Shown here: positions 1 to 64,000 of the stretch, one piece after another
How the letters are laid out: each line of letters opens with the position of its first letter
How positions within the stretch are numbered: position 1 is the stretch's first letter
Assembly (NCBI RefSeq): GCF_036971445.1
Contig: NC_091478.1
Coordinates: 104,842,001 to 104,906,000 of the forward strand
Length of the DNA: 64,000 nt
From: Narcine bancroftii
Taxonomy: Eukaryota
Direction of reading: 5' to 3'
Made by a program: the position numbers and the translations under genes
The notes under the pieces: model-generated
The model's database searches: none
The model's input: the letters and a program-made list of their open reading frames with translations, nothing else
What the model was told of the DNA's origin: nothing

Positions 1-1094
1 GGTTCAACTTGCCACATTTCAAGAGATTTGCTGTCAATTATCAATAGTAAATTGCATCGAAATGGGGAGAGGAAAGAGAACACTTTAGACAACTGCTAGG
101 AGACTAATGCAAAAAAAAGAGATGGAAGAGGTGAATACGTGGTCATATATCCGGGTAAATATGTTTCCCTTCCTGATCAAACATGTTGGGGTAAGATGTT
201 AAAAAGATGCCACATCTGAGTAGAAAAGTTAAAACAGCGTTAATTCAAAGATAGTTTCCCTTGTTTCTTGGTCAATATTTATCCTTAAACAACACTAGAA
301 ATCTCTTCATTGATATTTTAAAGCGGACATGCTATGTACATTAGTGGCTGTTGTTTTTAAGCTATACAGTACAGAAATAGCTTCGCCAAAAAATTTGCTT
401 AACTGGCCATCAAGCATTAATGTTGTCCCGATATCATGTATTCTATAAATTCCAGTCTTCATTTACATAAGTAAAAATCCCATTTTGCTGAGACCTTCAA
501 CAACATTAGACTTGAATTTTTTGTGTCATTCAGGGTTTTCATTTCAGTTTTAATTGGTATTGGAGAAAATTTGATATCTTTGGTTATAAAAATCTTCTGT
601 CAAGAAAGCCATCAATTATCAGTCTCTAGAGAGGGCAAATAAATTGAAATTGATAATTACAGAAACACACAGATCCAAAGAAAAAGGTAAAAGGTAAAAA
701 TTCCATTATTGTCACTTAATACTATATTTAGAATGTAACATATCTGAAATTCTTTAACTTTCTCTGCCATAAGGAAGACAGAGAGTCACCATTTTGTCAA
801 GCACCCCTCACAGAAATGAGGCCCCAGTGAGAAAATAACTTTTAAAATTTACAATCATCAAATTGAGCTGACATGCCAATGTTGCACGCCACTGACCAGT
901 GTATTCCAAAACATAGGGATTGATCAGTAGACTACATGTGTTATTGGAATATGATGTGAAGCATTCGTATAAGAAATGAACAAAAGTGTAAATTCTGCAT
1001 GGCTGACCTTATTGCTAGCACAGAATTTATTTGATGAAATAAAAATATTTATTTTTCAAGCAGATCTTCATCTGTTCTTTTTTTTTGTTTTTTT

Positions 1095-2700
1095 ATAACC
1101 ATATAACCATATAACAGTTTATGGCATGGAAACAGGCCATCTCGGCCCTTCAAGTCCATGTCAGTTCACTCAAACAACTCTGCTAGACCCACCCGCCTAT
1201 TCTCCGCCCATAACCCTCCAACCCCCTCCTATCCATGTATATATCCAGCCTCCTCTTAAATGAAAGAATTGACTCTTCCTTAACTATTTCCTCTGGAAGA
1301 TTATTCCATTCAGCCACCACTCTCTGAGTGAAGAAACATCCTCTAATGTTTCTCCTAAAATTTTGCCCCCTTACCCTCAACTTGTGTCCTCTTGATTCAA
1401 CCTCCCCTGCTCTCAGGGGGAAAAGTCTACTTGCATCTAGTCTATGTATTCGTTTCATAATTTTAAACACCCCAATCAAATCCCCTCTCAACTGTCCACG
1501 TTCCAATGAATAAAGTCTTCATTTACATAAGTAAAAATCCCTCTTCAATCTTTCTCTGTACTCTAGGTATTTTAAGCCAGGCAACATCCTTGTAAATCTT
1601 CTCTGCACCCTCTTCACCTTATCTGTATCCTTCCTATAATTTGGAGACCAGAACTGAACACAATACTCCAAACCTGGCCTCACCAACACCTTAAACAGTC
1701 GCAGCATCACTTCCCAGCTCCTATACTCTATGCTATGATTTATGAAGGCAAACATACCAAATACCTTCTTAACCACCCTGTCAACATGGGAATCCACCTT
1801 CAAGGAACACTGCACCATAACTCCAAAATCTCTTTGTTCTTGTGCATTCCCCAATGTCCTCCCCTTTACTACATATGTCCTATTTTGATTATTTTTTTCC
1901 GAAATGAAGCACCTCACACTTCTCTACATTAAATTCCATCTGCCATCTTTCAGCCCAACTCTCCAGACAAACCAAATCCCTCTGTAATCCCTGAAAAACT
2001 TCCTTGCTATCCACCACTCCCCCTATTTTCATATCGTCTGCATATTTACTTACTTAGTTAACCACCCCATCATCCAAATCATTAATATAAATGATGAACA
2101 ACAGGGGACCTAGCACCGATCCTTGAGGCACGCTGCTCGTCAGGCTTCCATCTTGATAGACAGTTGTCCACCATGACCCTCTGCTGTCTCTCCTCCAGCC
2201 ACCTCTAAACCCATTTTACTATTTCTCTATCTATCCATAGTGACTGAACCTTCCTTACTAACCTTTCATGTGGAACCTTAACAAAAGCTTTGCTAAAATC
2301 CAGATAGACTACATCAGCTGACCAACCTTCATCCACCTTTCTTGTCACTTCTTTGAAAAACTCAACAAGGTTCGTCAAACATGACTTCCCCTTCACAAAC
2401 CCATGCTGGGTGCTCCTGATCAATCCCTGCCTATCCAGATATTTAAACACACCATCTCTAAGAATAGCCTCCATAACTTTCCCTACCACTGAAATCAAAC
2501 TTACAGGCCTACAGTTACTTGGCCGACAGCTCGAGCCTTTTTTAAACAATGGAACCCTCCACACCCTCCTCCAGTGATCGTTGAAAAATCACTGACACTG
2601 CCTCTGCTATTTGCTCCCTGACCTTCCTTAACGTCCTGGGGAAAATCCCATCAGGATCAAGAGACTTATCCACTTTTACTGGCCCTTAGAAGCTCCAGTT
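1095..2700 (-). mobile_element. CR1 LINE, 5'-truncated 3' part of ORF2
   Basis: ORFs 2205-2564 (QHGFVKGKSCLTNL, VYLDFSKAF), 1519-1917 (LEYCVQFWSP) and 1183-1506 (LRGDLI..FFTQRVV); (ATAACCAT)n tail near 1096. Confidence 0.92.
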
Positions 2701-3564
2701 TTAATCGTTAAAACAGAAAAAAAAATCTTTAGTCCTAATTCCAATTTATTCTGAGTTTTCCATTGCTAATTTTCCTCTGGTTGATGTGAAGAGGTGGAAA
2801 TTAAAAACGTTGACAGTATAGCATTCATAGATTGTTCCACAAATTCAATAGCCATTTGAGAACCATTCTAGATATTGGAAGCATCTGTTAGCAGGTAAAT
2901 GTGTAACCACCTTTAAAAGTACTGAAAATTGAATGTCCACCCTAAAAGAAATGAAGTCTATTTCAGTAACCTTTCTGATAACTGGAAACTTGTCAACAGT
3001 CAGAGTTAACCCTGTTTCCAGGTTTCTCAAATTAACAGTCCCATTCATCAGAAAAACAAACAAAGGAACTTAATATTCACTTCACACCATTCAGTTTTGA
3101 ACAAAAAGATTTGTTTCCTATAACACAGGGTGTTAGACCAAGGAGTTAACCTTTTATAATGAAACCCTTGTGATACAGTCGCTGATATCGTCACAGGACG
3201 ATGGGTGACCTCAGTACTGAATCTAATCATTTGCTGTAAATTCTCTGCACGTTTTTTACCATGTCCACTTCTCAGTTAATTCATTAACAGTTCATATCCT
3301 GTCACAGCAACACTTTTAAGTGGCTGGTGACCTTGTTAATGGAAGTCCTATCATTACCCCTTAACGTCTTCCTCTGTTAAAGGCAACTATGTTTGTATCC
3401 TCTCATTTATTCTCCACCAGATCTTTAATCAATGTAACTGCTATTCCAGTCTATCCTAACTCTGTTCAAAATCACTTGAGGTGCCAATCTTTAACTAGTA
3501 GTTAATACTTTCAGGCTTGAATGGATTGCCCATTTCCAAGCAGTGGCAATCAATACACTGGAAA

Positions 3565-3583
3565 TAGACACTAGATGGTGCTC
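3565..3583 (+). promoter_or_regulatory. CTCF motif candidate in an MTHFSD intron
   Basis: TAGACACTAGATGGTGCTC fits the CCACTAGATGGCGC core. Confidence 0.4.
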
Positions 3584-4624
3584 CAGCACATGATGAGCCT
3601 TAAGCAGTTAGCCAGGAGCAGAAATATCCAACCACCCCCCCCCCCCCCACCCCCCACCATCCCCCACCCCTCCCAAAGTTAAAAGCAACAACTGCATGAT
3701 TTTCTGGTCATGAAGAGTCTTTTGAATTTGGCTTATCATAACACAGCCAACGTATCAAATGAAGATATCTAAGGAAAATATAAAAGTTAGAAGACAGAAA
3801 AGACCGCCCAGAATTTTCACACAGGCTCCTCACTGGAATAGTCAGGTCATATTTACCCAAAGTTCATAAGTTTGATTTCATAGTTGGGTAACATGGAAAA
3901 AGTTGTGACTTTACTCAATTTAGAATCTTGTGAAAGAGCTTCAGCCATGATGTGTTTGCTTGGCAAAGGAAAAAGGTCAGTATTCAAACTTTTCCATGTG
4001 TATATTTGTATGATGGCTAAACTATGGACTAAACCAAGGAACTAGTGCAAGCATCAACTGAACAACGCTAGTCCAAACCTAATCAATGGGTTCCTTATCT
4101 TCAACTTAATAGGCCATTTTCTGTCCTAACATTTGGAAATTTTTTTTTTAAGTCACAACCTGGTTTTCCAAAACTCACAACACCCAAGACATGTCAACCC
4201 ACCACACCCTTACACCAGCATAGATGTGGATTAAGAGTGTTTGTGGAAAATTGAGAATGCATAGAATTTGTTGCAGGAATGTAAGCAAAAGGATGAGAAA
4301 GCCATGCCTGTACCTTATTCATTTTGATGTCCGATTCCATTCTCTCAGTTAATGTCCAAAGAAAACATTGATCCGAACAAACAATCTGCTTGGGTTACTC
4401 AGCATCAAGGTCAAGCAGCGACAATGGGAGGAAAAGATTTATCAGCTTTTCAAGTTGGAACTCTTCACCTGGCTTGTTGTTCCAAATGCCAACATCAGCA
4501 GATTCTCATATGTCAACCATTGATGCAGTTGTGCAATGCTGTGACACATATGTCACTTGTCTTGTTTAGTATGGAAAGAAGATTTGGGTATGAAAAGATG
4601 TTTTATTATATTATTACACAGTCG

Positions 4625-5130
4625 TGCTGAGATTGGGAGTATTATTATGCACAATTTTTGTTCCCATATCTCTGAAAGTAAATACTTGACATAGAAGGAA
4701 TGGATCAAAGGTTCATCAAGCTGCTTCTTAACTTATTTGAGGACATTCTGAATAGACCAGGCCTCTACTTTCTAAAGATCAGAAGAATGAGAACTGATCT
4801 CATTGAAATTGGCAAAATTAAGAGGGTTTCTCAGGCTATACACTGAAAGAATGTTTCCTCTAGCTGGGAAGTTGAGAACAATGTGTTACAGTCGCAAAAT
4901 AAGGGGAAGGCCATTTAGTACTGAAATGAGGTTTCTTTTCAAAAGCCGGTGAGTCTTTGGAATTCTCTAATTCAAGAGAGCTTTGGAGTCTCAATTGTTG
5001 ACTGATTTCAAATTGATAGATTTTTGTATAATTGAGGAATTAAGAGGTAGAAGGTTAGGGCATAAGAAGCATTGAGGGAGAAGATAGCAGAGTTAGCTCA
5101 AGGAGGTGAATGGCCTCCTCATGCTCCTAA
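4625..5130 (+). mobile_element. Old CR1 LINE 3' fragment
   Basis: Degenerate CR1 C-terminal and 3'UTR motifs (agaagaatgagaactgatctcattgaa; gaatggcctcctcatgctcct). Confidence 0.65.
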
Positions 5131-5201
5131 GCCTAATCATCTTAAAATCCAGCAGTGTACTAAAAACAGGAACAGGATTTATTCATTAGCGATGTACGCA
5201 C

Positions 5202-5315
5202 CTGAGCCGTTGAACACACTCGTAACATTTCCTTTGAGACTCCAGGAGGTGGAACGATTTTGTTGAACAATCCTGTTCTTAGCCGGGGTGTTGGGACTAA
5301 CAATGTTTTTCTAGC
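5202..5315 (-). CDS. MTHFSD: MTHFSD coding exon [38 protein letters not shown]
   Basis: 114 nt, tttatttctgtAG acceptor and CAG|GTGCGT donor; [16 protein letters not shown] is diagnostic. Later exons were not found in the window. Confidence 0.95.
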
Positions 5316-5679
5316 CTACAGAAATAAAGTGTACACTATTTACATCTGCCCACAAAGAATACATGGTGTTACCATGCATGTTATGTTAATATTATAAATC
5401 TGTGAGATCTTCAACATTTCTACTAACTCCATTGTTCAGAGTTCCTCCATGTTCCACAAATAAAACATGTTCACACATGATGCAAATGATCTTTATTACT
5501 TGCTTGTGAGTATTGCTTTTTTTCTTCATTTTCCATTCTCCTGAAAGCACATACCTGTGAAGGTTTGTAATTCCATAACATCCAGTACTCCTCGAAAATT
5601 TAGTGGTTGGTAATCATTTTAAGCTTGGACACGAGTGTCACTGGGCAACTCAACTTGCAAATTAGCCTTTGTCCTCAGA

Positions 5680-7312
5680 GGGAATGCAACTCCAAAACAT
5701 TTTGTACATTCATTAAAAATGAGAGGGTAACCAAGGAGAGGGTAGGTCCACTCGGGGAGGGAATTTATGCCCTGAGTCAGAGAAAATGTGTGAGGTACTA
5801 AATGAATACCATGCATTGGTATTGACCAAAGAGAAGGGCAAGGAGTGGTATGTTGATATTCTAGGGCATAGGGCTATTAAGGAGGAGGTGTTGGGTCTCT
5901 TGAAGACCATGAGAGTAACTAAGTCCCCAGGGTCCAATGGGATCCATTCCATGTTATTGAGAGAAGACTGCTGGGGCCTTGAGAGATCTTTGTACTCTCT
6001 TTATCCACAGGTGAAGCCCCAGAAGACTGGAGATGAATCAAAGTTCTTCTTCTGTTTAAGAGGGTGATAGAGACAAATTAGAACATTGTAGGCTGGTGAG
6101 CATTTCATCAGTGGTAGGGAAATTATTGGAGAAGATTCTGATGGGTAGTCTTATTCACATCTGGTTGGTACAGCATAAAACGTTATTAGGGAGAGTCAAC
6201 ATGGTTTTGTGCTGAGGTGGTCATATCTTACAAACGATTGAGGAGATGATGAAAATGATCGATAAAGGTAGTAGATAGATTATTTTCAGACTTTTTTAGG
6301 GCTTTCAACAAGGTCTTTCATGGTAGGCTGATCCAGATGAATGAAGGCACATGGGACTTATGGAGAATTGGTAGATTACATTCAAAATTGGCATGGATAC
6401 AGAAGACAGGGTAGTGGTGGTGGGGTGTAATTGTGTCTGGAGGTCTGTGACAGTTGCTGAAGATGTATACAGTGATTTGGACAAAAAATGCAGGTGGGCT
6501 GATTAGTTTGCAAATGGCACAGCAATCAGTTGAATTATGAAGAGTAAGAAAGGTTATCAAACAATTCAGCCATGATAATAGTCTGGATGGAAATATGGAG
6601 AGAGAAATGGCAGAACTTAATCCAAACAAGTGTCAGGTGTTACACTTTGGAAGCATACAGGAAAGGGCGGCATCCTCAGGAGATTGAGAGATCTTGGGAT
6701 GCATGTCCAAAGCTCCCTGAAAGTGGGAACACAAGAAGAAAGGGTGGTAAAGAAAAGCATACCTTGTTTGGTCAGGGTGTCGAGTATAAAAGCCAGGAAG
6801 TCACTTTGCAGCTGTGTGAAAAGTTGGTTAAGCCACATTGGGATCATTGCGTGCAGTTCTGGTCACTGCATTACAGGAACGGTGTGGAGTCTTTGGATAG
6901 GATGGACAGTGCAGAAGTAGTTCACCAGGATGTTACCTGGATTAGAAAGCATTAGCTGTAAGATGTTAGACAAACATGGATTGTTTTCTCTGGAGCGTCA
7001 GAGGAGTTTATAAAAGTATGAGAGGCCTAGATAGGGTATTACAGAGCATTTTTCTCTGGTTCTGGAAATGTAAAATACCAGAGAGCATACCTTTTAGGTG
7101 AGAGGTGGAAAATTTTGAGGAGTTTTATGATAAAAGTTTTCTTCTATAGGAAATGGTAGATATCGAGAACACATTGCCTGGGGCAGTGAAAGGAAGCAAC
7201 ATTTAAACAATAGCAACATTTAAGACACATTTACACAGACACATGCACAGGCAGGGACTGGAGGAATGGTCAGCACAGAAGGGCCTGCTCTTGTTCTGTA
7301 CTGTTCAATGTT
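5680..7312 (+). mobile_element. Decayed CR1 LINE
   Basis: KSPGSNGIH, caacatggttttgtg, CVQFWS motifs and a CR1 3' tail. Confidence 0.85.
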
Positions 7313-7519
7313 CTCCAATTGCAGCTGTCTGCCTTATCCTTTCAGTTTAATTTTAAGTAAAGTTAATTCTCATTTATTTATAAAGGTAAATTGAAATATT
7401 AGTTTAAAGGAATAAAGGTTACTGTCAGACATATCAAAATAGTCAGAAATTGAAGTCAAGGATGTTTCTATTCATTGGATAATAGGACTCACGCAAGTAC
7501 TGCATTTTTGGGAAATTAC

Positions 7520-8265
7520 GCTATGCCAGACAGGACAAACACTATGAATGACACAGACTAGCCTCGCTTTGAACAGTGAGACCTTGGGGTACAAATACTA
7601 TCTCCTAATTGTGACAACGTAAGTTGACAAAGAGGTGAAGAAAATATGTGGTATCCCTGTCTTCATCCTCCAAGGTATTGAGTATGGTTGTTGGGACACC
7701 ATGTTTTGGTTGTGCTTAGGGCACAGTTGATGTATTGTGTTCAGTTCTGGGTGCCACACTACATGAAGGGTGTGATTAAGCTGGAGAGGATGCAGAAAAG
7801 GTTTGCAGGAATGTTGCCAGGACTGGGGAGCATGAGTTATAAAAAGGGTTTGGATGGATGAGACTATTTTCCCTGAAACAAAAGGGATTAACAAGTGACC
7901 TTATAGAGGTTTATAAAATTATGAGAATCATCATCTATGATGGTAGATAATAAAGGTAGATAGTCACAGAATTTTTCCCATGGTAGGGGAGCCTATAAAC
8001 TAGAGAACATAAGTTCAAGGTGAGAGGGGAAGGTTTAAAGGAATCTGAGGGGCAAGTTTTTCCATACAAAGGGTGATGGACATATGGAATGAGTTGCCAG
8101 AGAAAGTGGTAGAGGCAGATAGAATTACAACATTTAAAAGACATTTGGACAAGTACATGGATTGGAAAAGTTTTGAGGGATATGGGTCAATTACAAGGAA
8201 ATGGATTTGCATAGATTGGCATTTTGGTTGTCATAGATGAGTTAGGTCATTGGGCTGTTTCCATA
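7520..8265 (+). mobile_element. CR1 LINE 3' fragment
   Basis: tattgtgttcagttctgg; gtgaccttatagaggtttataaaattatgag; tggaatgagttgccagag. Confidence 0.85.
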
Positions 8266-9769
8266 ATCAAAATATATCAAAATATCTAAACTGCTGATTT
8301 AAGTGAGCTAATTATTTGGATGTTCTTGAGTTCTGGTTCCAATTATTGAAAAAGAACTGAGCAGACATGGAGAAAAGGTATGTGTGCCAATGCATATCTC
8401 TAAATATGTTGCCACATGCAAAGATGGATGTTGGTAGGAGCAGCAGTATTGACATTTGTACCGAGTCTTGGACGGTGCAGATGAGTATGTAGGTGTGTTC
8501 ATGTTATTGTAATATGTGGTCTTTTAAAGGGGCATGGTGATTACAACTCTAAATAAGAATAACTTTGTTTCTAAAAAAGGAGAACAAAATAGCCTGCCTG
8601 ATTGAGTTATAACAGCTTGTCCCACAAACTGCATTTAAGAAACAATAGGAATGCTCAACGATTAACACAAAATCTTTTACAAGTCAACAAGCATTAAACT
8701 TAAACCATACGTGCAGTTTGTTTGGAAACAAGGAAACTTCAGGAAGGTTCCAAAGGGTGAGTTCAAATCTAGTGATGATTGTTTGGAATAATCCTTTAAT
8801 ACCCTAAAAAGCTGTAAAAAGTAATTTAAACCAACAATGATGTGTGAACATGAGATCGTGTAAACATGTTAACCTTTTCCATTGAAATAAACATTGCAAA
8901 TACATTTACACCTCAAGCAAAAGGATGTTAAAATATTGATAGAAACATATACATTTTAAAGTATTTGCACATGGATCCTTCATGTTCTATTTTACCCAAG
9001 GGATTCTTTTAATTTACCAAGTCGAACCAATGCATTGTAATGCTCTGTGGAATTCAGGATTTAAAGGATAAGACTCCTAAATTCACTTTAATCTTGGGAC
9101 TATAGTGCAGAGAATCAACAAGGAGAGAAAAGGTGATAAAATCTGACTTTGCAATATGTTGCTATTCTTTAAGCAGAGTTGTGTAATTAAGTGCCTTGGT
9201 AATTAGGTACATTTGCTAACAAGAGGTGGTACCATCCTCAAGTTGCTTATTTTATATCGCGTTGGAATGACAAACTTGGCATACTACCTGTTTTTTTTTG
9301 GAAATGTCTTCAGGATATGGGATAAAGATATTCCATTTTTATTACATTTCTTCTATTTGATAGGGTACCCATATTTTGCAAATGATTAACATTAATGCCT
9401 GAATGTTAAATTCAAAATATTATTCAGAGGCTTTTCCTCTGACATTCTAACTGCCCCTTTTGTAACCATTTAAATCTTGGAACATTATACTTATGTTTAA
9501 TATCTATGTAAATCAGACCTTCGAAAAAGAAAGTGCATGGCCAGAAAGGAAAGAGAAACAGGACAAATAGGTTGCTCTACAAGGACATGCCCAGCAGGTC
9601 AGGCTGTGCAAATGAGAGAGAGTAGAACATCGTCACAGATGGATAAGTAAAAGCAGAAATGCCAGTGATGCTGCACCCAGAGAATGCAAATTACAAGTTG
9701 AAGGATTCGACATCGGGTCTGAAAAAGTGCAACCTGCACAGATGGATTCCGTGAACTCCCACACCGACC

Positions 9770-10315
9770 TAACTCCCAGCAGACGACCATTTCAATTTTG
9801 GGCCCCACTCCCACGCAGACATATCTGACCGTAGCCTCAAGCACTGCCAAAGCAAAGCACCCGCAAATTGGAGGAAAATCTAATATTTTGTCTGGGAACC
9901 CTCCAACCAGATGGCTTTAACATCAACTTCTCCAGTTTCGTTTAGGACACTCCTGTCTCTCTCTCTCCCTCGCTCACTTTCCCTATCACTCTCTCTCCTT
10001 TCCTCCAGCTCCCAACCCCCTTCCCTCCCCATTCAGTGAGCTTTCCCTCCCCTGTCACTTCCTGCTTTTTTCTCTTCTGCCCTCCAATCTACATCTACCT
10101 ATGACTTCTTGCCTGTGGGCCTGTGCTCCTCCCCCCATCATATTATTCAGGCATCTGCCAGCTTTTCGCTCATACCTTGATGAAGGGCTCAGACCTGAAA
10201 CGTTGATTACATATCTTGATGTAACATAAAGAATGCTGTGTAACCTGCTGTGTTTCTCCAGCACTTTTGTGTACTGAACTACAATCACAGGGCCTGCAGA
10301 CTTTCTTGTTTAACT
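9770..10315 (+). mobile_element. Penelope-like retroelement 3' end (GIY-YIG C-terminus plus terminal region with hammerhead-like core)
   Basis: Translates HFNFGPHSHADIS... then RKLEENLIFCLGTLQPDGFNINFS* (9862-9945); pyrimidine-rich UTR; TTGATGA-AGGGCTCAGACCT-GAAA at 10177-10200. Confidence 0.75.
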
Positions 10316-10815
10316 CTAATATCAGAAGAGATGTATTTTTTGCTCATTTGAATCATACTTTTCTTTCAAAGTAGACACTAAACACATTGGAAGGGTCAAA
10401 ATGACTCACAGCAAACAAACAAATATCGGAGCTCTATGATTGTATTATAAAATTCAATGGAATATAATGATATCACAGCACTGCTAGAAATAACTTAAGG
10501 TTTTATGAAATATTTTATATTTTGTAGCCTCTATCAAAAGCAACAGCCAAAGTGAACTGGGCACAATCACAGCCAATATACTCAGTTTATTTTTTAATAT
10601 CTTACAGATAATATAGAAGTTTTACTTTCTATTTTAATGCTGAAATTCTCCATTTAATGAATTCACCTTAGTATATGCATTAGTACGCTTTTAAAGCAAT
10701 AACAAATAGTACCAGATTTATCATGTATCATGCAAAAAAATGTAGTACATAATTTATTAAAAATAGGATCTACCAACCTTTTTTAAGAGGTTAAATGTAG
10801 CATCACATAAAATCA

Positions 10816-11072
10816 CACCGGACAACAAACTTTTTCAAAAGGTTTGCTTCCAGAAAAAATTGGGGATTATAATAGACAACTTCAAGCTGAATACAAACAT
10901 AATTTCAGGTTTGCTGTATCACGTAGGAAGTTGGTGGATGATGTCCTGGTGAAACCTTTCAACATGCTCGTCACTTATACACCAAGATCAACAGGGAAGA
11001 AGACCAAGTGTAAATGCAGAAAAAGAATTTTCAATGACATGTAAATCACATCATTCTGTGGACATCATGGTT
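10816..11072 (-). mobile_element. Truncated Chapaev3-type DNA transposon copy
   Basis: Terminus CACCGGACAAC; homologous to 13867-14689; minus-strand HFL/LHLHLVFFP..LG..SDEH.ERFHQD remnant. Confidence 0.65.
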
Positions 11073-11074
11073 AA

Positions 11075-11430
11075 GTAAAAACACAAAATGCTGGAGCAGC
11101 TCAGCTGGTCAAACAGTCTCCTTTATGTAGCAAAGGCAAAAATACAGAACCAACATTTCGGGCTTGAGCCCTACATCAAAGTATGAGAAAATGCCGGCAG
11201 GTGTCTGAACAAGAGTAGGAGGAAGGAAAGGGGGTGGCAAAGACAGGATCCTGGAAAAATACAATGTGCTGAGTAACACAACCAACATCTGGGGGAGAAA
11301 AATTGCTGCTATTTCAGGTCAAAACCTTTCACCAAATTTGGATGAGGAGTTTTGACCCAAAATGTCAATAATTTCCTTTTCCCTCCACTGGTGCAACTCA
11401 TCCTCCAAGTTGTTCCAGCAGACTTTTTTT
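11075..11430. mobile_element. Penelope-type terminal fragments, including a fold-back pair
   Basis: The minus copy has TTGATGTAGGGCTCAAGCCCGAAATGTT at 11151-11180. The segment 11250-11430 has two such termini inverted about ~11337. Confidence 0.6.
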
Positions 11431-11633
11431 CTTTATGATTTCGAACCATTTTTAAGGGGTACAGAAAAAAAATAGAGTTGTTATAACAGCTACTGTACAA
11501 TGAGACATCCATAGGCATTCATACAGTGTGTTCATGATGGCAATTTTTATTCGAGATTTCATCTGAATCAAAATAAAAGCTTTTTGATTAAGGAGCATTA
11601 GTTCAGTCTTTTTTTAAAGTTTTGACTTATTAC

Positions 11634-11747
11634 CTGGAGAGTCGCTAAACGGATTCCTTCAAGCGGTTTGTCAGGGTCGACCTTCACATCTCTTGCTTTT
11701 ATGAAACAATCAAAGTTTTTGATTTTATTACAGGCATCATATGCACC
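11634..11747 (-). CDS. MTHFSD: MTHFSD exon '3b' GAYDACNKIKNFDCFIKARDVKVDPDKPLEGIRLATLQ
   Basis: 114 nt, phase 0-0, ctgcAG acceptor and CAG|GTAATA donor; matches the MTHFSD motif VKVDPDKPLEG.RL. Confidence 0.95.
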
Positions 11748-11776
11748 CTGCAGTGGCATAAGAAACAAAGACTTAC

Positions 11777-11892
11777 TTCTAGCACGAGCAAATAGATATT
11801 TTCCTGTGGCTTGTCAGGATTGACTTTGACAATCCGTGCATTTTTGAACTCTTGGAGACTTGGCAAATTTTCTGCGGCCTGAGCAGAAACCC
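11777..11892 (-). CDS. MTHFSD: MTHFSD alternative exon '3a' (..SAQAAENLPSLQEFKNARIVKVNPDKPQENIYLLVLE); frameshifted from AG 11893, in frame from AG 11879
   Basis: Paralogue of the neighbouring exon (VKVNPDKP vs VKVDPDKP) with a GTAAGT donor at 11776. Length 116 nt from the first AG or 102 nt from the internal tttctgctcAG. Confidence 0.8.
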
Positions 11893-13866
11893 CTGTTTCC
11901 AGAAGATGTGACGAATTACAATTAACAACAATCGGAAACATGGATGCTTTATTATATCTCCCACAATTTCAACTCTACGTGCACCCTTACAGCACATTAA
12001 CCTTTTTACCGACATAAATCTCTTATCTCATTACATCCTAAAAATTCTGGATTACACAAGGGGTTATGTTTCACTGTGGTATTTTGAGCACTGAGGTTGA
12101 AGCAATAAAACTGCAGTACACAGGCACTTAATTTTTCCTCCTGTAGCAAGCAATATATTCATTATTGAAAAACCAGTCGAGAAATATATATCCTAGAAAG
12201 GAATATTGTTGAAATATGTTCTAAAACATTGAATGGTAAAGTGGATTGGATAATAGATGATTACTGGACCTTCAAATCCAGTCTAGATGCACAGGGTAAG
12301 ACTATTTGTTGCTGGTAAATATCCCATGGCAATGTGCTGGCACAATATTCAGTTGTACAGAATACATGTATGGTCCTTTTAGTTCAGCACTGATTAAATG
12401 AGCAGCTCCAAAGACTATTGGATAGTTGGACCATGTAATGGTAGTGTTGAGCCACAGCATTAGGGCAAAGTCGAACTAGTTTTCAAGGCCTACCTATATA
12501 TGTACAAGGGGCTTGGAATTATTTCACACAGCACATTATTTTGACCAGCTATTCTCACCAGGGGCCATACAGCCCCCTCAGTGGCCACAGTACATTTAAG
12601 GGGACCTCAGATTGAAATCATTAAAAAAAAATTTCTTTTATGCAGTCAGTAGGAGAGAAGCAGGGAAGAAACCAACTAGACTGTTTCACAGGGAAGGGGG
12701 GCCATAATCTTTGAGCAGAATTCAAAGGGACCATAGCCAAAAAAGATTTTTTTCTGGTTGTCACAAAATGCCAATGTGCTCTGTCCTCTGTGTGTTTATT
12801 CATGTAAACACTCAACCACAAAGGTATCAAATGGCATACAACTCATGCTTGGACATAATGAGCAACAAGTAATGAGAGTTTATGTTATAGACATGAGTAC
12901 AATGTATAGATTCACCAAAAATATTACTTGCTGCAGCCAAACAGGTACATGAGATAAAATACCAACTCCAATACAATGCATTAAATTACAACAAAATGCC
13001 AAGGCAGAAAAATAGCTAATAAATTTTAAAGCATAGACAGTTGCATTTAGTGCAAGAAAATAAATGTGACAGCTCAATAGTGCAAAAAGATCATTACTCA
13101 TTTAAAACTTATTTGTACATGTATTGTCTCAGCACACATGAGCATAACCAGATACACAAGGCATATTTCTCTACTAGTTAATTCGAGGCTCGCGTACCAT
13201 ATTCACTGCTATGGAGCTTGGTGTATGTTACCTCTTACTGGTATGTTCCTTTAAAGATTTAAACACATCTCGAATCCAATTCAATCACCCCCCTACCAAA
13301 TCGAAGCCCAAATCTGCTTCAATTCTTCTATCCAATGCTATCAGCTCCAAAAATCTTGACCTGACATGAAGTTTCTATTTCCCCACCACCAACACAATCA
13401 TCACCCCTGAAGAGAACTCTAAGCCTCACTCCTCACGTATCCACAGGGGCTCCTATGGCCTTTTCTAATGCAATCCCCATCCCACCACTTGCATAATACC
13501 CAAATCCCTTTGCTCATTTCATTATGGCAGAGCTCGTGAGGGAAAGGCTTTTGACTAAGTTTTGTTTGTGGGACCATTTCTAATGAAGGTTGAATTTTAC
13601 TATCATTGCATTCTATTGCATAATGTAGAGATGAAAGTCTAATTTGCTGCAGTGTCTCTGGTACATAAAACACACAACACATAAATAGAGAGAAAGAAGG
13701 TAATAATCCACATAATGACATAGGCATCTAGGCAAGTCCTTGGTAAATGGTATACCTCTCAAAAGTTAAGATAATGTTGGCCTAACTATTCAAAATTTGT
13801 ATCTTGGACATTATAGAAGTTTGAAACAAAAATTAAATCATAACACAGGAGTGATGTTGCAGGTAA

Positions 13867-14689
13867 CATTGGACAACAATTTTTTTCAAAAGGTTTGCTT
13901 CCTGAAAAAAAAATTAAGGATTATGATAGACAACTTTAAGCTGAATACAAAGATAATTTCAGATTTTCTGTCTCATGTAGGAAGTTGGAGAAACATTAGA
14001 CATTTTATTGAATTTAGCATGTTTAATCACATAATGATGGTAACTCATTGTGTTAGTTCAACTGACCTAAAAATGTTTTGTCACTGATTTCATTTGTACT
14101 CAGCATCTGATGCCTCTCATTCAGTGTCCAACAATAGTCGCCCAACATTCATGGATTAATTGCCCTGGGGTGGCACGGTTGGGCAGAGCGGTTAGTGCAA
14201 CACCTTTACAGCGCCAGCGATCAGGATCAAGATTCGAATCCTGCGCTATCTGCATGGGTTTTCTCCAGGGCTCCGGTTTCCTCCCAAAGTTCAAAAAGTA
14301 CCAGGGGTGTAGGTTAATTGGGTGTAAATTAGGCAGCATGGACTCGTGGGCTTGCTACCGTGCTGTAGGTCTACATTTAATAAATTTGATACTGCTTCTC
14401 CATGGTCGCAATGTCCTGTGAAACCTTTCACTGTGTTCATCACTGGCTGCACCAAGGTCAGCAGGGAAGAAACCCAAGTGTGAATGCAGAAAATGAATTT
14501 TCAGTGACATGTGGCATTTCATGGTTTTGTATGCTTGAAGTGGACTTAGAATAGGACAGGAAATCAAAAAAAAGGTTAAATCTAAAAATGCTACGTGATA
14601 GGAAAAATTTAAGGTTTTATTAATCCTGACCATTAGTAGCACACAAATATCCAAAAGTGTTCAAGAAGCAAAATCTTTGTTGTCCAGTG
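13867..14689 (-). mobile_element. Internally deleted Chapaev3-like DNA transposon
   Basis: Termini CATTGGACAAC / GTTGTCCAGTG with TAA target duplication; transposase remnant MSLKIHFLHSHLGFFPADLGAASDEHSERFH.DIATMEKQYQG...LGDYCWTL. Confidence 0.75.
14165..14387 (+). mobile_element. tRNA-derived V-SINE (HE1-like) nested in the Chapaev element
   Basis: A box GGCACGGTTGG..AGCGGTTAG, B box ATTCGAATC, V-domain ttctccagggctccggtttcctccca, AT-rich tail; splits the YQG codons of the host element. Confidence 0.8.
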
Positions 14690-14769
14690 TAATTGGTACA
14701 AAAAAACTTAACGTATTACTTGGAACTGGCCACTTGACATGTGAGTGATCAAGGCCCCCAATTGTAAAC

Positions 14770-17015
14770 CTTTTTTAAATATATAAAGAGTAAAAGATTG
14801 ACTAAAGTAGACAAGGACTAATAGAAAACAGTCCTGGAGAAATTGTAATGGGAGACAAGGAGATGGCTGAGGAATTGAATGAATATTTTGGATTAGTTTT
14901 CACTGTAGAAGATACTAGTAGCATACTGAACTCTCATGGGTCTCTGGGAAGAGAAGTGAGTGCAGTCAAGATCATGAGATAGAAGGTTCTTGGGAGGTTA
15001 AATGGTCTAAGGGTAGATAAGGCTCCAGGACCGCATGAAATGCACCCTCACATTCTGAAGGAGGTACCTGTAAAGATTGTGGAACCATTAGTAATAATCT
15101 TTCAGTAATCAATTGATTCTGGCATAGTTCCGGTGGACTAGATGATCGTGAATGTCATTCCACTGTTTAATAAGGGAGTGATGCATCAGAATGGAAGTTG
15201 TAGACCAATTTGCTGGACGTCAATGGATGGGAAGGTGTTGTAGTCAATTGTCAGCATGGTTTCCTTAAAGGAAAATCATGCCTGGCAAACTTATTGGAAT
15301 TTTTTTGAAGAGATCACAAGTAGGACAGACAGGGGAGATGCAATAGATGTTGTGAATTTGGACTTTCAAAAGGTTTTTGACAAGGTGCCACACGAGGCTG
15401 CTAAACAAGATGAGAGTTCATGGAATTACAGAGAATAGTAGGATGGGTAGAGCATTGGTTAATAGGCGGGAAACAGAGAGTGAGAATAAAGAGATCCTAT
15501 TCTGATTGGCTACCAGTTACCAGTGGTGTTCCGCAGGGGTCAGTGTTGGACCACTTCTTTTTCAATGATTTGGATTATAGAATAGATGGTTTTTTGTCTA
15601 AAATTGCAGACGATACCAAAATACATGGTAGGGCTGTGCTGAGGATAAAGAGAGAGGCTGCAGAGAGACTTGGATAGATTTGAAGAATGGGCAAAGATGA
15701 AATACAATGTTGGAAAGTGTACGGATATACACTTTGGTAGAAGAAATAGATGGGCAGACTATTATTTAGATAGGAAGAAAATTCAAAATTTGGAGGTGCA
15801 AAGAGATTTGGGAGTTCGCGGTCAGCATACCCGAAAGGTTAACCTCCAGGATGAGTTGGTAGAGAAGGCGGCGAATGCAATGTTGGCACTCATTTCCGGA
15901 GGAATAGCGTACAAGATCAGGGATGTAATGTTGAAACTCTATAGGGCACTATAAACCTCCCTTAGAGTACTGTGTACAGTTTTGAGCACTTTATTTGAGA
16001 AGAGACGTGCTGTCATAAGAGAGTTCAGAGAAGATTTAATAAAATGATACCAGAAATGAAAGGGTTAGCATATGAGAGACATTTGTTGGCTCTTGGACCG
16101 TACTCATTGGAGTGCAGAAGGATGAGGGCACACCTCAGAGGCATTTTGAACAGAGATGTGGCAAGGATTTTCCCATGGTAGGGGAGTCAAGAACAAGGTA
16201 CAACTTCAGGATAAAAGGGTGTCAATTTAAAATACAGATGAGGAAAAATTTCTTTAGGATTGTAAGTCTGTGGAATTTGTTGCCACAGGCAGCTGTGGAA
16301 GTGAGGATGGGTGTATTTAAGGCAGAGATTGACAGATACAGTATACTCCTATTATCTGAGATGGTCGGGACTAGGCCTATTTCAGATAAACAATATTTTT
16401 GGATGACTGGTCATTTTTTAAAAATAGCCCAGTAGCAACAGCAAATCACTTGTAACAGGGTTTAAACAACAACAAACAATAAGGGAAGGCTTTTAAAGCA
16501 CGAAATAACATTTAATTTTCACCAAAAAACAACCTGAGCAAAATAAGATAAATCATACGTCAAAAACTTGAAATTCTACTCAGAGGTTTTTCCAAAATTC
16601 AAAAATTTTTTCAATCTGTGATGTCAGTTCGGCTCTGAAAATATTTTGGATAACTGAGGATTTCTGATTGTTTCAGATATCCTCATTTATCCAATATTTT
16701 TCGGAGGCAAAATTATGCCATTTCAGGTTCAAAATTTTTCAGATAAATTTGGATTTCTGATTTTTCTGAAATCCTCAATTGTCTGAAAAATATTTCGGAG
16801 CCAAACAGAAAATTTAGGATAACTGAGGATTTCATAATCCAATTTTGTATTATCAGAGTTTTACTCTATTTGATAAGTCAGGGCATCAGGGGTTACAGGG
16901 AGAAAGCCAAGGGGAGGGGCTGAGTGGGAGGATGTATCAGCTCATGATTAGAATGGTGGAGCAGTCGAGATGAGCCAATGGGGCTCCTTCTGCTCCAATA
17001 TCTTGTGATCTTGTA
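14770..17015 (+). mobile_element. CR1 LINE interrupted by a MITE
   Basis: LDFQKVFDKVPH, SGVPQGSVL, ADDTK motifs and CR1 3'UTR; the sequence resumes at 16867. Confidence 0.9.
16339..16866. mobile_element. Tc1/mariner (Tigger/pogo-like) MITE
   Basis: TA duplication (gacagaTA|...|TAtttgataag restores the CR1); termini CAGTATACTCC / GAGTTTTACTC; internal inverted repeats ~16624-16810. Confidence 0.8.
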
Positions 17016-17307
17016 AACATAAAATCATCAATTACAGTGTTAAATTAAAAATAAACTTTTCTCTCAGTCCTCACTTTTTGTTGCAAATACTTAGTTAGAG
17101 TTAACAAAACATTCCATTGGCCACATAGCCTTTGATTACTTTTCACTACCATTTGATCATTTAGTCAATCTGCAGAGTGCACATGGTCAACAAATTCCCG
17201 TTCAGTCTGCTTGAAGCACTGTTCTGAGCACATCAGGCAAAGCTTGCTCATCATCCACTGTGTTTAGAATTCCCTATAATGAATCTAAAGAACTGAGAAT
17301 GCATTAC

Positions 17308-17411
17308 CTTGAAATTAGGAATTCTGTGATGAACTGGTCTTGGGAAGTTTGCCAAATTGTTTTTCTCCATGTAATCCCAAACCTTCTGCCGAATGTCCCA
17401 TTTAGTAACAC
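17308..17411 (-). CDS. MTHFSD: MTHFSD coding exon (G)[34 protein letters not shown]
   Basis: 104-nt exon bounded by tttcttctaAG and GTAATG; [13 protein letters not shown] is the MTHFSD/COG0212 signature. Confidence 0.95.
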
Positions 17412-18083
17412 CTTAGAAGAAATTAAAAAATTCTTAGTCCAAATTTATAAAGGACTTATTTCCAAAACTAGCATTTTTACTTGACCGTGAAAGCCAATCA
17501 GACCATAACTAATGCAATTGTTAAAGTTACAATCTCTCGAATTTTATTGAAGTGAGAATTAAAATATTAAATAAAATCCCACTATATTTCCCAGCTCTGT
17601 AGGTGTGACAACTAGGCATTTATATATTTGTGACTGATGCGCTCTTTCCCAATATCATTCCATCTGCAATGGTATTTCTGAGTTTAATTTTTTAAGATTC
17701 TTTCATCACACATTTAATATCAAACCACATACCAATGAAAACGCTGCAACCTTTTGAAGGCTTTCAAACCACAACAATTTATATTTTTAGTACAACTTGC
17801 TACCATCCACACGCTTTGATTGAAGACCTAGTCATGCACTCGGGCATAATTCTCAATTAGTGGTGCACAATGGTAGCTTGCTGTTGAAGAATTAGAAGCA
17901 ATGATCTCTTCCTTACTGAAAATTCCTCTTCAAGATTTGTTTTACCTGGAAACCTTTTCTAGCAGCTGATGATCTTCCCATGTTCTTTCACTTGGAAAAA
18001 CAATTCTTTTTGGCACTCATTCTCTTGTTTCCCCTGCCTTTTTTCACTTCCTTTGTATTGTCAAATCTATTTCACTTTGAACT

Positions 18084-18237
18084 AGGCGCCTGCAAGCTCA
18101 CACCAAGACACAAGAGAAACTTGTCCGTGAACTACTCTTTGCAGATGATGCCGCTTTAGTTGCCCATTCAGAGCCAGCTCTTCAGCGCTTGACGTCCTGC
18201 TTTGCGGAAACTGCCAAAATGTTTGGCCTGGAAGTCA
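18084..18237 (+). mobile_element. Young RTE-clade LINE RT fragment running into an assembly gap
   Basis: Open frame RRLQAHTKTQEKLVRELLFADDAALVAHSEPALQRLTSCFAETAKMFGLEV with the FADD motif; CpGs retained. Confidence 0.85.
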
Positions 18238-18437
18238 NNNNNNNNNNNNNNNNNNNNNNNNNNNNNNNNNNNNNNNNNNNNNNNNNNNNNNNNNNNNNNN
18301 NNNNNNNNNNNNNNNNNNNNNNNNNNNNNNNNNNNNNNNNNNNNNNNNNNNNNNNNNNNNNNNNNNNNNNNNNNNNNNNNNNNNNNNNNNNNNNNNNNNN
18401 NNNNNNNNNNNNNNNNNNNNNNNNNNNNNNNNNNNNN
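18238..18437. other. Assembly gap, 200 N (placeholder size)
   Basis: Run of N. Confidence 1.
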
Positions 18438-18667
18438 TGAACAGGCTTGAGGGCCAAGTGATCGACTTAAACTCCTAACTAATGTGACTTGTGTGCCTAT
18501 AGATTATGTCCAAAAACCTTTGGGTCTGACATTTCTCATTCCTCCCCACCCCAGTTGCTCAGGGTAAGAGGTTAATGGCATGAGAGCATGCACCAGCGAC
18601 TCTACAAGTTCACTATCCATCAATCTTAGCATAATATGTACTTGCGATTCAGGTGTGCATCACTTGC

Positions 18668-18689
18668 CTGGTTTATGTACTGGTTCCAT
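18668..18689 (-). CDS. MTHFSD: MTHFSD first coding segment MEPVHKP(G); exon probably spans 18668-18767 including 5'UTR
   Basis: Minus strand ATG GAA CCA GTA CAT AAA CCA G|GCAAGT. The phase-1 end matches the next exon (GT GTT ACT AAA), the MEP start resembles vertebrate MTHFSD, and a long polypyrimidine tract plus CAG acceptor ends at 18768. Confidence 0.75.
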
Positions 18690-18889
18690 TTCAGGAGTAT
18701 AGATTTTCCATTGAGAAGCAAAGAATTATTAAAAGTAAATGATCACATCTGGGAACACCTGTTTTTCCTGCCAAAAAATAGCAATAGAGGGAGCGCAAAA
18801 GAGATTAACCGGGATGTTGCCTGGAGTAGTACTCCTGTTAGTTGCCTGGAGTAGTTACAAGTTTGATAGACAAGGGCTGCATTCTTAGC

Positions 18890-19515
18890 CCTCTGCTCTG
18901 GATGCTTTACACCTATGACTGTATGGTTTGATATGACAACACCATTTACAAACTCACTGCCAATACCAAGGTAGTGGGTTGTTTAAAAAGGGGTGATGAG
19001 CCAGCATACAGGAACGACATTGAAAACGTGGCCAAATGGTGCACCTCATTCAATGTCAGAAAAACCAAGAAGCTGAATGTTGACTTCAGGAAGGGAAAGC
19101 CAGATGTGTACAATCCAGTGATCATTGAATGAATCAGAGGTGAAGAGGGTGAGCAAATTTAAGATGATCTTGGAGGATCTTTCCTGGACCCAACACACTA
19201 ATGGCATCATGAAGAAAGCACGTCAGCCACAGAGGAGGTGGTAGTGGCAGATACACTGCAGTGGATCAGATGTGGAGAGGGTGAGTGAATTTAAATTCCT
19301 GGGAGTTACTAATTTGGAGGACCCATCATACTAATCTCATTGTGAAGAAAGCACGTCAGCGCCACTACTTCCTCAGGCTTTTGAAGAAGTTTGATATATC
19401 TTCCAAAACCTTCACAAACCTTTAGTGTAGTGGAATGTGTAGTGATGGGCTGCATCATGGCCACCAATGCATATGAGCAGAAAGCCTGGCAAAAGGTAGT
19501 AGACACAGTCCAGAT
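18890..19515 (+). mobile_element. Decayed Rex1/Babar LINE fragment
   Basis: YTYDC..., TKVVG...DEPAYR, ..WC, KTKKL.VDFRK, FKFLGV remnants; ends at the LTR. Confidence 0.7.
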
Positions 19516-19519
19516 AATC

Positions 19520-21960
19520 TGTTTTATGTGGGTTGTGGAGAAACATGTGGCCTCCCTGCCTGTCTAGAATATTGTGGATTATGGATGGTCATGTGTCCTC
19601 CCCATCTGAAACTTATTCGGAAGTCACATCACCTGTCAAGGTTGGACACCAGCTACCCATTAGTACAGACCTTGTCGTTGGCTCATTTAAATTACTTATG
19701 GTTATCATTGGGTAGACGCTCAGCTCAGAAATGTATAAAACATCAACGCATAGCACACTCTTTCTCTCTGCCTCATGGTCCAGTCCCATACATCACTCCA
19801 TGCCAGATTGCTACTATGGACATTGCTGGAAGCGTCACGGGTAAGATGTGCTCTACACTTAAGCTGAGCTGTAGTACTGCGATAGATTCGTGCTCCCAGA
19901 AAGCCCACCCCCCTCTCCACCCCCACATTGGTATAGTGAACCGGGAGTGTGCGTTTAAGTCCCTGTCCTGTTAGACTGTGTAGAGTGTGTTAGTAACTGT
20001 ATCTTACTTAATGCTGAGCCACACCCCAAGGTACAGGGATCGGGAGTGTTTGCCGAAGCCCTTATTTTACTAGAGTGTGTTCGTAACCATATACTGTATT
20101 ACTTCACCCTGAACTGCACCATGAAGTCCAGAAATTGGGAGTGTCTCCTGAAGTCCCTGTCTGTGAGTGTGTATACGTGCAGATGCGTGTAGAAGATAGG
20201 TGGCCACTGGTATCAGAGTCCAACGTGCATCTGATTTGAATGTCCATTGTAGTTGTTTAGTAGTAGAGTAATTAAGAATTGTTTGACCTTCTCCCCTGTT
20301 TGTCTCCTGAGTGTTCAATAAAGTTACCTGTGATTGTAGTACTTGTGTCCAGACTTGTCTCTCTGTGAACCCACTGAACCTGATTCTCATCCCAGCATGA
20401 CAATTGGCGCTGCCGCTGTGAGCAGGGTTCAGAGAGTTTTGGCTGGACAAATGTGGACACACTAACCATGTGGAAGATTGTACTAATGAGTGTGTGTGTG
20501 TGAGTGTCCTGTCAGGTGCATGCATTATTTCTGTACCTGCTCACCAACGGAGGCAGCAGGAGGTGACCCACATATAGGAAAGGAACCCCAGGATCAGAAT
20601 ATAAAATTCCTGGGTAGACCGACGAACGTCAGGTGTTCAGCCATTCGAGGAATGCTGGATTGACAGGCTGGACCCCCATGGAGAGAAGGTATGGAACCAT
20701 ATGGTCTCCCAAGTGAATCGGGATTTCCTGAGGCCAGGGGGAGTCAAGGGGAGCCCTATGGTTACGATATCCCTGCATAGTGAGGTATCATGTCTGATTT
20801 AAGTAATCAGGGTGCCCAGAAGGATAGGGAGATAGAATCCCTGAGGCATCACTGTTGTGCGCTACAGCAGGCAGAACAGGCTGCCCTAGTGTGAGCGACC
20901 AACCCAGAAATGAAAGTCATAAAGGCAGCTTCCAAGCTGATTGAAATGCAGCACTGGTCTGGCTGGCAAAGTCCAAGCCATTGTCCAGCAGGGGGGAAGG
21001 GGATTGACACCTGGTTGGGGCTGGGTCGTGAATGGATGGTGATACTATGAAGAAATTGAGTCCTATGACACATGACCTTCCCCCTCTGTGCTTGAGCCTT
21101 TGCAAGTCCAAACAGTGACCACACAGTCCCAAGTCTGCCACGAGGGCACCGGCCAAATTGGGGAGGCAGCTGAAAATGGGAGTCCCAGAGCGGGTATGTA
21201 TGTGGTCACTGTGAGATAATAGAGACCCAGGACTACTCTGCCAAGGAGGTAACTGGGCTAGGGGACCGATACCACCAGCGGATGGGCGTACACCTAGCCA
21301 TGCCATTGCCTCGGTTGTAGGATGAGGGGACCTCCAATATCAGCCTCTCTCATTGGGAAGTGAGTTCCCTGGGCAGCCTGTCTGAACATCAGACAATTGC
21401 CAACACCTCGTGGGTGATGCCAGAAGGAGTCGATGATGGCACCACCCGGAAGGAACAGGTGGTGGCTGCAGTCTGGGCCAGGTTCCTAGATTTGGGCCTA
21501 TATGGCCGGTTAGAGTGGCACACAGCTGGCATGGGGACATGGGTTTTTAGGGAGTGGGCACTAATCGTGGGTATCTATGGGGGTGCCCGCGAGCACCACT
21601 TCCCAGGGAGCATGAAAGTGACTGGTGTCTTGGCAGGCTGTTTAGTCACCATCACACATGCTGACTCTAGAGGGGTGGTCTTGCTCCTCATGGGAATGGC
21701 AACCAGGAAAACCATCCAGGAAGCCATGACCCTCCTGAAGGGATCAGCGTACACAGAGCAGGGAGCACTCGCTCAAGTTTGCAGGGCTGAGGCGAAGTTT
21801 GGTGACGTCACTCTACCGATGACTCTGGAGAGAACATAGTGGGGGGAAGGCCCAAGGGGGTAGAGCATTCCGTGCATCGATTGGACCAACCTCACCTCTG
21901 GTCCTCCCCCAACCTTAGGAGTCCCCTTGTGAGCTCTTCCTGCGGAGAGCACTTCACCAG
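19520..21960 (+). mobile_element. Gypsy-type LTR retrotransposon remnant: 5' LTR 19520-20402, PBS 20405-20430, decayed gag/protease-like region
   Basis: TG...CA LTR with AATAAA at 20317. PBS TGGCGCTG(CCGCTG)TGAGCAGGGTTC matches the tRNA-Ser(CGA) 3' end as recalled. GC-rich internal region with VDDGTT resembling a protease D-T/S-G site. Confidence 0.75.
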
Positions 21961-22551
21961 ATAGTACACAGCAGAGTCCATCTCTCAGACAGATGAGAAG
22001 CAGACATTTTTTCTTGTTTGTGTGAATGGAGTTAGCATTCCAAAGAATGAAGAATAATTAATTTGTACCACAGAAATAAGATAGATGATTTCAAGGCTTT
22101 ACATCAAGCTGTTGTTCATCAGTTTGAATGAGAAAATGATTGAACTGGTTGATCCAGAAGTGCATGTGATGCAAAGTTCAGTGCTGAGTGATATTACTAA
22201 ATGAAAAACCAAGGCAAGACAGTTTAAAAAATAAACTTTAAAGGGTGATTTTTCCTTACCTACTCATACCACGGTTAATGAAGTTAATTCTTGCAAAGAT
22301 AATACTATCGTTGAAAACTCATTTAAGTAGTTGAAAGAAAGATGGAAACAATTATCCAGGGAAATCTAATATATTATTTGCATGCAAGGTTTAATTGCTA
22401 CCTCCTGCAAGGTGAAGAAAGACAAAATCCAGGTCCTCGCTCCAAAAATAAGAAACTAAATTATTTTCATACCTGTGCCCAAGTGCTATTCCGATGAGGT
22501 GATGCCTGCTCTGAGAAGCTGGGAAAATTGCTGGGATGCTACATTCTTTTT

Positions 22552-23350
22552 AAAAATGGTGGCGCTGCGGGAACTGTTCTAACGGCAGTACTGCCACTGG
22601 TGCAGACCTGAGGAGAGCTAGGAGTGGAGACAGAGCACTCCCCTGCTGGGTCCTACTGCCCAGGACACCGGCTTCTGGCTCTGTACAAACTTTAAGCGGC
22701 CATTTAAAGGAGCCGACAGTGTTGTATTTAAAATGATGCAACTCCAGGATCTTGGCCCGAGATGGCAGCACCTGTGTTCAGCAGTAGCCAGGATGGGTTC
22801 CAGACTCCAGGGGAGCAGCCCAGAAACTGGGAGAACATCTTCCCTTGGAGAAGCAGAAGAGATGATCGGAAGGATTGTGATCATGGTGGCTCTGCCGCAG
22901 AAGGACCCACACCGGTAGCGGGCTATTGGGAACTTGCAGGTGAGCAACTGACACAGACTGTAAGCTGCTGTCGACGAGGCCAAAGGACTCACACCAGGCT
23001 GTGGGCTGCTAGAGACTGGCTCAGAACCAGGGATCAAAACCAGGATTCTGGAGGGTGCTGAGGGCAAGGAGGGCTCTTGAAAGGCCTATGGGCATTGAAG
23101 TCCTCATCGTGTCAGATCTGGACTCAGGTTACTGATGATTTGAACTGAACTGGAGTCTTGAGTGGCTGCACTGGAGGCAAAACCATGGCCAGTGACCTGT
23201 GGGGATTCTTCTGCTTCCCTTTCTCTGACTGTAAGGATTGATGCACAATGACAATGGTGAATCTTTGACTGCTTTATAGCAGACTCAGGCAATTTCATTC
23301 AATACGACCTTTCTGTTTTGTGATACGTCGATAAATCATATCTGATCTGA
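22552..23350 (+). mobile_element. Non-autonomous retroelement with Rex1-like 3' tail
   Basis: AAAATGGTGGCG 5' start, GC-rich body, tail atggtgaatctttg...gataaatcatatctgatctga; related tails on the - strand near 690-790 and 33605-33700. Confidence 0.45.
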
Positions 23351-23419
23351 TACGAATTATATGAGTACATGTTATGGAAGAATTCAGTGAGCACTGGGAT
23401 TTCAAAGACAAACCAAAAA

Positions 23420-24860
23420 CAAGTCAAGTCCCCTTTATTTGTTGTTCATACCATAACTACTAATGCAGTGCACAGTAAAAACAAGATGGTGTTTCTCCAG
23501 GACCATGGAGCAGATATACATAAATAGGAATAACACCCATGATATTCTGGCACACACATGTTCTAGGAATTGAGAAGCTTGATGGCTTAGGGATAAAAAC
23601 TGTTGCACAATCTGGATGCGTGGGCTCGAATGCTATGGTACCTCCTTCCAGATGGCAAAAGGGAGAAAAGTTTACAAGAGGGGTGTGTGAAGTCCTTCAC
23701 AATGTTATTTGCCTTCCGCACGCATCATCTCTTGTAAATGTCCATCATGGTAGGTTGAAAGCCCCCATTGATCATCTCCGCTGACTCCACTATCCTCTGC
23801 AGGGTCTTGAGGTCTGAGGTGGTACAGTTTCTAAACCAGGAGGTTTAGAATGCCCTCGATACATCCTCTGTAGAATGTCCTGAGGATGGATGGTGGGGGA
23901 TGAACTTTCCTCATCCTTCGCAGGAAGTAGTGCTGCTGGGCTTTCTTGGCTATGGAGCTGGTGTGGAGAGACCAGATGAGACTCCACCAAGTGCACACCA
24001 AGGAACTTGGTTCTCTTGATTACCTCAATGGTCAGTGGAGAGTGATTTCCCCCAGGTCTTCCTGAAGTCAACAATCATCTCTTTTGTTTTATTAACATTC
24101 AGATGCAGGTTGTTGGCTCTGCACCAGTCCGATAGTGACTGCATCTCATCTCTGTACGCTGACTCATCGTTCTTGCCAATAAGGCCCACCACGGTCGTAT
24201 CGTCAATGAACTTGATGATGTAGTTCAGACTGTATTTTGCTGCACAGTCATAAGCCAGCAGAGTGAACAGTAAAGGACTAAGCCCCTGTAATGTCTTGGA
24301 AGTTATGTTTCTGATTCAGACTTCCTGAGGTCTCCCCATCAGGAAGTCAGCAATCCAATTGGAGAGGGAGGTGTTTAGACCCAACAGGCTCAACTTCCTT
24401 ATCAGGTACTGAGGGGTGATTCTGTTGAATGCCGAACTGAAATCAATAAACAGCATTCGAACATACATGTCCTTATTTTCCAGGTGGGTGAGGGGTAGAT
24501 GGAGGGTGGTGGCGATGGCATCGTCTATAAAGCGGTTGGATCTATATGCAAACTGCAAGAGGTCCAGTGAGGGGGGGCAGTAGTAGCTTGATGTGCCCCA
24601 TGACGAGACTCTTGAAGCACTTCATGACCATAGACCTAAGTGTGACAGGGCGTTAGCCATTGATGCAGGATACTGACGACTTCTTTGGCACGAGGATGAT
24701 GGTGGCGGCTTTGAAGCATGTTGGGACCACAGCGCTGCTCAGGGAGATGTTAAAGATGTGTTGAGAACATCTGCCAGCTGAGCTGCACATCCCCTGAGCA
24801 CTCTGCCAGGAATATTATCCAGTCCAGCAGCTTTCCATGGATTGACCTTGCCTAAAACTC
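23420..24860 (-). mobile_element. Rex1/Babar LINE RT region and 3' end
   Basis: [39 protein letters not shown]; KF.DDTTVVG; TKFLGVH. Confidence 0.9.
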
Positions 24861-25268
24861 TGAAAGACACAGCACTTGATTATATGGAGGAGAGGTGGTC
24901 TTCTTCACCGCCAGTTGAGTTCTACTGTGATTTACAATATTATAATTCTGTAAAATGACCTGTCTACACTCAAAATGGTAAAGTTAAGATCATTTTAGCC
25001 ATTGAAATTGTGTTTATTGTTTTCTTTTTTTAAAAAAGTAAAAACATAACTGTTCTTGACTGCTGAATGTTGGGAGAGGAGAACCAGATTCTTCAGAAGA
25101 ATGACATATTAAATAAAGATCAATGTCTGCATTGAAATCTGGCTAGGTCTCAGATTCCTCAATTCAGCCTTAAAGGAGCAATACCAATAAATTAGGAACA
25201 ACAGGAAAAAGTTTTATCAAACAGTTTACATTGCAAAACAAGCTTATTCTTCAAGAATACTAAGTATC

Positions 25269-25966
25269 TGTTATATGTGGATTGTGGAGAAACACATGGC
25301 CTCCCTGCCTGCCTGGAAAATTGTTGATTGTGGGTGTTCATATGTCCTCCCTGTCTGAAACCTATTTGGACATCACATCACCTGTCAATGAAGGTTGGAC
25401 TCCAGCCCGTCATAAGTGCGCATCTTGCTATTAGCTAATTTAAATCATTTGGGGTCATTATTGGCTAGGCACCCAAATCAGAATTGTATAAAACATTAAC
25501 GCATAGCACATTCTTTCTCTCTGCCTCGTGGACAGAGCCTGGACATGGCTCCATGCCAGGCCACTACCGTGGACCTCGCTGGAAGTGTTGCGGATAAGGT
25601 GCACCCTACACTGAAGCTGAGCCATAGTACTGCAATAGATCAGTACTTGCAGAGAGCCGCAGCCCCGTTGGTACATGGAACCGGGTGTGCTTGTGAAAGT
25701 CCCTGTGTGTAGAGTATACTCAAGTGTGTGAGCATGTGGAGTATAGGCGGCCACTGGTATCGGAGTCCAACCTGGGTCTGATGTGAATGTCTATCGTTAT
25801 TTAAGTAATGTAGTAACGAGTACCATTTGATGTTCTCCATGAAGTACCATTTGATGTTCTCCCCTGTTTGCCTCCCGTGTGTTAATTCAAGTTATGTGTG
25901 ATTGCATCACTTATGTCCAAACTTGTCTCTCTGTGAACCCACAGGATCTGATACTCCTCCCAAAAC
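25269..25966 (+). mobile_element. Second LTR of the 19520 family (probably solo)
   Basis: Colinear with 19520-20402 (tgtggagaaaca..tggcctccctgcc ... acttgtctctctgtgaaccca), visibly diverged and shorter; no PPT or PBS alongside. Confidence 0.8.
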
Positions 25967-27039
25967 AAAGTTCTGATCAGATGTTACAAACTGGTTTGTA
26001 TGTTATTGGCATAATCACCCAAAGTAACTGTTGATTAAGGTAATTTACAGCTATGAGTCAATTAGAAAATAAGATGCAAGCTGCCAACATATCAAAGGAC
26101 CTCTTGGTAACAGTCCCTTCTACCACCTTCCAGCAGACAAAGGATACATGAGCTTGAAATGTAAACCTCCATATTCAATAACAATTTCTTTTCCATTGTT
26201 GGTCAAAGATAAATTGTATTCTTGCATGGTCTTAACTACTTTTCCCTATACCCTGCACTCTGTCTTTGTAAAACTTTGTTCTCTACTCTTGACTTACACT
26301 AATGTTACACCCTGAATTTTTGTTTTACTATGGCACTGCCTGCTCTACTTGTACATTGGTTGTCTTACCTGGATAGCACATAAAATAAAGCTGTTCACTG
26401 TTTCTTGGTACACACCTCAAAAAAAAATTAAATTCAATCCAATTCTATAGCAGCTTTCATACTTGATTCAAAATTCTCTCGGTCAATTAAGTATTCTTGA
26501 AGTTACTACTACAATGTAAGTTCCATGCAGCAAAGTCTCATATATAATAATGAGATCATGACCAGATCACTATGGAATTATTGTTTTAAAGGATAAATAT
26601 TGTCCAAAGCAAAAGGAAAAACTCTCATTCTCTTTTAACCTTTTGCATTAATTTGAGGGTTCGGTTTCATCCAAAAGAAGGTACCCTGTGACAGTTCAGA
26701 ATTCTCAGAGAGAATCTTCAGAGACCAAAGAGTTCCCAACTAAGACACAGCAGATGCTCAGAACTTGAACTATGACATATATAAATTGTGGCAGCAGGAC
26801 ACTTTATCTCCAGTGTTTAATTTCCAAGTGCCTTGTGGGGTACTCTAAATCCATACGCCATAAGATTCATGCATTTAGGTTAAGGAAACCAAATGCACAC
26901 AGATAAGGTTAGCCTCATAACCACCAACAAAGGAATATTTAAAATATGGCAGCAATAAATGACCTTCTTTGTTCTTAATGTCAAAATATGTCCATGCCTG
27001 TCCTGGGGCTTCCATGCCTATGCAATCACAGAGAAGGCT

Positions 27040-27530
27040 CACCAACAGCTAAACTACAGGAGGAGTTAGAGGAGATTTGGTATATCATGAAAAATTTCTA
27101 CCTGTATTACTGTTGAGAGCATTCTGCCGAGTTGCATCACTGTCAGGAATGGAGGTGCCAAAGAAAAGGACCGGAAAAGCTCCAAAGAGTTGTGAATTTG
27201 GCCAGCGACATCAAGGGCACCAGTCTTCACTCCATCAAGGACACCTACAAGAGGTGGTGTTTTAAGAAAACTACGAGGATGCCCACTCCCCCCAGGCCGT
27301 GCCCCCTTCACTCTGCTACCATTAGGAAAGAGATACAGGAGCCTGAAGATGAGCACCCAGCGGCACAAGGATGACTTCTTCCCGTCTGCCCTCAGATTTC
27401 CAAATGGACAATGAACCATAGACATTGCACAAATTATTTATTTTTGAAATGATACTTAAAGCAATATTTTCACTCTAACGCTGCCGCAAAACAATGAATC
27501 TCATGTTGTGTTCGTGACCAAGAATTCTAT
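27040..27530 (+). mobile_element. Rex1/Babar LINE 3' fragment
   Basis: FY...ESIL..CIT, KLQRVV, HP..LFTLLP.GKRYRS, SFFP-like remnants. Confidence 0.75.
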
Positions 27531-30500
27531 GATATCTCGGAGTCAAGTTAAAATCTTTTCATAAGTTCATAATAGAAATCTTATTCTCAAAATGACTATT
27601 AAAACGATTTTAAAGTTGTGGACGAAGTATTAAGCAGACAAAGAATTGCTGTAGGAACTCAACGGGACAGTCAGCATCCACGGACAGAAATGAACAGTCA
27701 ACATTTCTGGTCTGTTTCCTGTCGAGGTGAGAGGAAAGGGGAACCTGCAACTTTCATGTTTCTCTGGCTTGAAGTATTTTGGTTGCAGTCTATTTTGGTC
27801 CTAAATATGGAACATCTTTTCAGTGTTAAAATTAAACTTGGAAGAGAAAACTACAAATTAGTTAAGGATATCTAAACTACTTTGGTTAGCTGGTGTGTTA
27901 TACTTGGCTGCTAGTTATAACAGCTGACCTTGTATATTCATTCTTTATACATGGCAGATATTCAAATGATGCAAAGTAGCCTGATTAAAACCAATACCAA
28001 GTTGTTGATAATGATGACATTTAGTGGGGATTATCTAATCGCTAATCCAAAGAAAAAAATTAAGCCAATTTATTGACTTTTAAAGTAATTGTTTATATAA
28101 TAAATTAGTTTCACGTTGATTTTAATGCTTCCTGTATTCGGGCAGTGAGACCCTGCTGAATGGCCTGCTAAAACAACACTTTGTGACTCGACTATTTATA
28201 AATAATTCAGTATATATTTTAATATAATGCACTGTGCCTATGTATCATTTGTCTGTATGTGCATTATATCTGGGCATGTGTTTGCCCTGTTCTGCACTGT
28301 GGACCAGAGTTGGTGCGTTGTACTGCTTCAATCGGATGACAAATGAACTGAACTGAACTGTTGCACATAATACATCAATTTTATTGGTGAGAGAACATGA
28401 TTTACTTGAAGAAATAGTGCACACATTTGGTGAAATTGCATTTTTATAATTAACTAACTATGTTAGTATGTAGTATAAATCTGTCTTTTTACCTTTGTAA
28501 TTTTATCATCTACTTTCAATATTCTCAAAATGTTTATTCATTTCATTAAATCATGTGGGGTTTCCAGCTCAATCAGCATTTATGATCAATCCCAAGTCGA
28601 TACTGAAGAGCATACAGTTACATGTAGGACAGACCAGGTATGGAAAGCAGATTTCCTTCACTCAAGCATATCAGTGACCCAGATGGGATTTTACAACAGT
28701 ATAATTGTTGCCACAAGTGTTTTAATTCCACAATTATTTCATTTACTTAATTTAAATTTCCCAGCCGTCATGGTGGGATTCAAACTCTTATTTCCAGATC
28801 ACTATTTCAGGGCTTTAGCACTTATCCTGTAACTTAACTACTCTATTTCTGTACCCAAGAAGAAAACTTTTCTTCTTATTCATATTACACCATAAAAATG
28901 TTTAAATTACATCTGGCGTCTTTTCTCTACAAGCCTCTAAATTAAAAGTGACCACAAACATTTACAAGAAATTATAATTTGGCTCCAATGCCTGTACTGC
29001 GAACTCCATAATGAGCATTCCAGATGACTAAATGTGGTGCAATTTATTCTACTTAATTTGATTATTGGGCATTTTTAAATTCGAAGCAGAAATTTTATAA
29101 AGCCGAATCTGTATGCATTTTGGCAAAATGATATCTAATCAAAAACATATCTTCCATTGTTTGATGTGCAGCAGTTTACTTCAAAAGGGGGAACTTTGGT
29201 TTTGCAGATGGCTTCAAGATTTTAAAAATAGTGAAAATGGAATGAGAAGAATTAACATAAATAGATGAGGAAAATAATGAATGGAGTTATCTCATCATTT
29301 ACCCACTTTGGATGTACCAAGAGTGGCATTATAAACCAATGTAGTCACGCCAATAATCCTCACAGATCAAGATAGCTAAACTATTGGTGATTAAGATTAA
29401 AGAATTTATATTATGTCTGATGCTGGAAGAATTCTTAATATTTTGATGAAATAGTTGATATCTCCACTCAGTGATTCAATCATTAGGTAGAACCTTCTGT
29501 CAATGAGGCAGTCCCTCATTTATGACACAAAAGCGTCAGCCTAGATTATACATCCACATTATGGAATGAGACAAAACCTACAATCCTCCTGTGGCATTAA
29601 AGATGCTGCATTGTGCACTGTACTGTGCAGACATGAAGACATTTTGAAGTTGAGAGGTTGAAATAAGTATAAGGAATGGTAGCTTGTAAATTCAAATACA
29701 TGAAAGTAAAATTGACAACACAAAGGCATCATTTTCTGGTTCTCATGGTTGTCCTTATCTCTGACTATCAGATTGGATGTACAAAGCGAAATTATGCTTA
29801 ATAACAATAAAATCTTGTAAATGAAAAATAATTATAAATCACTGTTCATGACCTTAGGATGTTCCAACACACTTTACAGCTATCAAAATAGTTTTGAAGT
29901 CTACTCCCTGTTATAGTATCGGAAATCTCCCAACTTCTCTGGCCACAGCATTGTCCCAAAAACAGTAATGAAAATTACAAATATAATCTGTTTCAAGTAG
30001 CAATGGATGAGGGATAATTGTTCCCAGGATAGTAAAAATAATTCCCCTATGCTTCTTTTAAACAGTGCCTTGGATCTTTGTAATCCTTTTCCGAGAGTAA
30101 ATGGAGATTCAGTTTAATGTCTCATCTGAAGGTTTTTTGACTCAAAAACTGCACCAGTGTTTTAGCTGAGAATTTTAACCTGATAGTCAAATGGTTACTT
30201 ATCTGAAGTGACCCAAAACCACAACAATTTGACTCAGACATATGTGAGGAATGTATTTTCCCTTAATTCACTTTAATTAATTGTAGCCCCTGAAAAAATA
30301 AATAATTCTGGTGCAATGGGCACAGATTTTTTTTAAATTTTCCACTCTCTGTGAGAAGAATGCAATGTAAATACATTACCCATTTTTAAATACTTTGGCA
30401 CGGGATTGTAGATCCTTCTGCGTGGTATTTTCTTGTAATTTGCTAAAAAAAATCATTTGGTTATCCATTACAGAAAGCAAATATAAACATGGACAGGTAA

Positions 30501-31004
30501 TTTTATAGTTAGATTGGGGTTCATTCAGAATCTCCATTGATTATGGAGTCAGCTGATTTCTCCGACTATCAAAAACAAGAAGTATCTCTCAAACACAAGT
30601 GATACAGATACTGGAAGCCTGAGGTTCCTCTTGAACACACTGGGTAAGCACTTCTTCACCCCCTATAAGTACTGTACCTGATGGCTTTTAATGTATTGAT
30701 TCTGTTCCAGAGATTCCTGAGGACAGGTAGAAGCAGTTAGCAGGCAATATTATTTAAATAACATAGGAACAACAATGGAAAATTCACCAGACAATGGTGA
30801 TTTCAAAATAATAGTTTTTATTAAATTATTAATAACACATTTATTACTTAAGTCTAATTTTAACCCCACTATGGGCAAATGTAGATATGAGTGTCTGTGT
30901 GTGTTAAAATCCAAACCATTACAGTGTGAGCTTGAGTCTGAAAAGTCCATTTTAAACTTCAGCATCAAACATCTTGTTTTGCTTGAAGATTTTTAAATCT
31001 TTAT

Positions 31005-32244
31005 GAAGCATTGCTTTGTGAGGGGAAGGTCATGCCTCACAAGATAATTGAGTTTTTTGAGGAAGTAACAAAAGAAATTGGTGAAGAAAGGGAAGAAGTT
31101 ATGGCCTACATGGATTTTAGCAAGGCATTTGACAAGGTCCCCCATGAGTGACTCTTTCAGAATATCATGAGGCTTGGGATCCATGGAAATTTGGCTGTGT
31201 GGATTCAGAATTGTCTTGCTTGTAGAAAGCAGAGGGTAGTAGTAGACAGAAAGTATTCTACCGAGAGGTCATTGACTAGTGGATATCTTCAGGGATCTGT
31301 TCTATGACCTGCTCTTTGTGATATATTTTTATAAATGACCTAGATGAAGAAGTGGAAAGATGGGTCAGTAAGTTTGCGAATGTTACGAACATTGGAGGAG
31401 CTGTGGATTGTGTTGAAGGTTGTCGTAGGTTACAAAAGGATATAGACAGAATGAAGAGTTGGTCAGATGGAGTTCAATCTGGATAAGTGTGAGATTATGC
31501 ATTTTGGAAGGTCAAACCAGGAGGCTCAGTACAAGGTTAATGGTCAGATATATAACAGTGTGGAGGAAGAGGGACCTTGGGGTCCAAATCCATACATCCC
31601 TCAAGGTTTCCACACAGGTTGATGGGATAGTTTAGAAGGCCTATAGGATGCTGGGCTTCATTAATAGGAGCATTGAGTTCGAGTCAAGAGGTCATGTTGC
31701 AACTCTACAAATCTCTGATGAGACCACTTGTGTTCAGTTCTGGTCACCTCATTGTAGGAAAGAAGGATGTGGAAGCAATGGAGAGGGTGCAGAGAAAATT
31801 TACCAGGTTGTTTCCTGGATTGGAAAATAAGACATGGGCAAGGTTAGCAGAGCTAGGACATTTCTCTTTGGAGGAAAAAAGGATGAGACGTGACCAAATA
31901 GAGGTCTACAAGATTCTGAGAGGCAAAGATAAGGTAGACAGTAAGTGCCTTTTTCTCAGGATGGGAGTAGCAAAGACCAAAGGACATCTGTACAAAGTGA
32001 AGGGAGGAAAGTTTAGGGGAGACATCAGGGGGTAAGTATTTTTACACAAAGAGTCGTGGGTGCCTGGAATGCCTTTCCAGGGGTGGACGTGGAGGCTGAA
32101 ACACTTGGGGCATTTAAAAGACTCTTAGATGGTTATATAGATAAAAGAAAAATAGTGTGTTAAGGGTGATGAAGTAGGAAGGAATATATAGTTTGACACA
32201 ACACCAAGGGCTGAAGGCCCTGTATTGTGCTTTAGTGTTCCATG
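31005..32244 (+). mobile_element. CR1 LINE 3' half
   Basis: SCLT, MDFSKAFDKVPH, QGSVL, CVQFWSPH, ERVQRKFTR motifs; tail ends at the hAT insertion. Confidence 0.9.
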
Positions 32245-32252
32245 TTCTAAAC

Positions 32253-32638
32253 CAGTGGTTTTCAAACGCCCTCCCCTCTCCTCCCCCCAACTCGCATTCC
32301 ACCTGAAGCAATCCCTATGCCATAAATGGTCTGAGATTAGTAAGGGATTGCTTCAGGTGGAATGTAAGTGGAAAGAAAAAGTTTGAAAACCACTGTTTTA
32401 ATCGTCCCTAATTGACTCGTTATGTGCACGGTTTTATAACTCCAAAGGAAATGGGCCAATGACAATTTTTCTCAAGCAAAATATTTCAATAACAATTGGG
32501 TTTAGAGCAGTGATTCTCAACCTTCCCTTCCCACTCACATCCCACCTTAAGCAATCCCTTACCAATCACAGAGCACTTGTGGCATAGGGATTGCTTAAGG
32601 TGGAATGTGAATTTAAGGGGACAGTTTGAAAGCCAGTG
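32253..32638. mobile_element. hAT (Charlie-like) composite MITE
   Basis: 8-bp TSD TTCTAAAC at 32245-32252 and 32639-32646; TIR CAGTGGTTTTCAAAC / GTTTGAAAGCCAGTG; two internal palindromic units. Confidence 0.88.
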
Positions 32639-34464
32639 TTCTAAACCAAACAGATGAATCCTTCAAACATCCTCTTGATTCTATTTGGTTATTCATATTT
32701 CTTCAGTACAAAGTGTTGCCTTTAAAAAAGAACTGTTTTCTGAGGCTTTGTGAATAAGTCTTCAGAAGGGAATTTAACAGCTCATTATAAAATAAAACAA
32801 TCCTGGCATGGTATGACAAGGGGAAAAAGAATCAATTAGCTTTAACCACAGAAAAATATTCCTGTACATGTTATATTCCAACAATTTGTCAGTTAATCTG
32901 ACAACAAATATTTGGGTAGAGGCAAAAGCCAACATAATCAAGTTAAAATATTCTATGTTGCGTGTTCAGGATTATGTTTGATAGGCAGATCTTATTGAAT
33001 TAGTAACTATTTAAATTCACAAATAGCTTGACATCTTTTAGAAGGGACTTTTGAGGAATAGTCTTCGGTAGTTGACTTGGTTATCACCCAATGTTTTTAA
33101 TTATTGAGATCATGTTACTTCAAAGTTTCTAAACTTCTATTAAAAACAGATATGTTGTGAACAGTGAAGAGGGCATAGACAGAATGCTAAACTTAGACAG
33201 ACTGGAAGAGGAAAGTTGCATAGAACTTGCTAAGTGGCCCTTGCTATTTGCAGTTGCCACTGAAATCTGTATAAATCACACAGAAAGTTAATGTTGCTGA
33301 GAGGTAAATCCAGACCTGGAATGACAAGGATATTTTTCATGTGCATGTAACTGCTGTTACGTGAGACTCCTAACCGTGAAATGCCTAAAGAGTCAAATTT
33401 AGCAAAGTCATGCCAACACAGGGTTTACTGGCTGTATAAGCAGCTGTTTCTTGAAAAGAAACAGTTAACATTTCAGGTCCAAGAGCCTTCTTCAGAACCA
33501 GGAAGGAGACTAAAAAAGAATGTAAAATTGTAGGGAGCATGGTAGAATGGGTTGTCTGGAATGGGGCAAAACCAAGTTAAAACACTTCTGTCTATAAATT
33601 CATGATTTAAGATTTTTTTTATTGACATGGAATAAAACAGAAAACGTAATATTACACAAAATTTCCTTTAGTCTGCAGTAAGGCGGACAAAGATTCACCA
33701 TTAATATTAACGATTAAACTCTGGAAATCTGTACTACAAATAGGGATCGATTTAAATCAATGGACTAGTTTATGGACTTTCAACCACTTGAATATATTAA
33801 AGGATATGAATAAATGTAATTTGGAGTTAGTTTGCAAATCAGCTATGAATTTTATGAATGACTGAGCAAGTTCGAGGAGATCAATTACTCTCTTCTATCC
33901 CTGTTTTCTGCTGACGAAGTGCATTCTAGATTCAATTTAAAAATGTTTTGATTTTAAATCTTAAAAATTATCCTTTTCCCCTTCTTCTCCGGGAGTCCTT
34001 AGGGATCAAGGATGATGCTTTTGCTATTACATCTATGAGAGAGGATTACTCTAACCAACACTGAAACGTCAGGGATTGAAACACCTAGTCCTAGAAATCA
34101 ACCAGGTTTTGTGGCTTTTAAGGTAGCTGGTGAATTCAATGTGGGAAGTCCATGCTCTACTATGGATAGAGCAGGAGAGGACTAATGGGTAGGTGGTGTG
34201 TAGCTTGTGAAATAGTGTGTTCTTTCCACTATTTACCCAGGACCCCTGTGTGCTCCCTCCACATGGCTGTGGTTTTCAATACAATCCCAAATGTTCCTTC
34301 TCAACTTTGAAGGTTTAGAGTTTTTCCAGGAGATAGGGAAGATGCTGTCCTTTTTCATGGAAACTTTGACCACACCACTGATTTTTTTTCTCTCTCTGTT
34401 ACCTGGTATTGTTCTCCAACACTAGAGCCCGGCATTGAGTTTATTTCCACTGTGGTTAAGTGAC

Positions 34465-34730
34465 ATACAAGCCGGAGAATATGGGTAAAGGGTGAAAATG
34501 GAAAGGTTTAGGGAAAGTCTGAGAGGAATTTCTTCACACAGAGAGGAGTGATTTTGGAATGGTTGCCAGCTGAAGTGATAAATGCAGGCTTAATTTTATC
34601 ACAATGAAAATTTGGATGGGTTCATGGATGTGAGGGGTATGGAGAGTCAGTGGGACTGGGTAGAATAATAGTTTAACACAGACTAGAAGGGCCAAAGGGT
34701 CTATTTTCTGTGCTGTAATATCCCATGGTT
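34465..34730 (+). mobile_element. CR1 3' tail fragment
   Basis: ttcttcacacagagaggagtg..tggaatggttgccag; gggccaaagggtctattttctgtgctgta. Confidence 0.7.
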
Positions 34731-36602
34731 CTAGTTTGGGAATCTGCATTTAGGTTATATGAGCAACGTGGTCTGCAACATGTAGCTAACTGAGAATAAG
34801 AATATTGGGGATGATTCCTGGGAGAGGATGGTGACATTGGTTCTTTTATTCTTCCAATGAATTTGAATGATATTGAGGAGACAGTATTAATGATGATTCT
34901 CCTATACTTTGAGATGACTGCTGCATGTAGCCTTGGTGTGGGCAATTGATAGAAGGCAATTAAAGAAAAGTAGTTTCACCTGAACAATGATAGAGGGCTG
35001 GACCTCACCACAAGAAAGAATAATAGAATCAAAGACCTTTCAACAATTTTGAAAGGTCTTGATTGAGTTGTAACCTCAATGGCTATTAACCAAGTGATAA
35101 TCTGTGTGAAGAGCCTTACTATTTTTGGGAAGCATGGTGATAATGAGCCAAATGCCCTACTCCTGTCTCACAGATCTTAATATCTGACCTCTTCAAGGTT
35201 TGGGCTATTTATTGATCATAATTTACCATAAATGATTCAAAAAGTCTGATATCTGATATAATGAATCCCTCCTGTTTCTATAAAAATTGTTTATTTTGAA
35301 GACCCAATAAAAGTGTCAGTCCAGTGAAGTATACGACTCACTACAAGGATTTGAAATGTGATTTCCAAACCAGTTCAGTTACTTATCTTCCGACTGAAGT
35401 GGATGCCAAAAATGAAGAAACTGTAGCAATTATACTGGATCTAATGATCTGAGACCAGTATCTGCTGCTTTCGGTGTACAATTAGGAAATTCTTGCTGTG
35501 GTACATTCTGACCCAAGTCTAATAAAAAAAAAGAACTGATAATAGACCTCCACAGCATTCATTTGATGCATTCATCAAGCTCCAACTCCGTCTTTCAGAT
35601 TAAGGAACAATGATGTGAACATGAATTTTCTCCTGATCTTTAAAATAAAATAGTTTTTTTTTATATTTGTGAGTTTTTAAGCAATTTTAAGGGATTAAGT
35701 CAAGATTTTACAATACTGTAATACTTTTTGATGAGTTGGAGTTACACTGCAGACTGCACATACATTGGAAGTGAAACAAAGCTCGTCTCTGATTTAATAA
35801 TCTATACCATAAAAATTGGAGTTTATGGATAGTTTTTCACGCAAAAAAAAACCACGAAAATGATATAACCTGTGTTAGATTTCAGGGTGAAATTATCCTA
35901 TCAGGCAATTGGCCAGAAATCCCTTATACAATTCACATTCGAATGTCCAATTTGTTTTGGCATCCATCGCCTTGCACTCTTATAACCAATCACATGCCAT
36001 ATATTCCTTTTTCCTCAGAAACATAAATTAGAGCAAAAGATGAACTGCTAGAGGGACTAGAACAGCACCTACACATCATAGGGAGAATGTTCATGTTCCA
36101 AACAGACCTGTAACATAGAACAAAGAACGTGAAAAAGAGAATAGACATGTCCTGATGTGGTATACTGACCTGAAATGTTGATGGTTCATTAGCCCAGAGA
36201 TGCGGTTCAGCCTGATGAGTCCCTCCAGCAGTTTGTTATTTTGCTGCAACTGGATTGTGTCTCCATGAAGTGGAGCAGTTGGGGGCAGCCCTTCAATCAC
36301 CATTAAATGGTCACAGAAAAATGACATTGATGCCTTGCACACAGTATCAGTTTTCAGTGCTCAAAATACCTCACAACTGGTTGTTCCATTGCTCTATGAT
36401 GCACAACTCTGTTTAATTTTGCATCTCAAAGGTATGGGAATTATTTGCAATGTAGGGCATGATCAGGGTTGAACATCACTTGGGGGGTGCTCATAGAATC
36501 CACATTTCCCCAGATTCTCTCACTTTTCTATACATGAGGGTCAATGTACAGTGGCCAACTATTCTACCAACTTGCCCTTTTTGGGGGCATTCATACTACA
36601 AT

Positions 36603-36810
36603 TGGCATAGCATTTCGTGCAACACCTTTACAGCACCAGCGATTGGGACTGGGGTTCGAATCCCGCGCTGTCTGTAAGGATTTTTTATGTTCTCCCCAAG
36701 TGTGCATGGTTTCCTCTCACCATTCAAAGGTGTAGATTAATGGAGTTTTAAGTTGGGCGGCACAGGCTCGTGGGGCAAAATGGCCTGTTACTTTGCTGTG
36801 TGTCTAAATA
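36603..36810 (+). mobile_element. tRNA-derived V-SINE
   Basis: gcaacacctttacagcaccagcga, GGTTCGAATCC B box; same family as 14165. Confidence 0.75.
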
Positions 36811-38249
36811 CAAGAGGAAAATGGACACCTGGAAAAGACCTAAAACTGTGATAGTGAGCACTGAACATTAAGCCAATCTAAATTAATCCCATATCATCTC
36901 GTGACTATTCACGAGTCTGTCTAAATGCTTCTTAAATTTTGCTCTCATATCCGATTCTTTCATCTCTCCTGACAGAATGTTCTAGGAACCTAGCACCTTC
37001 GATGTAAAAAAAACCTGCTTCCTTTAAACTTTCTTCTTCTCACCTTAAACCTCTGCCCACTTGTATATGACATTTCCATCCTGGGAGGAAAAAAAGGCTC
37101 TGACCTGTATTGACGCCTCTCATTATTTAAAATCATAATTTTTAATTTTAAATGTCTGTATCAGTGGTCAGGATTGAACCATGGTCACTGCAGCTTTGAG
37201 AAAGCAGTTATATTAAATGGCCTCAATAGTTGAACCAATAGTTTTCTCAATTGCAACCAAATTATTCCTATATTCTTTGAAGTCAGCAGACTGTTCCTTC
37301 CTCGGCTACTTGTTTATTGAAGTTTAGAGATATTTCAAAACACTCATAATCCTTAAAGAGGATACTCAAAAGAGTAAAAAATTGTTTTTAAAAATATGCA
37401 TTCATGACAAGGAAAAAATACTAGTGATTCCATGCACTGTTGTCAGTGGGAGTGTTTTCCATTCAAATGAGTGGAGAAACAGCCAAAATGAAATTTTGGA
37501 ATTAGGTTGCATAGAATCTAAAAACACTTGTTGGTATTTTTATGAGTGGATGGGAAAGCTGTTCTTGAAAATATTTTACATGAATGTAACCCAAAATATC
37601 AAAAATGTCAAAAACTGAGAGATATAGAAGAAATGATTAAACTGGATTCACATCTGTGTATTCTCCCTTCCAACATTGTGGTTTGCCTTATTAAAATTTA
37701 AAAGATGGAGGTAGTTTTTGGTTGGAGGTTGATTTTTGAGGCAGTGAGATTCAGTGCATTTATACAATGTCATTCAGGACATTAAATACATAATTGTTCC
37801 TTTATTGGCCATTTCCTGTATCTTCTGTAGCAATTGGAATTCAGCAAGTCAAACACATAAATTAAACCCAAGATCTTATTTCTTTGCCCATAAATTCCAT
37901 GATTTCCTTTCACAAGAGACATTATGAAAATATATTAGATTTTGTTGTGTACATTTATCATTGGTTTTGGGATGTTAATGTCATGTTGACCTATTTTAGG
38001 GTTATTAAGTCTATTAAAAAAAAGCACTTTTATTTTACAAATATTGTTTTATTTTGCATTAATTATCATTGAAAAGTAACCTTGAGAGAGTTGTGGACAC
38101 TTGGCATTAAACTAATCCTACAGCATATGCTATTTTGCAGCAAAAAAATAGATTTTGCCTTCCTCTAGGCCAGTAATTTTTTTTTATAACTTAGCCAAGA
38201 TCACAAAGAAAACAGTTGATCTGGTTAGTTTTAATTATTTTTTTTAATT

Positions 38250-63410: not shown

Positions 63411-64000
63411 CATGTTGTACACTTAAAACAATGGTGGATTCAGAAAATCAGTTTTTCTCATTGAGAATTGTTCTTTGGTTACCACAATAGCTGTTGTGAC
63501 AGGAAGGATCATTTCGAACAGCTGAATTAATGGAAGAAAATTAATTCTTGATAATCATTTGATTTGTGAGATACAGAATCATAGAGTTCTACAGAAAGGA
63601 AACGGGGCCTTTGGAGCAACTTGTCCATGCCAACTAAGTTGTGCCTCAAAGTTTTTCTATTCTGCAGTGCTCTTCAGGCACCTACCATTCACTGTCTAAG
63701 TCCTGCCCTGTTCACCCTACCAAAATGCAAAACCGATAATTTGTACAAGTTCAAGTCAAATTTATTGTCATCTCTGATGCATAACAGGCAGACACATAAC
63801 CAGACATGACACATATACAGACAAAAAAATACATATGCAACAGAAGTATTCATATAAATAAATAAATATTGCTTTGTGACTATAGGAGTTTTGGATAGTT
63901 AGTGTGAACAGTTCCTTTGGTCGTTCAGCATTTTTATTGCATATGGGCATTTCAATTCAAGCTGCCGTTCCTTGACCTGAAATTCATTTAGATCTGGTTG

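What the first reader, a model, noticed from the sequence alone, without database searches (positions are those of the whole stretch)
11634..11892. Tandem duplicated MTHFSD exons 29 nt apart: sterically enforced mutually exclusive splicing
Seen: two homologous 38-codon blocks on the - strand (3a: ..QAAENLPSLQEFKNARIVKVNPDKPQENIYLLVLE; 3b: GAYDACNKIKNFDCFIKARDVKVDPDKPLEGIRLATLQ). Each has its own AG and GT, and the spacer is only GTAAGTCTTTGTTTCTTATGCCACTGCAG (11776-11748). Known: 29 nt is well below the usual minimum vertebrate intron, so the two cannot be spliced together. Inference: the 3b branch point (about -26) overlaps the 3a donor, so U1 and U2 would compete for the same bases. I recall mammalian MTHFSD isoforms with equivalent exons; if so, the switch predates the shark/bony-vertebrate split and swaps part of the 5-FTHF cyclo-ligase-like domain.
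Basis: partly seen in the sequence, partly recalled or inferred. Interest (0 to 1): 0.8.

Follow-up and report, generated by a model that had tools for sequence, protein, structure and literature searches.

The report
Ancient exon switch, broken in ray
This is the already catalogued either-or exon pair of the vertebrate MTHFSD gene, only 29 bases apart and so likely too close to be spliced together, but in this genome (likely a ray) the probably older exon is out of frame at its first splice site and only the other exon was seen in spliced transcripts, so the switch has likely broken here.

Summary
The two homologous blocks, the 29-nt spacer and the splice dinucleotides are real (15/38 aa identical; no shuffle of 10,000 comes close). 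The pair is known: human MTHFSD exons 3a/3b are an annotated mutually exclusive pair, dated to Vertebrata, 32 nt apart (supplements of PMC5740500, PMC8373072). Steric exclusion follows from geometry: every adenine in the spacer lies within 23 nt of the 3a donor, far below the ~50-nt limit. No lariat data exist here. Its first AG gives 116 nt (frameshift, stop at the exon end); the next gives 102 nt, four residues short. All 141 orthologous 3a blocks have 38 codons, and a near-invariant Arg (84/85) is Tyr here. Contigs of 4 of 4 putative RNA runs (one study) join exon 2-3b-exon 4. The last exon also has a stop and a frameshift that remove the RRM, which is intact in 14 of 14 other cartilaginous fish. 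Best reading: an ancient steric switch whose 3a arm recently decayed in this lineage. The frameshift was not checked against independent reads.

The parts
17308..17411 (-). MTHFSD exon 2 (104 nt), upstream constitutive exon, donor in phase 0
   Evidence: tblastn 97% to Pristis MTHFSD; covered by the spliced contig in 4 of 4 runs
11777..11892 (-). Exon 3a as defined by the first AG: 116 nt, frameshifting, stop TAG at 11781-11779. Orthologue of the NPDxPQ-type exon
   Evidence: 92% to Pristis 3a over the aligned part
11885..11892 (-). 5' end of 3a: eight bases where relatives have two codons (net +2 nt, in short G and T runs)
   Evidence: 141 of 141 orthologous 3a blocks keep the 38-codon register
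11777..11878 (-). Alternative in-frame 3a from the second AG: 102 nt, 34 codons, lacks the first four residues of the helix
   Evidence: weaker pyrimidine tract, 7/16 against 9/16 for 11892 and 12/16 for 3b and exon 4; no 34-residue form among 141 blocks
11792..11797 (-). 3a codons 32-33, Ile-Tyr where relatives have Ala/Val-Arg
   Evidence: Ile in 0 of 85 and Tyr in 0 of 85 distinct 3a blocks; Arg in 84 of 85
11748..11776 (-). 29-nt spacer: 3a donor (GTAAGT) overlapping the likely 3b branch adenine at 11773 (-26), short pyrimidine tract, 3b acceptor CAG
   Evidence: branch point inferred, not mapped
11634..11747 (-). Exon 3b, 114 nt, 38 codons, DPDKPL-type; the form seen in spliced contigs
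5202..5315 (-). MTHFSD exon 4 (114 nt), downstream exon

Best explanation
Exons 3a and 3b are the vertebrate MTHFSD duplicated-exon pair, 29 nt apart and so likely unable to be spliced together, but here 3a is out of frame at its first acceptor, so the switch has likely decayed and 3b is probably the only working form. Mechanism, step by step. (1) Shown: every adenine in the spacer lies within 23 nt of the 3a donor. (2) Inferred: the 3b branch point is A-26, inside the bases that U1 pairs with at the 3a donor, so U1 on the 3a donor and U2 on the 3b branch site would compete for the same nucleotides and one exon is chosen. (3) Shown: the first AG of 3a gives 116 nt and a stop at the exon end. 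(4) Inferred: such transcripts would be removed by nonsense-mediated decay, because further exon junctions follow. (5) Inferred: the perfect 3a donor persists because the damage is recent and because the same bases serve as the 3b branch site. The exon encodes helix-helix-strand-helix in the core of the cyclo-ligase-like domain (predicted).
For: Spacer and adenine positions. Threshold of ~50 nt donor-to-branch-point as used in PMC5740500 (57 clusters, 9%) and PMC7969005. Likely vertebrate minimal intron 76 bp (PMC9438311); candidate human ultra-short introns are 37-65 nt (abstract of PMC4463651). Short spacer elsewhere: human 32 nt; three read-through gene models give about 9, 12 and 12 codons in two frogs and a lizard (P0008, P0012, P0016; two are flagged low quality, so +/-2 nt). 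Among 38 cartilaginous-fish proteins from 14 genomes, 8 genomes have separate 3a and 3b models and only 1 protein joins both. Decay of 3a here: no 114-nt form possible; 141 of 141 blocks in 38-codon register; Arg33 (84/85) replaced by Tyr and Ala/Val32 by Ile (0/85). One contig joins exon 2, 3b and exon 4 with 0 mismatches and 0 gaps in each of 4 of 4 putative RNA runs. Exons 2, 3b, 4, 5, 6 and 7 are intact and two forkhead ORFs in the window run uninterrupted for about 490 codons each, so indel errors are not general in this region. A second module of the gene is also broken: a TAA after 73 codons of the last exon and a later frameshift inside the RRM, whereas the RRM is intact in 14 of 14 other cartilaginous-fish genomes.
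Against: The frameshift was not checked in reads of an independent individual, and it sits in short G and T runs, where long-read errors cluster (recalled). 3a is otherwise well kept: 34 of 37 aligned residues match Pristis, with splice dinucleotides and donor intact. 3b also carries one residue unseen in relatives (Asp20, 0 of 28) and two rare ones, so odd residues are not limited to 3a. An in-frame AG lies 14 nt downstream. The RNA evidence is contigs from one study with unknown tissues, and contigs drop rare forms. 17 of 179 proteins join 3a directly to 3b: Pristis, one bat, one gar and 14 teleost models, five of them numbered RefSeq isoforms. These are annotation artefacts or lineages with a longer spacer; their spacer lengths were not measured. 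No branch point was mapped.
Confidence: 0.6

Rival explanations
1. The switch still works: the downstream AG at 11878 rescues the frame and gives a 3a isoform four residues (about one helical turn) shorter.
For: 102 nt, in frame, no stop. The deleted residues are the first turn of a predicted helix (44-55) that follows a low-confidence loop. The donor is perfect and most residues are conserved.
Against: Weak tract (7/16 pyrimidines) and a competing AG 14 nt upstream that comes first after all candidate branch adenines. No 34-residue 3a among 141 blocks. Arg33 is lost regardless. The spliced contigs in 4 of 4 runs use 3b.
Confidence: 0.15
2. The frameshift is an assembly error or a private allele of the sequenced animal, and the species has an ordinary intact 3a/3b switch.
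For: The lesion lies in short homopolymer runs. A single missing G would give an in-frame 117-nt exon. No independent DNA was checked.
Against: An error would not explain Ile32-Tyr33 or the stop by substitution plus a 2-nt loss in the last exon. Six other exons of the gene are clean. A 117-nt exon would itself be unique among 141 blocks.
Confidence: 0.12
3. 3a has been converted into a regulated poison exon: because it excludes 3b sterically and carries a premature stop, choosing it switches MTHFSD off through nonsense-mediated decay, and this is selected.
For: The 116-nt form has a stop 2 nt before its donor, with further junctions downstream. Splice signals are intact. In human, both exons vary in inclusion across embryonic and ENCODE samples (adjusted P 1.6e-6 to 0.011; PMC5740500 supplement), so a regulatory handle exists.
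Against: No inclusion of 3a was seen at all, and no sister species shares the frameshift among 13 genomes with a 3a model. Recent neutral decay predicts the same DNA.
Confidence: 0.1
4. Exclusion is not steric: the 29-nt spacer can be removed and 3a and 3b can be joined, as the Pristis and teleost gene models suggest.
For: 17 of 179 proteins join the exons directly, including the closest relative, Pristis.
Against: 29 nt is below the reported vertebrate minimum (introns under ~30 bp are considered generally absent from animals, start of the abstract of PMC13644364). The Pristis protein is a single model without numbered isoforms. Three other models read through the spacer, the sign of an unspliceable gap.
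Confidence: 0.03

Closest known systems
Human MTHFSD exons 3a/3b (MXE cluster 1051 in PMC5740500; event 139 in PMC8373072)
   Same: Orthologous exons, same order, 114 nt each and phase 0-0 in human, spacer 32 nt against 29 nt here, event dated to Vertebrata.
   Different: Both human exons are intact. Here 3a is 116 or 102 nt, lacks the conserved Arg, and the C-terminal RRM is cut off by a stop.
Steric-interference mutually exclusive exons, e.g. OGDH 4a/4b (PMC7969005) and the 57 human clusters under 50 nt in PMC5740500
   Same: Donor-to-branch-point distance below ~50 nt, kept across vertebrates.
   Different: OGDH uses distant branch points 25-41 nt after the donor in a longer intron, mapped experimentally. 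Here the whole spacer is 29 nt, so the branch site would overlap the donor itself; this is not mapped.
COG0212 5-formyltetrahydrofolate cyclo-ligase paralogues (plants, prokaryotes) and solved cyclo-ligases (1ydm, 1wkc, 2jcb, human MTHFS 3hxt/3hy3)
   Same: PF01812 domain over residues 13-210 of the shark protein; fold matches at E 1e-8 to 2e-6. The 3a motif NPDxPQ is the commonest in distant relatives, 56 of 88 parsed from 150 proteins, including Rosa COG0212.
   Different: Only 12-20% identity to the solved enzymes. The biochemical function of COG0212 is unknown and linked to thiamin metabolism by association (passages of PMC4120688). No activity of either isoform was tested.

Membership tests
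Homologous mutually exclusive exons (tandem duplicated exon substitution) | Adjacent exons homologous to each other | tested here: met
   15/38 aa, score 60 against a shuffle maximum of 25 in 10,000
Homologous mutually exclusive exons (tandem duplicated exon substitution) | Same length class and phase, so either exon keeps the frame | tested here: not met
   3b 114 nt; 3a 116 nt (frameshift) or 102 nt (four residues short). Met in orthologues: 141 of 141 blocks at 38 codons
Homologous mutually exclusive exons (tandem duplicated exon substitution) | Each exon is spliced singly between the flanking exons | tested here: inconclusive
   3b yes, in 4 of 4 runs of one study; 3a not seen, but contigs drop rare forms
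Homologous mutually exclusive exons (tandem duplicated exon substitution) | The two are never included together | tested here: inconclusive
   No joined contig among the pieces shown; 17 of 179 proteins of other species are annotated as joined
Steric-interference MXE | Upstream donor to downstream branch point under ~50 nt | tested here: met
   Spacer adenines (other than the acceptor AG) lie 3, 4, 18 and 23 nt into the spacer; threshold
Steric-interference MXE | Short distance conserved in evolution | tested here: met
   Human 32 nt; about 27, 36 and 36 nt from three read-through models. Teleost spacers not measured
Steric-interference MXE | Branch point mapped, and lengthening the spacer permits double inclusion | not testable with these tools
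   Needs lariat reads and minigenes
MTHFSD orthologue | PF01812 domain encoded by the orthologous exon set | tested here: met
   Exons 2-7 match at about 76-98%; domain call on close relatives
MTHFSD orthologue | C-terminal RRM in frame | tested here: not met
   TAA 73 codons into the last exon, before the RRM, and a later frameshift
Poison (NMD) exon | Inclusion places a stop well upstream of later exon junctions | tested here: met
   116-nt form: TAG at 11781-11779, with exons 4-8 downstream
Poison (NMD) exon | Regulated inclusion, stabilised by NMD inhibition | not testable with these tools
   No raw RNA reads or perturbation data were offered

The most novel reading that the evidence does not exclude
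This ray is a natural double knockout of two ancient MTHFSD modules at once: the ancestral 3a exon (or its conversion into a sterically locked poison exon) and the RRM. That would imply that the 3a isoform and the RRM serve one shared RNA-linked function, separable from the 3b cyclo-ligase-like protein, with a branch site that physically coincides with the rival exon's donor as the on/off element.
Probability: 0.12. Interest if true: 0.55.

Novelty: new variant of a known kind. Interest (0 to 1): 0.28.

Why it matters
Two points are of modest value. First, a 29-36 nt spacer kept from rays to humans is an extreme, easily tested case of steric exclusion, in which the branch site would overlap the rival donor; I found no paper text that discusses it for MTHFSD. 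Second, if the lesions are real, this lineage has lost both the probably ancestral exon and the RRM of a poorly understood, ALS-linked RNA-binding protein (link cited in PMC8116631). That shows which parts a vertebrate can do without and gives a handle on what the two isoforms do.

Tried and rejected
No RNA holder was listed on record as RNA; four runs guessed to be RNA gave spliced contigs. In those four, the depth of bin 11724-12137 equals what the 23 bases of the 3b contig alone give (6.82, 2.49, 3.07, 3.14), so no contig was laid on 3a. Contigs show presence and not absence, so I do not count this as proof that 3a is silent. Three DNA runs hold all 49 sampled words of 11500-12000 and one holds 0.96; the chance that none of 49 words covers one given site is about 0.036. 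They are from the sample that may be the source of the assembly, so they are not independent and were left out. The joint table was swamped by intronic repeats. A search for a closer relative with the last-exon stretch found only Pristis and Heterodontus (3 proteins), so the lesions cannot be dated. No solved structure of the MTHFSD cyclo-ligase domain was found by sequence, so 3a/3b differences could not be mapped to a ligand site. Exon 1 was not found in the unmasked window. PMC9741552 and PMC8140736 supplements held no MTHFSD row. The COG0212 primary paper is not held. The scan's own notes held nothing on this gene or place. A first tally was off by one column and was replaced. Rejected: chance similarity and a second copy of the exon pair elsewhere in the genome.

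Full report
1. Observation. 3b is 11747-11634: 114 nt, 38 codons, in frame between exon 2 (17411-17308) and exon 4 (5315-5202). In register the blocks share 15 of 38 residues and 59 of 114 bases; the BLOSUM62 score is 60, and the best of 10,000 shuffles is 25. The stretch occurs once in the own genome. The AGs near its start give 116 nt (11892), 102 nt (11878) or 95 nt (11871). The 116-nt form shifts the frame and meets TAG at 11781-11779; the 102-nt form is in frame and four residues short.

2. What gene, what organism. The closest proteins are MTHFSD of rays and sharks, best Pristis pectinata at 92% over 3a (7 hits), so the genome is likely a ray (inference). Exons 2, 3b, 4, 5, 6 and 7 are intact. 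Two forkhead-domain ORFs lie upstream on the plus strand; that they are FOXC2 and FOXL1, as beside human MTHFSD, is recalled. In an AlphaFold2 model of the white-shark 3a isoform (mean pLDDT 76.6, 46-sequence alignment) exon 3, residues 45-82, forms helix 44-55, helix 57-61, strand 64-67 and helix 71-82. It lies inside PF01812 (residues 13-210), and the model matches solved 5-formyl-THF cyclo-ligases at E 1e-8 to 2e-6.

3. Conservation. Among the 179 proteins (a set biased to 3a by the query), 121 carry 3a only, 31 carry 3b only, 20 carry both and 7 neither. 3a models occur in sharks, rays, bony fish, amphibians, reptiles, birds and mammals. Of 14 cartilaginous-fish genomes, 13 showed a 3a model, 10 a 3b model, and 8 had them in separate isoforms; 1 of 38 proteins (Pristis) joins them. 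Scallops and a starfish have a single 3a-type block. In the wider search (2,565 hits, best 150 listed) 88 of 150 could be parsed; 56 have the 3a-type Asn...Gln pair and 13 the 3b-type Asp...Leu pair. The 3a type includes a plant COG0212 protein and a butterfly, so 3a is probably the ancestral type (inference). The 3b-type pair also occurs in a leech and an isopod, which weakens that polarity slightly.

4. Already known. The supplement of PMC5740500 lists both human exons as 'annotated MXE', 114 nt, frame 0-0, cluster 1051 (rows seen). The supplement of PMC8373072 lists event 139 with last common ancestor Vertebrata. Its coordinates, chr16:86552179-86552292 and 86552033-86552146, leave 32 nt between the exons (my subtraction). 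Three gene models that read through the spacer add about 9 codons (Discoglossus), 12 (Mantella) and 12 (Lerista), each starting Val-Ser as a GT-A/G-AG donor would (the two frog models are flagged low quality). So a spacer of roughly 27-36 nt is kept in five lineages. I found no main-text discussion of this gene's mechanism in the listings of three searches (11, 28 and 2 papers) or in the passages read. The Appendix and Dataset EV2 of PMC5740500 were too large to open and may list it among the 57 steric clusters.

5. Mechanism of exclusion. Apart from the acceptor AG, the spacer has adenines at -27, -26, -12 and -7 from 3b, that is 3, 4, 18 and 23 nt after the 3a donor; three more lie at the end of 3a (-33, -31, -30). 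Only -26 and -12 have T at -2. -12 is closer to the acceptor than branch points usually are (recalled), so -26 (11773) is the best candidate. It lies inside the nine bases that U1 pairs with (established knowledge). Any choice is far under the ~50-nt limit used in PMC5740500 and PMC7969005 (passages), and 29 nt is below the likely vertebrate minimal intron of 76 bp (passages of PMC9438311) and the 37-65 nt human ultra-short candidates (abstract of PMC4463651). The geometry is shown; the branch point and the competition are inferred. Against universality: 17 proteins join 3a directly to 3b, 14 of them teleost, five as numbered RefSeq isoforms of cichlids and Gambusia. Either these are artefacts or the lock was relaxed in some teleosts; I could not measure their spacers.

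6. 3a is damaged in this genome. All 141 orthologous 3a blocks start directly after exon 2 in the 38-codon register; this genome has two extra bases at that end. Position 33 is Arg in 84 of 85 distinct 3a blocks and Tyr here; position 32 is Ile here, seen in 0 of 85. For balance, 3b has Asp20 (0 of 28) and two rare residues, all conservative, and 3a still matches Pristis at 34 of 37 aligned residues, so any decay is recent. Candidate branch adenines for 3a lie 17-31 nt before 11892, so the frameshifting AG comes first; its tract has 9 of 16 pyrimidines against 7 of 16 for 11878. In each of 4 of 4 putative RNA runs (four samples, one study, tissues unknown) one contig covers exon 2, 3b and exon 4 in a row with no mismatch or gap, bridging over 3a (the listed ends are shifted by one base where junction letters are shared). 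These are contigs, which drop rare forms. The frameshift itself was not checked in independent reads.

7. A second lesion. The last exon (beyond the window, L014) has TAA after 73 codons, before the RRM, and a 2-nt loss with a further stop inside the RRM. If exons 1-7 have the lengths of relatives, the protein would end near residue 303. The RRM is intact in all 14 other cartilaginous-fish genomes (12 by pattern, Hypanus and Rhincodon by eye). A stop by substitution plus a later indel is what relaxed selection gives, and it makes a lone assembly slip at 3a less likely. It too is unchecked in reads.

8. Verdict. The steric lock is well supported by geometry and by conserved spacer length, without direct test. 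In this genome the switch is most likely broken, leaving 3b (0.6); rescue by the second AG (0.15), assembly error or private allele (0.12), a selected poison exon (0.10) and non-steric joining (0.03) remain. New variant of a known kind; interest 0.28. Papers seen: PMC5740500 (passages, supplement rows), PMC8373072 (supplement rows, listing), PMC7969005, PMC9438311, PMC4120688, PMC8116631, PMC12215730 (passages), PMC4463651 (abstract, outline), PMC9741552 and PMC8140736 (supplement search without hit), PMC13644364 (listing only). The scan's notes held nothing on this gene.

Noticed in passing
L014:692-302, minus strand (G000 C22:104832092 downward; about 10 kb beyond window position 1): The last MTHFSD exon has an in-frame TAA before the RRM and a 2-nt loss with a further stop inside it; the RRM is intact in 14 of 14 other cartilaginous-fish genomes.
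   Followed up: partly
Proteins P0014, P0083, P0126, P0128, P0134 (cichlids, Gambusia) and nine further teleost models: 3a and 3b are annotated joined in one protein, in five cases as numbered RefSeq isoforms. The steric lock may have been relaxed in some teleosts; spacers not measured.
   Followed up: partly
Proteins P0233 (Helobdella), P0273 (Armadillidium), P0194, P0207, P0214 (unnamed): The Asp...Leu pair typical of vertebrate 3b also occurs in single-block non-vertebrate proteins, while most distant relatives have Asn...Gln. The two positions seem to co-vary, a hint of a shared structural or ligand contact.
   Followed up: partly
window 45136-46614 (+) and 54069-55550 (+): Two uninterrupted forkhead-domain ORFs upstream of and opposite to MTHFSD; resemblance to FOXC2 and FOXL1 and to the human gene order is recalled.
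   Followed up: partly
Proteins P0167, P0169, P0170, P0175, P0099, P0338: Shark and ray models that skip both 3a and 3b (four) or skip exon 4 (two); all these exons are 114 nt, so skipping keeps the frame but would remove core elements.
   Followed up: no
window 9650-11300 and 13800-17100: High-copy repeats in introns 2 and 3, with very high contig depth in the laid runs.
   Followed up: no
window above 17411: Coding exon 1 of MTHFSD was not found in the unmasked sequence, although the spliced contigs carry 85-101 further bases upstream of exon 2.
   Followed up: partly
window 61929-62390 (+): A 153-codon open frame that looks like a fragment of a LINE-type reverse transcriptase (resemblance recalled, not tested).
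   Followed up: no

What the first reader, a model, noticed from the sequence alone, without database searches (positions are those of the whole stretch)
11777..11895. Exon 3a looks caught in transition: poison exon, shifted acceptor, or homopolymer error
Seen: from acAG (11893) the exon is 116 nt, not 114, and starts GGGTTTCT where GGTTCT would keep frame. After the phase-0 upstream exon it reads GFLLRPQK...ICSC and hits TAG at 11781-11779. A second acceptor, tttctgctcAG (11879), gives an in-frame 102-nt exon lacking 4 residues. The Arg of 3b (GIRL) is Tyr in 3a (NIYL). As recalled, 3a (VKVNPD.PQ) is closer to plant/archaeal COG0212 than 3b is. Inference: the ancestral-type exon may be turning into an NMD-coupled off-switch in this lineage.
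Basis: partly seen in the sequence, partly recalled or inferred. Interest (0 to 1): 0.7.

Follow-up and report, generated by a model that had tools for sequence, protein, structure and literature searches.

The report
Dying alternative exon in ray MTHFSD
In the MTHFSD gene of a cartilaginous fish (likely a ray), one of two interchangeable exons that other sharks and rays keep intact carries a real two-base frameshift, and the assembled gene's RNA-binding domain is broken too, so this lineage is likely losing both parts rather than building a regulated off-switch.

Summary
Observation confirmed. This is exon 3a of the known vertebrate MTHFSD mutually exclusive pair 3a/3b. The 116-nt length is not an assembly slip: a same-sample contig spans it without gaps. 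It is derived: one relative lacks exactly these two bases, and 20 of 21 cartilaginous fishes have an intact 38-residue 3a. Arg33-to-Tyr is derived too; Arg stands in 77 of 78 vertebrate 3a sequences. A second relative's contig breaks off into foreign sequence at the same codon. Four of four RNA-like runs splice exon 2-3b-4. New here: the gene's last exon, outside the window, has a stop before the RRM and a 2-nt deletion inside it (unchecked by reads), while exons 2, 3b and 4-7 are intact. Best reading: recent decay of two accessory parts. Any 3a inclusion would feed NMD as a by-product. A selected poison exon is not supported because the stop is not conserved, but inclusion could not be measured. 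The 102-nt acceptor would delete conserved residues. Lineage-specific loss of such exons is a known kind of event.

The parts
17308..17411 (-). MTHFSD exon 2 (104 nt), ends in phase 0 after RIPNFK
   Evidence: spliced to 3b in RNA contigs
11777..11892 (-). exon 3a, 116 nt, frameshifted copy of the ancestral-type exon
   Evidence: 92% identity to sawfish 3a
11887..11889 (-). T run holding the 2 extra bases, at the first base of the Ala2 codon; run X7 (organism B) stops matching at 11886
   Evidence: X10 '11887 left out 2'; X4 no gap; X7 loose end behind 11886
11777..11878 (-). in-frame 102-nt form from the second acceptor (AG at 11880-11879); use not shown
11792..11797 (-). derived codons 32-33, Ile-Tyr; both relatives have Val-Arg (three base changes at 11797, 11794, 11793)
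11779..11781 (-). premature TAG in the shifted frame, 116 nt before the exon 4/5 junction
11748..11776 (-). 29-nt spacer between 3a donor and 3b acceptor (30 nt in both relatives, 32 nt in human); too short to be spliced out
11634..11747 (-). exon 3b, 114 nt, intact, the form found in RNA
5202..5315 (-). exon 4, 114 nt, phase 0-0, intact

Best explanation
Exon 3a carries a real, lineage-specific two-base frameshift and a change of a nearly invariant arginine, and is likely a recently dead exon (a pseudo-exon in early decay), leaving 3b as the only working choice. Shown: the 116-nt length, its support in same-sample contigs, the 114-nt state in a relative, and exon 2-3b-4 splicing. Shown in the assembly only: a stop before the RRM and a 2-nt deletion inside it. 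Inferred: selection on 3a and on the RRM relaxed at roughly the same time on this species' own branch, while the enzyme-like core stayed constrained. Inferred: the 29-nt spacer still forces a 3a-or-3b choice, so a transcript that takes 3a would carry a premature stop and be removed by NMD, as leakage and not as a selected switch. Inferred: the 3a donor may persist partly because the branch point of 3b has to lie on or beside it. The predicted product is a 3b-only cyclo-ligase-like domain plus linker, with no RRM.
For: Same-sample contig X4 spans 11540-11934 with 0 gaps; X1-X3 hold all 61 sampled words. Organism C lacks 2 bases at 11887; B and C both have Val32-Arg33. 20 of 21 cartilaginous fishes have an annotated 38-residue 3a, all with Ala2 and Arg33. 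Arg33 stands in 77 of 78 distinct vertebrate 3a, 43 of 44 3b and 109 of 115 distant rows. Differences shared by B and C against this genome: 3 non-synonymous and 0 synonymous in 3a, 1 and 4 in 3b. The 3a rate (3 in 110 nt) fits the intron rate (7 in 191, expectation 4.0). 4 of 4 RNA-like runs have an exon 2-3b-4 contig. The last exon has TAA at G000:C22:104831873-104831871 and a 2-nt deletion near 104831702; a retrocopy on C9 keeps Glu and Tyr there. The RRM is present in 21 of 21 other cartilaginous fishes and 112 of 115 vertebrate proteins. Taxon-specific loss of mutually exclusive exons is common in mammals (10.1101/133215).
Against: The substitution contrast is not significant: Fisher one-sided p 0.07, or 0.14 if the two changes in codon 33 are one event. 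Changed invariant columns are 2 of 16 in 3a against 4 of 140 in the core exons, p 0.12. The three 3a changes lie within 5 nt and may be one mutation. 29 rows of differences were not shown. The 3a donor (GTAAGT) and acceptor AG are intact, so there is no splice-site decay. Only one individual was seen at 3a, and contigs drop variants, so fixation is not shown. The RRM lesions were not checked against reads. In organism B the same codon is disrupted but Arg33 is kept, which a shifted acceptor would also explain.
Confidence: 0.62

Rival explanations
1. Selected poison exon: the inherited 3a/3b switch now tunes MTHFSD level by NMD, as SCN8A exon 18N does.
For: The stop lies 116 nt before the exon 4/5 junction, with three more junctions downstream, so the usual 50-55 nt rule is met (rule from general knowledge). 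Splice sites are intact. Precedent: SCN8A 18N is a mutually exclusive exon with an in-frame stop (PMC3809569). A second lineage (B) also disrupts the start of 3a.
Against: The stop is not conserved: C and 20 of 20 other species with a 3a are in frame. The nucleotide rate in 3a is not below the intron rate. In human both exons have low tissue Gini values (0.120 and 0.123), both peaking in testis at similar levels (PMC5740500 supplement rows; my reading of the columns), so there is no obvious tissue switch to inherit. The RRM loss suggests general relaxation.
Confidence: 0.13
2. Shifted acceptor: the AG at 11880-11879 took over and gives a 102-nt in-frame exon, freeing the first 14 nt.
For: The form is in frame with no stop. 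Both independent lesions (this genome and B) fall upstream of that AG and add pyrimidines before it, and B shows at most 5 differences and no listed gap in the remaining 110 nt.
Against: It removes Gly1-Ala2 (Gly in 86 and Ala/Ser in 95 of 115 distant rows) and most of helix 46-50 right after the invariant Ile40/Asn42 motif in the model. It would still carry Tyr33. Its pyrimidine tract is no better than the old one (8 against 9 of 17; 3b has 12). No such junction peptide occurs among the proteins retrieved.
Confidence: 0.11
3. The frameshift is a segregating or heterozygous allele of this individual; the species still has a working 3a.
For: All DNA support comes from one sample (S1), and contigs collapse variants.
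Against: The same assembled sequence also carries Tyr33, Ile32 and two RRM lesions, which is much for a transient allele. The genome search found one copy only.
Confidence: 0.1
4. Assembly error in the short G or T run.
For: The lesion sits in short runs. The supporting runs are from the assembly's own sample and their library type is not on record.
Against: Three runs hold all 61 sampled words, and a contig of a fourth run crosses the site with no gap (depth 3.4). The intact state is 114 nt, so an error would need two extra bases. An error cannot explain Tyr33.
Confidence: 0.03

Closest known systems
Human MTHFSD mutually exclusive exons (event 139, 'Vertebrata', in PMC8373072 supplement; cluster 1051 in PMC5740500 supplement)
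   Same: Same gene position, two homologous phase 0-0 exons of 38 codons, NPD.PQ type first and DPDKPL type second, very short spacer (32 nt in human, 29 here).
   Different: Both human exons are 114 nt and in frame. Here 3a is 116 nt with Tyr33, and the assembled gene lacks an intact RRM.
Taxon-specific loss of mutually exclusive exon clusters in mammals (SRPK1, PQBP1, OSTF1, PTPRS; 10.1101/133215, passages)
   Same: One lineage loses an alternative exon that relatives keep.
   Different: Here the dead exon is still about 92% identical to its working orthologue, it is the ancestral-type copy that goes, and a second domain is lost in the same gene.
SCN8A exon 18N (PMC3809569, passage)
   Same: A mutually exclusive exon that brings a premature stop while its partner gives the full protein.
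   Different: 18N is expressed and regulated by cell type (RBFOX proteins promote 18A). Here inclusion and regulation are not shown, and the stop comes from a frameshift private to one lineage.
Plant and archaeal COG0212 (5-formyltetrahydrofolate cyclo-ligase paralogue)
   Same: Same domain; 3a shares its NPD.PQ and Arg33. The short prokaryote-type relatives (239-253 aa) end near the end of the domain, as the predicted truncated protein here nearly does.
   Different: The form kept here is 3b, the vertebrate-derived DPDKPL type, so the ancestral motif would be gone from this species' protein. Biochemical function is unknown in both (PMC4120688, passages).

Membership tests
MTHFSD exon 3a/3b mutually exclusive pair | two adjacent homologous exons in the MTHFSD orthologue, same phase | tested here: met
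   single locus in G000 apart from a retrocopy
MTHFSD exon 3a/3b mutually exclusive pair | spacer below the ~50-nt donor-to-branch-point limit | tested here: met
   29 nt; limit from 10.1101/133215 section 7 and PMC7969005 passages
MTHFSD exon 3a/3b mutually exclusive pair | both exons keep the frame and encode the same 38-residue segment | tested here: not met
   3a is 116 nt
MTHFSD exon 3a/3b mutually exclusive pair | junction evidence for each exon | tested here: inconclusive
   3b junctions in 4 of 4 runs; contigs cannot show a minor 3a form
regulated poison exon (SCN8A 18N type) | inclusion gives a stop more than 50-55 nt before a downstream junction | tested here: met
regulated poison exon (SCN8A 18N type) | the stop or frameshift is conserved across species | tested here: not met
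   organism C and 20 of 20 annotated 3a are in frame; B has a different lesion
regulated poison exon (SCN8A 18N type) | included in vivo, regulated, stabilised when NMD is blocked | not testable with these tools
   no raw RNA reads were offered
decaying pseudo-exon | lineage-specific frame-breaking lesion | tested here: met
decaying pseudo-exon | relaxed constraint on codons | tested here: inconclusive
   3N:0S against 1N:4S, p 0.07-0.14; Arg33Tyr at a 77 of 78 site
decaying pseudo-exon | decay of splice sites (a later-stage feature) | tested here: not met
   AG and GTAAGT intact
decaying pseudo-exon | fixed in the species | not testable with these tools
   one DNA sample only
in-frame rescue by a shifted 3' splice site | downstream AG keeps the frame | tested here: met
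   102 nt
in-frame rescue by a shifted 3' splice site | conserved residues of the segment are kept | tested here: not met
   loses Gly1-Ala2 and helix start; Tyr33
in-frame rescue by a shifted 3' splice site | junction used in RNA | not testable with these tools
   contigs only

The most novel reading that the evidence does not exclude
Exon 3a and the RRM form one functional module of vertebrate MTHFSD, an RNA-binding form built on the ancestral-type pocket. This ray lineage dropped both together, and a related species knocked out 3a independently at the same codon. What remains is a natural 3b-only, RRM-less protein, with the surviving 3a splice sites acting as an NMD rheostat. It would be a natural experiment that separates the enzyme-like and RNA-binding roles of a protein of unknown function.
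Probability: 0.15. Interest if true: 0.6.

Novelty: new variant of a known kind. Interest (0 to 1): 0.36.

Why it matters
The 3a/3b pair is catalogued as vertebrate-wide and is intact in 20 of 21 other cartilaginous fishes examined, yet what either exon does is unknown. A living vertebrate that seems to run on 3b alone and without the RRM would show that the ancestral-type motif and the RNA-binding domain are dispensable while the core is kept. It also offers an early snapshot of how an old alternative exon dies, with splice sites still intact. The scope is modest: one gene in one lineage, and such losses are a known kind of event.

Tried and rejected
No RNA holder was listed as such by the run search; four runs were only guessed to be RNA, but their contigs are spliced. 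No contig of these four runs covers 3a: the depth of bin 11724-12137 equals exactly the 23 nt of 3b in it (6.82, 2.49, 3.07, 3.14; my arithmetic). This is not used as evidence, because contigs drop minor forms and the tissues are unknown. The joints table was swamped by intronic repeats, so the junctions were read from table 8. The loose end of organism B was not found in the window (up to 3 mismatches) or in G000 (up to 2 mismatches), so its nature is open; B has no laid contig over 11887-11962 and about 8% of that run was unread. The C9 retrocopy starts at exon 5 and cannot tell which exon 3 was used. A scan of prokaryote genomes with P0253 found no confirmed relative; names came from cluster look-ups instead. 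No residue-level mapping of Arg33 to a ligand site was possible: Foldseek gave only fold-level matches to 5-formyltetrahydrofolate cyclo-ligases (1YDM, 2JCB, 3HY6), the profile search did not print those alignments, and the structural aligner was busy twice. Read-through of 3a plus spacer plus 3b is out of frame from either acceptor (259 and 245 nt). The coding part of exon 1 was not found in the readable window. The RNA fold of the region was not compared with shuffles and is not used. In one search my 3b query column was off by one base; the family counts are unaffected and the frame was corrected. One paper search hit only clinical trials of a similar name. Supplement searches in PMC9741552 and PMC7954323 found no MTHFSD row.

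Full report
The locus. The region belongs to MTHFSD on the minus strand: exon 2 at 17411-17308, exon 3a at 11892-11777, a 29-nt spacer, exon 3b at 11747-11634 and exon 4 at 5315-5202. Exons 5-8 lie beyond the window's start, in G000:C22:104830500-104842500. The best named protein match is from the sawfish Pristis pectinata (92% over 3a), so the genome is probably a ray; I did not go further. The 3a/3b region is single-copy in G000. The pair itself is known: the supplement of PMC8373072 lists it as event 139, common ancestor Vertebrata, with two 38-residue exons 32 nt apart in human (supplement rows only).

From the AG at 11894-11893 the exon is 116 nt. Exon 2 ends in phase 0, so 3a reads GFLLRPQ...KISICSC and stops at TAG 11781-11779. 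The AG at 11880-11879 gives 102 nt in frame. 3a is the ancestral type. Of 133 alignment rows that covered the segment (from 150 representative proteins), 115 were under 60% identical to the query; Asn24 stands in 86 of them, Gln29 in 89 and Arg33 in 109. COG0212 of Rosa and Ipomoea and two clusters with archaeal members carry NPD.PQ; Bryopsis has Asp at 24.

It is not an assembly slip. Runs X1-X3 hold all 61 sampled words of 11500-12100. A contig of X4 spans 11540-11934 with no gap and one other letter, at depth 3.4. All four are one sample, three are flagged as a possible source of the assembly, and the library type is not on record, so this excludes an assembly indel better than it excludes a second allele.

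It is derived. The contig of organism C (X10, depth 16.9, 11424-12397) lacks 2 bases at 11887, which gives 114 nt. Organisms B (X7) and C both differ from this genome at 11793, 11794 and 11797, which reads Val32-Arg33 instead of Ile-Tyr. Among 21 cartilaginous fish species with retrieved proteins, 20 have a 38-residue 3a and all 20 have Ala2 and Arg33. For Hemiscyllium only one protein, a 3b form, was retrieved. These are mostly predicted gene models, some species labels were cut off and assigned by accession series, and the Pristis model strings 3a and 3b together. Arg33 stands in 77 of 78 distinct vertebrate 3a sequences and 43 of 44 3b sequences. Ile32 also occurs in Pristiophorus, so that change is tolerated.

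A second lineage. The contig of organism B (depth 12.5) matches 11443-11886 and then runs 31 letters into a sequence absent from this genome. Its first loose base equals the expected first base of the Ala2 codon, so the foreign piece joins right before codon 2, where this genome has its extra bases. I read this as an independent insertion. It rests on one contig end, and the other side was not seen.

Signs of relaxed constraint are suggestive only. Differences shared by B and C against this genome are 3 non-synonymous and 0 synonymous in 3a, and 1 and 4 in 3b (Fisher one-sided p 0.07; 0.14 counting codon 33 once). The 3a count, 3 in 110 nt, fits the neighbouring intron, 7 in 191. One search showed 40 rows and hid 29; B can differ at up to two more sites in the matched stretch. 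Invariant columns changed: 2 of 16 in 3a against 4 of 140 in exons 2, 3b and 4-7, all four conservative (p 0.12). The Ala2-to-Ser change may be part of the frameshift event. Splice sites of 3a are intact.

RNA. In 4 of 4 RNA-like runs (one study, four samples) one contig carries exon 2, 3b and exon 4 back to back with no other letters, at depths 122.7, 44.9, 55.2 and 56.5. So the gene is expressed and 3b is the assembled form. Contigs cannot show a minor or NMD-depleted 3a form, so neither 3a acceptor could be tested.

The same gene has lost its RRM in the assembly. In the last exon a TAA stands in the linker just before the RRM (G000:C22:104831873-104831871), and a 2-nt deletion near 104831702 makes a second stop inside it. 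A 5'-truncated, partly inverted retrocopy on C9, 79-91% identical by piece, keeps Glu at the first site and the two bases at the second, so both lesions are younger than the retrocopy. Over 102 RRM-region codons, 2 amino-acid differences map to the gene branch, 12 to the retrocopy branch and 4 are unpolarised, so the RRM stayed constrained until fairly recently. The RRM is present in 21 of 21 other cartilaginous fishes and in 112 of 115 vertebrate proteins; two of the three without it are named as lower-numbered isoforms and one is a UniRef model. Exons 5-7 are in frame with normal splice sites. Stops in a last exon should not trigger NMD (general knowledge).

Mechanism. The 29-nt spacer is below the roughly 50-nt donor-to-branch-point limit that enforces mutual exclusion (10.1101/133215 section 7; PMC7969005 passages). 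The last AG before the 3b acceptor lies inside the 3a donor (11773), so the 3b branch point probably sits on or beside that donor; this is inference. If 3a is chosen at 11892, the stop lies 116 nt before the exon 4/5 junction and NMD is expected. If it is chosen at 11878, the protein loses Gly-Ala and most of helix 46-50 after the invariant Ile40/Asn42 motif, and still has Tyr in helix 71-82 (model of the Hemitrygon 3a form, mean pLDDT 88.9). The domain folds like 5-formyltetrahydrofolate cyclo-ligases. The simplest account is that selection on 3a and on the RRM lapsed on this branch and both are decaying, with NMD clearing any leak (0.62). A selected poison exon (0.13) has a precedent in SCN8A 18N (PMC3809569 passage) but lacks conservation here, and the human exons look broadly co-expressed (Gini 0.120 and 0.123, both highest in testis; PMC5740500 supplement rows). 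The shifted acceptor (0.11) has one point in its favour: both independent lesions fall upstream of it. A private allele (0.10) and an assembly error (0.03) remain.

What is known. Taxon-specific loss of mutually exclusive exons is frequent in mammals (10.1101/133215 passages). MTHFSD is described as an RNA-binding protein altered in ALS (PMC8935057 passages), and COG0212 as a paralogue of unknown function linked to thiamin metabolism (PMC4120688 passages). Six searches (listings and abstract starts only) showed no paper on loss of exon 3a or of the RRM in any fish; subscription journals are mostly outside the library, and bioRxiv supplements were not seen. I also read passages of PMC9741552, PMC12772994 and PMC12215730 without bearing on the verdict. 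Four look-ups in the scan's own notes found nothing on this gene.

Verdict. A real, young break in an old alternative exon, most likely decay, made more interesting by the parallel loss of the RRM. New variant of a known kind; interest 0.36.

Noticed in passing
L003:1374-1065, minus (G000:C22:104831873-104831564), outside the window: Last exon of this MTHFSD has a stop before the RRM and a 2-nt deletion inside it; the RRM is intact in 21 of 21 other cartilaginous fishes. Not checked by reads.
   Followed up: partly
L002:2341-3232 (G000:C9, about 178703840-178704731): 5'-truncated MTHFSD retrocopy covering exons 5-8, with the 3' part inverted, as expected from twin priming by a LINE (mechanism recalled); keeps the pre-lesion RRM sites.
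   Followed up: partly
window 11886, run X7 (organism B): Contig leaves the locus into a C-rich foreign sequence just before codon 2 of exon 3a; possible independent insertion in a relative.
   Followed up: partly
proteins P0019, P0024, P0027, P0029, P0318, P0322, P0328, P0329, P0331, P0333: Annotated shark and ray isoforms that skip both 3a and 3b in frame, although the segment is in the core of the fold.
   Followed up: no
window 45193 onward and 54099 onward, plus strand; CpG-rich 40001-58000: Two long forkhead-domain ORFs (473 and 483 aa; FOXC2-like and FOXL1-like by recall) in an 18-kb CpG-rich block, matching the FOX cluster beside human MTHFSD.
   Followed up: no
window 17412-40000: The coding part of exon 1 was not found in readable sequence, although RNA contigs extend 85-101 nt beyond exon 2.
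   Followed up: no
protein P0226: An unnamed, mammal-like protein enters 3a at an internal point (…NFK A FKMART…), which suggests internal 3a acceptors are annotated elsewhere too.
   Followed up: no
protein P0145 (1810 aa): An unnamed protein with seven matched stretches of the MTHFSD-type domain.
   Followed up: no
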